The notes beneath the pieces were generated by a model. That model was not told the origin of the DNA. It saw nothing but the letters and a program-made list of their open reading frames with translations, and searched no databases. Made by a program: the position numbers and the translations under genes. This document shows positions 1 through 64,000 of a stretch of 64,000 nt of DNA, piece after piece (position 1 is the first letter of the stretch; each line of letters starts with the position of its first letter). The stretch spans positions 9,528-73,527 of the forward strand of contig JAZAMN010000039.1 of the NCBI GenBank assembly GCA_036229005.1. The letters run 5' to 3'. Source of the stretch: Myxococcota bacterium. Lineage in GTDB: Bacteria > Myxococcota_A > UBA796 > CAJQPC01.

Positions 1-14
1 AGGGTGGAGGCCCC

Positions 15-1535
15 GTGACCCCAGGACTGCAGCTCGTCTGGTTCAAGCGCGACCTGCGCGTCCGTGACCACGCCCCGCTGGCCGAGGCCGCCCACCGCGG
101 ACCCACCCTGGGGCTCTACGCCTACGAGCCCAGCATCCTGGCCGAGCCCGACGCCGCCGCCGGTCAGCTCCAGTTCGTGAACCAGTGCCTGAGCGCGCTC
201 CAGCAGGCCTTCTTGGAGCGGGGAGGGCGCCTGTTGGTGCTCGAAGGCGAGGTGGTTCACCTCCTGGACCGGCTGCACGCCCTGCTGCCCATCGACACCC
301 TGTGGTCCCACGAGGAGACCGGTACGCTGGCCACCTACGCCCGCGACAAGGCGGTGGGGCGCTGGTGCCGCGAGCGGGGCGTGCGCTGGGTGGAGATCCC
401 CCAGAACGGCGTGGTCCGTGTCCTCCGCGATCGAGACGGCTGGGCAGCGCAGTGGCACCGCCGTATGGAGCGCCCGCTGGTGCCGCCCCCCCAGCGCATC
501 CACGCCCCCGAGCTCCCCCCGGAGGCCGGCTTGGGCCCCAGCGGGATCCGCGCGCCCAGCAGCTTGGGCCTCTCCGGCGAGCGACCCCAGGCCCAGCCCG
601 GCGGCGAGCCCGTGGCCTGGGAGACCCTGCGCAGCTTCCTGCAGCAGCGCGGCGTGGACTACCAGCGGGCCATGTCCAGCCCCAGCTCCGCCTGGGAGGG
701 CTGCTCGCGCATCTCCCCGCACCTGGCCTGGGGCAGCCTCTCCATCCGCCAGGCCTTCCAGGCCACCCGGCGCCAGCAGGAGCGCATCCAGGCGGGCCTT
801 CGCCGCGGTCGGGACCTGGATCCCCGCTGGCCCCGCAGCCTCCACGCCTTCCAGGAGCGCCTGCACTGGCACTGCCACTTCATGCAGAAGCTGGAGTCCG
901 AGCCCACCCTGGAGCGCCGCCCCCAGAACCCCGCGTTCGCCGGGCTGCGCACCCCCAACCCCGGCCGCCTGGAGGCCTGGTCCCAGGGCCGCACCGGCTG
1001 GCCGCTGGTGGACGCCTGCATGCGCTGTCTGCACGCCACCGGGTGGATCAACTTTCGCATGCGCGCCATGCTGATCTCCGTGGCCACCTTCCCCCTGTGG
1101 CTGCCCTGGCGGGAGCCGGGGCTTCACCTGGCGCGGCTCTTTGTGGACTACGAGCCCGGCATCCACTGGGCCCAGGTGCAGATGCAGGCCGGCGTCGCGG
1201 GCATCAACACCCTGCGGGTCTACAACCCCACCAAGCAGGCCCAGGAGCAGGACCCCGACGGCGCCTTCATCCGACGCTGGGTCCCCGAGCTGGCCGCCCT
1301 GCCCACCCCCTGGATCCACCACCCCTGGGAGACCCCGCCGCTGCTCCAGCAGGCCTATGGCGTGGTGATCGGGCGGGACTACCCGGCGCCGCTGGTCGAC
1401 CACGTGGCCGCCGCCAGGATCGCGCGGGAGCGGGTGCACGCGGTGAAGAGCAGCCCTCAGGCTCAGGAGCACAACGCCCGGGTCCAGCGGCGCCACGGCT
1501 CTCGCAGGGGATCGCGGCGCCGGCGAGGTCACTGA
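15..1535 (+). CDS. Cryptochrome/DNA photolyase family protein
   Basis: N-terminal [13 protein letters not shown] motif; FAD-binding domain motifs [55 protein letters not shown]. Confidence 0.92.
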
Positions 1536-1611
1536 ATGGTGGACCGCCGGTGTCCGTCCAAGGAGCGGCGCGCGGCGGCTGAGATCCGGCCGGAGGCGCG
1601 CGTCCTTCCCG

Positions 1612-1642
1612 CTTGACACTTGCCACGTCAAGAGTTCAAGGT
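1612..1642 (+). promoter_or_regulatory. Putative sigma70 promoter overlapped by the inverted repeat CTTGAC-N9-GTCAAG
   Basis: TTGACA at 1613-1618; dyad 1612-1632; weak -10 candidate CAAGGT at 1637-1642, just upstream of ATG 1650. Confidence 0.4.
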
Positions 1643-1649
1643 GCTGGTG

Positions 1650-2432
1650 ATGACCCCTGTTCTCCTCGCTGTGCTGGCCTGTGCTCCAGTGTTCCGCTAC
1701 CCCGGCCCGACCCGGGGGGTGGGGAAGACAGCCTCGCCGACCCCCACCAGCACCTCGGGCCCCTGGTCAGGCGATCCGGACCAGCGCGAGGCGGTGGCCT
1801 ACTACGAGGCCCCCAAGCAGGCGGAGTCCGGCCAGGGCGAGCAGGACGAACCCAAGCCCCGGAAGCCCCGGCGCGGGCGCAAGGGGGACGGGGACAAGGT
1901 CGCCAAGGCCGCCGGCCACTACGTGGGCAAGAAGGTGATGAGCTGCGGCGGCGAGAGCTTCCGCTACGACTGCTCGGGTCTGGTCAACGTGGTGCACTAC
2001 AAGGCGGGGATCGACCTGCGCGGGCTCAACAGCGACGGGCTCTGGTCCATGGCCCAGGAGCTGGGCGTGGACCACAAGGGCCTGCCGGAGACGGGCGATG
2101 TGGTGTTCTTCGACAACACCTACGACCGCAACGGCAACGGGCGGCTGGACGACAAGCTGACCCACGTCGCGGTGGTCGAGTCGGTGGACGATGACGGCAC
2201 CGTCCACCTGGTGCACAAGGGCTCCAAGGGCGTGGTCCGCATCGTGATGAACCCCGAGCACCCGGACCAGCGCCTGAGCCCCCAGGGCAAGGAATGGAAC
2301 GACTGGCTGCGCGCCCGCAAGAAGGGCGACTCCAAGAGCACCCAGTACTTCTCCGGCCAGCTCTGGGTGGGCAGCGCCAGCTTCTGGGCGGCGCCTGAGC
2401 TGCAGGTCGGGCAGGCGATCGCGTGGGAGTGA
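1650..2432 (+). CDS. NlpC/P60 (C40) peptidase lipoprotein
   Basis: YDCSGLV catalytic Cys motif, GDVVFF, THVAVV His; lipobox VLAC; start placed at ATG 1650. Confidence 0.85.
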   Translation: MTPVLLAVLACAPVFRYPGPTRGVGKTASPTPTSTSGPWSGDPDQREAVAYYEAPKQAESGQGEQDEPKPRKPRRGRKGDGDKVAKAAGHYVGKKVMSCGGESFRYDCSGLVNVVHYKAGIDLRGLNSDGLWSMAQELGVDHKGLPETGDVVFFDNTYDRNGNGRLDDKLTHVAVVESVDDDGTVHLVHKGSKGVVRIVMNPEHPDQRLSPQGKEWNDWLRARKKGDSKSTQYFSGQLWVGSASFWAAPELQVGQAIAWE

Positions 2433-3019
2433 GCGTGCTGCTGCTGAATCTTCTGGGCTGCATGGCCCTGGCCGACATCTCCGGGGGCGCGGTGGTCCCC
2501 ATGGGCAAGCCCGAGGACGCCGCGGTCGCCGTGGACCTGCGCTACGACCCCTTCTCGGTGGACAACAGCCTCCGCCACGAGCAGTGGGAGTACCCCGTGG
2601 TCGTGGGGACCAGCCTGCGCAGCAAGTACGCCCAGGACTTCACCAGCTTCGCGCTGGGCCCGGAGGCCTGCATCGGCGCCGTGCGACCCCAGGCGCGGGT
2701 GCTGCCGGTGCTGTGCGCGGGGAGCTCGGTGGTTCAGCTCGAGTGGATGGACCAGAGCTTCGTGCCGGGCATCGGAAGCCCCTACATCGAGCCGGCGGTG
2801 GGGCTCCGCTACGGGGACAAGACCGCGCCCAAGTGGCTGCGGAACGCGCCCCGGACGGTGATCCTCTCCGCGCAGCTTGAGTACATGACCCGCTTCGGCG
2901 AGCCCAACGTGCCCTACCTGGGGGTGCAGGTGGGCGTGGGGCCCTGGCTCTGGATGCACTCGGAGGACGCAGAGCGCGCCCTGCAGGAGTGCGTGGGCCC
3001 CTGCACGGCCTCATTCTGA
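2429..3019 (+). CDS. Hypothetical exported protein
   Basis: GTGA overlap with the upstream stop; hydrophobic N-terminus; GC-rich third positions. Confidence 0.6.
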   Translation: MSVLLLNLLGCMALADISGGAVVPMGKPEDAAVAVDLRYDPFSVDNSLRHEQWEYPVVVGTSLRSKYAQDFTSFALGPEACIGAVRPQARVLPVLCAGSSVVQLEWMDQSFVPGIGSPYIEPAVGLRYGDKTAPKWLRNAPRTVILSAQLEYMTRFGEPNVPYLGVQVGVGPWLWMHSEDAERALQECVGPCTASF

Positions 3020-3119
3020 GGGGCGCTCCGGAGACCGTCCGTTGAAGGCTGGATATCGGCCTTAAGGTTTCTGCATCGGGCGGCCGTCTACGTTGTCTGC
3101 TCCCAGTCAGGAGAAGCAC

Positions 3120-3950
3120 GTGAGCAAGCACGAGATCGATCGCCGTCAGGCCTTGGGGGCATTGGTAGGCGCCGCCGCCGCCCTGTCCATGGGGGGCGCC
3201 CTGGTCGCCTGCACAAAGGACGGCGGGTCCGACAGCGCCGGCGTCGGGGACAGCACCCTGGGAGACACCGGAGAGGCCTCGCTGGCCGACGGGGAGTGGC
3301 TCAACGGGACCACCGCCCTGCTGGGCGCTGCCTACGCGGTGGACTTCTCCGAGGAGTGCAGCCAGTACTGCGAGGTCACCCTGGGCCCCTGCTACGCCGA
3401 GACCCTGGAGCGTCAGGACATCTCCGAGGACGTGGAGGGCCTGCCCGCCCGCCTGGCCATCAAGGTCGTGGACAGCGACTGCAACCCGGTGGCCGGCGCC
3501 GTCGTGGACATCTGGCACTGCGCCCCCAGCGGCCTCTACTCCGGCAGCGACGCGGCCAACATGTGCACCGACGGGGACTCGGAGGCCACCGCCAGCCGCT
3601 GGTTCCGCGGGACCCAGACCACCGACGCCGACGGGGTCGTGGAGTTCGACACCTGCATGCCCGGCTGGTACCCGAGCCGCGCTGTGCACATCCACTTCCA
3701 GGTGCGCCTGGACGGGCAGGAGTACGTCACCTCCCAGGCCGGCTTCCCGGAGGCCCTGCTGGAGGACGTGTTCGACAACCACCCGGTCTACAGCCCCTAC
3801 GGTCAGCCCGACACGCCCAACGATCGGGACAACATCCTGAGCAAGGATCTGGACGCCTTCCTGTTCTCCTGGCGGCGCGCGGACGACGGCGCGCTGGTCC
3901 TGTGGAAGACTGTGGGCATCCGCAGCTCCCTCTCCGAATCAAGCTGCTGA
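3120..3950 (+). CDS. Intradiol ring-cleavage dioxygenase-like protein with Tat/lipoprotein signal
   Basis: DRRQAL twin-Arg, LVAC lipobox; VDIWHC..GLYS, FRGTQTTDADG, PGWYPSRAVHIHF; AGGAG upstream of GTG. Confidence 0.85.
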   Translation: MSKHEIDRRQALGALVGAAAALSMGGALVACTKDGGSDSAGVGDSTLGDTGEASLADGEWLNGTTALLGAAYAVDFSEECSQYCEVTLGPCYAETLERQDISEDVEGLPARLAIKVVDSDCNPVAGAVVDIWHCAPSGLYSGSDAANMCTDGDSEATASRWFRGTQTTDADGVVEFDTCMPGWYPSRAVHIHFQVRLDGQEYVTSQAGFPEALLEDVFDNHPVYSPYGQPDTPNDRDNILSKDLDAFLFSWRRADDGALVLWKTVGIRSSLSESSC

Positions 3951-3959
3951 GGAGCCGCC

Positions 3960-4631
3960 ATGGCAAGCGTACTTCTGGTCGAAGACGACCACGCCCTGGG
4001 CGCCCAGGTCCGTGGCCACCTGGAGTCCCTGGACCTGGAGGTCACCTGGTGGACCCTGGGCCATGACATCCACCCCGACATGCCCCCCGAGGTCGACCTG
4101 GTCATCCTGGACCTGATGCTCCCGGAGCGCTCCGGGTTCGAGGTCCTGCGCCAGCTCCGCGCCTGCTCCGACGTGCCCGTCATCGTGCTCAGCGCCCGCG
4201 ACGGCAGCGAGGACAAGGTCCAGGCCCTGCGCCTGGGCGCCGACGACTACATGACCAAGCCCTTCTACCCGGAGGAGCTCAAGGAGCGCGTGCGGGCCCG
4301 CTTGCGCCGCCCTGTCCTCGCTCGGGACGCCCGCGTACAGCTTGGGGATCTGGAGATGGATCTGGAGCGGCGGGAGGTCTGGTCCAGCAGCGCCCCGGTC
4401 TCTCTCACCCCCGCCGAATACAACATCCTGGCGGCCTTGGTGCGCAGGCCCGGCGTGGCCGTGACCCGCAAGTGGCTGTGCGCCAACGTCCTGGACCCAG
4501 ACCGGGAGCCCAGCGAGCGCACCCTGGACGTGCACGTGTCCCGCCTGCGCAAGAAGCTCGGCAAGGGCATGGTCGAGACCGTCTGGGGCGTGGGGTACCG
4601 CCTCCACGGAGACCGGGTGGGTCTGGCTTGA
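3960..4631 (+). CDS. OmpR-family response regulator
   Basis: LLVEDD, LDLMLP, GADDYMTKPF receiver domain; RTLDVHVSRLRKKL...VWGVGY winged helix. Confidence 0.95.
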   Translation: MASVLLVEDDHALGAQVRGHLESLDLEVTWWTLGHDIHPDMPPEVDLVILDLMLPERSGFEVLRQLRACSDVPVIVLSARDGSEDKVQALRLGADDYMTKPFYPEELKERVRARLRRPVLARDARVQLGDLEMDLERREVWSSSAPVSLTPAEYNILAALVRRPGVAVTRKWLCANVLDPDREPSERTLDVHVSRLRKKLGKGMVETVWGVGYRLHGDRVGLA

Positions 4632-6067
4632 GGCTACGCACGCGCATCCTGGCGGTGTCCGCCACGGTCGCCATCCCCATGCTCCTGGGGCTTGTCGTCT
4701 GGGACAGCCACTCCCGCCGGGATGCCGCCGCTGCAGCGCTGGCCTCCATGCTGGAGCGCACCACCTCCGAGCAGGGCGCGCAGGCCCGCTGCGAAGCCGA
4801 TCCAGAGGGCTGGGGCGTGGGTGGTCCGCGTGAGCCGGGGCCGCCTCCCAGTCAGGGACCTGCTGCGGTCGCTCCGATGGGTGGTCCCCCCTCTGGCCCA
4901 GGGGGAGAGCCTCCGGAGGGCTTTTCGGGGAGGCCCTGGCGTGGTCCACCAATAGGGCTCAACCTCGACGGCATCGAGGCCCCTCAGATCGTCGTGGTGC
5001 CTCTGGACGCCAGCGAGGACACGCTCCCGCCGGATCTGGTGGTCGGCCTCCCGCAGCTCGAGCGCAGCCCCTTCTGGGAGAACGACCTGCGCGTCTGGAT
5101 GGCGACGGGGTGGGTGGGTCCCTGCGCGGTCGTCCGCATCGAGGGCAACACCGTCCCCGGCTTCATGGGCAGCGTGCTCCCGGCCAGCCCCGTGTGGTTG
5201 CTGCCGCCCCTGGTCCTGCTGGCCGTGCTCTGGTTCGCGGTGGGGCCGCCCGTGCGCCGCATTCAGCAGCTCACGGACTCGGTGCGTGAGGGCGAAGACC
5301 CCATCCCGGTGCAGGGCGACGACGAGCTCGGTGAGCTCGCCCGGGCCTTTGAGACCAGCGCCCGCCAGCTCCGCGAGCAGGTGGCCCGGACCGAGAACCG
5401 GGAGCAGGCCCTGCGGGACTTCGTGGCCAACACCGCGCACGACGTCCGCATCCCCCTGACCGTGCTGATCGGGCACCTCAGCGAGCTCGAGCAGCGCGGA
5501 GACGCCGAGCTGGTGGGCCGCGCGCCGGGGGAGGCCCACTACCTGGGTGCGCTCCTGTCCAACCTGGCCTCGCATACGCGCCTGGAGGGCCCAGCGCCCT
5601 TCACGGAGGTGGATCTCGAGGGGGTGATCCAGCGGGTGGTGTTGCGCCACCAGCCCCTCGCTCGCCGACGGGACATTCAGATCCACTGGGGTGGCAGCGC
5701 GGAGGATGCGCAGGTGCAGGGAGAGCTCACGCTCATCGAGCAGGCCCTGTCCAACCTCGTCTACAACGCGGTGCGCTACAACCACAGCGGCGGCCACGTG
5801 GCCGTGACCGTAGACGAGGACGACGGCGGCGGCTGGCTGCTCTCGGTGGAAGATGACGGCCCGGGCGTGCCCCCCGAGAACCTGGCGCGGCTCACGGAGC
5901 GGGGCTTCCGGGGCAAGCAGGGGCTGCGGCGGGAGGGCGAGGGCTCCCAGGGGCTGGGCCTGAGCATCGTCGCGCGCGTGGCCGAGCTGCACGGCTGGAG
6001 CCTGGAGCTGGGCGCGGGCAGCGAAGGCGGTCTGCGGGCTGTCATGCGCATCCCGGCGCAGGCCTGA
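4628..6067 (+). CDS. HAMP-domain sensor histidine kinase
   Basis: Two TM segments, HAMP (DELGELARAF), H-box AHDVRIPL, N-box NAVRYN, DDGPG, GLGLSI; TTG start overlaps the regulator stop. Confidence 0.9.
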   Translation: MRLRTRILAVSATVAIPMLLGLVVWDSHSRRDAAAAALASMLERTTSEQGAQARCEADPEGWGVGGPREPGPPPSQGPAAVAPMGGPPSGPGGEPPEGFSGRPWRGPPIGLNLDGIEAPQIVVVPLDASEDTLPPDLVVGLPQLERSPFWENDLRVWMATGWVGPCAVVRIEGNTVPGFMGSVLPASPVWLLPPLVLLAVLWFAVGPPVRRIQQLTDSVREGEDPIPVQGDDELGELARAFETSARQLREQVARTENREQALRDFVANTAHDVRIPLTVLIGHLSELEQRGDAELVGRAPGEAHYLGALLSNLASHTRLEGPAPFTEVDLEGVIQRVVLRHQPLARRRDIQIHWGGSAEDAQVQGELTLIEQALSNLVYNAVRYNHSGGHVAVTVDEDDGGGWLLSVEDDGPGVPPENLARLTERGFRGKQGLRREGEGSQGLGLSIVARVAELHGWSLELGAGSEGGLRAVMRIPAQA

Positions 6068-6130
6068 TCCTCCCTCCCAGCAGGTTCAGACTCTCTCAAC
6101 ATCGGGGAGCTAACTTGAGTCTGGGAGGTC

Positions 6131-6742
6131 GTGGTGCGAGAGAATCTGCTCTGGAAGCTTGCGACCGTCGTCGCCTGCCTGGGCTGGCTGGGAACCTGGG
6201 TCTGGCATGGCGATGATGTGTCCCCGGAGCCCTCTCCGACTGTGGTGTCCACGACCTCCCACTCCCCCGCCCCCCAGGCCCCCGCCACCGTCGTGCGGCA
6301 GGTCGTCCGGGAGCGGGTGGAGGACACCGGTGCGCCCGCCAGGGCCGCCATCGACCCCGAGCAGGCCGCCCAGGACCCTGAGGTCATGGAGATCGCCCGC
6401 GAGCAGGTGATGGCGGAGATGCGCGCTGCTCGGGAGGAGCACCAGGAGCAGCGCTTCCAGGAGCGCCTGGACGACCTGGAGGCCTTCGCCGACGAGTATG
6501 GGCTGAGCAGCGATCAGCGCAGCGCGCTGGTTCAGGCGTTTCGGAACCTGGAACAGACCCTGGAACAGGCCCATGAGCGCCGCCAGGAGAGCGAGGACGC
6601 CCGGCCCGGTCCCCCTGACCGCGAGGACATGGACGCGGCCTTCGCGACCTTCGAGGGCGAGATCGAAGAGCAGCTCGGCAGCGATCTCAGCCAGGAGCTC
6701 CGGGAGTGGATGCGGCCCGAGGGTGGCCCTCCGCCCCTGTGA
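6131..6742 (+). CDS. Hypothetical membrane-anchored helical periplasmic protein (possible Spy/CpxP-like accessory)
   Basis: GGGAGG RBS; one N-terminal TM; Glu/Arg-rich helical body; follows the two-component pair. Confidence 0.55.
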   Translation: MVRENLLWKLATVVACLGWLGTWVWHGDDVSPEPSPTVVSTTSHSPAPQAPATVVRQVVRERVEDTGAPARAAIDPEQAAQDPEVMEIAREQVMAEMRAAREEHQEQRFQERLDDLEAFADEYGLSSDQRSALVQAFRNLEQTLEQAHERRQESEDARPGPPDREDMDAAFATFEGEIEEQLGSDLSQELREWMRPEGGPPPL

Positions 6743-6842
6743 ATCGCTGATCCAGCGCAGGTCTGCGGCGATGGCGCGTTTCAGCCGCTGCAACGCCACG
6801 GCAGGGGACTAAGACATTTCAGGATCTCACCTGGAGTGCCCC

Positions 6843-8069
6843 ATGAAACGCATCCTGGTCCTGGGCGGTGGCACCGCCGGCAGCATGATGGCCAACAAGC
6901 TGGTCAAGCGCCTGGGCGCGGACTGGACCGTGACGGTCATCGACCGCGACGACGTGCACCTCTACCAGCCCGGCTTCCTGTTCATCCCCTTTGGGGACTA
7001 CAGCCCGGAGGAGGTCCAGCGCTCCCGCAAGAGCCTGCTGGACGAGCGGGTGGAGTTGCGCTTGTGTGGCGCCAGGCGGGTCGAGCCGGACAACAACAGG
7101 GTCTACCTGGGGGACGGCAGCGTCCTGGACTACACGGTGCTCATCGTCGCCACCGGCACGCGGCTGGTCCCGGAGAACACCGAGGGCCTGACGGGCGTGG
7201 GTTGGCAGCAGAGCGCGTTCGACTTCTACACGCTGGACGGATCGACGCGCCTCGCCGCCGCCCTGGAGCGCTTTGAGGGTGGAAGGCTACTGGTGAACGT
7301 GGTGGAGAACCCCATCAAGTGCCCCGTGGCACCTCTTGAGTTCCTCTTCCTGGCGGAGTCCTGGCTGCGCAAGCGGGGACTGCGGGACAAGACCGAGCTG
7401 GTCTACGCCACGCCTCTGCCCGGCGCCTTCACCAAGCCCCGCTCCAGCGCCGTGCTGGGCGGCATGATGGAGGAGAAGGGGATCCGGGTCCAGGCGGAGT
7501 TCGCCGCTGCATCGGTGGACGGAGAGCGCGGCGTGCTCACCGCCTTTGACGGCCGCCAGGAGGACTACGACCTGCTGGTCACCGTGCCCTCCCACGCGGG
7601 CGACGAGCTGGTCTCCGACTCCGGCATGGGCGACTACGCGGGCTTCCTGCCCACCCACAAGCACAGCCTGCAGTCCAAGGCCTTCGAGAACGTGTTCGCG
7701 ATCGGTGACTGCACGGACCTGCCGGCCTCCAAGGCGGGCGCGGTGGCGCACTTCCAGGGCGAGGTGCTGATCGAGAACGTGCTGCGCTACATCGAGCAGC
7801 TCCCCCTGCTGGAGACCTTCGACGGCCACGCCAACTGCTTCATCGAGTCCGGCGACGGCAAGGCCCTGTTGATCGACTTCAACTACGACACCGAGCCCCT
7901 GCCGGGGCGCTTCCCCCTCCCGGGCATCGGCCCCTTCACGCTGCTGGAGGAGAGCCACGTGAACCACTGGGGCAAGCTGGGCTTCAAGTGGGTGTACTGG
8001 AACATGCTGGTCAAGGGGGAAGAGCTGCCCCTGGACCACCGCATGCTCATGGCTGGCAAGTGGAGCTGA
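6843..8069 (+). CDS. sqr: Sulfide:quinone oxidoreductase-like flavoprotein (type III-like)
   Basis: GGGTAG FAD motif, HLYQPGFLF, KCPVAPLE and HANCFIESG Cys motifs, FAIGD; clustered with TusE and DsrE genes. Confidence 0.85.
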   Translation: MKRILVLGGGTAGSMMANKLVKRLGADWTVTVIDRDDVHLYQPGFLFIPFGDYSPEEVQRSRKSLLDERVELRLCGARRVEPDNNRVYLGDGSVLDYTVLIVATGTRLVPENTEGLTGVGWQQSAFDFYTLDGSTRLAAALERFEGGRLLVNVVENPIKCPVAPLEFLFLAESWLRKRGLRDKTELVYATPLPGAFTKPRSSAVLGGMMEEKGIRVQAEFAAASVDGERGVLTAFDGRQEDYDLLVTVPSHAGDELVSDSGMGDYAGFLPTHKHSLQSKAFENVFAIGDCTDLPASKAGAVAHFQGEVLIENVLRYIEQLPLLETFDGHANCFIESGDGKALLIDFNYDTEPLPGRFPLPGIGPFTLLEESHVNHWGKLGFKWVYWNMLVKGEELPLDHRMLMAGKWS

Positions 8070-8071
8070 TC

Positions 8072-9031
8072 ATGGACAACGCACAGGAACTGCAGGCCAA
8101 GGTCGAGCGCCTGGAAGACAAGGTCGACCGGCTCACCGGGCTGGTCGAGAAGCTGGTCGAGCGCAACGAGCGTCAGTCCGAGATGATCGACGAGGCCATG
8201 CCCATCGCGAAGGAGGTGATGGACTGGGCCACCGTCAAGCTGGACGACGCCGAGAAGGCGGGCTGGTTCGCGCTCTCCCGGGAGGCCTTTGGCGTGGTCG
8301 AGGCGGTCGTCGAGGCCTACGAGCCCGAAGACGTCCGGGCCCTCGGGGACTCCATGGTCACCATCCTGGAGGCCGTGCGCAGCTTCACCCAGCCAGAGGT
8401 GATGGCGATGTTGGCCGAAGCCGGCGAGGTGATCCAACACGGTGACGAGCTGGAGCCCGTCACCCCTCTGGAGGTCGTCAAGGCCGGTAGGGATCCCGAG
8501 GTCCAGCGAGGACTGGCTGTGATGGTCGAGGTCCTGCGCCAGGTGGGCCGGGCCACCAAGACCATGCACCCCGAGCGGCAGGACGACGGCGGCAAGGCAC
8601 GCCGAAAGCGCCTGCTGAACCGCCGCAGCGCCCCCACCGGTGGCTACCGCAGCATGGCGACCCGGCCGCCGGTCGAGGCCGTCAAGTCGGCGGCGCCTGC
8701 GCCCAAGCCCGCTGCGCCCTCTCAGGTCATCGAGCTGCCCGGCTTCGAGCTGGATGGAGAGGGCTACCTGGCCGACCCCGGCTCCTGGTCGCGGGAGTAC
8801 GCCGCCGCGATGGCCGCGGCGATGGGGGTTCCGGAGCTGGGCGAGGGCCACTGGAAGGTCATCGAGTACGCCCGCAGCCGCTGGCAGGAGACGGGCTCCA
8901 GCCCCAACATCCGGGCCATCACCGTGGGCGCCGGGATCTCCACCAAGGAGCTCTACGCGCTCTTCCCCGTGGCTCCGGGAACCACCACCGCCCGGGTCGC
9001 GGGCATCCCCAAGCCTGTGGGCTGCATCTGA
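8072..9031 (+). CDS. DUF1641-like domain fused to C-terminal TusE/DsrC-family sulfur carrier
   Basis: DPEVQRGL (DUF1641-like); C-terminal LDGEGYL..W, HWKVIEYAR, LYALFP, AGIPKPVGCI. Confidence 0.82.
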   Translation: MDNAQELQAKVERLEDKVDRLTGLVEKLVERNERQSEMIDEAMPIAKEVMDWATVKLDDAEKAGWFALSREAFGVVEAVVEAYEPEDVRALGDSMVTILEAVRSFTQPEVMAMLAEAGEVIQHGDELEPVTPLEVVKAGRDPEVQRGLAVMVEVLRQVGRATKTMHPERQDDGGKARRKRLLNRRSAPTGGYRSMATRPPVEAVKSAAPAPKPAAPSQVIELPGFELDGEGYLADPGSWSREYAAAMAAAMGVPELGEGHWKVIEYARSRWQETGSSPNIRAITVGAGISTKELYALFPVAPGTTTARVAGIPKPVGCI

Positions 9032-9043
9032 GAGGAGTCGGAC

Positions 9044-9505
9044 ATGTCCACCAAGAAGATCTGCATCATCGTGTCTCGCGGCGGCCTGGACGAGGTCTAC
9101 CCCGCCTACATCCTGGCCAACGGCGCCCGCCAGTCCGGCATGGAGGCCACCCTGTTCTTCACCTTCTACGGCCTGAACGCCGTGACCGAGAAGAAGGTGG
9201 ACCACCTGCACGTCAACATGGCCGGCAACGCCGCCAGCCCCATGCCCACCGTGATGATGGGCCTGCCGGGCATGGAAACCGTGGCCGCCAAGATGATGCA
9301 GTCCAAGATGGAGGACCTGGACATCCCCGGTCCCCGGGAGTTCCTGGAGATCCTGGACGAGTCGGGCGTCGAGATGTACGGCTGCCTGCTGGCCATGGAG
9401 ATGTTCGGCATGGACAAGAAGGACCTGGTCCCGCAGGTCAAGGATGTCATCACCGTCGGCGACTTCTACGCCATGGCCGACGACGCCCAGGTGCTGTTCA
9501 CCTGA
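9044..9505 (+). CDS. DsrE/DsrF/DrsH-like (DsrE2) sulfurtransferase
   Basis: LFFTFYGL, MYGCLLAMEMFG conserved Cys; GAGGAG RBS. Confidence 0.88.
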   Translation: MSTKKICIIVSRGGLDEVYPAYILANGARQSGMEATLFFTFYGLNAVTEKKVDHLHVNMAGNAASPMPTVMMGLPGMETVAAKMMQSKMEDLDIPGPREFLEILDESGVEMYGCLLAMEMFGMDKKDLVPQVKDVITVGDFYAMADDAQVLFT

Positions 9506-9530
9506 GCGCGCAGCGGAGGCCCCCCAGCGC

Positions 9531-11234
9531 TCAGTTGGGGGCGGCCTCGGCGGGGGCGGCCTCCACCAGGTAGGGGCCGATCCAGAGCGCGTCCAGGCGG
9601 CCCTGCTTGAAGGCCCGGCAGGCGTCGCCGGGCGTGCACACGATCGGCTCTTCGTGCAGGTTGAAGCTGGTGTTCACCAAGGCGGAGAGCCCGGTGCGCT
9701 GCTTCCAGGCGCGCAGCAGCCCGTGCAGGCTGGGGTTGTCCTGCTCGCGCAGGAGCTGGGGGCGCGCGGTGCCGTCCACGTGGACCACGCCTGGGCAGTC
9801 CCGGGCGAACTCGGGGGTCGCGTCAAAGCAGACGGTCATGAAGCGGGCGCTGTCGCGGGCCTTGTCGACGCCCACAAAGCACCGCTCGGCGTCCTCGTCC
9901 AGCACCACGGGGGCGAAGGGCATGAACTCGCTGCGCGAGAGCCGGGCGTTCAGCCAGTCGTTGGCCGAGGGGTCGTCGGGGCGCACCAGCAGGCTGCGGT
10001 TGCCCAGGGCCCGGGGGCCGAACTCCATGGCGCCGTCAAAGCGGGCGACCACCTTGCCGGCCTCGAGCAGGTCCAGCACGCGGGGCTGCACCTTGGCGCC
10101 CTTCTGGGGCCGCAGGCCCGCGACCGCGAGGGCGCGTCCGATGTCCTCGTCGGTGAACCGGGGGCCGAGGTAGAGGGACTCCAGGGTGCGAGGTGGTGCA
10201 CCCGCAGAGGCCAGGGCCGCTCCCACAGCCAGCCCTCCATCCCCCATGTTGGGGAAGACCGACAGGGTGCTGACGCAGTCCAGCTCGGCGATGCGCTGGT
10301 TGAGCTTCACGTTGGCGAACACCCCGCCGCAGACGGCCACGGTCGAGATGCCCGTGCGCCGGACGTGGTGGCGGACCAGGTCGCAGACGGCCTCCTCCAG
10401 GGTCTGCTGGGCGGCGGCGGCGATCTCCTCGCGGGAGTAGCGCTGGAGCGCGCGGTACCAGGGGTCCTGGGGGCTGTGGCGGCGCAGGTAGTTCTCGCGG
10501 GAGAAGCGGCCGCGGCGGAAGCTGAGCTTGTCCCGCATGTGCTCCAGCAGCTTGGGCGGGGGCGTGGCGAGGGCGGCGAGGCCGGTGACCTTGCCCTCGT
10601 GGCGGTTGGCCGTGAAGCCCAGCAGCTCGGTGATGCGGGAGTAGAAGGTGTTGATCGCCGCGAACCCCGACTGGCTCCACTGCAGCTCCAGCAGGCCGTT
10701 CCGCCCCACGTGGCAGCTCGCCGAGCGGCCGTCGCCCATCGCGTCCACCGTGAGCACCAGGCAGGTGGCGTGTTCCTGGGCGCGGTAGGCGGCCTGGGCG
10801 TGGGTGGTGTGGTGGTCCAGCACCTCGACCTGGGCCTTGCGGAAGCCGCGCAGGACCATGCGCTTGTCCAGCAGGCGGCGGCAGGCCTCGGCCTCCTGCA
10901 TGTGCATGCCCGTGGAGCGCAGGGCCACCTGGTAGCTGATGTAGGCGTTGAGGGCGGGGTCGAACTGGCCGCCGCTGGCCTTGCGGCCGTGGTGCACCTC
11001 TGGGAAGCGGCGCAGGGCCCAGGAGGGCGTGAAGGCCGTGCCGAACACCACGCGGTCGATCTCGCGCGCCTTGACCCCGGCCTGGTCCAGCACGGCGTCG
11101 ATGGCACCCCAGGGGAAGGCCCCGGAGTTCTTGACCCGGTCGATGCGCTCCTGGGCGCAGGCCCCCACGAGCTGGCCGTCGGCGACCAGGGCAGCGCTGG
11201 CGTCGTGGTTGTCGGAGAGGCCCAGGATCAGCAT
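9531..11234 (-). CDS. Carbamoyltransferase (NodU/CmcH family)
   Basis: HDASAAL, QERIDRVK, HHTTHA, DAMGD, EGKVTGLA, GGVFANVKLN, EFGPRALGNRS, VHVDGTARPQ, NTSFNLHEEP. Confidence 0.93.
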   Translation of the reverse strand: MLILGLSDNHDASAALVADGQLVGACAQERIDRVKNSGAFPWGAIDAVLDQAGVKAREIDRVVFGTAFTPSWALRRFPEVHHGRKASGGQFDPALNAYISYQVALRSTGMHMQEAEACRRLLDKRMVLRGFRKAQVEVLDHHTTHAQAAYRAQEHATCLVLTVDAMGDGRSASCHVGRNGLLELQWSQSGFAAINTFYSRITELLGFTANRHEGKVTGLAALATPPPKLLEHMRDKLSFRRGRFSRENYLRRHSPQDPWYRALQRYSREEIAAAAQQTLEEAVCDLVRHHVRRTGISTVAVCGGVFANVKLNQRIAELDCVSTLSVFPNMGDGGLAVGAALASAGAPPRTLESLYLGPRFTDEDIGRALAVAGLRPQKGAKVQPRVLDLLEAGKVVARFDGAMEFGPRALGNRSLLVRPDDPSANDWLNARLSRSEFMPFAPVVLDEDAERCFVGVDKARDSARFMTVCFDATPEFARDCPGVVHVDGTARPQLLREQDNPSLHGLLRAWKQRTGLSALVNTSFNLHEEPIVCTPGDACRAFKQGRLDALWIGPYLVEAAPAEAAPN

Positions 11235-11276
11235 GTGCAGCTCGGGTTTTGGGGGCGGATCATCTCACGCCCGCGC

Positions 11277-12386
11277 TCAGGGGCGGTACACCAGGATGCG
11301 CGCCCGCAGGTTGCCGTTGAAGACCCGAAGGTTGAGCTCCGGCTTCATGCCCCAGCCCTTGCCGGGGGAGTCGCCGCCGGCCAGGATCACGACGGTCCAG
11401 CCGCGGGCGTTGTCGCGGATCCACTGACCCAGCTCGCCGCGCATGGCCTGGTCTTCGTGCAGGCGCATGCCGTGCGGCGGGTTCATGCAGAGCAGGCCGG
11501 GGCGCGGGGGGAGGCGGGTGCCCAGGACGTGGCCCTGCTGGAGCTGCAGGTAGCTGGAGAGGCGGGCCGCCTTCGCGTTGTCCTCGCAGGCGTCCAGAGC
11601 CCGGGGCTCGATGTCGGCGCCATAGAGGCGGACCTTGGTGGACCCGGGTGCCTGGCCCTCCATCAGCTCCTTGAAGCCCTTGGCCTGGAAGCCGGGGAGG
11701 CGCTGGAAGGCGTAGGTGCGGGGGCGCGCGGCGGGGCGCAGACCCAGGGCCATGCGGCCGGCTTCGATCAGCAGGGTGCCGGAGCCGCACATGGGGTCGA
11801 CCACGGGGCCCTTGAAGTCCCAGCCGCTGGCCAGGATGCAGGCGGCCGCCAGGGTCTCGCGCATGGGCGCGGGGGTGGTGGAGACGCGGTAGCCGCGGTG
11901 GTCCAGGGACAGCCCGCTGGTGTCCAGCAGCAGGGTGGCCTGGTTGCGGTACAGGCGCACGCGCAGGCGCAGATCCGGGTCATCGCGGTCGACGTCGGCG
12001 CGCTCTCCCCAGCGGTCCCGCTGGTGGTCCACCAGGGCGTCCTTGCAGATCAGCGCGACCTGCTGGGCGTTGTCCATCTCCGAGGCGGCGGTGCTGGCCC
12101 GGAACGCGAAGGTGGAGCGGGGGTGGAAGAGGGAGGAGTCATCGTCCTTGAGCAGCTTGCGCAGCCCACCGTAGAGCCGCTCCTTGCGCGCGCCGGACCA
12201 GGATCCCAGCTCGACGAGGACCCGGTTGGCGGTCCGCAGCCAGAGGTTGGCCTTCCAGACGCCGGGCCAGTCGGACTCGAAGCCCACGGCGCCGACGCCG
12301 GGCTTGTCCGGGGCCAGCCCCAGCTTGGTGAGCTCGGCGGCCAGGAGGTCTTCCAGGCCCTTGGCGCAGGTGGCGACGCAGTGCAT
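11277..12386 (-). CDS. THUMP-domain RNA methyltransferase (RlmL-like)
   Basis: GLEDLLAAEL, LRTANRV, LDTSGLSLDHRGYR, APMRETLAA, DPMCGSGT, NPPHG. Confidence 0.88.
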   Translation of the reverse strand: MHCVATCAKGLEDLLAAELTKLGLAPDKPGVGAVGFESDWPGVWKANLWLRTANRVLVELGSWSGARKERLYGGLRKLLKDDDSSLFHPRSTFAFRASTAASEMDNAQQVALICKDALVDHQRDRWGERADVDRDDPDLRLRVRLYRNQATLLLDTSGLSLDHRGYRVSTTPAPMRETLAAACILASGWDFKGPVVDPMCGSGTLLIEAGRMALGLRPAARPRTYAFQRLPGFQAKGFKELMEGQAPGSTKVRLYGADIEPRALDACEDNAKAARLSSYLQLQQGHVLGTRLPPRPGLLCMNPPHGMRLHEDQAMRGELGQWIRDNARGWTVVILAGGDSPGKGWGMKPELNLRVFNGNLRARILVYRP

Positions 12387-12420
12387 GGGGGCCCCTTTAG
12401 CGCGGCCGGGGCGCCGGGGC

Positions 12421-13026
12421 CTACCCCAAGAGCAGCAGAGTGGCCCACACGGCCAGCACCAGCACCCCGAAGGGCACCTGCGTCAGCGCGCGCTCCCGGT
12501 AGACGCTGCGCTGGGCGTGCCAGCCGGCGAACACCACCATGGCCCCGTAGACCAGGGTGAACGCCGCGCCCAGGGCGGTCGGTGGGCCCAGGGCCTTGGC
12601 CAGGTCGTTGGGGTCTCCCGAGAGCCACTGGAAGAGCTGGTAGCTGGGCTCCAGGAGCGGGGTGACCACACCCCACACAAAGAGGAAGCCCGCCCAGAAC
12701 GGGGTCTTGGGTGGCCGGGTGACGGCGAGGACCGTGAGGGCCAGACCGACCCCGAGCCCGGTCAGCGAGGGCGCGACGGAGACCCAGAAGCTGGCGCTGG
12801 GGTGGGGGCTGGGGAGGGTGTAGGACATGTGCCCCCAGCTCCCGTTCCCGGGCAGCACCCAGATATGGCCGATCTCCGCCCCGAAGGCCTTGGCCGCGGC
12901 GGCGTGGGCCAACTCGTGGCAGGTGGTCACGAAGATCGCCATGGGGACGGCCAGCAGCAGGTGGACGGCGTGGGCGCGCAGGTAGCGCCAGAGCTCGGAG
13001 GCGACGGCGCGGGGGCGGTCGCTCAC
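12421..13026 (-). CDS. Membrane protein with HExxH motif (M50-like metallopeptidase)
   Basis: TTCHELAHA in a hydrophobic segment, several TMs; GTG start overlaps the kinase stop. Confidence 0.65.
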   Translation of the reverse strand: MSDRPRAVASELWRYLRAHAVHLLLAVPMAIFVTTCHELAHAAAAKAFGAEIGHIWVLPGNGSWGHMSYTLPSPHPSASFWVSVAPSLTGLGVGLALTVLAVTRPPKTPFWAGFLFVWGVVTPLLEPSYQLFQWLSGDPNDLAKALGPPTALGAAFTLVYGAMVVFAGWHAQRSVYRERALTQVPFGVLVLAVWATLLLLG

Positions 13027-14066
13027 TCGGGCAGCCGGACCACGAAGCGCACGCCGCCGATGACGTTCTCGGCGCTCAGCTCCCCCTGGTGGGCGTTCAC
13101 GATGCGCCAGGCCTCGCTCAGTCCCAGGCCCGTGCCCCCCTCCCGGGTGGTGGAGAAGGGGTCGAAGATCCGCTCCAGCTCGGTCTCCGGGATGGGCGGT
13201 CCGTTGTTCCACAGCACCATCCCCCAGGGCTGGGCCTGCAGCGCCAGGAAGCCGCCCTGCTCCAGGGCCTGGAGGGCGTTCAGGCCGATGGCCAGGGCCA
13301 CCTGGACGAGCTGCTCTTCGTCCGCGAGCACGGTGCCGGCCTCGTCGGTGGTGAGCATCAGCTCGGTGCCCTGCCGGCTGGCCTGGGCGCGCAGCAGCTC
13401 CTGGACGCGCTCCAGCACGGCGCCGGTCTGCACGGGCGCGACCTGCGGTGGGGTCTTGCCGGCGAAGCGCAAGAAGCGCCCCAGCAGGGTGCTGAGGCGA
13501 TCGATCTCCTGCAGCAGGGACTTGCCCATGCGGGCCTCGGGGGCGTGCTCGGGCACCGCGTCCAGCAGGATCTCGGCGCTGCCGCGCATGGCGTGCAGAG
13601 GGTTCCGGATCTCGTGGGCCAGTCCGGCGGTGAGCTGCCCCAAGGACTCCAGGCGAGCGGCGCGGCTCAGGCGCTGCTGCTGCTCGCGGACCTGGGCCGC
13701 CAGCGCCGCCTGGCGGTCGAAGAGGCTGCCCGAGAAGCCCCCGATGAGCAGGTAGAAGCCCATCTCCAGCAGCTTCTCGGAGCCCTGTCCGGGGTCCCCG
13801 TGGTGGCTCTGGCCGAACACATCCGGGAGCGCGTGGGGGAGGTAGACCCCGATGGTCAGCGCGGCCACCGCCAGGCCCCCTTGGACCCCGGCGTGCCAGG
13901 CCCCCAGGATGATGGGCACGTAGAAGAGCCGGCGCGCGACGTCGTGCACCCAGTGGAGCTGGTGGGGGGCGCCGTAGTGCATGCCGGCGATGGCGAGCAG
14001 AGGCAGCCACACCTGCCAGAGGGCGGGCAGGGTGAGCAGCCAGCGGGCCCCGCGGGGGGCGCTCAA
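13023..14066 (-). CDS. Sensor histidine kinase (NtrB/ZraS-like) with His-rich membrane sensor
   Basis: LAHEIRNPL H-box, FDPFSTT, GTGLGL; N-terminal TMs with HQLHWVHD and SHHGD. Confidence 0.9.
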   Translation of the reverse strand: MSAPRGARWLLTLPALWQVWLPLLAIAGMHYGAPHQLHWVHDVARRLFYVPIILGAWHAGVQGGLAVAALTIGVYLPHALPDVFGQSHHGDPGQGSEKLLEMGFYLLIGGFSGSLFDRQAALAAQVREQQQRLSRAARLESLGQLTAGLAHEIRNPLHAMRGSAEILLDAVPEHAPEARMGKSLLQEIDRLSTLLGRFLRFAGKTPPQVAPVQTGAVLERVQELLRAQASRQGTELMLTTDEAGTVLADEEQLVQVALAIGLNALQALEQGGFLALQAQPWGMVLWNNGPPIPETELERIFDPFSTTREGGTGLGLSEAWRIVNAHQGELSAENVIGGVRFVVRLPE

Positions 14067-15385
14067 TCGCCCTCCAGGCCGTACTTCTCGATGCGGTAGG
14101 CCAGGATGTGCCGGGGGACCGACAGGGCCCGCGCCGCCTGGCTGACGTTGCCGTCCGCCTGCTCCAGGAAGTGCCGGATGACCTCGGCTTCGATGTCGAT
14201 CAGGCTGGTCCCTGCAGGGATGTGCTCCAGCCAGCTCTGGGAGGTGGGCCCAGGTGTGCGCCGCTCCGGGGGCAGCTCCTCCTCCTGCACCTGCTGCCCG
14301 GTGGCCAGGATGGCGAGGCGCTCACACAGGTTGCGCAGCTCCCGCACGTTGCCCGGGAACCGCCTCGCCTTCAGCGCCCGGATGGCGCCTGGGCTCAGGG
14401 TCAGGCGGTGGCTGGCGAAGCTGTCCAGGAAGGCCTGGGCCAGCACGGGGATGTCGTCTGGGCGCTCGCGCAGCGGCGGCAGCTCCACCCGGACCACGTC
14501 CAGGCGGAAGAGCAGATCCTCTCGGAAGCTCCCTGCCGCGACCAGCGCGTCCAGGTCCTGGTGGGTCGCCGCAAGCACCCGCAGATCCACGGGCTGCTCT
14601 CGGTCGCTGCCCAGCACGGGGACCTGTCCCTCCTGGAGCACCCGCAGCAGCTTGGCCTGCACGGGGAGGGGGAGCTCACCGACTTCGTCCAGCAGCAGCG
14701 TGCCCCCATCGGCGGCCCGGAAGCGCCCCAGCCGGGCCTCCCGCGCGCCGGTGAAGGCCCCCGCCTGATGCCCGAAGAGCTCGGCCTCCAGCAGCTCGGC
14801 GGGGATGGCTGCGCAGGAGACCGCCACGAAGGGTCCCTGGGCTCGGCGCGAGCGCGCGTGGATGCGACGCGCGATCAGCTCCTTCCCCGTCCCCGACTCC
14901 CCCAGGATCAGCACCGGTGCGTTGGCCTGGGCCACCCGGTCCACCAGCGCCAGGGTGCGCTTGAGGGGCTCCGAGTCCCCCAGGATGGGGCGCTCCACGG
15001 TGCTCAGGCGGGCGTTGTCCCGGCGCAGCCGCGCCGTCTCCAGGGCGCGCTTTGCCGAGAGGATGAGCTGGTCGCGGGAGAAGGGCTTCTCCAGGAAGTG
15101 CCAGGCCCCCGCCTTCATGGCGCCCACCGCGTTGTCCACGCTGCCGTAGGCCGTCACCACAAGCACCGGCAGGGCGGGCTGCAGCCGGAGCAGGGCCTCC
15201 AGCAGCTCCATCCCGCCCATGCGCGGCATCTGCAGGTCGGTGATCACCAGCTCGTGCCGCGTGGGATCGAAGCGCTCCAGCGCCTCCACCCCGTCCGCGG
15301 CCAGCTCCACCTGCAGCCCCGCCTTGCTCAGGTTGTGCTGCGCGATGTCCCGCAGGGTGGGGTCGTCGTCGACGAAGAGGATCAT
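14063..15385 (-). CDS. Sigma54-dependent response regulator (NtrC family)
   Basis: Receiver domain, [40 protein letters not shown]-terminal HTH. Confidence 0.96.
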
Positions 15386-18300
15386 GACTCAGCAGTAGCA
15401 CGCGCCTGCTGCAGCCGGCGCATCAAGAGGTAGAGCACGGGCAGCACCACCAGCGTGAGCAGCGTGGAGCTGAGCAGTCCGCCCACCATGGGCGCGGCGA
15501 TGCGCTTCATGACCCGGGTGCCGGTCTCGGTCCCCACCAGGATGGGCAGCAGCCCGATGGTGGTGGTCGCGACGGTCATCAGCTTGGGGCGCAGGCGGTC
15601 CACGGCGCCCGCCATGATCGCCGCGTGCCGCTCGGCCGCGGACCTGAGCCCGCCGCGCTCCCCGGCGCTCTCCCAGGCCTCGTCCAGGTACACCAGCATC
15701 ACCACGCCGGTCTCCGCGCTCAGGCCCAGCAGGGCGATGAAGCCCACGCCCACGGCCACCGAGAGCTTGAAGTCCAGGGCCCACAGCAGCCACACGCCGC
15801 CCACCGGCGCGAAGAGCACCGTCGACAGCAAGATCAGCAGCGGCCGGCCCCAGTCCCGGAAGTACAGCGTGAGCAGCAGCAGGATGCCCACCAGGGTCAG
15901 GGGGATCAGCCACGCCATGCGCGCCTTGGCCCGCTGCATGTACGCGTACTGCCCGCTCCACTCCAGGGACACGCCCGGGGGCCGGGGGATGGCCTCCGCC
16001 GCCGCCTGGAGCCGTGCCACGCTCCCGCCCAGGTCGTCATTGTCCAGGTCGATGAGCACCCAGCTCGTGGGCCGCGCGTTCTCGCTCTTGATCATCGGCG
16101 GGCCCTGGCTGAGCTCGATGTCCGCGAGTTGCGCCAAGGGCACGGTGTGGCCCATGGGGGTGGCCACCGGGATGCGCGCGATGGCCTGGGGATCCGAGCG
16201 CAGCTCGCGGGGGAGGCGCAGGTTGATGGGCACCCGCTCCAGCCCCTCCACCGCCCAGCTCAGGTTCTGCCCCCCGATGCCGGAGCGCACGGTGTCCTGC
16301 ACGTCGGCCACGCTCAGGCCAAAGCGCGCCGCGTCCATCCGGCGCACCTGGACGTCCAGGTAGTTGCCCCCCACGGCCCGCTCCGCGTAGACCGAGGACA
16401 CCCCGTCCACCTGCGAGAGCGCCGCCTCGAGCTGCCGGCCGTAGTCGCTGAGCACCTGCAGGTCATCGCCGCTCAGCTTGAGGCCCACCGGGGTCTTGAT
16501 GCCCGTGGCCTGCATGTCCATGCGCGTCTTGATGGGCATGGTCCAGGAGTTGGTGAGCCCAGGGAAGCGCACCTGCTCGTTCAGCTCCGCCGCGATGTCC
16601 TCGATGGTCTTGCCCGCCGGCCAGGTCTCCTTGGGCGTGAGCTGGATGGTGGTCTCGATCATGGTCAGCGGCGCCGGATCCGTGGCGGTCTCCGCCCGCC
16701 CGACCTTGCCCAGGACGCCCTCCACCTGGGGGTGCGCCAGGATCAGCGCGTCCGTCTGCTGGAGCAGCTCCTTGGCCTTGGTCACGCTCAGGCCCGGCGG
16801 GGTCGTGGGCATGTAGAGGAGCGAGCCCTCGTTGAGGGGAGGCATGAACTCCGAACCGAGCTGGCTGGTGGGCCACAGGCTCACCGCTGACAGGATCCCG
16901 GCCCCAGCGAGGACAACCCAGGGTCGCCGGAGCGCCGCCTTGAGCAGGGGGCGGTAGGCCGCGATGCTCCACCGGCTCAGGGGGTTGTCGCTCTCGGAGG
17001 GCGCCTTGCCGCGGGTCAGCCACACCATCAGCGCCGGAATCAGGGTCACCGAGAGCAGCGCGGAGAAACCCATCGCCAGGGTCTTGGTCCAGGCCAGGGG
17101 CCGGAACATGCGCCCCTCCTGCTGCTGCAGGCCGAACACCGGCGCGAAGCTCAGGGTGACGATCAGCAGCGAGAAGAACAGGGCCGGGCCCACCTGCGTG
17201 CAGGCGCGGATCACCGCCTCCCGGTGGCTCAGCTCGGGGTGGTGTTCGCGCTGCTTGTGCAGGTTCTCCACCATCACCACCGAGGCGTCCACCATCACGC
17301 CGATCGCGATGGCGATGCCCCCCAGGGACATGATGTTGGCCCCCACGCCCAGCACCCGCATGCCCGCGAAGGCCGCGAGCACGCCTACGGGCAGCGACAG
17401 GATGGGCACCAGCGCCGAGCGGAAGTGCAGCAGGAAGAGCAGGCACACCAGCGCGACGACCGCCATCTCCTCCAGCAGCTTCACCCGCAGGGTGCGCACG
17501 GCGTCCTGGATCAGCGCGCTGCGGTCGTAGGCCACGTGGATCTCGACCCCCTGGGGCAGCGCCGGCTGGATGGCCTCCAGGCGCTCCTTGACCCCGGCGA
17601 TCACCTCGATGGCATCGCCCCCCTGGCGCATCACCACGATGCCGCTGACGACCTCTCCCAGGCCGTTCCACTCGGTCAGCCCGCGGCGCAGCTCGGGCCC
17701 CACCTGCACGTGCGCGACCTGCTGCAGCAGGATGGGGGTGTGGGAGTCCTTGGCCATGCCCACCGGCAGCACCTCCAGGTCCTGGACCCCCTGGATGCGC
17801 CCCTCGCTGCGCACCATGAACTCGGTCTCGGCCAGCTCGACCACCCGCCCGCCGACGTCCTGGTTTCCCTCCTTCACGGCCTTGCGCACCGCGGACATGG
17901 GCAGCCCGAAGGCCCGCAGCTTCTCGGGGTCCACGACCACCTGGTACTGCTTGACGAAGCCGCCCACCGACGCGACCTCGGCCACGTCCTCCACTGCCAT
18001 CAGGTCGTAGCGAAGCTGCCAGTCCTGCACCGAGCGGAGCTGCTGCAGGTCGACGCCCCGGAAGTTCGCCAGGGCCAGCCACTCGCTCTCGGACAGCCCG
18101 TCCTCGCCGTCGCGATCGAATGCAGCGAGGGTCTCGGGGGGGATCTCGGGCCAGGTGGTGGGGAGCTCACTCTCGCTCACCAAGCCGTCCTCATCCGCAT
18201 CCCACTCAGAGCGCAGAGCCTGCGCCGTGGGGGTGGAGTCGGTCACCAGATACTGGAGCACCCAGCCCACCCCAGTCGCATCGGGTCCGAGCTGCGGGGT

Positions 18301-18702
18301 CACGCCCTCGGGGAGCTGCGCCTGGGCCACGCTCAGGGACTCCAGCACCCGCGAGCGCGCGTCGTACAGGGGCATCCCGTCCTCGAAGACCACGTAGATC
18401 ATCGAGAGGCCAAAGAAGCTGTAGCCGCGCACATCCTGGGACTGCGGCGTGGTCAGCAGCGCCGCGGACAGGGGGGTCGTGACCTGGTCCTGCACCACCT
18501 GGGGCGACTGGCCGGGGGCCTGCGTGACCACGATGACCTGGGTGTCGCTCAGGTCCGGGATGGCGTCCAGGGGCGTCTGCCGAGCCGCCTGGATCCCCAG
18601 CAGCGCCAGCACCGCGGCCAGCAGCACCACCAGGGCCGGGCGGTCGACGCTGGCCTGGATGGTCCGCGCGATCAGCCCATCGGAGGGCGCCTGGCCAGCC
18701 AT
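15382..18702 (-). CDS. cusA: CusA/CzcA heavy-metal RND permease with EF-hand insertion
   Basis: LDAIPDLSDTQVIV, GPDATGVGW, GGIAIAIGVMVDA, FMPPLNEG, TDPAPLTMIET, WTMPIKTR, RLRPKLMT. Confidence 0.93.
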   Translation of the reverse strand: MAGQAPSDGLIARTIQASVDRPALVVLLAAVLALLGIQAARQTPLDAIPDLSDTQVIVVTQAPGQSPQVVQDQVTTPLSAALLTTPQSQDVRGYSFFGLSMIYVVFEDGMPLYDARSRVLESLSVAQAQLPEGVTPQLGPDATGVGWVLQYLVTDSTPTAQALRSEWDADEDGLVSESELPTTWPEIPPETLAAFDRDGEDGLSESEWLALANFRGVDLQQLRSVQDWQLRYDLMAVEDVAEVASVGGFVKQYQVVVDPEKLRAFGLPMSAVRKAVKEGNQDVGGRVVELAETEFMVRSEGRIQGVQDLEVLPVGMAKDSHTPILLQQVAHVQVGPELRRGLTEWNGLGEVVSGIVVMRQGGDAIEVIAGVKERLEAIQPALPQGVEIHVAYDRSALIQDAVRTLRVKLLEEMAVVALVCLLFLLHFRSALVPILSLPVGVLAAFAGMRVLGVGANIMSLGGIAIAIGVMVDASVVMVENLHKQREHHPELSHREAVIRACTQVGPALFFSLLIVTLSFAPVFGLQQQEGRMFRPLAWTKTLAMGFSALLSVTLIPALMVWLTRGKAPSESDNPLSRWSIAAYRPLLKAALRRPWVVLAGAGILSAVSLWPTSQLGSEFMPPLNEGSLLYMPTTPPGLSVTKAKELLQQTDALILAHPQVEGVLGKVGRAETATDPAPLTMIETTIQLTPKETWPAGKTIEDIAAELNEQVRFPGLTNSWTMPIKTRMDMQATGIKTPVGLKLSGDDLQVLSDYGRQLEAALSQVDGVSSVYAERAVGGNYLDVQVRRMDAARFGLSVADVQDTVRSGIGGQNLSWAVEGLERVPINLRLPRELRSDPQAIARIPVATPMGHTVPLAQLADIELSQGPPMIKSENARPTSWVLIDLDNDDLGGSVARLQAAAEAIPRPPGVSLEWSGQYAYMQRAKARMAWLIPLTLVGILLLLTLYFRDWGRPLLILLSTVLFAPVGGVWLLWALDFKLSVAVGVGFIALLGLSAETGVVMLVYLDEAWESAGERGGLRSAAERHAAIMAGAVDRLRPKLMTVATTTIGLLPILVGTETGTRVMKRIAAPMVGGLLSSTLLTLVVLPVLYLLMRRLQQARATAES

Positions 18703-19922
18703 CAGCGCGCCTCCGTCATCTGGCGCAGGGCCTCCTGGAGCTGGCTCTCGGAGTCGATCAGGAACTGGCCGCTGAGCACGATCTCATCGCCCGCCTGCAG
18801 CCCGCTCCGGATCTCCGTCATGCGGCCGTCGCCCTGGAGCCCCAGCCCGACCTCCCGCGGCTCGAAGGTGCCCGCCGCCGCCTGGACGAACACGATGTCC
18901 CGGTTGCCGCTGCGCAAGATGGCCTCTCCGGGGACGGCGAGCACCTCCTGGGCCTGCTGCGCCTGGATGTCCACCGTGGCGAACATGCCCGGCTTGAGGC
19001 GCACCCCCGGGTTCTCGAACTCCAGGCGCACGCGCAGGGTGCGGGAGAGGGGATCCAGGGTCGGGTACACGTAGGCCACCGAGCCCTGCAGCGTGGTGCC
19101 CGGCGCGTAGCTCAGGCTCAGCTCGGCCGGCTGGCCCACCTCGATCCAGGGCGCCTCGAACTCGTAGACCTCGGCCGTGACCCAGATGCTCTGCAGATCT
19201 CCGATGCGGTACAGCTCCTGGCCGGCCTGCACCGAGGCGCCCTCCACCACGGCCTTGGACAACACGAAGCCGGCCCCCGGCGCGCGGATGGGCAGGGTGC
19301 GTGAGGGCTCCCCGGCCTTGGCCACCCGCTGCAGGTCCTGGGCCGCGATGCCCCAGAGCTCGATGCGTCGCTGCGCCGACCGCGCGAGCTGGGAGTCCGA
19401 GCCCTGGGTCCGGATCGCCAGCAGGTACTCCTCCTGGGCCGCCACCAGCTCCGGGCTGTAGAGCTCAAAGAGCCGCTGCCCCACCTTGACCGGGTCCCCG
19501 GTGCGCTCCACGTAGACCTTCTCCACCCAGCCCGAGACCCGCAGACTGACCACGGACAGCTCGTCTTCTCCGACCTCGACCTCGCCCAGCACGCGCAGGT
19601 GGCGGCTCAAGGTGGTGGGCTCCAGTCGCTGGGTGCGCACCCCCATGTTCTGCACCACGTGGGCGTCGATGTGCACCGCCTCGCCCCCGCTGTGCCCTTC
19701 GTGCCCACTGTGATCGGCGTGCCCGGCCTCGGGCTCCCCCGAGCGCTCCACAAGGTCCATCCCGCAGATCGGGCAGCTCCCGAACTCCTCGCGCAGGATC
19801 TCCGGGTGCATCGGGCAGGTCCACAGGGTCTGGGGCGCCTGCTCGGTCGCCTCGCTGTGGTCCGCGTGGGAGCCACAGCCCCACAGCACGCTCAAGGTCA
19901 GCAGCAGCCAGGTCAGCATCAC
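18702..19922 (-). CDS. cusB: CusB-like RND periplasmic adaptor with heavy-metal-binding domain
   Basis: WTCPMHPEI..CPICGMDLV, His-rich linker, LYSPELVAAQEEYL, LKPGMFA, GQFLIDSES. Confidence 0.92.
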   Translation of the reverse strand: MMLTWLLLTLSVLWGCGSHADHSEATEQAPQTLWTCPMHPEILREEFGSCPICGMDLVERSGEPEAGHADHSGHEGHSGGEAVHIDAHVVQNMGVRTQRLEPTTLSRHLRVLGEVEVGEDELSVVSLRVSGWVEKVYVERTGDPVKVGQRLFELYSPELVAAQEEYLLAIRTQGSDSQLARSAQRRIELWGIAAQDLQRVAKAGEPSRTLPIRAPGAGFVLSKAVVEGASVQAGQELYRIGDLQSIWVTAEVYEFEAPWIEVGQPAELSLSYAPGTTLQGSVAYVYPTLDPLSRTLRVRLEFENPGVRLKPGMFATVDIQAQQAQEVLAVPGEAILRSGNRDIVFVQAAAGTFEPREVGLGLQGDGRMTEIRSGLQAGDEIVLSGQFLIDSESQLQEALRQMTEAR

Positions 19923-21112
19923 AGCTCCGTCCAGAGGCCCGTGGCCCCCGCCAGGGAGGCGCGCTGCCTCCAGGTCTGCACCACCGCGGCGGCCCGCGCC
20001 CGCTCCAGCTCCAGCAGCGCGACCTGGGCCTCGTACAGATCGGTGAAGCTCGCGCGCCCCACCGCGTAGTCCCCCCGCGTGGTCTCCAGCACCAGCGCCG
20101 CCTGGGGCAGCAGCTCCTGGTCAAAGCGCCGCGCCCGCTCCGCCGCGGCCTCCCAGCGGGCCAGCGCCGCCTGGGCCTGGGCCTGGATCTCAAGCTCCAG
20201 CGCGGCTCTCTGGGAAGAGGCGGCTGCGGCCTGCTCCAGGGCCGACTGCTCCACCCCCTGGGCCTTCTTGCGTGACCCATTGGGAAGGGGCATCGAGACC
20301 CCGAGCGAGGCCAGGTCGACCCCGTCCGCCGGCTGGTTCCGCACGCGATAGCCCGCCCAGACCGTGGGCTGTGGCCGCGCCTGCACCCGCGCCAGCTCCG
20401 CCTGCTGCCGCGCCAGCGCCTCCTGCGCCTCCCAGGCCTGCAGCGCCGGCCGCTCCCACTGCGCGGCGTCGGGGAGGGGAGGGAGCCCCAGGGCGGCCGC
20501 AGGCATCTCCATCGCGCCCTCCAGGGGCCCCACGAGCGCCTCCAGCTCCGAGCGCAGCGCCAGGCGTCGCTGCTGCAACGTGAAGCCCTCGTCCTCAAGC
20601 CGGGAGCGCAACAGCTCCAGCCGAAGCAGCGCCGATTGCCCCCCCTGACCCGCCTCGTAGCGGGCCTGCGCGCTCCCCTGCAGCTCGCTCACCGCGTCCA
20701 CATGCGCCGCCGTGATGGCCTCCAGCTCGGCCAGGAGCGCCAGCCCCCAGGCCGCCTGATGCACCGCCACCCGGAGCTGCAGCTCCGACTCCTGCTCCCG
20801 GAGCGCGGCCAGGTGCGCCCGCTCCCCCGCCAGCGACTCCTGCAGCGGGATCGCCCCCGGCGTGGGCAGGGTCTGGGACACCTTGAGCTGCACGCCCGCC
20901 ATCCCGTGCCCCGAGAGCTGCCCCGAGTCCAGCGGCAGGTTGGACAGCTCGACGCTGAACATCGGGTCCATCCACACCCCCGCCGTGGGCACCAGCGCCT
21001 CCAGGCTGCGGGTCTGGGCGGCCTGCGCCTCCAGGCTGGGGTGTTGGGCCAGGGCCCGCTCCGCCAGGACGTCGGGGTCCACGGCGGCGCTCATCAGAAG
21101 CAGGAACATCAT
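19919..21112 (-). CDS. TolC/CusC-family outer membrane efflux protein
   Basis: Helical OEP repeats (AQARYEAG, YAVGRASFTDL); first gene of the cus operon; start at ATG 21112 or 21109, not the 1100-aa ORF start. Confidence 0.85.
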   Translation of the reverse strand: MMFLLLMSAAVDPDVLAERALAQHPSLEAQAAQTRSLEALVPTAGVWMDPMFSVELSNLPLDSGQLSGHGMAGVQLKVSQTLPTPGAIPLQESLAGERAHLAALREQESELQLRVAVHQAAWGLALLAELEAITAAHVDAVSELQGSAQARYEAGQGGQSALLRLELLRSRLEDEGFTLQQRRLALRSELEALVGPLEGAMEMPAAALGLPPLPDAAQWERPALQAWEAQEALARQQAELARVQARPQPTVWAGYRVRNQPADGVDLASLGVSMPLPNGSRKKAQGVEQSALEQAAAASSQRAALELEIQAQAQAALARWEAAAERARRFDQELLPQAALVLETTRGDYAVGRASFTDLYEAQVALLELERARAAAVVQTWRQRASLAGATGLWTEL

Positions 21113-21124
21113 GCCGGCCAACGA

Positions 21125-21140
21125 AGCAACAAGCGTGCCA
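21125..21140 (-). promoter_or_regulatory. Sigma54 (-24/-12) promoter of the cusCBA/two-component operon
   Basis: Minus strand reads TGGCACGCTTGTTGCT, an exact TGGCACG-N4-TTGC(T) consensus; a sigma54 activator is encoded in the same operon. Confidence 0.85.
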
Positions 21141-21179
21141 ACACCACCTTTCAGCAGCTTGCCCCATCCCCCCTTCTCC

Positions 21180-21203
21180 GGATTTAAGAATATTCTCAAA
21201 TCC
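21180..21203. promoter_or_regulatory. AT-rich near-perfect palindrome, probable activator/enhancer site
   Basis: GGATTTAAGAATATTCTCAAATCC is a 24-bp dyad with one mismatched pair; a related half-site TGAGACTATTACGAAAAT follows. Confidence 0.6.
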
Positions 21204-21221
21204 CTGAGACTATTACGAAAA

Positions 21222-21250
21222 TTGGCAGGAGCCGATCCCCCGGCTACAGT
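21222..21250 (+). promoter_or_regulatory. Putative sigma70 promoter for the cytochrome/multicopper oxidase operon
   Basis: TTGGCA-N17-TACAGT upstream of ATG 21275. Confidence 0.5.
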
Positions 21251-21274
21251 CTGGATCCCCGCCGAACGAGCGCC

Positions 21275-23299
21275 ATGATCTGGTCCCTCCTGCTGGCCTG
21301 CAACGGGCCCGCCACCCCCACCGACTTCACCCCGACCGACAGCCCCAGCGACAGCCCCGTCGTCGCGGAGCCGGAGTCCATCAGCGTCAGCATCCAGGTC
21401 CTCCTGGACGGCGCACCCCTGCCCGACGCCACTGTCCAACAGGGTGGCTCCCAGTCCCCCGTCACCACCGACGCCAGCGGCCAGGCCACCCTCCAGATCG
21501 ACCTCAGCGCGGCCGGGGAGCACGCCATCGTCGCCGCCCACCCCCAGGCGCGCACCGGCAGCGTCGGCGTGGACGCCCAGGACCAGGGCCAGCTCCTGGA
21601 GCTCGAGCTCACGCCCATCAGCCCCCAGGACAACCCCGACTACCGCTTCCGCGACCCGGGCGAGCCCGACATCACCGACACCACCGAGCAGTGCTCCCAC
21701 TGCCACAAGACCATCAACCGCGACTGGTTCTCCAGCCCCCACCGTCAGGCCGCGTCCAACCCCTGGGTGCAGCAGCTCTACGCCGGCACCAGCGCCTGGA
21801 CCCAGGCCGAGTGTGAGCAGGGCCAGGGGACCTGGGCCGAGGGGGAGGCGCCAGGGACCGGGGAGCCCGAGCCCGCCTGCTTCACCGACCACGGCACCCT
21901 GCCGCAGCTCAACCTCTGCGATCCCGGCACCTGCGAGGACACCGCGACCGCCTTCGGAGCCTGCGCCGACTGCCACGCGCCCGGCATCGACGGCGTCACC
22001 GGGGGCCGTGACCTGCACGACGCCACCGGCTTCGCCTACGAGTTCGGCGTCCACTGCGACGTCTGCCACAAGGTCGAGTCCACCGACCCCAGCGCCGCGG
22101 AGCCCGGCGTCGCCGGCAAGCTCAGCCTGCTGCGCCCCACCGAGACCGGCGCCTTCGGCCAGGACTGGTACCCCCAGGTCTTCGGCCCCTTCGCCGATGT
22201 CCCCTCGCCGGTGATGGGCGCCGTCCAGCGCGACCACTTCCAGGACGGCAGCCTCTGCGCCGGCTGCCACGAACACTGGCAGGACGCCCTGGTCCCCGAG
22301 CAGTCCGTGGACGCCAGCCGCTGGCCCCAGGGCCTGCCCGTCCACACCACCTGGTCCGAGTGGCGCGACGGCCCCTTGGGCGACGCCGTGAGCTGCCAGT
22401 CCTGCCACATGCCGCCGGATCCCAGCGTCGGGAACGCCGCCGACCTGGGCAACCTCGTCGACCTCGACCCCGGCGTGGTCCCCGGCTGGTACCGCCCCGA
22501 AGGCCAGGTCCGCCGCCACCAGTGGGTGGGCCCCCGCAGCCCCGACAGCCAGATGCTCCAGCTCGCCGCCGCCCTGGACCTGGAGCGCGACGGCGACACC
22601 CTCAGCGCCACCGTCTCCAACGTCGGCCCCGCCCACTTCATCCCCACCGGCGAGCCCATGCGGCAGCTCATCTTGAGCGTCCAGGCGACCTGCGATGGCA
22701 GCCCCGTCGAGCTCCAGGGCCCCGCGCTCCCCACCTGGTCTGGCGCCCTGGAGACCCGCGAGTCCACCCAGGACTGGGGCCTCTGGCCCGACGCCCAGCC
22801 GGGACAGCGCCTCCGCGTGGTCCAGATCGCCGGCGCGCTCAACTACCAGGGCTGGGGCCCCTTCGACGGCAGCGATGCCCAGTACGGCGGCCTCCAGGAC
22901 CTGCGCGTGGTGGGGGAGGTCGAGGTGATCTCGGTGTCCGGGACCGGCGCCCTCACCACCTCCGCACCCATCCCCTCCGGAGACCGCATCCACCTGCTGC
23001 CCGCCGTCGAGGACACCCTGGCCCTGACCGCCCTGGCCGGCACCCCTGGCGTGAGCTTCCAGCGCCTGCTGGTCGACGCGGACGGCACGCCGATGGTCCC
23101 GCACCACGCCGCCGTGGACCTGCTCGCCGACAACCGCATCGCGCCCAGCGCCTCGGTCACCCAGAGCTGGACCCTGCCCGAGTGCGCGGGCACCCTCCAG
23201 GTCGACGCCCAGCTCCTGCACCGCGACACCGCCTGGGATCTGGCCGCGGAGAAGGGCTGGAGCGTCACGGACACGCTGATGGCCGGGAGCTCGCTGTGA
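21275..23299 (+). CDS. Pentaheme c-type cytochrome lipoprotein
   Basis: Five CxxCH (CSHCH, CADCH, CDVCH, CAGCH, CQSCH), HFIPTG motif, lipobox LLAC. Confidence 0.88.
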   Translation: MIWSLLLACNGPATPTDFTPTDSPSDSPVVAEPESISVSIQVLLDGAPLPDATVQQGGSQSPVTTDASGQATLQIDLSAAGEHAIVAAHPQARTGSVGVDAQDQGQLLELELTPISPQDNPDYRFRDPGEPDITDTTEQCSHCHKTINRDWFSSPHRQAASNPWVQQLYAGTSAWTQAECEQGQGTWAEGEAPGTGEPEPACFTDHGTLPQLNLCDPGTCEDTATAFGACADCHAPGIDGVTGGRDLHDATGFAYEFGVHCDVCHKVESTDPSAAEPGVAGKLSLLRPTETGAFGQDWYPQVFGPFADVPSPVMGAVQRDHFQDGSLCAGCHEHWQDALVPEQSVDASRWPQGLPVHTTWSEWRDGPLGDAVSCQSCHMPPDPSVGNAADLGNLVDLDPGVVPGWYRPEGQVRRHQWVGPRSPDSQMLQLAAALDLERDGDTLSATVSNVGPAHFIPTGEPMRQLILSVQATCDGSPVELQGPALPTWSGALETRESTQDWGLWPDAQPGQRLRVVQIAGALNYQGWGPFDGSDAQYGGLQDLRVVGEVEVISVSGTGALTTSAPIPSGDRIHLLPAVEDTLALTALAGTPGVSFQRLLVDADGTPMVPHHAAVDLLADNRIAPSASVTQSWTLPECAGTLQVDAQLLHRDTAWDLAAEKGWSVTDTLMAGSSL

Positions 23300-24666
23300 T
23301 CGCCCTGATCTCGCTGGTCCTCGCTTGCGCCAAGGGGGCGGATACGGACTCGGAGCCCACCGACAGCCCCCAGGGGGTGGACTCAGCGGTGGACAGCGCC
23401 CCCCAGCCTCCTCCTCTCTTCCAGAATCCGGCCGAGGCCGTGGACCAGGATCCCGACACAGACGCCTTCGAGCTCACCCTGAGCGCCGCCCCGCTGGACT
23501 TCAGCATCGGCGAGCTCCAGGTCAGCGGCTACGCCTACAACGGCCAGGTCCCCGGGCCGGTCATCCGCCTGCAGCCCGGTCAGCAGCTCCTCACACAGAT
23601 CGACAACGGCCTGGAGGACCAGACCACCGTGCACTGGCACGGCGCCAACGTGCCCTTCGAGATGGACGGCGTCCCCTGGATGTCCAGCCCCATCCAGCCC
23701 GGCGCCAGCATGGACGTGGACTTCACCCTGAGCGCGCCCTTCACCGGCTGGTACCACCCCCACTTCGACACCGAGCGGCAGGTGGACTGGGGTCTGTATG
23801 GCGTGCTCATCGTGCAGGACCCCACCTGGCCCACCCCCGACCACGAACTCATCGTCGTCGCGGACACCTGGGGGGAGTCCCCGGACCAGGGGCATCACAG
23901 TGGCTTTGTGTTCCAGGAGCACGACTGGACCGTCAACGGCCTCAGCCAGCCCGTACACCCCGTCAACGGCGGCGAGTCTGTGTTGGTGCGCGTCGTGAAC
24001 GTCTCCAACATGGGCTACCTGGCCCTCTCCGCCGACACCCTGCGCGTGGTGGCCTTCGACCAGGGCCTGCTGCCCGCACCCATCACAGACTCCCCCGTGG
24101 TCCTGGGCCCCGGGGACCGCGCCGTGCTGGAGCTCTCGCCCAGTGACACAGACATCGTCCTGTGGTCCCAGCCGTGGTCTGTGGCGGGCGAGCACGCCCT
24201 GGGGGAGCCCTTCGAGCTCATGCGCCTGGAGCTCCAGGAGTCCGGCGTCCAGCACCCTGGCCTGGACTTTGGCTGGTCAGGCACCGCGCCCACCGCGGAC
24301 CCGGGTCACACAGACCTCCGCTACGTCTTTCAGGGCGACGAGCAGACCGGTCAGTGGCGCATCAACGGAGAGGCCTTCCCGGACGTCACCATCGGCAGCA
24401 TCCCCCCCGGAGAGCCCGCCATCATCGAGGTCCGCAACCTCTCCGCCACCGAGCACCCCTTCCACCTGCACGGCATGCACTTCGAGGTCCTCTCCATCGA
24501 CGGCGTGGCCCCCCAGCACCAGCGCATCGAAGACACCCTCAACCTGGAGATCCGCCAGACCGTGCGCCTGCTGGTGAATCCGGAGAACGCAGGGGACTGG
24601 ATGGCGCACTGTCACATCTTGCCTCACGCCGAGGGCGGGATGATGACGGTGCTGCGGGTGGAGTGA
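23296..24666 (+). CDS. Multicopper oxidase lipoprotein
   Basis: HWHG, WYHPH, HPFHLHG and HCHILPHAEGGM copper-ligand motifs; GTGA overlap; lipobox VLAC. Confidence 0.93.
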   Translation: MIALISLVLACAKGADTDSEPTDSPQGVDSAVDSAPQPPPLFQNPAEAVDQDPDTDAFELTLSAAPLDFSIGELQVSGYAYNGQVPGPVIRLQPGQQLLTQIDNGLEDQTTVHWHGANVPFEMDGVPWMSSPIQPGASMDVDFTLSAPFTGWYHPHFDTERQVDWGLYGVLIVQDPTWPTPDHELIVVADTWGESPDQGHHSGFVFQEHDWTVNGLSQPVHPVNGGESVLVRVVNVSNMGYLALSADTLRVVAFDQGLLPAPITDSPVVLGPGDRAVLELSPSDTDIVLWSQPWSVAGEHALGEPFELMRLELQESGVQHPGLDFGWSGTAPTADPGHTDLRYVFQGDEQTGQWRINGEAFPDVTIGSIPPGEPAIIEVRNLSATEHPFHLHGMHFEVLSIDGVAPQHQRIEDTLNLEIRQTVRLLVNPENAGDWMAHCHILPHAEGGMMTVLRVE

Positions 24667-25116
24667 TCAGAGCCTGAGCTCCATCAGCAGCTCCTCGCCG
24701 GCGGTCGCGATCTCCACAAAACCCAGGGCGCCATACAGACCCAGAGCGGTGTGGTTGTCCGCCTTCACAGCGAGCCGCAGCCGCTCCTCCCCCTGCTCCC
24801 GCACCGCGTCGATGACGCACTGTATCAGCCGCCTCGCCACCCCCTGGCCGCGGACCTCGGGGGCCACCCACAGACTGATCAGCTCGGCCGGACTGTGCTC
24901 AGAGGAGGGGACGAAGCGGACGACGCCCTGGTCGCGCCCTTCGTGGCTCACCACCCAGGTGGGGAGACCCTCGAGCTGCCCGATCCAGCTCTGTGGTGGA
25001 CGCGAGGACACCTCGGCATACTCACTGCCGAAGGCGTGGGGATCTGTACGCAGGCTGCGCAGGCGGATGGCCCGGAAGCGCTCCCAGTCTGTGGGAGGCA
25101 GCCGCTCCAGCCTCAA
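24667..25116 (-). CDS. GNAT N-acetyltransferase
   Basis: LWVAPEVRGQGVA, N..ALGLY..LGF. Confidence 0.88.
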   Translation of the reverse strand: MRLERLPPTDWERFRAIRLRSLRTDPHAFGSEYAEVSSRPPQSWIGQLEGLPTWVVSHEGRDQGVVRFVPSSEHSPAELISLWVAPEVRGQGVARRLIQCVIDAVREQGEERLRLAVKADNHTALGLYGALGFVEIATAGEELLMELRL

Positions 25117-26585
25117 CCCACGACCTCCATCCCGGTCGCGTCCTCACCGAGCTGGCGCTCGACCACCATCTGCCAGGCGGTCTGTACGCTGCGCTGCAGC
25201 TCGTCCATGCTCTCCACGGCGGCCAGGCGCTTCTTGATCATGCTGGGTCTGTAGTAGAAGCGCAGATAGGCCAGCCGGGTCCAGCGCTGGATCTCGGCGT
25301 CCGTCATGTCGCAGCGGGGGCGGGGGACCAGGTCGCTGTGGGGATTCAGCACGAACTCCCGCCAGTAGTCGCGCCCGGTCTCCTGCATGAGCATGGTGTA
25401 CATCTCGGTCGCGGGCATGGGGGTGACCTTGGAGAACTGTGCGTAGTCCAGGTCCAGGTCCATGGCCAGCCGGATGGTCTGCCGGATGGTGGTGGGCGTC
25501 TCGTAGGGGTTGCCCACCATGAAGTAGCCGAAGGTGTCAATGCCCTCGGCCTTGGTGTCGGCCACCACGCGCTTGATGACGTCCAGGGAGGTGGACTTCT
25601 TGAGCACCCGCAGGATCTCGCGGTTACCGCTCTCGATTCCGTAGTAGATGCGCGAGCAGCCGGCGCTGCGCATGCTGGCGAGGACATCGCGGTTGATACA
25701 GTCCACGCGGGTGCGCGCCGCCCAGACGATGTCCAGCTTGCGGCGCTTGATCTCGTCACAGATCGCGATGACCCGGTTCTTGCGGATGGTGAAGCTGGAG
25801 TCGAAGAAGTCCAGCTCGCGGATGCCGTGCTCTTTGACACAGATCTCCAGCTCGTCCACCACGTTCTTGGGGCTGCGCGCCCGGAAGGCCTTGGAGCCCT
25901 GCTCGCAGAAGATGCACTTGTAGGGGCAGCCGCGGCTGGTGATGAAGACCGAGAAGTTCTTGTACTTGCTGATGAAACTGTGATAGATCGTGTTGTCGAG
26001 CAGGTGCCGGGCGGGCAGGGGAGCCTCGTTGACGTCCACCGTGTCGGCCGCCGGGGTGACCACGACCTGACCGCCCTCGGAGACGGGGCCGTTGGGCCGG
26101 AAGGCGATGCCGCGCACATCGCGCAGGTCCCCGCCGGTCTCCAGGGTGTGCAGCAGCTCGGGCAGGGAGAGCTCGGCCTCGCCGGTGACTGCGTAGTCGA
26201 TGGCGTCGTGGTGCAAGGTCTCGGTGGGGTAGATCGACAGGTGAACGCCGCCCACCAGCACGGGCACCGGCACCTGCTCCTTGATGGCCTTGATCCAGTC
26301 CAGGGTCTGGAAGAAGAGGTAGGTGGTGATGGTGTAGCCGATGTAGCTGGGGTCGAAGGCCTGCAGGCGCGCCACCGTCTGCTCCAGCGTCAGGCCCTCG
26401 GCGTGCGCGTCGATGAACAGGACCTCGCAGCCGGCGGCCTCCAGGATGCCCGCGACGTAGAGCAGCGAGAGGCTGGGAAAGATGCCGTAGTTCTCCTTGA
26501 CCGCCTTGATGCCGGGCTCGTTCTTGACGGGGCCGTAGGGCGGGTAGACCAGCGCGACGCGAAGTCCAGGGGTGCTGTGGGGCAT
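25113..26585 (-). CDS. Cobalamin-binding radical SAM protein
   Basis: B12-binding N-domain (LSLLYVAGIL, LVGGVH, GEAE), TSRGCPYKCIFC, GIESGN. Confidence 0.92.
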   Translation of the reverse strand: MPHSTPGLRVALVYPPYGPVKNEPGIKAVKENYGIFPSLSLLYVAGILEAAGCEVLFIDAHAEGLTLEQTVARLQAFDPSYIGYTITTYLFFQTLDWIKAIKEQVPVPVLVGGVHLSIYPTETLHHDAIDYAVTGEAELSLPELLHTLETGGDLRDVRGIAFRPNGPVSEGGQVVVTPAADTVDVNEAPLPARHLLDNTIYHSFISKYKNFSVFITSRGCPYKCIFCEQGSKAFRARSPKNVVDELEICVKEHGIRELDFFDSSFTIRKNRVIAICDEIKRRKLDIVWAARTRVDCINRDVLASMRSAGCSRIYYGIESGNREILRVLKKSTSLDVIKRVVADTKAEGIDTFGYFMVGNPYETPTTIRQTIRLAMDLDLDYAQFSKVTPMPATEMYTMLMQETGRDYWREFVLNPHSDLVPRPRCDMTDAEIQRWTRLAYLRFYYRPSMIKKRLAAVESMDELQRSVQTAWQMVVERQLGEDATGMEVVG

Positions 26586-26655
26586 GGGCTCTCCTGCTTT
26601 CAGGGTAGCCTTTGCGGCGCCCCACCCTTGCACTTTCCGCCGCCAGGACCGCAGC

Positions 26656-28284
26656 TTGGCCCTCTCGCAACGACATCGCCGCTGGCTGGACCGCGCCCTG
26701 CCCTGGGCCGTGGGGGCGCTCGTGCTGGGGATCGCGGGGGCGCTGCAGCAGCTCTGGTGGGCGCAGAACGGCCTGCCGGACGGGCACCAGAACGAGTACC
26801 TGCACGTAGGCAACGCCATGGACCTCTGGCAGGCCTGGGCGCAGCACGACTGGGGCACCCTGGGGGGCCTGCTGCGGGGGAACTACTGGCCGCCCGGCTT
26901 CTACCTGTGGCCCTGGCCGCTGTTCCGGGCGCTGGGGGACACCCACCGGGCCATGGTCGCCAGCAACCTGGGGCACCTGGCCCTGCTGCTGGGCAGCGCC
27001 TACTGGCTGGGCCGGGATCTGGGCAGCCGCCGCGCGGGGCTCTGGGCCATGCCGGCCATGCTGGTGATCCCCGCGGTCATGGGCAACCTGGTCCGCTACG
27101 AACCCAGCGTGGCGCTCACGGCGTGGACCACCTTCGGCGCCTGGGCGCTGCTGCGCTCCCGCGGGCTGGCCCACACCCGACACAGTCTTCTCTTCGCCCT
27201 GGCGCTTGGCGGCGGCCTGATGATGGACCGCCTGAGCGTCGCCTTCTTCCTGGTGCCACCGCTGCTGGTGGAGTGGGGGCTTGCCCTGCGCGACCCGCTG
27301 CGGCGCAAGCTGTCGCTGCGGAACGGGGCGCTGGTCGCGGCGCTGCTGCTTATCTGTGTGGGGTGGTGGCACTGGGACTTCTTCCAGATCCACCTGCACG
27401 AGCTCACCTCCCAGACCGGCACGGGCGAGATCGACGCCGCCGGCACCCAGACCGAGGCGCGCAGCCGCACCGAGTGGACCACCTGGGCCTGGTACCTGCT
27501 CGCCCTGCTGGACGGTCAGCTCGGGCTGATCCTGGGGGCCGCGGGGCTGGTGGGCCTGGGCCTGGCCAGCCGCGAGCCCAAGCGCCTGCGGGTGCCGCTG
27601 CTGGTGGTCTGGGGCAGCCTGGCGCTGTTCACCCTGATCCTCAAGAAGCAGAACTTCTACAGCCTGCCGATGCTGGGGTGTCTGGCGGTTCTTGTGACAG
27701 ATGCGCTGTCGCGTTTTCGCTGGGGCTGGGCCCTGGGACTGGGGCTCCTGGGCGTCGGAGGCGTCCAGATGTCCGCGCGCATGTGGGGGCGCGATCCGGG
27801 TCTCCCGGGCGCCGGAGCCGAAGCGCTGCCGCTGGCCTGGGTCGCGCCCCGACACCCCATGGCGTTGCCTCCGCGCGGCCTGGAGCTGCCTGTCAACGCG
27901 CTGTCGCAAGAACTCCAGGGCGCCCAGGAGATCGTCGTCTTCGGCGAGGACCACACCTGGTACGAGGGCTACGTGGTGCTTGGGCTCCGGGAGCGCCTGC
28001 CGGGCGCCCGGGTGCGCGGGGTCATCGGGGATCCGGTGGGCACCGCCGAGGTCTCGGGCAACGCGACACACATCGTGATCGTGCGTGAAAATGCGACAAG
28101 CGCGGACTACCCCAGCCGCGCCGAGGTGGTGGCTCTGATGCAGAAACACCACGTCGACGCGGAGGCGTATCCGCTCACCCTGGAGGCCTTCGAGCAGGCC
28201 CAGATGTATCTGCGAGTGGTCTGGACCCACCCGCTGCAGGAGGGCGGCAAGGTGGTCGTGTGGGAGCGCTTGCCGCTGGAGTGA
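26656..28284 (+). CDS. GT-C fold (ArnT/PMT-like) membrane glycosyltransferase
   Basis: About 11 TM segments, early loop with NEYLH..YWPPGFY, C-terminal periplasmic domain; start uncertain. Confidence 0.65.
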   Translation: MALSQRHRRWLDRALPWAVGALVLGIAGALQQLWWAQNGLPDGHQNEYLHVGNAMDLWQAWAQHDWGTLGGLLRGNYWPPGFYLWPWPLFRALGDTHRAMVASNLGHLALLLGSAYWLGRDLGSRRAGLWAMPAMLVIPAVMGNLVRYEPSVALTAWTTFGAWALLRSRGLAHTRHSLLFALALGGGLMMDRLSVAFFLVPPLLVEWGLALRDPLRRKLSLRNGALVAALLLICVGWWHWDFFQIHLHELTSQTGTGEIDAAGTQTEARSRTEWTTWAWYLLALLDGQLGLILGAAGLVGLGLASREPKRLRVPLLVVWGSLALFTLILKKQNFYSLPMLGCLAVLVTDALSRFRWGWALGLGLLGVGGVQMSARMWGRDPGLPGAGAEALPLAWVAPRHPMALPPRGLELPVNALSQELQGAQEIVVFGEDHTWYEGYVVLGLRERLPGARVRGVIGDPVGTAEVSGNATHIVIVRENATSADYPSRAEVVALMQKHHVDAEAYPLTLEAFEQAQMYLRVVWTHPLQEGGKVVVWERLPLE

Positions 28285-28689
28285 CTACTCGCTGACGTAG
28301 ACCAGCACCAAGCGGCCCTCGCTCGTCTGCCCGTCCTCGAACACCAGCTCGCGCGTCTCAGACAGCGGCTTGTCGTAGTCGGGGCCCATCGGGTCCCGGG
28401 ACTCGTAGGCGGTCATCTGTGCGACCCCGCCGGCCTTGTCGTCGACCAGCGACTGGGCCCAGGTCACCTGGTAGTCGTCGCTGGACTCCAAGGTGACCTC
28501 GGAGTACCCGGTCCCGCCCTCCCAGACGAGCTGAACCTCATAGGCGTCGTAGCTGAGCGCGCCGCCGTCCTCGGCCTCGACCACCCACAAGAGGCCCTCG
28601 TCGGGCTCCTCGTACAGATCGGTGCAGCCGAGGCCCATCACCAGCGGGCTGAGCAGGGCCAGGGGCAAGAGAGCGAGGCGCGTGTACAT
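28285..28689 (-). CDS. Hypothetical lipoprotein
   Basis: Signal peptide ending GLGC; GGAG RBS. Confidence 0.6.
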   Translation of the reverse strand: MYTRLALLPLALLSPLVMGLGCTDLYEEPDEGLLWVVEAEDGGALSYDAYEVQLVWEGGTGYSEVTLESSDDYQVTWAQSLVDDKAGGVAQMTAYESRDPMGPDYDKPLSETRELVFEDGQTSEGRLVLVYVSE

Positions 28690-28760
28690 GGCGGTCTCCT
28701 TGTCTCACCCACTCTGTATCCACCACCAAGGCGCCGGGGATGTGGCTGGTTGTCGCAGGC

Positions 28761-29606
28761 TCAGCCCACGTGCGCCTGGATCCACGCCAGCGTGTCCTCG
28801 CGGGTGGTGGGATCCTGGGCCCGGCGGGGGAGGGACACAGAGGCCAGGTGGTGGTCCACGAGCGTCCCGGTTCGCTCCGACCACTCCGCATCCAGCGCCA
28901 GCGAGACATAGGTGGGGGCCATCTCCTGGGGATCCAGCGCCTGCTTGGCCTTCATCCGGTAGACCCAGGCCTGCAGCGCCCCCATCTCGGGCTCGCGGCC
29001 CGGATCCAGCCTCACCGAGGGGATCCAGACGCTGTTCACGGCCAGCTCCGGCTGGGTCTGTGCGAGGTGTTGGGCCCAGATCAGCAGGGCCAGCTTGGAC
29101 TGGTAGTAGGCCTTGGTGGGCGTGAAGCCCTGGCCGGCGGCCACCGCCTGGGGGTCCAGCTTGAGGAAGGGCATGGCCAGCAGCCCCTTGGAACTCGCAC
29201 AGATCACCCGGGCCTTGCGGGCGAGCAGCGTGGGCATCAGCAGCCGCGTGAGCAGCACAGGCCCCACCAGGTTCGTGGCCCAGAAGCGCTCCAGGCCCTC
29301 GGCGGTCATCACCGGGCCGCTCTGGTTGAGATCGAAGATCGCGGCGTTGTGCACCAGCGCGTCCACACCCTCTCCAGCTCCCTGGAGCCCCGACACCGCT
29401 GCACGGATGGACGCCGGCGAGGACATGTCGAGCTGGACCAGGCCCAGGTCCGCGTCGGGCTGCGCGCTGCGGATGCGATCGAGCGCGGCCTGCCCCCGCT
29501 CCGCAGAGCGGCAGGCCATCAAAACGCGGGCCCCACGCTGGGCGAGCTGCTGGCTGGCGGCGAAGCCGATGCCGCTGTTGGCGCCGGTGATCAGGACGGT
29601 GGACAT
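28761..29606 (-). CDS. Short-chain dehydrogenase/reductase (retinol DH/WWOX-like)
   Basis: TGANSGIG, HNAA, YYQSK catalytic YxxxK. Confidence 0.92.
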   Translation of the reverse strand: MSTVLITGANSGIGFAASQQLAQRGARVLMACRSAERGQAALDRIRSAQPDADLGLVQLDMSSPASIRAAVSGLQGAGEGVDALVHNAAIFDLNQSGPVMTAEGLERFWATNLVGPVLLTRLLMPTLLARKARVICASSKGLLAMPFLKLDPQAVAAGQGFTPTKAYYQSKLALLIWAQHLAQTQPELAVNSVWIPSVRLDPGREPEMGALQAWVYRMKAKQALDPQEMAPTYVSLALDAEWSERTGTLVDHHLASVSLPRRAQDPTTREDTLAWIQAHVG

Positions 29607-29673
29607 AGGCGACTCCAGTTGTGTGACCGGGTGGTCACCATGACTGGGTAGTCACATGGGCCGCTGCCGGCAA

Positions 29674-31101
29674 TCAGTCCAGCAGCTCGTCCAGCTCCAG
29701 GTCCAGGGTGCCCTTCATCTCGCTGAACTCCAGGCGCAGGGTGCCGGCCTGCTGGTTGAGCAGGGCGCCCAGGGCCTGGGTGCCGACGATCTCGCCGTGG
29801 ACGGCGTGCACCAGGCGGCCCTCGCGGATGCCGAGATCGCCCAGGCGGGCGGCGCCGGAGAGGCGGATGCGGCAGGTGGCGCGCTGGGCGGCCAGGACGC
29901 GGAGCAGGGCGCGCAGGTCGCCGGCCGGGGTCTCCAGCGGCTCCCCCTGGGCCACGCGCTCGGCGAGCTCCCGGCGGCGGGCCAGGCGGTCCAAGGCGGA
30001 GCTGACGGCGGGGTGCAGGTCGGCGCGCTCCGGCTCTTCGAGGGCCAGCAGGGCCTCCACCGCCATGTCCTCGCCTGCGGCCCCCTGCGCTGCCCGATCG
30101 GAGAGCGCCTGGGCCAGCCCAGAGAGGCCGGCCACGGAGGGTGGGGTCCACCCGGATCCGAGCCCCCGCCGAAAGAGCAGCAGCGTGCCGGCAGCGGTGG
30201 CGCGGGCGGGCTCCAGCCCCAGGTCCTCGATCAGCTCGAGCAGGGTCTGGACGTCCTGGCGGGTGGGGTCGCCGGGCTCCGGGTGGTGGGCGCGGACCAG
30301 CGCCTCCAGGAGCAGGCCGGAGAGGGCGGCGTTGTTTCCGGCGAACTGGGGGGAGAAGCCCTCCACGCGGTCGATACGCACCCCCGGGCGGGCGCGGCGC
30401 CAGACCTGCTCGTGGGAGCGGGTGCTGTCGGCGAGGGCCTGCCGGTAGGTGACGCGCCAGGCGCCGCCGTTCTCCAGGACCGCCGTGACCTCGTCGGGGT
30501 CGGAGAGCAGGCGGGCGTCGCCGCCTTCGACGGTCTGGAGTCGGCGCAGAGCGGCCTGGCGGGCGGGCTCGGGCTCGAAGATGGCCAGACCGGGGCGGCG
30601 CGCGGGGAGCTGCATCGCGGAGCTGGCGGAGTCCTCGACGTCTTCCTCTCCGGACCGGTCGGTGTGGCGGTCCAGCAGGTCCACCAGGGCGCGGCGGGTG
30701 GTGACGAAGAGGCGGAGCTGACGGGCCTGGGCGAGCTGCTGCATGCGCTCCAGGCTGGGGACGTCCGTGGGGTCGGCGGTGAGCAGGGAGAGGGTGCCGC
30801 GCTCGCTGTCCAGGTAGGTGGGGACGACCAGCTCGCGCCGCAGGAAGCTGCGGGGGAAGAGGCCCAGCAGGTGGGGGTCGATCTCCAGGGAGTCCACCTG
30901 TCGGTTGGCCAGGTGGGGGAGCCTGAACTGGTGCGCCAGTGCGCGGGCGAGGCCTTCGTCGTCCACGAGGCCCATCTCGACGGCCAGCTCGCCAAAGCGG
31001 CCGCGCTGGCGCTCCTTGAGGGCGCTGAGGATGAGGTCCACCTGGGTGGGCTGGAGCAGGTCCAGCTCGACCAGGATCGCGCCAATGGGAAGTCGGCTCA
31101 C
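29674..31101 (-). CDS. MshEN/GspE-N domain protein with C-terminal DUF4388-like domain
   Basis: IGAILVELDLL...RFGELAVEMGLV..LARALAHQ; LLTADPTD; C-terminal GDLRALL...GRLVHA...G..AL; no ATPase motifs. Confidence 0.7.
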   Translation of the reverse strand: MSRLPIGAILVELDLLQPTQVDLILSALKERQRGRFGELAVEMGLVDDEGLARALAHQFRLPHLANRQVDSLEIDPHLLGLFPRSFLRRELVVPTYLDSERGTLSLLTADPTDVPSLERMQQLAQARQLRLFVTTRRALVDLLDRHTDRSGEEDVEDSASSAMQLPARRPGLAIFEPEPARQAALRRLQTVEGGDARLLSDPDEVTAVLENGGAWRVTYRQALADSTRSHEQVWRRARPGVRIDRVEGFSPQFAGNNAALSGLLLEALVRAHHPEPGDPTRQDVQTLLELIEDLGLEPARATAAGTLLLFRRGLGSGWTPPSVAGLSGLAQALSDRAAQGAAGEDMAVEALLALEEPERADLHPAVSSALDRLARRRELAERVAQGEPLETPAGDLRALLRVLAAQRATCRIRLSGAARLGDLGIREGRLVHAVHGEIVGTQALGALLNQQAGTLRLEFSEMKGTLDLELDELLD

Positions 31102-31199
31102 GGGAGCGTGCTCCTTGGGGTTGGATGATACAGCGGCGGCCGCGCTGGGGTCAGAGCCTGTAGCCCGGGTTAGAGGGTACAGCCGCGAAGGAGCCTCGG

Positions 31200-32030
31200 A
31201 TGAACGCCACCCCCATGCAGCAACTGCGCGCCCTGATGCGGGACGCCGGCTCGGTGCTGGTGACCTTCTCCGGTGGTGTGGACTCGGCGCTGGTCGCTGC
31301 GGTCGCCCACCAGGAGCTGGGGGATCGCGCCGTGGCGCTGACCGCCGACAGCCCCACCTTCCCCCCGGAGGAGGCGGCGGAGGCCAAGCGCATCGCCGCC
31401 CAGCTCGGCATGCGCCACGTGGTCGTGGACTCCAAGGAGCTGGAGCGCGAGGGCTACGCGGCCAACGCGGGCGACCGCTGCTACTTCTGCAAGTCCGAGC
31501 TCTACGACCTGGCGCGCGATCAGAAGACCGCGCTGGGGCTGGCCCACATCATGGACGGCACGATCCTGGACGACCTGGGCGGCCACCGCCCGGGCCTGGT
31601 GGCCAGCTCGGAGAACGGCGTGCGGCACCCCCTGGTGGAGGCCGGCTTCGACAAGGCGGCGGTGCGGGACGCGGCGCGCAGCCTGGGGATCCCCGTGTGG
31701 GACAAGCCCAGCTTTGCGTGCCTGGGCTCGCGCTTCCCGGTGGGGACCCGGGTGACCGAGCCGCGCGTGCGCAAGGTGCAGCGGGTCGAGTCCATCTTGC
31801 GCACCCTGGGCTTTGGCCAGTTCCGCGTGCGCTTCCACCTGATGGAAGAAGTCCCGATGGTCCGCATCGAGCTCCCGGTGGATCAGCTCCACCTGCTCAC
31901 CCAGGAGGGGATGCGCGAGACCGTCGTGAACGCCTGCAAGCAGGAGGGCTTCCGCTGGGTGACCCTGGACCTGGAGGGCTTCCGCAGCGGCGGGCTCTCC
32001 CACAAGCCCAAGACCGCGGACCCGGCTTGA
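31200..32030 (+). CDS. larE: ATP-dependent sulfur transferase LarE
   Basis: FSGGVDS PP-loop, DRCYFCK, HRPG, WDKPSFACLGSRFP, DLEGFRSG. Confidence 0.9.
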   Translation: MNATPMQQLRALMRDAGSVLVTFSGGVDSALVAAVAHQELGDRAVALTADSPTFPPEEAAEAKRIAAQLGMRHVVVDSKELEREGYAANAGDRCYFCKSELYDLARDQKTALGLAHIMDGTILDDLGGHRPGLVASSENGVRHPLVEAGFDKAAVRDAARSLGIPVWDKPSFACLGSRFPVGTRVTEPRVRKVQRVESILRTLGFGQFRVRFHLMEEVPMVRIELPVDQLHLLTQEGMRETVVNACKQEGFRWVTLDLEGFRSGGLSHKPKTADPA

Positions 32031-32818
32031 GCCAGGGGGCCCCTACGCCCGAGCCCCTGCAGCTCGGGGACCGCGCCAGCGTGTTCGAGCCCCAGGCCCG
32101 CAAGAAGGTCTGGTGGGAGCTGGTGGGGGTGTGGCTGGGGACCTTGCTGCTCATCCGGGGAGTCGTCACCGTCTCCGAGCTGCTGCCCGGTACCCAGATC
32201 GCGGGACTCTTCTCCATCAGCGAGGTCATCCTGGCGCTGGTGCCGGTGCTGTTCATCTACGCGCCGGTGTGGGTGTGTCGCCTGCGGGGCGTGGACTCCT
32301 ACGCCTACCGCCTGTCGGTGCCCGCGTTCTCCGACTGGCGCGCCTGGCTGGGGGCGCTCAAGGAGGCGGGGCTGTGGACGCTGCTGTTCCTGGTGCCCTA
32401 CCTGCCGCTCTACCACCTCTGGACCACCCAGGTGTTCGGCAAGCAGTTCGGGGCGGGGGCGATCCCCCCGGAGCTGGGCACGCTGCTGCTCTACCAGGTC
32501 TTCTTCGTGGCCATCCCGGAGGAGTTCTTCTACCGGGGCTGGATGCAGACGCGGCTCAACGAGCTCTTCGAGCGCCGCTTCCAGATCTTCGGGATCCCCT
32601 TCTCGCACTCGCTGTGGATCACCTCGCTGTTCTTTGCCTTCGGGCACAGCGTGGTGACCTTCCAGTGGTGGCACTTCGCGATCTTCTTCCCCAGCCTGCT
32701 CTTCGGGCTGATCCGGGAGCGCACGGGCAGCGTGCTCGCGGGGGCCTTCTTCCACGCGGCCTGCAATGTCCTCGTGGTGGTCCTGGATCACTGGTATGGG
32801 GTGGTGCTGCCCAAGTAG
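32027..32818 (+). CDS. CPBP-family intramembrane glutamic protease (myxosortase-like)
   Basis: IPEEFFYRG, FAFGH, HAACN motifs; multiple TMs; TTG start overlaps the larE stop. Confidence 0.85.
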   Translation: MSQGAPTPEPLQLGDRASVFEPQARKKVWWELVGVWLGTLLLIRGVVTVSELLPGTQIAGLFSISEVILALVPVLFIYAPVWVCRLRGVDSYAYRLSVPAFSDWRAWLGALKEAGLWTLLFLVPYLPLYHLWTTQVFGKQFGAGAIPPELGTLLLYQVFFVAIPEEFFYRGWMQTRLNELFERRFQIFGIPFSHSLWITSLFFAFGHSVVTFQWWHFAIFFPSLLFGLIRERTGSVLAGAFFHAACNVLVVVLDHWYGVVLPK

Positions 32819-32840
32819 GGGTGGTGCAGACTCCCGGTGA

Positions 32841-33137
32841 TCAGCGCCCCTCCAGCGCCTCGATCCGGGCCTGCAGCGCCTGGTTCTGCTCCACCAGGGC
32901 CTGGACCTGGGCCCGCAGCTTCTCCAGCTCCTTGTCCAGCTTCTTGGTGCCGTTCGCCGCGCTGGAGGCCTGGCCGCGCATCTGGTTCACGACGTCCCGG
33001 AGCTCCTGGTAGTCGGTCCGCGTGGGCACCTGGCGCTCGTTGAGCGTCTCCATGACCACGTCCTCCAGGAGCTGGCGGGTGACCGGGAGGGCGGCGTCGG
33101 TGGCGATGGAGCGGAGGAAGTCTCGGGTGGAGCCCAT
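32841..33137 (-). CDS. Small coiled-coil protein (phasin/BMFP-like)
   Basis: VPTRTDYQEL and C-terminal heptads LQARIEALE; GAGG RBS. Confidence 0.6.
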   Translation of the reverse strand: MGSTRDFLRSIATDAALPVTRQLLEDVVMETLNERQVPTRTDYQELRDVVNQMRGQASSAANGTKKLDKELEKLRAQVQALVEQNQALQARIEALEGR

Positions 33138-33367
33138 GGTGCCTCGGATGGTGCCTCTGAGAGGGGCGGGAGCGCCCAGTCTACAGGTCCCGGGCTCAAG
33201 TGCGGTGGGCCGGGAACCGAAGGGCCTTGCATGCTGTCCCTTCCCAGTGAGCGCTCCGGCACTTGCGCTGGCCTGTCGACCCTGTCGGGCCAGCCTTGCC
33301 CGACTCCGGGCCGGGGTGGTAACTTCCGACGACTTTCAAACCTTGCAGGGACTCCTGCGGAGGACTG

Positions 33368-34258
33368 ATGGCTTCCTGCCCCTTCTGCAATGGCAGTGTG
33401 AGTGATGAGCTTGCGCGGCTCGGCGGCAACTGCCCGAACTGCTTCAACCTCATCCCTGGCGAGGAGGCCGCGACGGATCCCGGCGTGGAGGCCCAGCAGG
33501 CGGAAGCCCAGGCCGAGGCCTCGCAGGAGCGCAAGCAGAGCGCCGGGCGCATCGGCATCCTCCTGGCCCTGCTCGTCGCCGCTGGCGGCGCGGGTGGCTG
33601 GTTCTGGTACCAGGGTCAGCTCGAAGAGGAGCGGATCGCCGCCGCCCTGGCCGAGGAGGTCGAGGCCGACTTCTTCATGCTGGACGCGGACGAGATCGAG
33701 ACGATCACTGCCGACAGCGAGCCCGAGAAGCCCGTGGCGGTGGCCTCCGCCGGCGGCACCAAGCCCAAGGGCGGCAACCGGCCTCCTCCCCCCGAAGAGG
33801 ACGCGGGCGCTTTCGGCGCTGGCAGCGATCGCTTCGCGGACGAGGGCTCCGGCGGCGTCGCCAAGAGCGCGAGCGATGGCCCCAGCCTGAGCACCACCAG
33901 CATGGGCGTGCCCTCCGTGAGCGGGGGGCCCTCCATCGGCGTCTCCCGGAAGGACGTCGTGCTGACCGACCCGGCGGAGATCCAGGCCATGGTGGGTGGC
34001 GCGCTCAAGCGCTACTCCGGCCAGATCAAGACCTGCTACGAGAACGAGCTCAAGGCCAACCCATCCCTCAAGGGCGTCTGGCAGATCACCTTCGTGGTGA
34101 ACCCGGACGGCTCGACCTCGCAGGTGGTGGTGAAGGCCCAGGGGGCGAGCGACGCTGGCCTGGAGTCCTGCATGAAGCGCCAGGTCAGCCAGTGGAGCTT
34201 CCAGAAGATCAGCCGGGCGCAGCCCTTCGGCAAGAAGTACCGCTTCGGCGCCTCCTGA
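33368..34258 (+). CDS. Zinc-ribbon / TM / AgmX-PglI (TonB-C-like) domain protein
   Basis: CPFC..CPNC, single TM, flexible linker, IKTCYENELKANPSLKG...C...WSF. Confidence 0.78.
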   Translation: MASCPFCNGSVSDELARLGGNCPNCFNLIPGEEAATDPGVEAQQAEAQAEASQERKQSAGRIGILLALLVAAGGAGGWFWYQGQLEEERIAAALAEEVEADFFMLDADEIETITADSEPEKPVAVASAGGTKPKGGNRPPPPEEDAGAFGAGSDRFADEGSGGVAKSASDGPSLSTTSMGVPSVSGGPSIGVSRKDVVLTDPAEIQAMVGGALKRYSGQIKTCYENELKANPSLKGVWQITFVVNPDGSTSQVVVKAQGASDAGLESCMKRQVSQWSFQKISRAQPFGKKYRFGAS

Positions 34259-34293
34259 GCGGCCCCGCTCTCAGCGGCTGAGCCACCGGAGGT

Positions 34294-35565
34294 TCAGCCG
34301 GCGGACGCGCCCCAGCCCAGATCCGGTGCGCTGGGCAGCGGGTCCTGGACGAGCTGGACCTCCACGCTGTCTTCGGGCGCGGGGGACTCGGCCACGGTCC
34401 AGGCCATGGCCCAGAGCATCTCGCGGGCGGCCAGCAGCTTGTCGCCCACGTCCACCAGGTTGGGGATGCGGTCGCGCAGTCGGGGGGCCAGATCGGCGGC
34501 GGCCAGCCTGACCTCGCTTGCGCTGACCATCCCAGGCACGGTGGACTTTGAGGACTCAGCCGGGGCGGTGAGCAGACCCAGTCGCAGCACCTGGGGCATC
34601 TCCTCCCCCTTGAGCACGGCGGCGCTGTGCAGGCAGAGGCCCAGGAAGAGCTCGGTGAGGTTGTAGCCCTGGACGGTGGCGGGCAGCTTGGCGGACAGGG
34701 GGGTGGCGTAGAGCTGCGCGGCGGCCTGCTGCAGGGTGTCCAGGGGGAGGGAGCGGCCCTCGGTGGCCTCGGGGGGGGCCTGGGAGAGGGGGATCTCCGG
34801 GGTGACCTGCGAGGTGGTGAGGAAGCGGATGCCGGCGGGCTGGGCGACCTGGGTGATCCACCCCTCCAGGATCTGGAGCTGCTCGGGACCCAGTGCATCG
34901 GCCTCCAGGCGCAGGCGAAGCACGGGGAGGCGCAGGGCGGGGAGCTGCTCCAGGGTGAGGCTGACCTCGTCCAGGCCCCAGTGGGTGGCGGACACGGTGC
35001 CGGCGCAGCCGATGGCCGGGGCGGGGAGGACCAGGGCGGTGCCGCGGGTGCCGTCGATGCGCTTGACCCGGTGGGGCTTGGCGTCGGTGCTGTCCAGGAG
35101 GACGTGGCTGAGGCGGGACTGCTCGACGGCCAGGTCGGCGGCGCGGGAGAGCGGCAGGTCGGTGGCCCAGGCGGTGGGGCGCACGCCGGAGCTGCGCTTG
35201 CCTGCCCGTGACTGGGCCTTGATGGCGCTGAGCCAGGGGGCGGAGAGCTTGGGGAGGGGGGCCCCGACCAGCTCGGTCTGGGTGCTGTAGAGGGCGAGCT
35301 CGTGGCCGGCCTCCACGACGCCAAAGAGCCACTCGGATTGTTCGCTGGCCTGCTCGGTGCGCATCACGAGGGTGGCGGGGACGGAGAGGGTGTCCAGGGT
35401 CTTGACGGCGTCGTGCAGGCGCTCGGCGGAGTCGCCGGCCCGCAGCTCGATCATCAAGGGGAAGCCGCCCACGTATTCCGGGGTGACCTGGAACTCCGCG
35501 ACGGCGTCGGCGGGGGGCTCGCAGGCGGCCTGGGCCAGGGCGGGGAGGAGGATGAGCAGGCTCAA
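34294..35565 (-). CDS. Exported protein with degenerate polysaccharide deacetylase-like fold
   Basis: Signal peptide; VPATLV..GHELAL NodB-like segment. Confidence 0.5.
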   Translation of the reverse strand: MSLLILLPALAQAACEPPADAVAEFQVTPEYVGGFPLMIELRAGDSAERLHDAVKTLDTLSVPATLVMRTEQASEQSEWLFGVVEAGHELALYSTQTELVGAPLPKLSAPWLSAIKAQSRAGKRSSGVRPTAWATDLPLSRAADLAVEQSRLSHVLLDSTDAKPHRVKRIDGTRGTALVLPAPAIGCAGTVSATHWGLDEVSLTLEQLPALRLPVLRLRLEADALGPEQLQILEGWITQVAQPAGIRFLTTSQVTPEIPLSQAPPEATEGRSLPLDTLQQAAAQLYATPLSAKLPATVQGYNLTELFLGLCLHSAAVLKGEEMPQVLRLGLLTAPAESSKSTVPGMVSASEVRLAAADLAPRLRDRIPNLVDVGDKLLAAREMLWAMAWTVAESPAPEDSVEVQLVQDPLPSAPDLGWGASAG

Positions 35566-35990
35566 GGGCGCTCCAGGGTCATGAGCAGGGCGTCTTCGCC
35601 GTCGGCGTAGTAGCGGGGTCGGCGGCCGACCTGCTGAAAGCCCAAGCGGCTGTAGAGGGTGATGGCGGGGGTGTTCGAGGCGCGGACCTCCAACAACGCG
35701 GGCCCGGTGGCGGTCTCCAACAGGGCCTGCACCAGGGCGCGACCGAGGCCCTGTCGGCGGGCCTGGGGGTGCACGCAGACGGTCTGGATGTGGACCTCGT
35801 CGGCGACCACCCAGGCGACCGCGTGGCCCTGGATCCCGGCGGGGGCGCGGGCGACCAGCAGGTGGGAGCGGGGGTTGTCCAGCTCCTCGGCGAGCTGCGC
35901 GCGGGACCAGCCGCCCTGCATGCCGACGGCCTCGATCTCGGCGATGGCGTCCAGGTCGCTTTGGTGGGCGGGCCCGATGGAGGGGGGCAC
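35562..35990 (-). CDS. rimI: Ribosomal protein alanine N-acetyltransferase RimI-like
   Basis: VHPQARRQGLG, LEVRASN..AI.LY..LGF, RPRYYADGEDALLM; GGAG before GTG 35990 (alternative start ATG 36026). Confidence 0.85.
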   Translation of the reverse strand: MPPSIGPAHQSDLDAIAEIEAVGMQGGWSRAQLAEELDNPRSHLLVARAPAGIQGHAVAWVVADEVHIQTVCVHPQARRQGLGRALVQALLETATGPALLEVRASNTPAITLYSRLGFQQVGRRPRYYADGEDALLMTLERP

Positions 35991-36086
35991 GGGGGCTCCA
36001 AGGAGGCGCTGGGGGCGCGCATGCATTAGGGTTGGGGAGATGTAAACGACCCCGGGGCGAGTTTCAATCCGCCCGGCAGGAGCCCC

Positions 36087-37007
36087 ATGATCGAGGTTGT
36101 CGGGATCACCAAGCGCTACGGTCCCTTCGTCGCCGTCAAGGACCTGAGCTTCTCGGTGGAAAAGGGGCGGGTGCTGGGGTTCATCGGGCCCAATGGCGCG
36201 GGAAAGAGCAGCACGATGCGGGTGCTGACCGGGTTCTTGCCAGCGACTGAAGGGACCGCCAAGGTGGCGGGCTTCGACGTGTTCGAGCAGCCCATGGAGG
36301 TCAAGCGCCGGGTCGGCTACCTGCCCGAGACCCCGCCGCTCTACAAGGAGCTCTCGGTGGGGGACTACCTGCGCTTCGTGGCCGAGCTGCGCGGCATCTA
36401 CGGGGCCGACGCCCTGCGCCGCATCGGCGAGGTGATGGAGCGCGTGGGCCTGCGGGGCTGGGAGCGCCGCATCCTGGGCAGCCTGTCCAAGGGCTACAAG
36501 CAGCGGGTGGGGCTGGCGCAGGCGCTGATCCACGACCCGCCCGTGCTGATCCTGGACGAGCCCACCTCGGGCCTGGATCCGGCGCAGGTGGTGGGCGTGC
36601 GCAAGCTCATCGCGGAGCTGCGCGGCGACCACACCATCGTGCTGTCCACCCACATCCTGCGGGAGGTCGAGGCCCTCTGCGACGACGTGGTGGTCATCAA
36701 CAAGGGGGAGCTGGCCGCCAAGGGCACCCTGGCCCAGGTCCGCGAGGCCCACGCGCCGGTGCGCTATCGGGTGGGGCTGTCCTGCCCGGATCTGGACGCG
36801 GCGGCCCGCCTGGTGGGCGAGCTCCCAGAGGTCGGCAGCGTGCGCCCGGTGGATGGCGTGCTGGAGATCTCGGCGCCCGCGGACCCGCGGGAGGCCGTGG
36901 CCAAGGCGGTGACCGCGCAGGGCTGGGGCCTGAGCGCCCTGGAGCGGGTCGCCCCCACCCTGGAGTCCGCCTTCCTGTCCCTGGTCGGCGCCGAAGGAGA
37001 GCTGTGA
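36087..37007 (+). CDS. ABC transporter ATP-binding protein (GldA-like)
   Basis: GPNGAGKS, LSKGYKQRVGLAQA, LDEPTSGLDP, STHIL. Confidence 0.95.
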   Translation: MIEVVGITKRYGPFVAVKDLSFSVEKGRVLGFIGPNGAGKSSTMRVLTGFLPATEGTAKVAGFDVFEQPMEVKRRVGYLPETPPLYKELSVGDYLRFVAELRGIYGADALRRIGEVMERVGLRGWERRILGSLSKGYKQRVGLAQALIHDPPVLILDEPTSGLDPAQVVGVRKLIAELRGDHTIVLSTHILREVEALCDDVVVINKGELAAKGTLAQVREAHAPVRYRVGLSCPDLDAAARLVGELPEVGSVRPVDGVLEISAPADPREAVAKAVTAQGWGLSALERVAPTLESAFLSLVGAEGEL

Positions 37008-37717
37008 TGCGGGCGGTGTGGACGCTCCTCAAGAAGGAGCTCAAGGTCACCTTCGTGACCCCCCTGGCCTACGTGTTCCTGGGGGTCTTCCTCTTTCTCG
37101 CGGGGCTCTTCTTCTACCTGGGCATCGTGATGACCGGCGAGGCGAGCCTGCGGGTGATGATCGGAAACCTGGCGATCGCCCTGCTCTTTGTGCTGCCCAT
37201 GCTGACCATGCGGCACTTTGCCGAGGAGTCGCGCTCGGGGACCTTCGAGCTGCTGATGACCTCGCCGCTCTCCCCGGTGGCCCTCATCCTGGGCAAGTGG
37301 CTCTCGTCCCTGGTGTTGACAACGATGATGCTGGCCGGGACCCTCATCTTCCCCCTCGTCCTGGAGTTCTACGGCGACCCCGACTGGGGCGTCGTGTTCA
37401 CCTCGTACATCGGGCTGTGGCTGACCTGCGCGGCCTTCACGGCGGCGGGGCTCTTCGCGTCGTCGCTGAGCAATGATCAGGTCGCGGCGGGCATGGGCGG
37501 AATCGTGCTGCTGCTGCCCTTCTGGCTGATCGGGAACGCGGACACGCTGGTCGGCTCCGGGGCCCAGGAGTGGCTGGACAAGCTGGCGCTCCTGCCCCAC
37601 CTGCGGGGCTTCACGCGCGGGGTGGTGGATACGGCAGACGTGGCGTACTTCGTGGCCTTCGCGTTCGTGTTCCTCTTCCTCACCTACCGCACCCTGGAGA
37701 GCCGGCGATGGCGCTGA
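37004..37717 (+). CDS. ABC-2 permease (GldF-like)
   Basis: KKEL..F.TPLAY, TMRHFAEE.RSGT.ELL.T.P, six TMs. Confidence 0.9.
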   Translation: MMRAVWTLLKKELKVTFVTPLAYVFLGVFLFLAGLFFYLGIVMTGEASLRVMIGNLAIALLFVLPMLTMRHFAEESRSGTFELLMTSPLSPVALILGKWLSSLVLTTMMLAGTLIFPLVLEFYGDPDWGVVFTSYIGLWLTCAAFTAAGLFASSLSNDQVAAGMGGIVLLLPFWLIGNADTLVGSGAQEWLDKLALLPHLRGFTRGVVDTADVAYFVAFAFVFLFLTYRTLESRRWR

Positions 37718-39177
37718 GCCGACAGACACAGCGGGCCCTGGCCTACGGCGGAAACGCCACGCTGGTGACCGTCCTGGTCGTGATCCTGGTGGGCGTGCTC
37801 TACGGCGTGGCCGACCGGCACCGCGTGAGCTGGGACCTCTCTGAGGGCCACGAGAACACCCTCCAGGTCGACACCCTCAAGAAGCTGGAGCTCCTCCAGG
37901 AGGACAACCAGCTCGTCAGCGTGACCGCGTTCTCCCACCAGCAGGGCAAGCGCGACACCTACATCAAGGACCGCGAGGTCAAGGACCTGTTGGTCGAGCT
38001 GGACCGGGCGTCTTCTGTGGTGGAGACGGAGTTCGTGGACTTCGACCGCGAGCGGCTCACCGCCGAGAAGCTGGGCGTCACCGAATATGGCCACATCGTG
38101 GTCCAGCGAGGAGAGGAGCGGGTCGACATCCGCGCGCGGGAGCTCTTCCGGGCCGGGGGCCCGGACAAGGAGGCCGAGTTCCTGGGGGAGGCGGTGTTCA
38201 ACCGGGCGGCGGCGCAGCTCCTCTCGGACCGCGAGCGCGTGATCTACACCCTGCGCGGGCACGGCGAGAAGGACCTGCGGGAGAAGGGCTCGGATGGGCT
38301 CAGCGATCTGGCGCTGCTCCTGGAGAAGGAGAACTACCGCCTGGCCCCGCTGGACTTCAACTCGGGTCGGGAGGCCGGCGGCATCCCCATCGTGCCCCTG
38401 GACGCGTCGGCGGTGCTGGTGGCCGGTCCGCAGAACCCCCTGACGGACGCCGAGCAGGACGCTCTGAGCGGCTACCTGGCGGGCGGCGGCGCGATGATGA
38501 TCGCGGTGGACCCCCGCGCGCCGGACCTGCGGGTGCTGGAGCAGCTCGACGTGCGGGTGCCCTCGGGCATCGCCGCGGACAAGCGGGTCTACTACCCCCA
38601 CCCGGACCGCCCGGTGCCCCAGTACGGGCGCCACAGCACGGTGGACGAGCTGCAGGAGGACCGGCTGGCCACGGTGCTCAGCCACATCGCCCCCCTGCGG
38701 GTGCCCGCGCAGCCCCCCGAGTGGATGACCCTGAGCACTCTGTTCAAGTCCTCGCGGGACGGCTGGATCGACCGCGGCGGCGAGCTGGAGGTCGGCGGCC
38801 TGGCCCGCTTCGAGCCGGAGATCGACCTCCCGGGCCCCGTGACCTACGCGGTCGCGATGGAGCTCAAGGCCACCGAGGCCAGCGTGGTGAGCCCCGGGGA
38901 GCGCACGGCCCGCGTGATGGTGCTGGGCGACTCCGACTGGATGGCCAACGAGCTGCTCGCCACGGGCCCTGGCAACGGCAGCTTTGCGGTGAACGCCTTC
39001 CGCTGGCTGGTCTGGGACGACGCCCGGCTCTCGCTGGTGGGCAACGCCACGGCGGTCCGGCGCCTGGCCCTGACGGAGGAGGACCAGGGGCGCATCCGCT
39101 TCTTCGTGGTGTTCCTGCTCCCCATCCTGATCCTGATCGCCGGCGGGGCCGTCTGGGCCAGCCGTAGAGGACGCTGA
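37708..39177 (+). CDS. GldG-family ABC auxiliary protein
   Basis: N-terminal TM, WDLS..NTL, GHGEK, VAGPQ, VLGDSD, C-terminal TM. Confidence 0.85.
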   Translation: MALSRQTQRALAYGGNATLVTVLVVILVGVLYGVADRHRVSWDLSEGHENTLQVDTLKKLELLQEDNQLVSVTAFSHQQGKRDTYIKDREVKDLLVELDRASSVVETEFVDFDRERLTAEKLGVTEYGHIVVQRGEERVDIRARELFRAGGPDKEAEFLGEAVFNRAAAQLLSDRERVIYTLRGHGEKDLREKGSDGLSDLALLLEKENYRLAPLDFNSGREAGGIPIVPLDASAVLVAGPQNPLTDAEQDALSGYLAGGGAMMIAVDPRAPDLRVLEQLDVRVPSGIAADKRVYYPHPDRPVPQYGRHSTVDELQEDRLATVLSHIAPLRVPAQPPEWMTLSTLFKSSRDGWIDRGGELEVGGLARFEPEIDLPGPVTYAVAMELKATEASVVSPGERTARVMVLGDSDWMANELLATGPGNGSFAVNAFRWLVWDDARLSLVGNATAVRRLALTEEDQGRIRFFVVFLLPILILIAGGAVWASRRGR

Positions 39178-40653
39178 ATGGACATCAAGAGCTTCCGCGG
39201 AACCCTGCTGCTGGCCCTGCTGGTTGGCGGCGTGGTCATCGGCGTCAAGGCCCTAGACCCCGCCGAAGAGGAGGTCGAGCAGACGGCGGAGCGCCCCCTG
39301 TTCGTCTTCGAGAAGCAGGACCTGGTCAAGTTCTCGGTGGAGCGGCCGGACGGCGTCGACCTGACGCTGGAGGAGCGCGCCGAGGGCTGGTTCATCGTAG
39401 AGACGGGCAAGCCGGCGGCCAAGACCCAGGTCAACCGCACGCGGCACCAGCTCCACGATCTGGTCGCCCGAGCCAGCGTGGTGGACAACCCCGAGCAGCC
39501 CTCGCTCTACGGGCTGGGGCCGGAGCAGGCGGTGCGCGTCACCCTGTACTTCCGGGACGGGAGCAGCGAGTCGTTCCTCGCCGGCGACCCCAACCCGACG
39601 GGGGTGTCGTACTACATGCAGCGAGAGGGTGAGGAGACCATCTTCACCGTGAAGAAGTCCGCTGTCGACTACTTCTCCCTGGACCTGGAGGACTTCCGCG
39701 AGCGGCGCTTCGCCAGCTTCAACGCCAAGGACGCCGACCGCATCGAGGCCGACCTGCCCCAGGGACGGCGCCTCGTGCTCCAGCGCACCAGCGAGAAGAG
39801 CTGGGAGATGGTGGAGCCGGTCGCGGGCATGTCGGTGTCCCTGGACCGCGCGCGCTCGCTGCTGGGCCGCATCTCGGTGCTCAAGGAGACCGGCGACTTC
39901 GGGGTGGAGCTGCCCGACGGCGACCCCAAGCTGGCGGAGTACGGCCTGTTGGAGCCCCGGGCCCGCATCCGCGTGTCCTTTGGCACCCGGGCCCCCCTGA
40001 CCCTGCTTGTGGGCGACGAGGTCCCCACGGACGACACCCAGCCCCACGCCTGGGTGCGGGTGGAGGGCCAGCAGACCGTGTTCGAGTCGCGGGTGGGCTT
40101 CCTGGACGACTACCTGGTGGACCCCCAGGAGCTGCGCAACCCCCGCTTTGTGGGGCTGGATCCCGACGAGATCGAGAGCTGGCTCGTGGAGCTCAACGAG
40201 GACGAGGACCCCGGCCTGGTCGGGGTGACTCCGGGCAAACGCGTCGGCGACACCTGGCAGTGGGAGGACGGCCGCCCGGTCTCCGGCAGCACCCCCAAGC
40301 GCGTGGCCGACCGCATGGCGACCCTGGACGCCGAGGCCTTCGAGGACGGGGTCCAGAACCTGCGGCCCTACGGTCTGGACACCCCGGTGGCGCGGGTCAC
40401 GCTGCACGACCTGAATGGAGAGGTGGTCGTGGTGCTCTTGGGCGATGAGGGTGAACCGCGCCGGGATGTGGAGGACCGCGTCATCCCGAGGATCTGGGCC
40501 ACCGTCGAGGGCAGCGACGGCGTGTATCTTGTGGATGGCTCCGCCCTGGACGTGCTCCAGGACGCCCGCCGCGAGCACAACAAGAAGCTCAAGAAGGACG
40601 CTGAGAAGGCGGAGCGTCAAGAGAAGATCCCTCTGGAGGCCACCCCCGAATGA
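39178..40653 (+). CDS. DUF4340 domain protein (tandem repeats)
   Basis: N-terminal TM; repeated YGL..P motif three times; typical fourth gene of this ABC locus. Confidence 0.8.
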   Translation: MDIKSFRGTLLLALLVGGVVIGVKALDPAEEEVEQTAERPLFVFEKQDLVKFSVERPDGVDLTLEERAEGWFIVETGKPAAKTQVNRTRHQLHDLVARASVVDNPEQPSLYGLGPEQAVRVTLYFRDGSSESFLAGDPNPTGVSYYMQREGEETIFTVKKSAVDYFSLDLEDFRERRFASFNAKDADRIEADLPQGRRLVLQRTSEKSWEMVEPVAGMSVSLDRARSLLGRISVLKETGDFGVELPDGDPKLAEYGLLEPRARIRVSFGTRAPLTLLVGDEVPTDDTQPHAWVRVEGQQTVFESRVGFLDDYLVDPQELRNPRFVGLDPDEIESWLVELNEDEDPGLVGVTPGKRVGDTWQWEDGRPVSGSTPKRVADRMATLDAEAFEDGVQNLRPYGLDTPVARVTLHDLNGEVVVVLLGDEGEPRRDVEDRVIPRIWATVEGSDGVYLVDGSALDVLQDARREHNKKLKKDAEKAERQEKIPLEATPE

Positions 40654-42125
40654 CTGCCCTGTTGCTGGCGCTCGCCTGCACCACGCGCACTGGAGACGCC
40701 GGCGCGATCGCCATCGCCTACCAGCACCACGTGGACGGCGACATCGAGCCCTGCGGCTGACCCAAGAATCCTCTGGGCGGTCTGTCCAGGCGAGCAGTGG
40801 TGTTGAGCAAGCTCCGCATGGAGTCCCCCACGGTGGTGGTGGACGGCGGCAGCCTGTTCTGGAAGTCCAAGGTGCTGCGGGAGTCGGAGCGCGCGCAGCG
40901 CCTGCTCAAGGCGGAGCTGCAGGCCAAGGTGGTGGCCCGGAACGGGATCGACGCGATGGTGCCCGGCGTCGGGGATCTGGCCCTGGGGCTGGACGAGTAC
41001 GCCCGCTTGACCGCCGAGCTGCCGGTGCTGTCGGCCAACCTGGTCTGCGGGGAGCGGAGCTGGCCCGGCTCGGTGGTGGTGGATCGCGGGGGCGTGAAGC
41101 TGGGAGTGATCGGGGTCAGTGGCGAGCTCCATCCGGACTGCACCCTCAGCCAGCCGCCCCTGGACGCGCTCCAAGCGGAGCTCCAGGGCATCGGCGAGGT
41201 CGACGCGGTGCTGGTCCTGGCCCACGTGGGGCGGGGCTTTGGAAACCAGGCCGCGCAGGTCGCCGGGGTGGACTTCGTTCTGGACGGGGCCGACGGTGCG
41301 AGCCGCAAGCACCCGCTGCAGGAGGGGAGCGCCTGGATCCTGGGCAACGGCAAGCGGGGCAAGACCCTGGGCGTGCTCAAGCTGGAGCCCGTGGAGGGCG
41401 CCGAGCTGTGGATGGACCGGGGGGCCTCCGAGGGGGTGGAAGAACGCCTCGCGCAGCGGCAGGAGCGCCTGGAGGAGGCGCAGGAGGGGCTCAGCAGTGC
41501 CTCGCCGGCGGACCGAGCCAAATACCAGTCGCGGGTGGACTACTACTCCAAAGAGGTGGAGGAGGCAGAAGCCGAGCTAAAGGCGGCCGCCAGCGCCGCC
41601 GGCCCCCGCTCCCTCTTCTCCAACGAGCTGGTCCCGCTGAACGCCGACGTGGGCGAAGACACCGCCATCCTGGCCGAGCTCGAGGCCCTGACCGAGGCCA
41701 TCGCCGCGCTGCCGCCCCAGGTCGCCTCGGCGCCGACCAGCATGGGCCCCTACGTGGGCTCGGAGAGCTGCCGGGGCTGCCACCTGGAGGCGTGGACCCA
41801 GTGGGCCGAGACGCCCCACGCGCGGGCCTACGCGAGCCTGGCCCGGGAGAACAAGGAGCTGGACGCGAGCTGCTATGGCTGCCACGTGACCGGCGCCTTC
41901 CACCCCGAGGGCCCGCAGACCCCGCACGAGGTGGGGCACCTCAAGAACGTGGGCTGCGAGTCCTGCCATGGTCCCGGCCGGGCGCACGTGGCGGACCCCA
42001 AGGCCGGGCAGATGCAGGGGGAGCCCCGGGTCCAGAGCTGCACGCAGTGTCACGACGGCGTGCAGGACCAGGGCGACTTCGACCAGTCCAGCTACTGGCC
42101 GCGGGTGGTCCACACCCCCCAATAG
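40650..42125 (+). CDS. Selenoprotein: UshA-like (C-G-U) lipoprotein fused to tetraheme cytochrome c (Sec at TGA 40758-40760)
   Basis: ATG 40650 (ATGA overlap) reads MTALLLALAC...GDIEPCG-TGA-PKNPLGGLSRR in frame with the 40797-42125 ORF; SECIS follows; hemes CRGCH, CYGCH, CESCH, CTQCH. Confidence 0.88.
40761..40790 (+). promoter_or_regulatory. Bacterial SECIS element
   Basis: Stem CTGGGC/GTCCAG closing a GGTCT loop, with bulged T40772; GGTCTG starts 18 nt after the TGA, as in the E. coli fdhF SECIS. Confidence 0.82.
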
Positions 42126-42138
42126 CGGGCGCGGCGGC

Positions 42139-42804
42139 TCAGTCCAGGCCGTCGTCCGCGTAGAGGGTGAGGAAGGCCTCGGAGCTGTCCGACACCCCGT
42201 CGTTCACCACCAGGCCGATGGTGACGTCGCCCGCTGCATTGCAGGTCAGCTCCGGCGAGGACAGGCTGGGCTCGTCGATGTCCGCGTCACCGACGACCAC
42301 CCGCCAGGTGTAGCTGAGGAGGTCGCCGTCCGCGTCGGTGGAGGACTCCGTGAGGGCGAGGGGGTCGCCGACCCAGCAGTCGCCCGGGTCGTCGATGACG
42401 GCCACTGGGGCGCTGTTGCCGGTGGTCACGCCGCCGCCCACGGTCTTGAAGCTGGTGCTGATCTGAGCGGGCAGGCGGCCGTAGCCGCGACCCTCCAGGG
42501 TGTCCGCGAGGGTGAAGCTGTAGATGGTGTTCTCTTCCAGCTCGGCGTCCGGGACGAGGCTCAGCGTGCGGGTCTGGTCGTCGTAGGACAGGGCGCTGGG
42601 GACGGGGTTGCCGCTGGGGTCGTCCAGGAACACGGCGCCCACCCAGCTATCGGTGACCAGGTCGTCGTTGAAGGTGGCGTGCAGAGCGGTGTCCGGCTCC
42701 ACAAGGGCGGCGCCGTTGGAGGGCGCGACGTGGATGACGGTGAGGTAGTCGGCCACGACCACCGGGTCGCCGCAGCCCAGGAGCAGGCTCAGGATGGGGA
42801 GCAT
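42139..42804 (-). CDS. Ig-like (Big_5) + PKD-like domain lipoprotein
   Basis: LLGC lipobox; P.NGA..V..D....TFN; NSAPVA..STDADGDLLSYTW. Confidence 0.75.
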   Translation of the reverse strand: MLPILSLLLGCGDPVVVADYLTVIHVAPSNGAALVEPDTALHATFNDDLVTDSWVGAVFLDDPSGNPVPSALSYDDQTRTLSLVPDAELEENTIYSFTLADTLEGRGYGRLPAQISTSFKTVGGGVTTGNSAPVAVIDDPGDCWVGDPLALTESSTDADGDLLSYTWRVVVGDADIDEPSLSSPELTCNAAGDVTIGLVVNDGVSDSSEAFLTLYADDGLD

Positions 42805-42812
42805 GGGGGACC

Positions 42813-44267
42813 TCAGAATGCGATGCGGTATGCGATGTTGATGCGGCTGCCGCTCAGGCGCTCCCGGGCTTCTTCGCCGTCGGGGTCCACGTTGCCGAAG
42901 CTGCGGCTGCCCAGGTTCATGGCCAGCTCAGGGGAGAGCACGCCAGGGCCGGCGTCGAAGTCCAGGCCCAGGGCCCAGCTCGTGCCGACGCTGACACCTC
43001 GGAGCTTCTCGTCGTCCTGGAGGCGGGTGCTGGAGTAGCCGGCCAGGGCGGCCCAGCCGTAGAAGTCGGCGAAGCCACCGTCGATGGTGTAGCGGGCGCC
43101 GAGCTCGAGGGGCCGGACGCGGGTGGTCCAGTCCACGGTCTGGGTGGTGGCGCTGCCGCCGATGGGGGGCTGGATGGCCAGCTCCTGCTCCAGGCCGACG
43201 CCGTAGCGGCCGAAGCGGGCGCCCAGGTGCACGTTGGGGACGTCCACCTTGTAGAGCAGGTCCACGCCCAGGTACCAGCTCGCCTGGTTGCCGGCGCGGG
43301 TGCTGCCCAGGCCGGTGCGCAGGCCCAGCCACAGAGGGGGCTCGTCGGTGCTGGTGCTGCCCTTGCTGTTGCTGGGGGGCGGCCCCAGGGTCTCGGGGGC
43401 GGTGGTCTCGGGGGCGGTAGTCTCGGCGGCCTGTTCGGGCTCTTCTGGGGCCTGCTCGGGCTCCTCGGGGGCCTTCGCCACTGCGGGCTCCTCGGTCGCA
43501 CCGGGCTCCTCGGTCACACCGGGCTCCTCGGTCACAGCGGGGCGGCGCTCGCTGGTGCCGACGGAGACCTCGGGGGCCTCCTCGGGGGTTCCGGCGGTCT
43601 CGGCCACTGCCTCGGCGGGAGCCTCGGTAGGAGCCTCGGCGGGAGCCTCGGCGGGCTCAGGAGTGGGCGCTTCGGTCGTGCCAGGGCGGCGCTCGCTTGT
43701 GCCGACGGAGACCTCGGGTTCCTCGGCGGGTGCCTCGGCGGCGGCCTCAGTCGGAGGCTCTGGGGGAGCTTCCGCGACCGCTGGGCTCACCAGCGCGCTG
43801 GCTGGGGCGTCGATCCGCGCGAGCATGGGGAGGCTGTCCCGGGTGGGCTCCAGGCTGAACACGTGCTGCCCAGGGGGCACGTTGATGGTGGCGGTGCTGA
43901 CCACGCTGGGATGGCCGCCTTGCCCGTCCATCAGGCTGCCCGCGCCGGACTTGCCGTCCGCCTTGATGGTCAGGATGTTCACCCCGTCGCCCTTGGCGCG
44001 GACCTGGCCGGTGGGGCCGTCGGTGTCTTCGGGGAGGCGCTGGATGATGTCCACCGTCAGGGTCGCCGGGCCCATCACGTCGAAGGTGAGGGCGCCACCC
44101 TGGGGGATGGCGTACCAGGGGCCGCCCTCCGGACCGCCCCGGAGCAGGGCGGGCTGGCTGTTGTTGTTGGGGGGCAGCGGGTCGGCTGCCGCCGGGGTGG
44201 ACAGCAGGGCCAGGCCAATCAGGGTCAGTCCCGTCGCCCAGCGGGCCGGGGTCAGAAGCGAGCGCAT
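42813..44267 (-). CDS. Exported protein with Pro/Glu/Ala-rich stalk and C-terminal outer-membrane beta-barrel
   Basis: Signal peptide, low-complexity repeats, amphipathic strands ending in YRIAF. Confidence 0.7.
   Translation of the reverse strand: MRSLLTPARWATGLTLIGLALLSTPAAADPLPPNNNSQPALLRGGPEGGPWYAIPQGGALTFDVMGPATLTVDIIQRLPEDTDGPTGQVRAKGDGVNILTIKADGKSGAGSLMDGQGGHPSVVSTATINVPPGQHVFSLEPTRDSLPMLARIDAPASALVSPAVAEAPPEPPTEAAAEAPAEEPEVSVGTSERRPGTTEAPTPEPAEAPAEAPTEAPAEAVAETAGTPEEAPEVSVGTSERRPAVTEEPGVTEEPGATEEPAVAKAPEEPEQAPEEPEQAAETTAPETTAPETLGPPPSNSKGSTSTDEPPLWLGLRTGLGSTRAGNQASWYLGVDLLYKVDVPNVHLGARFGRYGVGLEQELAIQPPIGGSATTQTVDWTTRVRPLELGARYTIDGGFADFYGWAALAGYSSTRLQDDEKLRGVSVGTSWALGLDFDAGPGVLSPELAMNLGSRSFGNVDPDGEEARERLSGSRINIAYRIAF
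43380..43780 (-). repeat. Intragenic short tandem/direct repeats
   Basis: 35-bp direct repeat at 43540 and 43684 (PEVSVGTSERRP twice); 18-bp TEEPG units; 15-bp TTAPE units; 12-bp EAPA units. Confidence 0.8.
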
Positions 44268-44273
44268 TCGGTG

Positions 44274-47200
44274 CTACTCCACGCCGAAGATTTCGATCTC
44301 GTTCACGCCACCGCCGACGCTGTAGTAGCTGTCGACGTAGAAGCGGACGTACTGGGCGGTGACGGGGCTGCTGAGGTCGATCTGGTGGTAGCGCAGGTCG
44401 GTCTCCAGGTCTCCGGTGCCGCTGTCGATGAGCTGCTCCTCACCGTTGAACTCGCCGGTGTGGGAGGCGTAGATCTCATAGTCCTTGGCGGCGTAGCTGT
44501 AGCGGGGGCCGTGGTGGGTGTTGACCCAGCGGATCCGGCCGATCCCGGTGATGTCCGCCAGCTCGACCTCGACCCAGCCCACCGAGCCGGTGCGGGCCAG
44601 CCAGTAGGTCTCGTCGGCGTAGGCGTCCTCGCTGGTGTCCTCGTCGATGACGTTGGCCGCCGTGTAGTTGGCCGAGAGGTTGGAGCTGGCGCTGGCGCTG
44701 CCGTCGGGGGCCAGGTTGTCGCTGATGGTGCAGACCTCGCCCTCGGTGTAGAGGGCCTTGAGCTCGGTGCCGGTGAAGTTGGACTCCACGAAGCGCAGGT
44801 TGTCGAGCTGCCCCTCGAAGAAGTAGCTCGTGCCCAGCGCGGAGCCGATGTAGAGGTCGGAGCTGTTGGTGTTCAGGTCCGAGCCCACGGTCACGATGTC
44901 CTCCAGGACGCCGTCCACGTAGAGCCGCAGCTTGGTGCCCGTGTAGTTGCAGACCACGTGGTGCATCGTGCCGTCGTTGTAGCCGCTGGCGCTGGCGGTC
45001 CAGTCTGTCCCCGAGGTGTCGCGGACCAGGCAGTACAGGTCGCTGCCGTCCAGGGCCGCCGCGTAGTTGTACACGCCCTTGTGGAAGAGCACCTCGATAT
45101 CGGAGGTCGCGCCGTCCCGGCTGTACCAGAAGTCGGCGGTGAACGCGGAGGAGAAGCTCAGGGTGCTGTCGTGGGTGATGCTGGCGTAGCTGCTGCCGTC
45201 GAACACGGCTGCGTTGCCCATCTCACCGATGATGCGGTCGGTGCCGGACTCGGTCGCGTCCAGCCCGTTGGGGCTGTAGTCGGTGGCCGTGGCGCCGGTG
45301 TCCTCGTCGAAGGCCAGGAAGAGGCTGTAGTCGTCGTAGCAATCGTCGCTGTAGGCCACGCTGATGCTCTCGACGTTGGTGCCGACGTTCCCGACGATGT
45401 CCTCGGAGTCGACCTCGATGCTGTTGCTCCCGTCCGAGAGCGCGACGTAGGCGACCCAGGTGTCGAAGTTCCCGGAGGTGCTCACCGCGGTGGCCCCACC
45501 CACGGTCAGCGAGGAGATCTCGCTGTCGTCGGAGGCCGTGCCCTCGATGGCGATGATGCCGTCGGAGGCGGTGGTGCCGGTCGCCGGCGAGGTGATGGTC
45601 GCGGTCGGCGCGTCGGTGTCCTCGTCGCCGCTACAGAACTGCTCGGTGTCGTTGTAGCGGTCGCTGATCTCGGAGGCGGTGAGGGCGGAGTCGTGGATGA
45701 TGAACTCATCCATCCTCCCGTTGAAGGCGTAGAAGCCAGGGGAGGGGCTGTAGTCGCCGATGACGAGGTCTCCCGTGCTGGTCCCGATGGCGCCGGAGCC
45801 TCCTCCAGAGCTCCCGATCGCCACGCCGTCCTCGTAGATCTCACCGTTGAAGCTGCTGTCGTAGGTGATGGCGTAGTGGTGCCACTCACCATCGATGGTG
45901 GGCGTCGCGTAGAGGTAGACGTAGGCGCCAGTTCCGGTCAGGCCGTAGAAGGTGAGGGTAGCCCCCGCCAGGTAGGAGGCGTAGTTGTAGCCCCTCCCGC
46001 TGTTCTCCTTCATGAAGATGGTCTGGGTGCCGCGGAGGTTGCTGTCGGGCTTCATCCACCACTCGATGGTGAAGTCCGAGGTGAGCTGCAGCTCGCTGCT
46101 GTCGGGGACGGTGACGCTCTCGCTGCCGTCGAAGTCCATGCCGCCAAAGACCCGCGCGCCCAGCCAGTCGCCGTTGGTCGCGGTGCCGTCGTTGCCGTCC
46201 CACGTGCTGTCCGAGACGGTGGTCCCGCTGGTCTCGTCCATGTGGAGCACGAGCACGGCGCCGCTGTCTCCAACCTCGATGTCGACGCGGTCGGTGTCGA
46301 AGTCGGTGCCGTCGTCGGCGTAGACGCGCAGGGAGTAGGTGCCCTCTGCGTCCGGGGTGAAGCTGGGCGTGGCGGTCTTGCGGTCGGTGATGTCGCCGTT
46401 GACCAGGGCCGAGCCGGAGGGGACGGAGATGAACACCCACTTGTAGGTCAGGGTGTCGCCGTCGTCGTCGGTGCTGCCCGAGGCGTCCAGGCTGACCAGC
46501 CCGGTCCCGCAGATCTCCTGGTCGTCACCCGCGTCGGCCACGGGCACGGTGTTGGTGGAGCCGCCGGTGACGGTCACCTCCATCGTGTCGATGTCCTTCT
46601 CGTAGGGGTCGTCCACGCGCAGGCGCACGGTGTAGGTGCCCGCGACGTCCGGGGTGAAGGTGGTGCTGACGGCGGTCCGGTCACCGAAGTCCGCGCCGGC
46701 GATCGACGAGCCGCTGGGGACGCTGGTGAAGCCCCAGTAGTAGGTGATGGGGTCGCCGTCCGGGTCGCTGGAGCCGCTGCCGTCCACCGTGACGGTGTCG
46801 CCCAGGGTGACGCTCTGGTCGGCGCCGGCGTCCGAGATCGGGGCGGTGTTGGCGCCGCCGCTCACGCTGATGCTCATGCTGTCGGTGTCGCAGGCGGCGG
46901 AGGTGTCGCAGACCTCGAGGCTGAGGCTGTAGGTGCCGCCCACGTCTGGCGTGATGGAGGGGGTGGCGGTGTCCGCGCCGGAGAGGTCCGCGGTGGTGAG
47001 GGCGGAGCTGGTCGGCGCGCTGTCCAGGGTCCAGGCGTAGGTGAGGGCGTCGCCGTCGGGGTCGGAGGATGCGCTGCCGTCGGCGCTGAGGGTGTCTCCC
47101 AGGGTGCCGCTGACGTCGGAGCCGGCGTTGGCCACGGGCGGGTTGTTGCCGGCGGCGCCCTCGACCTCCCAGGTCACGGTGTCGGTGTCGCAGAGGGGCT

Positions 47201-48353
47201 CGCTGTCGCACACGGCGAGCTGGATGAGCCAGGTGCCGGCCACGTCGGGCTCGAAGCTGGCCTCCAGGGTGTCAGCGCCGTCGATGTCCGCTGCGCTCAG
47301 GGTGGAGCCGCTGGGCTGGCTCACGAACTGCCAGGTCGCCTCCAGGGTCTCTCCCTCGGGGTCGTAGGAGGCCCGGCCGTCCAGGGTGATGGCCTCGCCC
47401 AGTCCGGCGACGCCGTCGCTGCCGCCGTCTGCGACGGGGGCCTGGTTCTCGCCCATACCGGAGCGCACGTCCACCTGGCAGCGGCTCTCCAGGGCGCCGT
47501 CGCTCACGGTGAGCTCCGCTCGGAAGACGCCGACCACGTCTGTGGTGAAGGTGGGAGAGGATTCTGTCTCGTCGCTGAGGCTGGCGGCGCTGCCGGCCGG
47601 GGGCGCGAGCTCCCAGGAGTAGGTCAGGGGGGCGCCCTCAGGGTCGGAGGAGGCGGAGCCGTCCACCTGGACCAGAGTGCCGACCTCGACGGATTGGCTG
47701 GGGCCGCAGTCGGCGACAGGGGGCTGGTTGGCCTCTTCCGTGATGACCAGGGTCAGGTCGTCCCGGATGCTGCGGGTGCGGCCGTCATCCACCTCGAGGC
47801 CCAGCACGTAGGTGCCGGGGGTGTCGGCCACGAACTCCGCGGAGGCGTTCTGCACGCTCTCGTGCTCCAGGCTGGGGGAAGCGCCGCTGGGGGCCACCTG
47901 CACGGAGAAGATGTAGCTCAGCGCGTCCCCGTCAGGGTCGAAGGAGGCGCTGCCGTCCAGGACGATCGGGACGCCGACGGCGATGGTGCTGCTCGTGCTG
48001 AGCACCGCCTCGGGGGCGGCGTTCGCGCCCTGCGCGGTGACGGTGACGATGTCGGGCGCGGAGACGTTGCCCTCGTCGTCGGTCACGGTCAGCGAGATGG
48101 TGTAGGACCCAGCCAGGTCAGGGGTGAAGGTCCCAGTGGCGGAGTCCCCAGGAGCCTCTGCCTCCGAACCATCGGGCGCTCCGACCACGCTCCAGGAGTA
48201 GGTGGTGACGAATCCGTCGGCGTCGTAGGACCCCGAGCCGTCCAGGCTGGCGCTGCCCCCGAGCGCGACGAGCTGGTCAAAACCAGCGTCGGCGGTGGGG
48301 TTGAAGCTCGCCTGATCCTTGCAGGCCGCCAGAAGGAAGAGGAGGTTGATCAT
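44274..48353 (-). CDS. Large surface lipoprotein: 7 PKD/REJ-like repeats, 2 LamG domains, Ig domain, F5/8 discoidin-like domain
   Basis: LAAC lipobox; repeated P.ADAG.D...LDGS.S.DPDGD.LTY.W; FTIEWW/WHH/F.G.MDE LamG motifs twice; C-terminal AQYVRF...VNEIEIFG. Confidence 0.88.
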   Translation of the reverse strand: MINLLFLLAACKDQASFNPTADAGFDQLVALGGSASLDGSGSYDADGFVTTYSWSVVGAPDGSEAEAPGDSATGTFTPDLAGSYTISLTVTDDEGNVSAPDIVTVTAQGANAAPEAVLSTSSTIAVGVPIVLDGSASFDPDGDALSYIFSVQVAPSGASPSLEHESVQNASAEFVADTPGTYVLGLEVDDGRTRSIRDDLTLVITEEANQPPVADCGPSQSVEVGTLVQVDGSASSDPEGAPLTYSWELAPPAGSAASLSDETESSPTFTTDVVGVFRAELTVSDGALESRCQVDVRSGMGENQAPVADGGSDGVAGLGEAITLDGRASYDPEGETLEATWQFVSQPSGSTLSAADIDGADTLEASFEPDVAGTWLIQLAVCDSEPLCDTDTVTWEVEGAAGNNPPVANAGSDVSGTLGDTLSADGSASSDPDGDALTYAWTLDSAPTSSALTTADLSGADTATPSITPDVGGTYSLSLEVCDTSAACDTDSMSISVSGGANTAPISDAGADQSVTLGDTVTVDGSGSSDPDGDPITYYWGFTSVPSGSSIAGADFGDRTAVSTTFTPDVAGTYTVRLRVDDPYEKDIDTMEVTVTGGSTNTVPVADAGDDQEICGTGLVSLDASGSTDDDGDTLTYKWVFISVPSGSALVNGDITDRKTATPSFTPDAEGTYSLRVYADDGTDFDTDRVDIEVGDSGAVLVLHMDETSGTTVSDSTWDGNDGTATNGDWLGARVFGGMDFDGSESVTVPDSSELQLTSDFTIEWWMKPDSNLRGTQTIFMKENSGRGYNYASYLAGATLTFYGLTGTGAYVYLYATPTIDGEWHHYAITYDSSFNGEIYEDGVAIGSSGGGSGAIGTSTGDLVIGDYSPSPGFYAFNGRMDEFIIHDSALTASEISDRYNDTEQFCSGDEDTDAPTATITSPATGTTASDGIIAIEGTASDDSEISSLTVGGATAVSTSGNFDTWVAYVALSDGSNSIEVDSEDIVGNVGTNVESISVAYSDDCYDDYSLFLAFDEDTGATATDYSPNGLDATESGTDRIIGEMGNAAVFDGSSYASITHDSTLSFSSAFTADFWYSRDGATSDIEVLFHKGVYNYAAALDGSDLYCLVRDTSGTDWTASASGYNDGTMHHVVCNYTGTKLRLYVDGVLEDIVTVGSDLNTNSSDLYIGSALGTSYFFEGQLDNLRFVESNFTGTELKALYTEGEVCTISDNLAPDGSASASSNLSANYTAANVIDEDTSEDAYADETYWLARTGSVGWVEVELADITGIGRIRWVNTHHGPRYSYAAKDYEIYASHTGEFNGEEQLIDSGTGDLETDLRYHQIDLSSPVTAQYVRFYVDSYYSVGGGVNEIEIFGVE

Positions 48354-48489
48354 GTCTCACGCTCCGTGTGCACGGTCCCCCGCCTGCTGGTCGGAATGCG
48401 AGGGAACTGAAAGAAACCCGCTCGAAGTATAGCGGAGTGCTTTCGGGTCAGTGCACTCCCCCCCCAGGGACAAACCCCTCTTTGGCTCC

Positions 48490-50043
48490 CTATTGGGCGC
48501 TCGCGCCCAGGTAGCGCTCGATCTTGGCCTGGGCCTGCAGATCGTCGCTCCACTGCTGCTGGAAGCTCTGGCGCAGGAACAGGGTCATCTGGCGCTCCAG
48601 CTCCACCTTCTCGGTGTCGAAGGCGCTCATGTCGGCGTCCTGACGGGAGGTGACCTGGGCCACAACCAAGGTCCCGCCCACCGTGTAGACCTCTGGGAGG
48701 ACCTCACCCGCGGGGGCCTTGCTGGCCTCGGCGAGGAGCTGGTCAGCCGGACCGAGCTGGGGAATCTGGGTGGCGTTGAGCTTGAGGTCCGCCGCGGTGT
48801 TGGGCATGAGCAGCTTGGGCGCCAGCATGTCCATGGGCGCCTGGCCGGTGGCCTTCCAGCTCGCGAGCACCTGGTCGGCGAACTCCTGGGCGAAGGCGGG
48901 GGCGCGATCCTTCTGCAGGATCTCCTTGGCGACCAGCTCCTTGACCTCGTCGAAGGACTGCTCGCTGGCGGGGGTGCTGCTCTCCACCAGGAAGACGGCG
49001 AAGCCGCGGTTGGTCCGCACGATGTCGGTGCGCTGTCCAGCCTCGGTCCCGAAGATGGCCTCAGAGACCGCGGGCTCCATCTGCTGGGAGGTCTGCTCGC
49101 CCAGGTCGCCACCGTCGACGGCGTTGAGGTCCTCGCTGTACTTGCGGGCGGCCTGCTCGAAGGGGAGCCCGGCGTCGATCTCGGCGAGGATGCTGTCCAG
49201 GCGCGCGCGGGTCGCGTCCTCGTCCATTCCGCCGATGTCGGCCTTGAGGAGGATCATGCGGACCTGCGCCTTGGCGGGCTGCTTGAAGCGGCGCTCGAAC
49301 TGGGCATCGTAGGAGGCCTGGACGCGCTCGGGGGCGCTGGCCAGCAGGGCCTGGAGTTCGGTGTCGGTGACGGGCACGTCGGACACGAAGGCGCCGGTGG
49401 GCAGGCCCACCCAGGACAGGGTGAGGGAGGTGTTGTCCTCGATGTAGGCGCGCTTGACGTCCTGGGGAGGAACGTGGACGGCCAGGGAGCCGAGCTCCAG
49501 GACCTTGCGGACCTTGAGGTACTTGTAGACCTCCTCGCGGAAGACGCGCTCGTCCATGCCGCGAGAGGCCAGGAAGCGGTCGAGCTTGGCCTTCTTGTAG
49601 ACCTTCTCCTCGACGAAGAGCATCTCGCCCTTGGGCACCATGCCGTTGACCGCCGCCAGGATGTCGTCCGGGTTAGGGACGATGATCAGCCCGAAGGTGG
49701 GGCCGTCCATGCGCTGGATGGTGTACTCGACCTCCTCGCCGGAGACCTCGATGCCCAGGCGCTCGGCCTCGTTCAGCAGGACGCGCTGCTCGATGAGCCC
49801 GCTGAGGACCTGCTGCTGCAGGGAGGCGTACTCGGCGTCGGTGGTGGCGCCCCGCCCGACCCACTGCATGGTGCGCTCGAGCTGGGAGCTGGTGATGCGC
49901 TCACCGTCGACGTTGGCGACCTCGGAGGTCTTGGGGCCGTCGTTGCCGAGGCCCCAGCCAATGAACGAGACCACGATGATCGCAAAGACCGCCTGGAGCA
50001 GGAAGGAATCCGTCCCCCCGCGCATCTTCTCCATCAAGGACAT
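48490..50043 (-). CDS. SurA-N/parvulin peptidylprolyl isomerase (PpiD-like)
   Basis: N-terminal TM IIVVSFIGWG, VANVDGERI, FEQAARKYSED..GGDLG. Confidence 0.85.
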   Translation of the reverse strand: MSLMEKMRGGTDSFLLQAVFAIIVVSFIGWGLGNDGPKTSEVANVDGERITSSQLERTMQWVGRGATTDAEYASLQQQVLSGLIEQRVLLNEAERLGIEVSGEEVEYTIQRMDGPTFGLIIVPNPDDILAAVNGMVPKGEMLFVEEKVYKKAKLDRFLASRGMDERVFREEVYKYLKVRKVLELGSLAVHVPPQDVKRAYIEDNTSLTLSWVGLPTGAFVSDVPVTDTELQALLASAPERVQASYDAQFERRFKQPAKAQVRMILLKADIGGMDEDATRARLDSILAEIDAGLPFEQAARKYSEDLNAVDGGDLGEQTSQQMEPAVSEAIFGTEAGQRTDIVRTNRGFAVFLVESSTPASEQSFDEVKELVAKEILQKDRAPAFAQEFADQVLASWKATGQAPMDMLAPKLLMPNTAADLKLNATQIPQLGPADQLLAEASKAPAGEVLPEVYTVGGTLVVAQVTSRQDADMSAFDTEKVELERQMTLFLRQSFQQQWSDDLQAQAKIERYLGASAQ

Positions 50044-50156
50044 GTCGCATCTCCTGCACCCGGCGCGCTCGTGCACGCCGAAGACCCGGGCACGTAGCGG
50101 AAGATGGACGGGATGGCAAGGTCAGGACCGGGCTTGTGCCCGGCCCATCAGCGCGC

Positions 50157-51002
50157 TCAGAAGTCCCGGCTGCTCCACAGCTTGACGGTGGTGTCGCCGC
50201 TGACCTTGCCCTTGTTGCGGCTGTACCGCTTCTTGGCCTTGGGCATCCACTCGTTCAGGTTCTTCTTGCGGTCCTTGTTGGTGGGGTGCGTGCTCAGCAG
50301 GGCGATGCTGCTGCCCCCGGTGGCCTTCTCCATGCGATCCCAGACCAGGGGGGCCTCCTGGGGGGGGTAGCCGGCCTTGGCCATGTACATCATGCCGATG
50401 ATGTCGGCCTCCTTCTCGTGGGCGCGGGAGAAGGGGAGGATGACGCCGCCCTGCGCGCCGACGCCTGCGGCCGCCACGATGATGGCCTGCTGCTCGGTGC
50501 TGAGCTCGGTCTTGGCGTCCAGGTAGAGGTAGAGCGCGCCCATGCCGCCGAGCACTGCGAGCTGCTGGCTCAGGCGCTCGGCGCCGTGGTGTGCGGTGGC
50601 GTGGCCGACCTCGTGGCCCATGACGAAGGCGAGCCCGGCTTCGCTCTCGACGACGGGGAGCAGGCCGGTGTAGACGGCGATCTTGCCGCCGGGGAGGCAC
50701 CACGCGTTGATGGTGTCGTTGGCCTGCAGGAGCTTGAACTCCCAGTCGTACTTGGGCTGGTTCGCGGAGGCGGAGATGCGCTTGCCGATCCGGTTGATGG
50801 CCTTGGCGTTCTCGTTGCCCGACGACACCTTCTCTTCCGCCAAGGTCGAGGTGTACGTGGACGCCCCGAGCTGCCGCATGAGGGTGTCGGGGATGAGGTT
50901 GAACTGCCGCCGCCCGGTGATGGGCACCTTGACGCAGGCGACGAGGGTGGTGGCGGCCAGGAGCAGGCCCAGGGCCGTGCTTCGAGCGAGGCGACGCTTC
51001 AT
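50157..51002 (-). CDS. M48 family metallopeptidase lipoprotein
   Basis: LVAC lipobox, PITGRRQ, NAWCLPGGKI, HEVGH, FSRAHEKEAD, LSTHP. Confidence 0.92.
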   Translation of the reverse strand: MKRRLARSTALGLLLAATTLVACVKVPITGRRQFNLIPDTLMRQLGASTYTSTLAEEKVSSGNENAKAINRIGKRISASANQPKYDWEFKLLQANDTINAWCLPGGKIAVYTGLLPVVESEAGLAFVMGHEVGHATAHHGAERLSQQLAVLGGMGALYLYLDAKTELSTEQQAIIVAAAGVGAQGGVILPFSRAHEKEADIIGMMYMAKAGYPPQEAPLVWDRMEKATGGSSIALLSTHPTNKDRKKNLNEWMPKAKKRYSRNKGKVSGDTTVKLWSSRDF

Positions 51003-51062
51003 CGGAGGGCTCCGGTTTGTGCTGACTTTCACAGCTTGTATCACCGAAGGTCAACAAGCGGC

Positions 51063-51091
51063 TTGAGTGCGGGATCTCTGACTGCTATACG
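51063..51091 (+). promoter_or_regulatory. Putative sigma70 promoter of mreB
   Basis: TTGAGT-N17-TATACG with an extended -10 TG. Confidence 0.4.
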
Positions 51092-51149
51092 CGAGAGCAC
51101 CTCCCGCCTTCACTTCCTTCCTCCTCTCCTCCCTCCAACGGGGCGCGCA

Positions 51150-52196
51150 ATGCCCTCCCGCATCCTCGATGGCGTCCTCGGCGCCCTCTCCCAGGACATG
51201 GCCATCGACCTGGGGACGGCCAACACCCTCTTGCACGTCCGTGGTCGCGGGGTGGTCTGCCGAGAGCCCTCGGTGGTGGCTCTGCACACCGACCACCGCG
51301 GGCAGAAGTCTGTGCTGGCAGCGGGGATGGAGGCGCGGGAGATGTTGGGGCGTGCACCGTCTGACATCCGGGTGGTCCGCCCCCTCCGGGACGGGGTCAT
51401 CTCCGACTTCGAGGTCACCGAGGCGATGCTGCGGCTCTTCATGCACCGGAGCATGGGGCCCAACCACATCGTGCGTCCGCGCACCGTGGTCTGCATCCCC
51501 TACGGCACGACCGAGGTCGAGAAGCGCGCCATGCGCGAGTGCGCCGAGGCCGCCGGAGCGCGCGAGGTGCACCTGGTCGAGGAGCCCCTGGCCGCCGCAA
51601 TCGGCGCGGGACTGGACATCACCGAGCCCAGCGGGAACATGGTGGTGGACGTGGGCGGAGGGACCACCGAGGTCGCCGTCGTGAGCCTGGGGGGGATCGT
51701 CTACTCCCGCAGCGTGCGCGTGGGCGGGGACCAGATGGACGCCGCCATCATCGAGTACCTCAAGGACAGCCGGGGCCTGCTGGTCGGGCCGGTGACCGCC
51801 GAGGAGATCAAGATCAAGCTCGGCAACGCCGCCGCCACGCGCCGCGACCCCAAGCTCTCCCTGGAGGTGCGCGGTCGGGATCTGGTGACGGGCTGGCCGC
51901 GCGCCGTGCGCCTGTCTTCGGACGAGGTGCGGGAAGCGCTCGCAGGCACTGTCCAGCTCCTGGTGGACACCCTGCTGGCGGCGCTGGACAAGACCCCGCC
52001 GGAGCTGGCCTCGGACATCGTGGACAAGGGCATCGTGCTGACCGGCGGAGCGGCGCAGCTCAAGCGCATGGATCTGGCCATGCGTCAGGCCACGGGGTTG
52101 CCGGTGATCATCGCCGACGACCCGGGCGCTGCGGTGGTCGCGGGCGCCGCGCGCGCCCTCGGCCACATCGACTTCCTGCGGGCCGTGGCCTGCTGA
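51150..52196 (+). CDS. mreB: Rod shape-determining actin homolog MreB
   Basis: IDLGTANT, EPSVVA, RPLRDGVI, TEVEKRA, EEPLAAAIGAG, DVGGGTTE, TPPELASDI, LTGG. Confidence 0.93.
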   Translation: MPSRILDGVLGALSQDMAIDLGTANTLLHVRGRGVVCREPSVVALHTDHRGQKSVLAAGMEAREMLGRAPSDIRVVRPLRDGVISDFEVTEAMLRLFMHRSMGPNHIVRPRTVVCIPYGTTEVEKRAMRECAEAAGAREVHLVEEPLAAAIGAGLDITEPSGNMVVDVGGGTTEVAVVSLGGIVYSRSVRVGGDQMDAAIIEYLKDSRGLLVGPVTAEEIKIKLGNAAATRRDPKLSLEVRGRDLVTGWPRAVRLSSDEVREALAGTVQLLVDTLLAALDKTPPELASDIVDKGIVLTGGAAQLKRMDLAMRQATGLPVIIADDPGAAVVAGAARALGHIDFLRAVAC

Positions 52197-52217
52197 GAGT
52201 CGAAAGTCAGGCTGCGC

Positions 52218-52547
52218 TCAGAGAGCGGAGGCCACCAACTGGTCGATGCGGTCCTGGTCGACGTTGCCCACCAGGTGCCCGACGGCCTCGCCGTCCTTGA
52301 TGACGATGAGCGTGGGGATGGACCGCACGTTGTAGTTCATCGCGATCTTGCGGTTCTCGTCGGTGTTGACCTTGACCACCTTGGCCTGGCCCTCGTACTT
52401 GCCTGCGACCGCCTCGATCTTGGGGGCCAGGGCGCGGCAGGGGGCGCACCAGGTGGCCCAGAAGTCGACCAGGACGGGGACGTCGGACTCGAGAACCTGG
52501 GCCTTCCAGTCGCTCTCACTCACGTTGCTGATCAGATCGGATGCCAT
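52218..52547 (-). CDS. trxA: Thioredoxin
   Basis: VLVDFWATWCAPC, SIPTL. Confidence 0.95.
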   Translation of the reverse strand: MASDLISNVSESDWKAQVLESDVPVLVDFWATWCAPCRALAPKIEAVAGKYEGQAKVVKVNTDENRKIAMNYNVRSIPTLIVIKDGEAVGHLVGNVDQDRIDQLVASAL

Positions 52548-52652
52548 CTGGGGGTCTCCTGAAGGGGGGCGAGAAGCTCGCCGGTTGAGGCTTTGGAATA
52601 AACTTCAACCCGGTCCCGGGCAAGGGGGGGGAAGGGCCGTGTCGGAGATTGA

Positions 52653-54011
52653 ATGTCCCAGAGTCCTGTCGTCGCCCTCTACCTGGCGCACCTTGAACAG
52701 CGAAGCGGCCTGCTTGAGATCCTGAGCGGGGCCCACTCGACCCGGATCCACCTGCTGCGCGGGCGGGTCGTGCAGGTCGAGGACATGCCCGGGTTGCTGG
52801 AGGAGCTGGTGCCCCACGGGATCGGGAGCCTCCGGGACGATCTGGCCAAGGCCATCCAAGGCGGCGCCCCGATGCCCCAAGCCTTCGAGACCGCCGCCCG
52901 GGACATCGGGCGTGCCCTCGCGCTCACCCACGGTCAGGAGGGTGTGGAGGCCAACTTCAACCCGGACGGTGAGCCCCCTCCGGGCTGCTTCCCCCTGGAG
53001 CAAGGCATCCCGGAGATCCTCCGACTGGGCTTCACCGCGGAGCGCCCCCCGGTCGCCGTCTACCGGGAGTACCGCGCGCTGCTGGACCACCGTGCTCGCC
53101 CGACCGGGCGGGAGGCCAAGGGGCTGGGGACCCATGCGCTGCGGCTGCTGAGGGGGGCCCGCCAGTCGCCGCTGGTCTCCGAGCTCATGGCCGGCGTCCC
53201 CCAGGATGACCCGAGCTGGGTGGCCCTGGACCTGCTGGTGGCCATCGACGCGCTGGTCATCGAGGAGGTCAAGGAGGACCCCCTCAAGGCCGAGCGCCTG
53301 CGGCGACTCAAGGCCAAGGCCCAGCGGCTGGAGGAGCTGGCGATCGAGCTCTCCAAGCAGCCCCCCCTCACCGCGCTGGGGATCCAGCCCGCCGAGAGCA
53401 TGGACTGGCTGAATGAAGAGGGGATCGCCCAGCAGTACCGCAAGGTCGCGACCCCCTACCACCCGGACCAGATCGCCAAGATGCCCGCGCCCTACCGGGC
53501 CGCCGCCTCCGCGGTGTTCTCGGCGTACTCAGAGATTAAGGAGCGCCTGCTCAAGGACCCGCAGCTCCTCAAGGACGAGAAGGAGCGCCTGGTCTGCGAA
53601 GCCAAGGGGCGCCTCTATGTCCCCCGCGGCGCCCGCGATGAGGCCCGTGCCTGCTTCAAGCGCGCCCAGGGCCACGAGCACTACCGCCAGTGGGAGCAGG
53701 CCCAGCAGGAGCTGGAGGTCGCGGTGGAGCGGGACCCCTCCGAGCCGCTCTACGCGGTGGTTCTGGCCTTCGTGAAGGCGGTGCGCAAGCAGCGCTCCCC
53801 GACCGATGCAATCGGGGACATCCGGGAGGTCAGCGCCAAGGCCGGCATCATCCCGCGGGTCGAGGGGCTCTACCGGATCGGGCGGCTGTTCAAGATGGCC
53901 GAGAGCCCCAAGGATGCCCTCTCCACCTTCCAGGATCTGCTCCAGATCGCACCGAACCACGTGGGGGCCAAGCGCGAGGTCAGGCTGCTCAAGAAGCGGC
54001 TGGGCGCCTGA
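52653..54011 (+). CDS. DUF4388-like / J-domain / TPR protein
   Basis: SGLLEI..GRVV N-terminus; YRKVATPYHPD J-domain motif; C-terminal TPR-like helices. Confidence 0.65.
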   Translation: MSQSPVVALYLAHLEQRSGLLEILSGAHSTRIHLLRGRVVQVEDMPGLLEELVPHGIGSLRDDLAKAIQGGAPMPQAFETAARDIGRALALTHGQEGVEANFNPDGEPPPGCFPLEQGIPEILRLGFTAERPPVAVYREYRALLDHRARPTGREAKGLGTHALRLLRGARQSPLVSELMAGVPQDDPSWVALDLLVAIDALVIEEVKEDPLKAERLRRLKAKAQRLEELAIELSKQPPLTALGIQPAESMDWLNEEGIAQQYRKVATPYHPDQIAKMPAPYRAAASAVFSAYSEIKERLLKDPQLLKDEKERLVCEAKGRLYVPRGARDEARACFKRAQGHEHYRQWEQAQQELEVAVERDPSEPLYAVVLAFVKAVRKQRSPTDAIGDIREVSAKAGIIPRVEGLYRIGRLFKMAESPKDALSTFQDLLQIAPNHVGAKREVRLLKKRLGA

Positions 54012-54073
54012 AAGGCGACGCCCCGGCCTGCCTGCGGCTCCTCGTCGCCCGCAGGGTCGGTTAGGGAACACCG

Positions 54074-54871
54074 GTGCACGTCCCCCTCTACATCCTGGCC
54101 CTCGTGGCCTACTCGGCAGCCGCAGCGCTGCGCATCGCGCGCTGGGGCAACCGGAGCTGGGTGCCCCGCGCTGCCTGGGTGTCCGCCGTGGTCGGTGTCC
54201 TGGCCCACCTTGGGGCGATCAGCTCCCTGGCGGTTGTGGCGGGCGGCCTGCCCATCTCCGGCCCGGGCGACTCGGTCGCCTTGATCGCCGGAGGCATCGG
54301 GATCGGCACGCTCTTGGTGCGGCCCAAGGAGCGCGGCGAGGTGCTCTCGGGCGTGTTGTCCTCGCTTGCGGCCGTGATGCTGGGGGTGGCGCTGCTGCTG
54401 CCGTCCCAGGCGGTGGAGCCGAATGCGGGGCTGGCCCAGGTCTTCTTCCCCCTGCACGCGCTGGCGACCTTTGTAGGACTCTCGTGCTTCGCCCTTGCTT
54501 TTGGGGTGAGTGTGATGTTCCTGGTGGTGCGTCGCCGCCTCAAGGCCAAGCAGCTCTCGGGGCTGGGCGGGCTCCCCAGCATGGAGGCCCTGGACACCCT
54601 GAACACGCAGACGGTGGCGGTGGGCTTCTTGAGCCTCACGCTGGGCATCGCGGCGGGCGGCGCCTGGGCGGCGTCGGTGGGGAGCACGGGCCTTGGGGCG
54701 GTGGTGTGGATCACCCTGGTGCTCTGGGGGTGGTACGCGGTCGCGGTCCTGGTGCGCGTCGTGGGCGGCTGGCGCGGCAAGCTGAGCGCGCAGCTCTCGG
54801 TCATGGGTTTTGTCGGGATGCTGATCTCCTTGGGGGCCATCGTGGGGATCACCCAGGGGTGGCATCCGTGA
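54074..54871 (+). CDS. ccsA: Cytochrome c assembly protein (CcsA/HemX-like)
   Basis: Multiple TMs, LPSMEALD, GF..LTLGI..G..WA, GWRGK; directly upstream of hemA. Confidence 0.82.
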   Translation: MHVPLYILALVAYSAAAALRIARWGNRSWVPRAAWVSAVVGVLAHLGAISSLAVVAGGLPISGPGDSVALIAGGIGIGTLLVRPKERGEVLSGVLSSLAAVMLGVALLLPSQAVEPNAGLAQVFFPLHALATFVGLSCFALAFGVSVMFLVVRRRLKAKQLSGLGGLPSMEALDTLNTQTVAVGFLSLTLGIAAGGAWAASVGSTGLGAVVWITLVLWGWYAVAVLVRVVGGWRGKLSAQLSVMGFVGMLISLGAIVGITQGWHP

Positions 54872-56145
54872 TCGGGCAGCTCGAGCTGGTCTCCGTCGGC
54901 TTGAACCACCGCACCGCGCCTGTAGAGCTGCGGGAGCGGCTGGCCATCGCGCCGGAGCGCCTGCCGGAGCACTTTGAAGGGCTGCGCGACAGCGCCGGCA
55001 CCGTGGAGACGATGATCCTGTCCACCTGCAACCGGGTGGAGGTCTACGCGCTGGTCCCCGAGGCGCAGGGAGAGGGGATCGGGAACTACCTGGCGCGGGC
55101 CCACGGGCTGAGGGCGGCCTCGCTGCAGGAGCACCTGTACGTGCGCAGCGGCCCCGAGGCGGTCGGGCACCTCTTCCGCGTGGCGGCGAGCCTGGACTCG
55201 CTGGTTTTGGGGGAGCCGCAGATCCTGGGGCAGGTCAAGCAGGCCTTCCAGGCGGCGAGCACCCATGGGGCCATGGGCCGGGTCATGCAGCCGCTGCTGC
55301 GCCGCACGCTGTCGGTCGCCAAGAAGGTGCGCACCGAGACGCGCATTGGCCGGGACGCCGTGTCCGTGGGGTCCGCGGGGGTCGAGCTGGCGCGCAGCCT
55401 CTTTGGCCGCCTGGGGGAGCGCCGCGTGCTGCTCATCGGGGCGGGGGAGATGGGCCGGCTGGTCGCTCAGTCCCTGCTGAGCAAGGGCGTCGAAGAGCTG
55501 TTGGTGTCCACCCGGACCTACGACAACGCGGTGAAGCTCGCGGGCGAGTTCGGCGCGACGGCGATCCCCATCGAGCAGTTGGACGCCTACCTGGAGCGCG
55601 TGGACATCGCGGTCGTCAGCACCTCGGCGCGCCACCACCTGCTGACCCGGGCGCGGGTGCTGCCGATCATGAAGCGGCGCAGGTACAAGCCTCTGCTGCT
55701 CATCGACCTCTCCGTCCCCCGAAACGTCGCCCCGGACGTACACGAGCTGGAGGGCGCGTTCCTCTACAACGTGGACGACCTCACCGACATCGCGCGGGAG
55801 GGCATGGAGCGCCGTCAGCAGGCCGCCAGTCAGGCCGAGGCCCTGGTCGCCGAAGAGGCGGTGCGCTGCTATCGCTCCCTGGGCGCGCGCACCGCCGACC
55901 CCGTCATCGCTGGACTCACGAGAGCGGCCGAAGAGGCCCGCGTCGCCGAGCTCGAGCGCTCCCACTCCACCCTGGAGGCGCTGACCCCCGAGCAGCGGCA
56001 GGTCATCGACGCGATGACCAAGGCCATGTTCAAGCGCTTCCTGCACTCCCCCATCCAGAAGGCTCGGGCCATGGCCGCCACCGGCGACAACGACGGCCTG
56101 GGCGTGATGGAAGACTGCTTTGCCGAGGACTCCAAAGATGCCTGA
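54868..56145 (+). CDS. hemA: Glutamyl-tRNA reductase
   Basis: GLNHRTAPVELRE, STCNRVE, SLDSLVLGEPQILGQVK, IGAGEMG, DLSVPRNV. Confidence 0.97.
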   Translation: MIGQLELVSVGLNHRTAPVELRERLAIAPERLPEHFEGLRDSAGTVETMILSTCNRVEVYALVPEAQGEGIGNYLARAHGLRAASLQEHLYVRSGPEAVGHLFRVAASLDSLVLGEPQILGQVKQAFQAASTHGAMGRVMQPLLRRTLSVAKKVRTETRIGRDAVSVGSAGVELARSLFGRLGERRVLLIGAGEMGRLVAQSLLSKGVEELLVSTRTYDNAVKLAGEFGATAIPIEQLDAYLERVDIAVVSTSARHHLLTRARVLPIMKRRRYKPLLLIDLSVPRNVAPDVHELEGAFLYNVDDLTDIAREGMERRQQAASQAEALVAEEAVRCYRSLGARTADPVIAGLTRAAEEARVAELERSHSTLEALTPEQRQVIDAMTKAMFKRFLHSPIQKARAMAATGDNDGLGVMEDCFAEDSKDA

Positions 56146-57019
56146 TCGCCTGGTGCTGGGCACCCGTGGCTCCAAGCTCGCTCTCGCTCAGTCCGGCCAG
56201 GTGGCCGCAGCGCTGACCCAGGCCACTGGGCTCCCTGTGGACCTCAAGGTGATCTCCACCAAGGGCGACCGGGTGCAGGACAAGCCCCTCCCTGAGGTCG
56301 GCGGCAAGGGCCTGTTCACCCTGGAGCTGGAGCAGGAGCTGCTGGCCGGCACCATCGACCTGGCGGTGCACAGCCTCAAGGACCTCCCGACGGAAGACAA
56401 CCCGGGCCTGATGGTCGCCGCCTACCCGCGCCGCGCCGACCCCCGTGATGTGCTCGTCGGCCTGCCGCTGGACCAGCTCCCTCAGGGCGCCATCGTCGGC
56501 ACGGGCTCCGCCCGCCGCGCCACCCAGCTCAAGGCTCTGCGCCCGGATCTGGAGATCAAGGGCATCCGCGGCAACGTCGACACCCGCATCCGCAAGCTGC
56601 ACGAGCAGGACTACCAGTCCATCGTCCTGGCGGCCGCCGGCATGGCCCGCCTGGGCCTGGAGACCGAGCGCTTCCCCTTGGAGCCCAGCGAGTGCCTGCC
56701 GGCCCCCGGTCAGGGCGTTCTGGCCCTGCAGTGCAACAGCGAGCGGCCCGAGATCATCGCCCTGCTGCGCAGCCTGGACGACTTCGACGCCCGCACCTGC
56801 GTGGAGGCCGAGCGCAGCTTCCTGGCGGCGCTGGGTGGGGGCTGCTCGGTGCCCGCCGCCTGCCACGCCATCTTCGAGGGGGACCTGCTTTGGGTGCGGG
56901 GCGCGCTGGCCGATGAGAGCGGCACGGTGCACCGGCACGAGGCCCGGGGCACGCCTCAGCAAGCCGCCGCGCTGGGGGCGGTGTTGGCCGCGGTGCTCCG
57001 GCAGGCCGTCGGGGTCTGA
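56138..57019 (+). CDS. hemC: Hydroxymethylbilane synthase
   Basis: GTRGSKLALAQ, GKGLFTLELE, VHSLKDLP, RGNVDTR, PAPGQG, GGCSVP. Confidence 0.97.
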   Translation: MPDRLVLGTRGSKLALAQSGQVAAALTQATGLPVDLKVISTKGDRVQDKPLPEVGGKGLFTLELEQELLAGTIDLAVHSLKDLPTEDNPGLMVAAYPRRADPRDVLVGLPLDQLPQGAIVGTGSARRATQLKALRPDLEIKGIRGNVDTRIRKLHEQDYQSIVLAAAGMARLGLETERFPLEPSECLPAPGQGVLALQCNSERPEIIALLRSLDDFDARTCVEAERSFLAALGGGCSVPAACHAIFEGDLLWVRGALADESGTVHRHEARGTPQQAAALGAVLAAVLRQAVGV

Positions 57020-57025
57020 GGGGCC

Positions 57026-57310
57026 CTACTCGGCGCAGAAGGCCTGGCACTCGGCGGGCTGATCGGTCGCCAGGGACTCGCAGGCCAGGGCCTCCCAGCC
57101 GCTGATGCAGGTCTTGGCGGCGTCCGCGTCGAAGCTGTCCTCGCAGAGCTCGACCTCGAGCCCGTCCAGGGTCTCGATGCAGTCGTCGACGCTCTCGTAG
57201 CCCAACGCCTGCAGATCGCCGCAGCGCTCCAGCGTCTCGCACTGGACGGCGTTGTAGTCCGCGCGCAGGGACTCCTCGGAGTTGCAGGCCAGGGCAAGCA
57301 GCAGGAACAT
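57026..57310 (-). CDS. Small Cys-rich lipoprotein
   Basis: MFLLLALAC lipobox; eight further Cys; GGAGAG RBS; acidic composition. Confidence 0.7.
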   Translation of the reverse strand: MFLLLALACNSEESLRADYNAVQCETLERCGDLQALGYESVDDCIETLDGLEVELCEDSFDADAAKTCISGWEALACESLATDQPAECQAFCAE

Positions 57311-57348
57311 GGGCTCTCTCCAGGCTCTCCAGCTATTTGGCTTTGGCG

Positions 57349-58029
57349 ATGACCACAAGACCCCGCGTGCTGCTGACCCGTGCTCGGGGTCGAAACGAGA
57401 GCCTCCGCCGCGCGCTGGGGGACCGGGTCCAGGCCATCGAGCTGCCCCTGCTGGCATTCCAGGCCATCCCCCACACCCTGCCGGCCGCGGACTGGGTCCT
57501 GTTGACGAGCGGGACCGTGCTGCGGTTCATCGACGTGGCCCACCTCCGGGGATCCCGGATCGCCGCAGTGGGTCCCAAGACCGCCCGCGCAGTCGAGGAC
57601 ATCGGTATTCAGGCCGATCTCGTGCCCTCCACCGCCCTGGCGAGCGCCCTTGCTGACGCGCTGATCGCCCAGGGGATCGCGGGCCAGCACGTCCTGTACC
57701 CGCGGGCGGAGCAGGTGGACCCCGAGCTGGAGATGCGTCTCAGGGCGGCCGGCGCCAGGGTGACCTCGTTGGCGGTGTATCGCACGGGGTGCCCGGCGGA
57801 CGCGGGCCGGACGTTGGGCCAGGAGCTGCCGGTGGACGCGATCCTGCTTGCCTCCGGATCTGCCGCTCGACATCTGGTCCAGGTGGGAGGCGCGGGGCTT
57901 CCGGTCGTGTGCATCGGTCCCAGCACGGAGTCTGTGTCCCGGGAGCTGGGGCTGGACGTGCTCGCGGTGGCGGACCCTCACACGGCGGAGGGGCTCGCGG
58001 CGGCGACGCTCAAGGTGCTCGGGGTCTGA
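57349..58029 (+). CDS. hemD: Uroporphyrinogen-III synthase
   Basis: VLLTR, LLTS, AVGPKTA, AVYRT, ASGSA, CIGP.T. Confidence 0.9.
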   Translation: MTTRPRVLLTRARGRNESLRRALGDRVQAIELPLLAFQAIPHTLPAADWVLLTSGTVLRFIDVAHLRGSRIAAVGPKTARAVEDIGIQADLVPSTALASALADALIAQGIAGQHVLYPRAEQVDPELEMRLRAAGARVTSLAVYRTGCPADAGRTLGQELPVDAILLASGSAARHLVQVGGAGLPVVCIGPSTESVSRELGLDVLAVADPHTAEGLAAATLKVLGV

Positions 58030-58033
58030 GGGA

Positions 58034-58187
58034 TTGGGGCGCAACCCGGGGTGGATGCACCACTTGGCGGCGCAACCCGGGGTGAGTGCACCACGTTGGG
58101 GTGCAACCCGGGGTGAATGCACCACGTTGGGGCGTAACCCGGGGTGAATGCACCACTTGGCGGCGCAACCTGGGGTGAATGCACCAC
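58034..58187 (+). repeat. Tandem array A: five 31-bp units
   Basis: Unit approx. GGCGCAACCCGGGGTGAATGCACCACGTTGG; GCAACC core at 58041, 58072, 58103, 58134 (GTAACC) and 58165. Confidence 0.95.
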
Positions 58188-58222
58188 AAAGCCCACGCTT
58201 GGCGTCCAAATCCGCGGCTTTT

Positions 58223-58308
58223 GGTGCACTCGGCAGGGGTTGAGCGGCGGGCCGGTGCACTCAGCCGGGGTTGAGCGGCGGGCCGGTGCACTCAGCCGGG
58301 GTTGAGCG
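58223..58308 (-). repeat. Tandem array B: about three 31-bp units, diverged inverted copy of array A
   Basis: Unit GGTGCACTCAGCCGGGGTTGAGCGGCGGGCC at 58223, 58254, 58285; resembles the reverse complement of unit A (GGTGCATTCACCCCGGGTTGCG). Confidence 0.9.
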
Positions 58309-58324
58309 CAGATCGCCCGCAGGC

Positions 58325-59479
58325 TCAGCGTGCGATCTTGCGGGTCAGATCCTTGGTGATGTTCTTCTGGTGGGACTCCAGGGTCCCGCCGCCGATCTCC
58401 AGGAGCTTGGCGTCGCGCAGCAGGCGCTCGATGGGGTACTCGCGGCAGTAGCCCTGGCCGCCCATGACCTGCATGGCGTTGTCCGCGACCTCCTTGCCGA
58501 CGGGCGCGGCGAAGAGCTTGGCGGCGTCGGAGCCCAGGCGGTTCTCGATGTTGGGGCCCACGTTCATCGCGACGCTGTAGACCAGGGCGCGGGTGGCCTC
58601 GGTCTTGGCGTAGGAGTCGCCGATGTAGCGCTGGATCTGGCCGAAGCGGTTGATGGGCTGGCCGAAGGCGAGGCGCTCCTGGCCGTGCTGCACCATCATC
58701 TCCAGGCAGCGGTCGGCGATGCCCAGGGACATGGCGGCCAGGGTCAGGCGCTCGATCTCCAGGTTGCGCATCATGTGGAGCAGACCGCCGCCCTCCTGGC
58801 CGAGCAGGTCGGCGTCGGGGACGAAGCAGTCGTCGAAGCTCAGCTCGGACATGGAGCTGGCGCGCATGCCCATCTTGGGGATGTGCTGGCTGCTGGAGTA
58901 GCCGTCGGCCTTGGCGTGGACCAAAAACGCGGTGATCTTGCCGTCGAGCTTGGCGTAGACCAGCACCACGTCGGCTTCGGGGCCGTTGGTGATGTAGGTC
59001 TTGGAGCCCTTGAGGCGGTAGCCACCCTCGACGCGGGTGGCGGTGGTGCCCATCCCGAGCACGTCGGTGCCGGCGCCGGGCTCGGTCATGGCCATCGCGC
59101 CGATCCACTCGCCGCTGATGACCTTGGCGAGCACCCGGTCCTTCTGGTCCTGGTTGGAGCAGTAGAAGAAGTTGTTCACGAAGAGCATCGAGTGCGCCAG
59201 GTAGGCCAGCGCAAACCCGGGATCCGACTTGGAGAGCTCGTGATGGACGATGACCGCCGCGGTGGTGTCCATGCCCGCGCCGCCGTGTTCTTCGGGGACG
59301 GTGATGCCCAGCAGACCGAGCTCGCCGGCCTCCCGCAGCAGGGGGATGTTGAGCTTCTCCAGGCGATCGTGCTCCTCGGCCTGGGGTTCCACCCGCTGGC
59401 GGGTGAAGTCCGCGACCATGTCACGGAGCATCCGGTGCTCGTCGGTGGGGTTGTACAGGTCGAAGGGCGGGTTGGGCAT
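58325..59479 (-). CDS. Acyl-CoA dehydrogenase (isovaleryl-CoA dehydrogenase-like)
   Basis: AMTEPGAGTD, GSKTYITNGP, KMGMRAS, AFGQPI, RDAKLLEIGGGT. Confidence 0.93.
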   Translation of the reverse strand: MPNPPFDLYNPTDEHRMLRDMVADFTRQRVEPQAEEHDRLEKLNIPLLREAGELGLLGITVPEEHGGAGMDTTAAVIVHHELSKSDPGFALAYLAHSMLFVNNFFYCSNQDQKDRVLAKVISGEWIGAMAMTEPGAGTDVLGMGTTATRVEGGYRLKGSKTYITNGPEADVVLVYAKLDGKITAFLVHAKADGYSSSQHIPKMGMRASSMSELSFDDCFVPDADLLGQEGGGLLHMMRNLEIERLTLAAMSLGIADRCLEMMVQHGQERLAFGQPINRFGQIQRYIGDSYAKTEATRALVYSVAMNVGPNIENRLGSDAAKLFAAPVGKEVADNAMQVMGGQGYCREYPIERLLRDAKLLEIGGGTLESHQKNITKDLTRKIAR

Positions 59480-59596
59480 GCGGACCTCGGCTGGGTTAGG
59501 TGGCCTAACACCTGGCCAGGGCTACGCCCCCGTAGCCGCGCCGGGCTTGACCGACTGGGGGGCCGGCGTCCGGTCCAGGGAGCCTGAGCGATGGGG

Positions 59597-60100
59597 ATGA
59601 AGCTGCAGAAGGGGCCCTGGCCGGTGGAGCAGGACCCTGACCTGGAGCCGGTCGGGCTGGGTTTGACCTGGCTTCGCGGGCGGCAGTTCGTCTTCTTGTC
59701 GCTCTTCTTCTCCTTCCTGCTGTCGGTGCTGATGCTGGAGCTCCTCCCGCGCAGCGTCTACCTGCAGGTCCAGGGCCAGATGGGCCTGTTGATCCTGGCC
59801 TTGCTGCCGGTGGCTGCGATGCTGACCTTCGTCACGCAGCTCCTGCTGATGCGCGCCGGAGTGTCCTCGCTTGAGCGGCCGATGCTGCTGACCGCTGATG
59901 GACAGCGTGCGGGGCTCTGGGGTGTGGTCGAGCGCGCTGCAGTGGCCACCGTCTGCCTCTTCTTCCCGCCTCTGCTGCTGCTGCGTCCCCAGGGGAGGTG
60001 GCTGTGGGATGCGGTGTCCGAGACACGGCTGGTCCACCGCTGTCGGATCCGGGATGATGAGCTCGATGCGGCGATCGCAGGCATCGACGAGGACATCTGA
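59597..60100 (+). CDS. Membrane protein, degenerate RDD-like
   Basis: Three TMs and WLWDAVSETRLV, resembling the RDD C-terminal motif; adjacent to an RDD gene. Confidence 0.5.
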   Translation: MKLQKGPWPVEQDPDLEPVGLGLTWLRGRQFVFLSLFFSFLLSVLMLELLPRSVYLQVQGQMGLLILALLPVAAMLTFVTQLLLMRAGVSSLERPMLLTADGQRAGLWGVVERAAVATVCLFFPPLLLLRPQGRWLWDAVSETRLVHRCRIRDDELDAAIAGIDEDI

Positions 60101-60103
60101 CCC

Positions 60104-60601
60104 ATGAGCCAGAACCCTTACGCAGCGCCGGTCAGCGCGGCCCTGGAGCCGGAGAGCGCCCAGGACATCTCCACGATCCCGGCCCCCGCGGCGTGGCGGC
60201 GTTGGGTCGCGGCGCTGATCGACCGGATCCTGGTCGGCATCCTCCAGGTGGTGCCGCTGGGGATCGCGATCAACCTGTTCGGGGATGAGGCCTGGGTGGG
60301 GCTCGTCAACCTGCTGACCATGTTCGGGGTGCCCTGGGTCTACTACGCGGTCCTGGAGTCCAGCGGCCTGCAGGCCACCTTTGGCAAGCTCGCGGTGGGG
60401 CTTCGGGTGGTGGACGTTCACGGGGAGCGGATCACCTTGGGGCAGGGCATCACCCGGGGCGCGATGCGCAGCCTGCTCCTGAACATCCTGGCCCTGCTGG
60501 CCCTGGTCATCCTCCTGGACAAGCAGGGCCGCGGGCTCTGGGACATGCTCGCCAAGACCCGGGTGGTGGAGCGGAAGGTGCTGGAGTGGCTGGAGGTGTG
60601 A
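60104..60601 (+). CDS. RDD family protein
   Basis: NPYAAP, RRWVAALID, ATFGK..GLRVVD, GLWDMLAKTRVV. Confidence 0.9.
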   Translation: MSQNPYAAPVSAALEPESAQDISTIPAPAAWRRWVAALIDRILVGILQVVPLGIAINLFGDEAWVGLVNLLTMFGVPWVYYAVLESSGLQATFGKLAVGLRVVDVHGERITLGQGITRGAMRSLLLNILALLALVILLDKQGRGLWDMLAKTRVVERKVLEWLEV

Positions 60602-60697
60602 GGGGAACGGCGTGAAATGCTGCGAAATTTAGCTTTGTTCGGTAGTTGTTACGGGGACCTTGTCAGGAAAGCGCAATCCAAAAGAACGAGGGGGCCC

Positions 60698-61243
60698 ATG
60701 CGTACCCGACTGATTTCCACCGCTACCCTTTTTGCCTTCATGAGCCTTGCTTGTACTGGAGGTGGAGCTGGCGGGAATGGCAGCGGAAATGGCGGTAGCG
60801 GGCTTGGGGTGGCGCCGGAGTGCACCGAGCATCTGGACTGCGAATGGAACGAGATCTGCCACGCCGATGAGTGTGAGGAGATTTTTGGACGTAGCTTCGG
60901 AATCGTGATCGAGTCTGCGGAAACCGAGACCGATGCAGGGCTCGACTCTTTGGGGGGAGCCCCCGACCTGTTCGTTGTCGTTGAGGCCAACGGAGATCGC
61001 TGTCGGACGTCAGTTGTTGATGATGACTTCTTCCCTGAGTGGGATGAGGTCTGCGACATGGTGCTCTCGTCGGGAGGGGATTTGATCATCGAGCTCTATG
61101 ACGAGGATGTCAGCACGGATGAGCTTGTGCTCGTGTTTGAGGCGCAAGGGAATGATGAAATCGCTGAGCTGGTTCAAACCGAGTACTTGGTGTTTTCCAA
61201 CAGCATTTCGACTGTGAACATTCAAATACGGCCTGATTTCTAG
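60698..61243 (+). CDS. Lipoprotein with Cys-rich segment and C2 domain (low GC)
   Basis: SLAC lipobox, Gly linker, C-x5-C-x5-C-x4-C, PDLFVVV..RTSVVDD...PEW.E...IELYDED. Confidence 0.72.
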   Translation: MRTRLISTATLFAFMSLACTGGGAGGNGSGNGGSGLGVAPECTEHLDCEWNEICHADECEEIFGRSFGIVIESAETETDAGLDSLGGAPDLFVVVEANGDRCRTSVVDDDFFPEWDEVCDMVLSSGGDLIIELYDEDVSTDELVLVFEAQGNDEIAELVQTEYLVFSNSISTVNIQIRPDF

Positions 61244-61302
61244 GGCTTCGGTTCTGAGTGCGGGGTCGGTTAGGGGTGGTCTCCAATCCAAGGTCCCGTC
61301 CC

Positions 61303-63963
61303 GTGCCCGAGAAGCTCTACCTGATCGACGGAAGCAACCACGCCTTCCGCGTCTTCCACGCCATGCCCCGCAACATGTTCGCCGACGGCTTCCCGACCGG
61401 GGCGCTGCTGGGCTTCGCCAACATGCTGCGCAAGCTGGAGCGCGACCACGAGCCGTCCAGCATCGTGGTGGTGTTCGACAAGGGCCCCAGCTTCCGCGTG
61501 GACCTGTACCCGGACTACAAGGGCCACCGGCCGTCGATGCCGGACGAGCTGCGCGAGCAGTGGCCCCACTTCCAGGAGCTGGTCGAGGCCTGGGGCTGCC
61601 CCTACCTGGCGATCGAGGGCATCGAGGCCGACGACATCATGGGCACCCTGGCGACCCGCCTGGCCAGCGATGAGCGAGAGGTCGTGCTGGTCACCGGCGA
61701 CAAGGACTTCTACCAGCTCGTTGGGCCCAACGTGCGCGTCTACGACGTGATGAAGGACAAGTGGATCGACCGCGCCGAGGTCATCGAGCGCATGGGCGTG
61801 CCGCCGGAGCGCATCATCGATCTCAAGGGCCTGGCCGGCGACTCCAGCGACAACATCCCGGGCGTGCCTGGGGTGGGGGAGAAGACCGCCGCCAAGTACC
61901 TGCAGAAGTACGGCACCATCGAGGAGGTCATCGCGAACGCCAAGGACATCGGCGGCAAGCGCGGGGCCGCGGTCGAGGAGTTCGCCGAGCAAGCGCGGTT
62001 GAGCGCGAAGCTGGCCACGATCCTGCTGGACGCGGAGCAGGTGACCCTCGGGGTGGACGACCTGCAGCGCCACGAGCGCGACGTGAAGACGCTGCGCCAG
62101 CTCTTCATGAAGTGGCAGTTCCGCACGCACCTCAAGGAGCTGCAGGAGGTCGAGGTCGCCGCGCAGTCCGAGATCAACGCGGAGGCCTGGACCAGCGTGT
62201 CCTCGCTGGCGGAGCTGGGTGTCGTGGTGTCCGCGATTCAGGAGGCCGGGGAGGTGAGCACCCCGGTGTCGCTGGACCTGCAGTTCACCTCCGCTGACCT
62301 GAACACCTGCGAGATCCAGGCAGCGGGCCTGTCCTGGGGCGAGGACAAGGCGGCGTGGGTTCAGGGCATCCCCAGCGCCGAGCTCCTCGACGCGCTGCGG
62401 GGCGTGCTGGAGGACGCGCGCATCCCCAAGACGGGGCACAACCTCAAGGACGCGGTGCGCGTGCTGGCGCGGCTGGGGGTGACGCTGCGGGGCATCGCGG
62501 GCGACACGATGCTGGCGGACTACCTGCTGGAGCCGGGCCGCAACAAGCACGGGCTGGAGGACCTGTCCCTGCGCTATCTGGGGCACACCTTGGGGTCCGC
62601 TGCGCGTCCCCCGGAGGCTGGCGAGTCACAGGGGGAGCTGTTCGGTGGCGCAAGCGAGGACACCTCGGCCAAGGCGGAGTCGGCGCAGCTTAGCTGGCTG
62701 TTGGACCGGGACCTGGCGCGCCGGATGGAGGAGCGCTGTGTGGCCGGGATGCTGCACGACATCGAGCTCCCTCTTGTGCCCATCCTGGCGGAGATGGAGG
62801 CGCTGGGGGTGCGCGTGGACGTGGACGTGCTGCGGTCCATGAGCGCGGAGTACAGCGAGCGGGCCAAGGTGGTTGAGCAGCAGGCCTACGACGCCGTGGG
62901 GCACAGCTTCAACCTGGGGTCGACCAAGGACCTGCGCCAGGTGCTGTTCGAGGAGCTGGACCTTCCGGTCATCAAGAAGACGCCCAAGGGCGCGCCGAGC
63001 ACGGACCACAGCGTGCTGGAGCAGCTCGCGGGGGACCATGAGCTGCCGCGGCTGATCGTCGAGCACCGCTCGCTGGTGAAGCTGCAGAACACCTACCTGG
63101 ACGCGCTGCCGCTGGCGGTGCATGCCGACACGGGGCGGATCCACACGACCCTGCATCAGGAGGTCGCGGAGACCGGGCGTCTGAGCTCGGCCAACCCGAA
63201 CCTGCAGAACATCCCCATCCGGAGCGCGGAAGGGCGCCGCATCCGCGCCGCCTTCATCCCGGCCGATGGGTACAGCTTCCTGAGCTGCGACTACTCGCAG
63301 GTGGAGCTGCGGCTGCTGGCGCACTTTGCGGGGCCTGGGGCGCTGCGGGATGCCTTCGGCAAGGGCCAGGACATCCACGCGCGCACGGCGAGCGAGATCT
63401 TTGGGGTCGAGCTGGACGCGGTGGAGAAGGACCAGCGCAGCGCGGCGAAGGCCATCAACTTTGGCCTGATCTACGGCATGGCGCCGCCCCGCCTGGCGCG
63501 GGAGTTGGGCATCGAGCGCAAGGAGGCCGAGGCCTACATCGAGCGCTACTTCGAGCGCATGCCCGAGGTGCTGGCGTTCAAGGATGGGGCCATCGAGTCG
63601 GCCAAGGAGCTGGGCTACGCGCGGACCCTGTGGGGGCGGCGGCGCACCTTGTCTGAGCTGGGCTCCCGGAACTGGGGCGCGCGGGCCGCGGCGGAGCGCC
63701 TGGCGGTGAACACGCCGATCCAGGGCTCGGCGGCGGACCTGATCAAGCTGGCGATGGTGGCCGTCCACAAGCGCCTACAGCGCGACGCCCCGGAGGTGCG
63801 CATGCTGCTGCAGATCCACGATGAGCTGCTCTTTGAGGTGCCCATTGGGCAGGAGGAGCAGGTCGCCGCCCTGGTGCGTGAGGAGATGGAGGGCGCCGCG
63901 CCGCTGGCGGTGCCCCTGCACGTCGACGCCGGCTGGGGTGCGGATTGGAATGCGGCGCACTGA
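61303..63963 (+). CDS. polA: DNA polymerase I
   Basis: LYLIDG, YKGHR, EADD, GDSSDNIPGV; ETGRLSS.NPNLQNIP, DYSQVELR, KAINFGLIYG, QIHDEL. Confidence 0.98.
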   Translation: MPEKLYLIDGSNHAFRVFHAMPRNMFADGFPTGALLGFANMLRKLERDHEPSSIVVVFDKGPSFRVDLYPDYKGHRPSMPDELREQWPHFQELVEAWGCPYLAIEGIEADDIMGTLATRLASDEREVVLVTGDKDFYQLVGPNVRVYDVMKDKWIDRAEVIERMGVPPERIIDLKGLAGDSSDNIPGVPGVGEKTAAKYLQKYGTIEEVIANAKDIGGKRGAAVEEFAEQARLSAKLATILLDAEQVTLGVDDLQRHERDVKTLRQLFMKWQFRTHLKELQEVEVAAQSEINAEAWTSVSSLAELGVVVSAIQEAGEVSTPVSLDLQFTSADLNTCEIQAAGLSWGEDKAAWVQGIPSAELLDALRGVLEDARIPKTGHNLKDAVRVLARLGVTLRGIAGDTMLADYLLEPGRNKHGLEDLSLRYLGHTLGSAARPPEAGESQGELFGGASEDTSAKAESAQLSWLLDRDLARRMEERCVAGMLHDIELPLVPILAEMEALGVRVDVDVLRSMSAEYSERAKVVEQQAYDAVGHSFNLGSTKDLRQVLFEELDLPVIKKTPKGAPSTDHSVLEQLAGDHELPRLIVEHRSLVKLQNTYLDALPLAVHADTGRIHTTLHQEVAETGRLSSANPNLQNIPIRSAEGRRIRAAFIPADGYSFLSCDYSQVELRLLAHFAGPGALRDAFGKGQDIHARTASEIFGVELDAVEKDQRSAAKAINFGLIYGMAPPRLARELGIERKEAEAYIERYFERMPEVLAFKDGAIESAKELGYARTLWGRRRTLSELGSRNWGARAAAERLAVNTPIQGSAADLIKLAMVAVHKRLQRDAPEVRMLLQIHDELLFEVPIGQEEQVAALVREEMEGAAPLAVPLHVDAGWGADWNAAH

Positions 63964-63991
63964 GTTTGCGGAGCAAACTCAGTGTTGTTTT
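63961..63991 (+). terminator. Probable intrinsic terminator after polA
   Basis: TGAGTTTGC-GGA-GCAAACTCA hairpin followed by GTGTTGTTTT. Confidence 0.65.
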
Positions 63992-64000
63992 GTGGGGGCG

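Follow-up and report, generated by a model that had tools for sequence, protein, structure and literature searches.

A probable bacterial SECIS element downstream of an in-frame UGA codon in an UshA-like gene of a Myxococcota bacterium

In Escherichia coli K-12, the SECIS element of fdhF lies in the coding region directly past the UGA codon, where TGA is followed by the 18 nt CACGGCCCATCGGTTGCA and then by GGTCTG. In this element, the A and U residues that flank GGUC pair with each other, closing a tetraloop. A review names U17, G23 and U24 as the bases that are conserved in E. coli, with U17 and G23 among the contacts made by SelB (excerpt of PMC8659212). A more general description is provided by the bSECISearch consensus, which, in the Fig. 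2 legend of a 2026 review, calls for 3-9 nt in the apical loop, 4-16 bp in the upper stem, a G in at least one of loop positions 1 and 2 (G, with G or U next), a spacing of 16-37 nt, and a minimum free energy (MFE) of -7.5 kcal/mol or lower (PMC13188914). Regarding the host gene, an UshA-like (COG0737) family of selenoproteins carrying a CxU motif was tabulated, with 76 Sec sequences, in a 2008 GOS study (PMC2398784), and the same family is entered as NF041198 in the selenoprotein table of the 2026 review (PMC13188914); the excerpts examined of these two papers give no description of the SECIS of this family.

The window that is the subject of this analysis is a stretch of 64,000 nt from a Myxococcota genome. 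Sequence comparison, together with analogy to the E. coli system, indicates that the stem-loop at 40773-40789 of the window is very probably a bacterial SECIS, by which UGA 40758 would be read as selenocysteine through recognition of a GGUCU loop by SelB. It appears to be an ordinary element within an already known selenoprotein family, for which the comparative evidence is strong. The gene that harbors it, and its surroundings, are as follows.

40650..42125, plus strand: UshA-like (seleno)protein gene, open for 491 codons when TGA is translated as U, with matches to NF041198 and to Pfam.
40758..40760, plus strand: UGA codon 37, predicted selenocysteine; in frame, the same codon being TGA in 70 homologs of other genomes.
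37570-40653, plus strand: two genes upstream of the selenoprotein gene, namely an ABC_transp_aux/DUF4350 (GldG-like) gene and then a DUF4340 gene.
42139-48353, minus strand: downstream genes, one for a Big_5/PKD protein and the other for a protein of 1359 residues in which PKD, Ig-like, laminin-G, and F5/8-C domains are numerous.

The TGA at 40758 is in frame both with the ATG at 40650 and with the open reading frame that ends at 42125, and translation with TGA as U generates a product of 491 residues. The start codon shares the sequence ATGA with the stop codon of the upstream gene, an overlap that suggests that the DUF4340 gene and the selenoprotein gene may belong to one operon. The N-terminus of the product consists of a short hydrophobic stretch with a Cys at its end, which probably represents a lipoprotein-type signal, and is followed by E-P-C-G-U at residues 33-37; the P-C-G-U motif is thus present with TGA as its Sec codon, in the context E-P-C-G-U-P-K-N-P-L-G-G-L-S-R-R. 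The C-terminal part carries four CxxCH haem motifs and a match to Pfam Cytochrome_C554 (3.4e-13, residues 374-441). The predicted product is a putative haem-bearing lipoprotein of metallophosphatase-like character with a CGU motif. The NCBIfam model NF041198 (UshA_like_PCGU) matches with an E-value of 1.9e-77 over residues 5-474, which correspond to positions 9-514 of the 519 in the profile, and a six-frame search with the same model yields 253 bits for the window gene. The window protein resembles the UshA-like CxU family in its full-length match, its P-C-G-U motif and its C-terminal multihaem part, but differs in score, its 261 bits being slightly below the curated cut-off of 275; this cut-off is exceeded in just 17 of 61 related genomes, even though the TGA forms agree in motif and length. 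Downstream, a 1727-codon open reading frame (43227-48410, plus strand) without a Pfam match overlaps the minus-strand genes at 42139-48353, and is probably a shadow frame.

The region that follows the UGA codon, 40758-40790, reads TGA CCC AAG AAT CCT CTG GGC GGT CTG TCC AGG, and GGTCTG starts 18 nt past the TGA. The sequence, the CTGGGC/GTCCAG pairing, the GGTCT loop and the 18-nt spacing, all of which had been pointed out in an earlier note on this DNA, are present as quoted, and the likeness to fdhF stated in the note is correct. The parts of the hairpin are as follows.

40769..40793, plus strand: whole predicted hairpin, with 9 pairs and one C/C mismatch; the lower pairs are partly kept in relatives.
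40773..40778, plus strand: 5' arm CUGGGC, with the conserved core GGGC at 40775-40778 (alignment columns 27-30: G in 47, G in 47, G in 47, and C in 46 with G in 1).
40779..40783, plus strand: apical loop GGUCU, the putative SelB contact by analogy; invariant in 71 of the 71 Sec-form genes examined.
40784..40789, plus strand: 3' arm GUCCAG, with the conserved core GYCC and the rare Arg codon AGG; the pair between columns 29 and 37 is G-U in 29 sequences and G-C in 18.

When 40755-40800 is folded with RNAfold, CUGGGC (40773-40778) is paired with GUCCAG (40784-40789) around GGUCU, and below these 6-bp arms the program adds a U40772-G40790 wobble, a C40771/C40791 mismatch and two further pairs, the stem comprising 7 pairs in the MFE fold of the window sequence. 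The RNAfold MFE is -8.8 kcal/mol for 19 nt, -9.5 for 25 nt (40769-40793), -10.3 for 30 nt and -13.8 for 46 nt. The C40771-G40790 pair with a bulged T40772, as drawn previously, is possible, but RNAfold prefers the wobble and the mismatch in its place. As a conserved feature the bulge does not hold: T40772 occupies the wobble position of a Pro codon and varies freely (T in 18, C in 13, G in 10 and A in 6 of 47 Sec forms), and it is found at position 15 rather than 17 when counted from the U of UGA, so that it does not correspond to U17. Position 17 is occupied by T40774, which is paired with A40788 and is U in 32/47 homologs and A, C or G in the other 15.

The comparison with the E. coli fdhF SECIS thus reveals both likeness and divergence. 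Both elements are located in the coding region directly past UGA, with GGUCUG after 18 nt, and G23 and U24 fall at the same places in the window loop (G40780 and U40781, respectively). In contrast, the window loop is closed by C-G and is a GGUCU pentaloop, whereas in fdhF GGUC is flanked by A and U; the bulged U17 has no counterpart in the form of a conserved bulged U; the stem letters are unrelated; and the host gene does not encode a formate dehydrogenase. The window hairpin also falls within the bSECISearch model, with a loop of 5 nt that starts G-G-U, a stem of 6-7 bp (of which 4 bp are invariant), a spacing of 18 nt and an MFE between -8.8 and -13.8 kcal/mol, but across the family it is far more fixed in sequence than the model demands.

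RNAfold, which the earlier note had proposed as a check, does predict the hairpin; its stability, however, is no better than that of shuffled sequences (z = 0.44, with 125 of 200 shuffles folding as well or better), and is ordinary for a sequence of 70% G+C. Similarly, the pattern TGA-N18-GGTCTG is expected 0.64 times per shuffled window, and occurs at least once in 42 of 100 shuffles. Given this z-score and this expected count, the single sequence is therefore unable to carry the claim of a SECIS, and it is only the comparison with homologs that lifts the hairpin far above chance. An Rfam scan of 40000-42000 at E-values up to 10 gave no SECIS match, and a scan of 40740-40830 gave no match whatever. 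Three weak Rfam matches elsewhere, to hya and to two miRNA families (E 0.5-2.5), were taken as chance; the 'hya RNA' match, at 41789-41857 on the plus strand within the coding region, reached 20.7 bits (E 1.4), the gathering score being 56.8.

The comparison with homologs was performed initially at the level of the same order. When 61 related genomes were searched with NF041198, 49 of them gave matches at E <=1e-40 (64 rows), of which 62 rows were examined, two (G014:C59 and G056:C722) being dropped for matching without the N-terminus. At the aligned codon, 47/62 rows, window included, have TGA, and 15/62 have TGC or TGT. In all 47 TGA rows, GG[C/G] GGT CTG YCC is present in the same register, with GGTCTG 18 nt past the TGA; in the 15 Cys rows, whose motif is PCGCPT.P.GGF.RR, GGTCT is found in none, the Gly codons vary freely and Phe replaces Leu. 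Since the element is in frame, it would fix the codons GGC GGT CTG YCC, and with them the residues G-G-L-(S/P) from Sec+6 to Sec+9. The constraint is also visible at synonymous positions: among the 47 Sec forms, the entropy of the third position is 0-0.15 bits for codons +5 to +9, as opposed to 1.1-1.9 bits for the flanking codons (+1 to +4, +10 to +14) and 0.7-1.5 bits for codons -3 to -1.

The earlier note had also regarded the codons AAT, CCT and GGT as unusual for this genome, and had read them as a sign of constraint at the RNA level. All three are rare, according to codon usage computed over 1967 long open reading frames (AAT 3.1% of Asn, CCT 5.9% of Pro and GGT 7.3% of Gly), but the constraint applies to GGT only, which is kept in 47/47 Sec forms versus 1/15 Cys forms; AAT and CCT vary among homologs. 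Two Arg codons of the 3' arm are rare as well (AGG 3.0% of Arg, CGA 4.2%), and the Arg after the 3' arm is encoded by AGG or AGA in 34/47 Sec forms, versus 0/15 Cys forms. The rare codon AGG in the 3' arm thus appears to be under RNA-level selection too.

With regard to the four core pairs, 99.5% of cells are paired in the Sec forms, versus 33% in the Cys forms, and the core is found in the sequence's own MFE fold in 30/47 Sec sequences versus 0/15 Cys sequences. Within this 4-bp core, three pairs are kept in 47/47 sequences and the fourth in 46/47. RNAalifold, applied to the 47 Sec sequences, retains GGGC/GYCC alone (4 pairs, 0 double changes), and detects no compensatory pairs because the core hardly varies. 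The 9-pair model leaves 82.7% of cells paired over the 47 sequences, versus 23-51% after displacement of the 3' arm by 1-3 columns. The core is almost without compensatory change; at some columns, pairing is kept by different letters. The pair of columns 29 and 37, for instance, is kept as G-U in 29 sequences and as G-C in 18, following Ser TCC versus Pro CCC; columns 26-40 are U-A in 31, G-C in 2 and unpaired in 14, and columns 25-41 are C-G in 36, U-G in 1 and unpaired in 10. Columns 24-42 (column 24 being T40772) are unpaired in 18/47, and here, as at columns 26-40, the lower stem is broken in many homologs.

These data bear directly on the idea that TGA 40758 is a true stop, and that the gene is split, dead or restarting at GTG 40797, the hairpin being a chance fold of GC-rich coding sequence. 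Such an idea would be compatible with the single-sequence z of 0.44, with the presence of an open reading frame from GTG 40797, and with a pattern expected by chance approximately 0.64 times per window. It is contradicted, however, by 70 other genomes in which this codon is likewise TGA, with the frame open on both sides and the codon aligned with Cys in paralogs; by four successive wobble sites that are frozen only in the TGA-bearing genes; by the complete Sec machinery of the genome (see below); and by the 36 codons ahead of the TGA, which hold an export signal and a conserved G-E-I-E-P-C-G motif. A true stop is thus of almost negligible probability, and reading of the UGA as selenocysteine is preferred; the gene at 40650..42125 should accordingly be annotated as one predicted selenoprotein gene, not as a truncated open reading frame.

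The capacity of the organism to decode UGA in this manner can be assessed from its genome, whose assembly is 94% complete. A tRNA-Sec with anticodon TCA scores 64.7 bits, above cut-off, and SelB (340 bits, encoded on C20), SelD (280 bits) and SelA (478 bits) are also all above their cut-offs; the selA/selB/selC/selD set is complete. The genome harbors in addition a second gene in which TGA is followed by the same loop at the same distance:

C14:63400-66255 (locus L097), minus strand: formate dehydrogenase alpha gene, with a Pfam Molybdopterin match (3.2e-69) and an in-frame TGA.

In this gene, TGA is followed by 18 nt, GGTCT, and a 7-bp stem (GGTCGCC/GGTGACC). The window hairpin resembles this SECIS of the genome's own formate dehydrogenase in having TGA + 18 nt + GGUCU, a C-G closure and a 7-bp stem; the stem letters, the gene and the encoded peptide (A-G-L-V-T in the formate dehydrogenase, G-G-L-S-R in the window) differ. 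Genome-wide, 21 TGA-N18-GGTCTG sites are present, but only 3 have a closing stem of at least 4 bp: the formate dehydrogenase gene and the window gene, with 7 bp each, and a third site with 4 bp, which lacks the required open reading frame context. The SelB of this genome thus most likely accepts a loop and a spacing of the E. coli type, which could be useful for expression or reporters in E. coli-type systems.

By analogy with the E. coli system, GGUCU would be displayed on the mRNA hairpin for recognition by the C-terminal domains of SelB, G23 and U24 of the loop probably serving as contacts, and SelB would deliver Sec-tRNA(Sec) to UGA 40758. Both the binding of SelB and the insertion of Sec at this codon are thus predicted from analogy, and the identity of the inserted residue is deduced in the same manner, which leaves room for a process in which the UGA is read through without SelB, by a near-cognate tRNA (Trp or Cys) or another suppressor, with the hairpin merely slowing the ribosome. 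That the genome keeps selA, selB, selC and selD, that a SelB-dependent element has the same loop and spacing, and that the family is curated as a selenoprotein (NF041198; listed in the cited tables of PMC2398784 and PMC13188914) all make such SelB-free read-through extremely unlikely, in favor of Sec insertion through SelB.

Other genes of the same genome also carry candidate Sec codons. A genome-wide screen for in-frame TGA between high-GC3 frames returned 475, and then 5134, candidates, mostly adjacent same-frame genes, which were filtered by hairpin; the following were chosen by eye from this noisy screen.

C16:73160-75055, C59:15098-15583, C46:17273-18274, C31:141712-142302 and C20:144925-145446 (loci L093-L096, L098): five genes of the AhpC/TSA-redoxin type, each having an in-frame TGA at its redox motif.

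Their redox motifs are of the types W-U-P-x-C, G-U-T-x-E and T-U-G-G-C, and their hairpin loops, located 16-18 nt downstream, are GGUC, GGUC, AGGU, GGUAC and AGUUU, four of which contain GGU. These five genes are likely to encode further selenoproteins of the genome. Most of them open with a short M..LLLLAC signal, as does the window gene. Another candidate of the screen, on C50, was rejected, being a LexA-like gene that ends at a true stop.

In order to widen the comparison, 301 genomes of the phylum were searched with NF041198, and 220 gave a match at E <=1e-30. The tallies that follow rest on the 150 matches listed, a further 175 lying outside the listing; from the listed matches, all 24 further TGA rows and 20 of the better-scoring rows without a stop were added. 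Among the matches listed, GGTCT is found 18 nt past the TGA in 24/24 added TGA rows, while in the 20 added rows without a stop the aligned codon is always TGC or TGT, and GGTCT is absent. A regular-expression tally had first given 72 Sec entries, 2 of them without GGTCT; both were false, being on the opposite strand and with internal stops. Over the same order and the listed phylum matches examined, GGTCT at +18 is thus present in 71/71 Sec forms and in 0/35 Cys forms, counts that include homologs of shared ancestry and are not 71 and 35 independent events. The earlier note had proposed beforehand that homologs encoding Cys should lose the stem, and this is what was found, the core being present in all of the TGA-bearing homologs examined and in none of the Cys-bearing ones. 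As members of other subfamilies (PCGCPT..GGF.RR, PCGCT.., PCGCVKDQ..), the Cys forms serve as a distant control; a recent switch from Sec to Cys was not seen among the homologs examined. GGTCT 18 nt past TGA may thus be used to recognize, at the RNA level, the Sec forms within the UshA-like family. The view put forward earlier, that the RNA provides support for recoding independently of the protein evidence, is supported by the restriction of the core to TGA homologs, by the Sec machinery and by the formate dehydrogenase loop.

The register of pairing is not the same throughout the phylum. Eighteen Sec sequences of sister lineages encode G-G-L-A-(R/K); in these, pairing of the 3' arm is displaced by one base, as GGC/GCC, leaving a loop of GGUCUN or GUCU. 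This register-shift model leaves 90.7% of cells paired, versus 20-48% when slid, and columns 27-40 are U-A in 7, G-C in 5 and unpaired in 6 of these sequences. The covariation score of the sister-lineage alignment was reached by 0/500 shuffles; RNAalifold, applied to the same sequences, favors GGCG/YGCC with a GUCU loop, and finds no compensatory pairs. The hairpin thus appears to be kept across a change of register, with the loop word constant. The shift (loci L099-L117, alignment A2) involves no indel, and leaves either a hexaloop or, according to RNAalifold, a GUCU tetraloop.

The change of register is also relevant to the possibility that GGC-GGT-CTG-YCC is kept for some other purpose at the RNA or DNA level, for instance to pause translation, to set the stability of the mRNA or to provide a protein with a binding site on the DNA, and that its likeness to a SECIS is accidental. 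Conservation that is expressed more by sequence than by compensatory change, and the lack of a match to any Rfam SECIS model, would be in keeping with such a purpose. Nevertheless, the stretch is confined to TGA-bearing genes (71/71 versus 0/35), its distance from the UGA is that needed by E. coli SelB, the same loop and spacing recur past the UGA of an unrelated formate dehydrogenase gene in the same genome, and the pairing register moves between lineages while the hairpin is kept. An unrelated function is consequently judged highly unlikely, and the stretch is best regarded as a putative SECIS.

A broader proposal can be made only tentatively, its chances being somewhat short of even: GGUCU at 18 nt past UGA could be one fixed RNA word, used phylum-wide in unrelated genes (UshA-like and formate dehydrogenase) and fixing the residues G-G-L-(S/P/A), with the hairpin having been rebuilt between orders in another register of pairing, its loop word being retained. 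If true, this would imply that SelB is strict both in the distance that it measures and in the loop that it reads, and that it is the RNA signal, not the enzyme, that determines four of the protein's residues.

Further TGA-bearing homologs form a second set (loci L080-L085, L108-L110, L112, L114-L117), which covers only approximately profile positions 16-385 of NF041198 and is devoid of the cytochrome part. Members of this set have K, A or G after Sec instead of P, carry GGTCT at +18 as well, and in several genomes adjoin a full-length Cys form.
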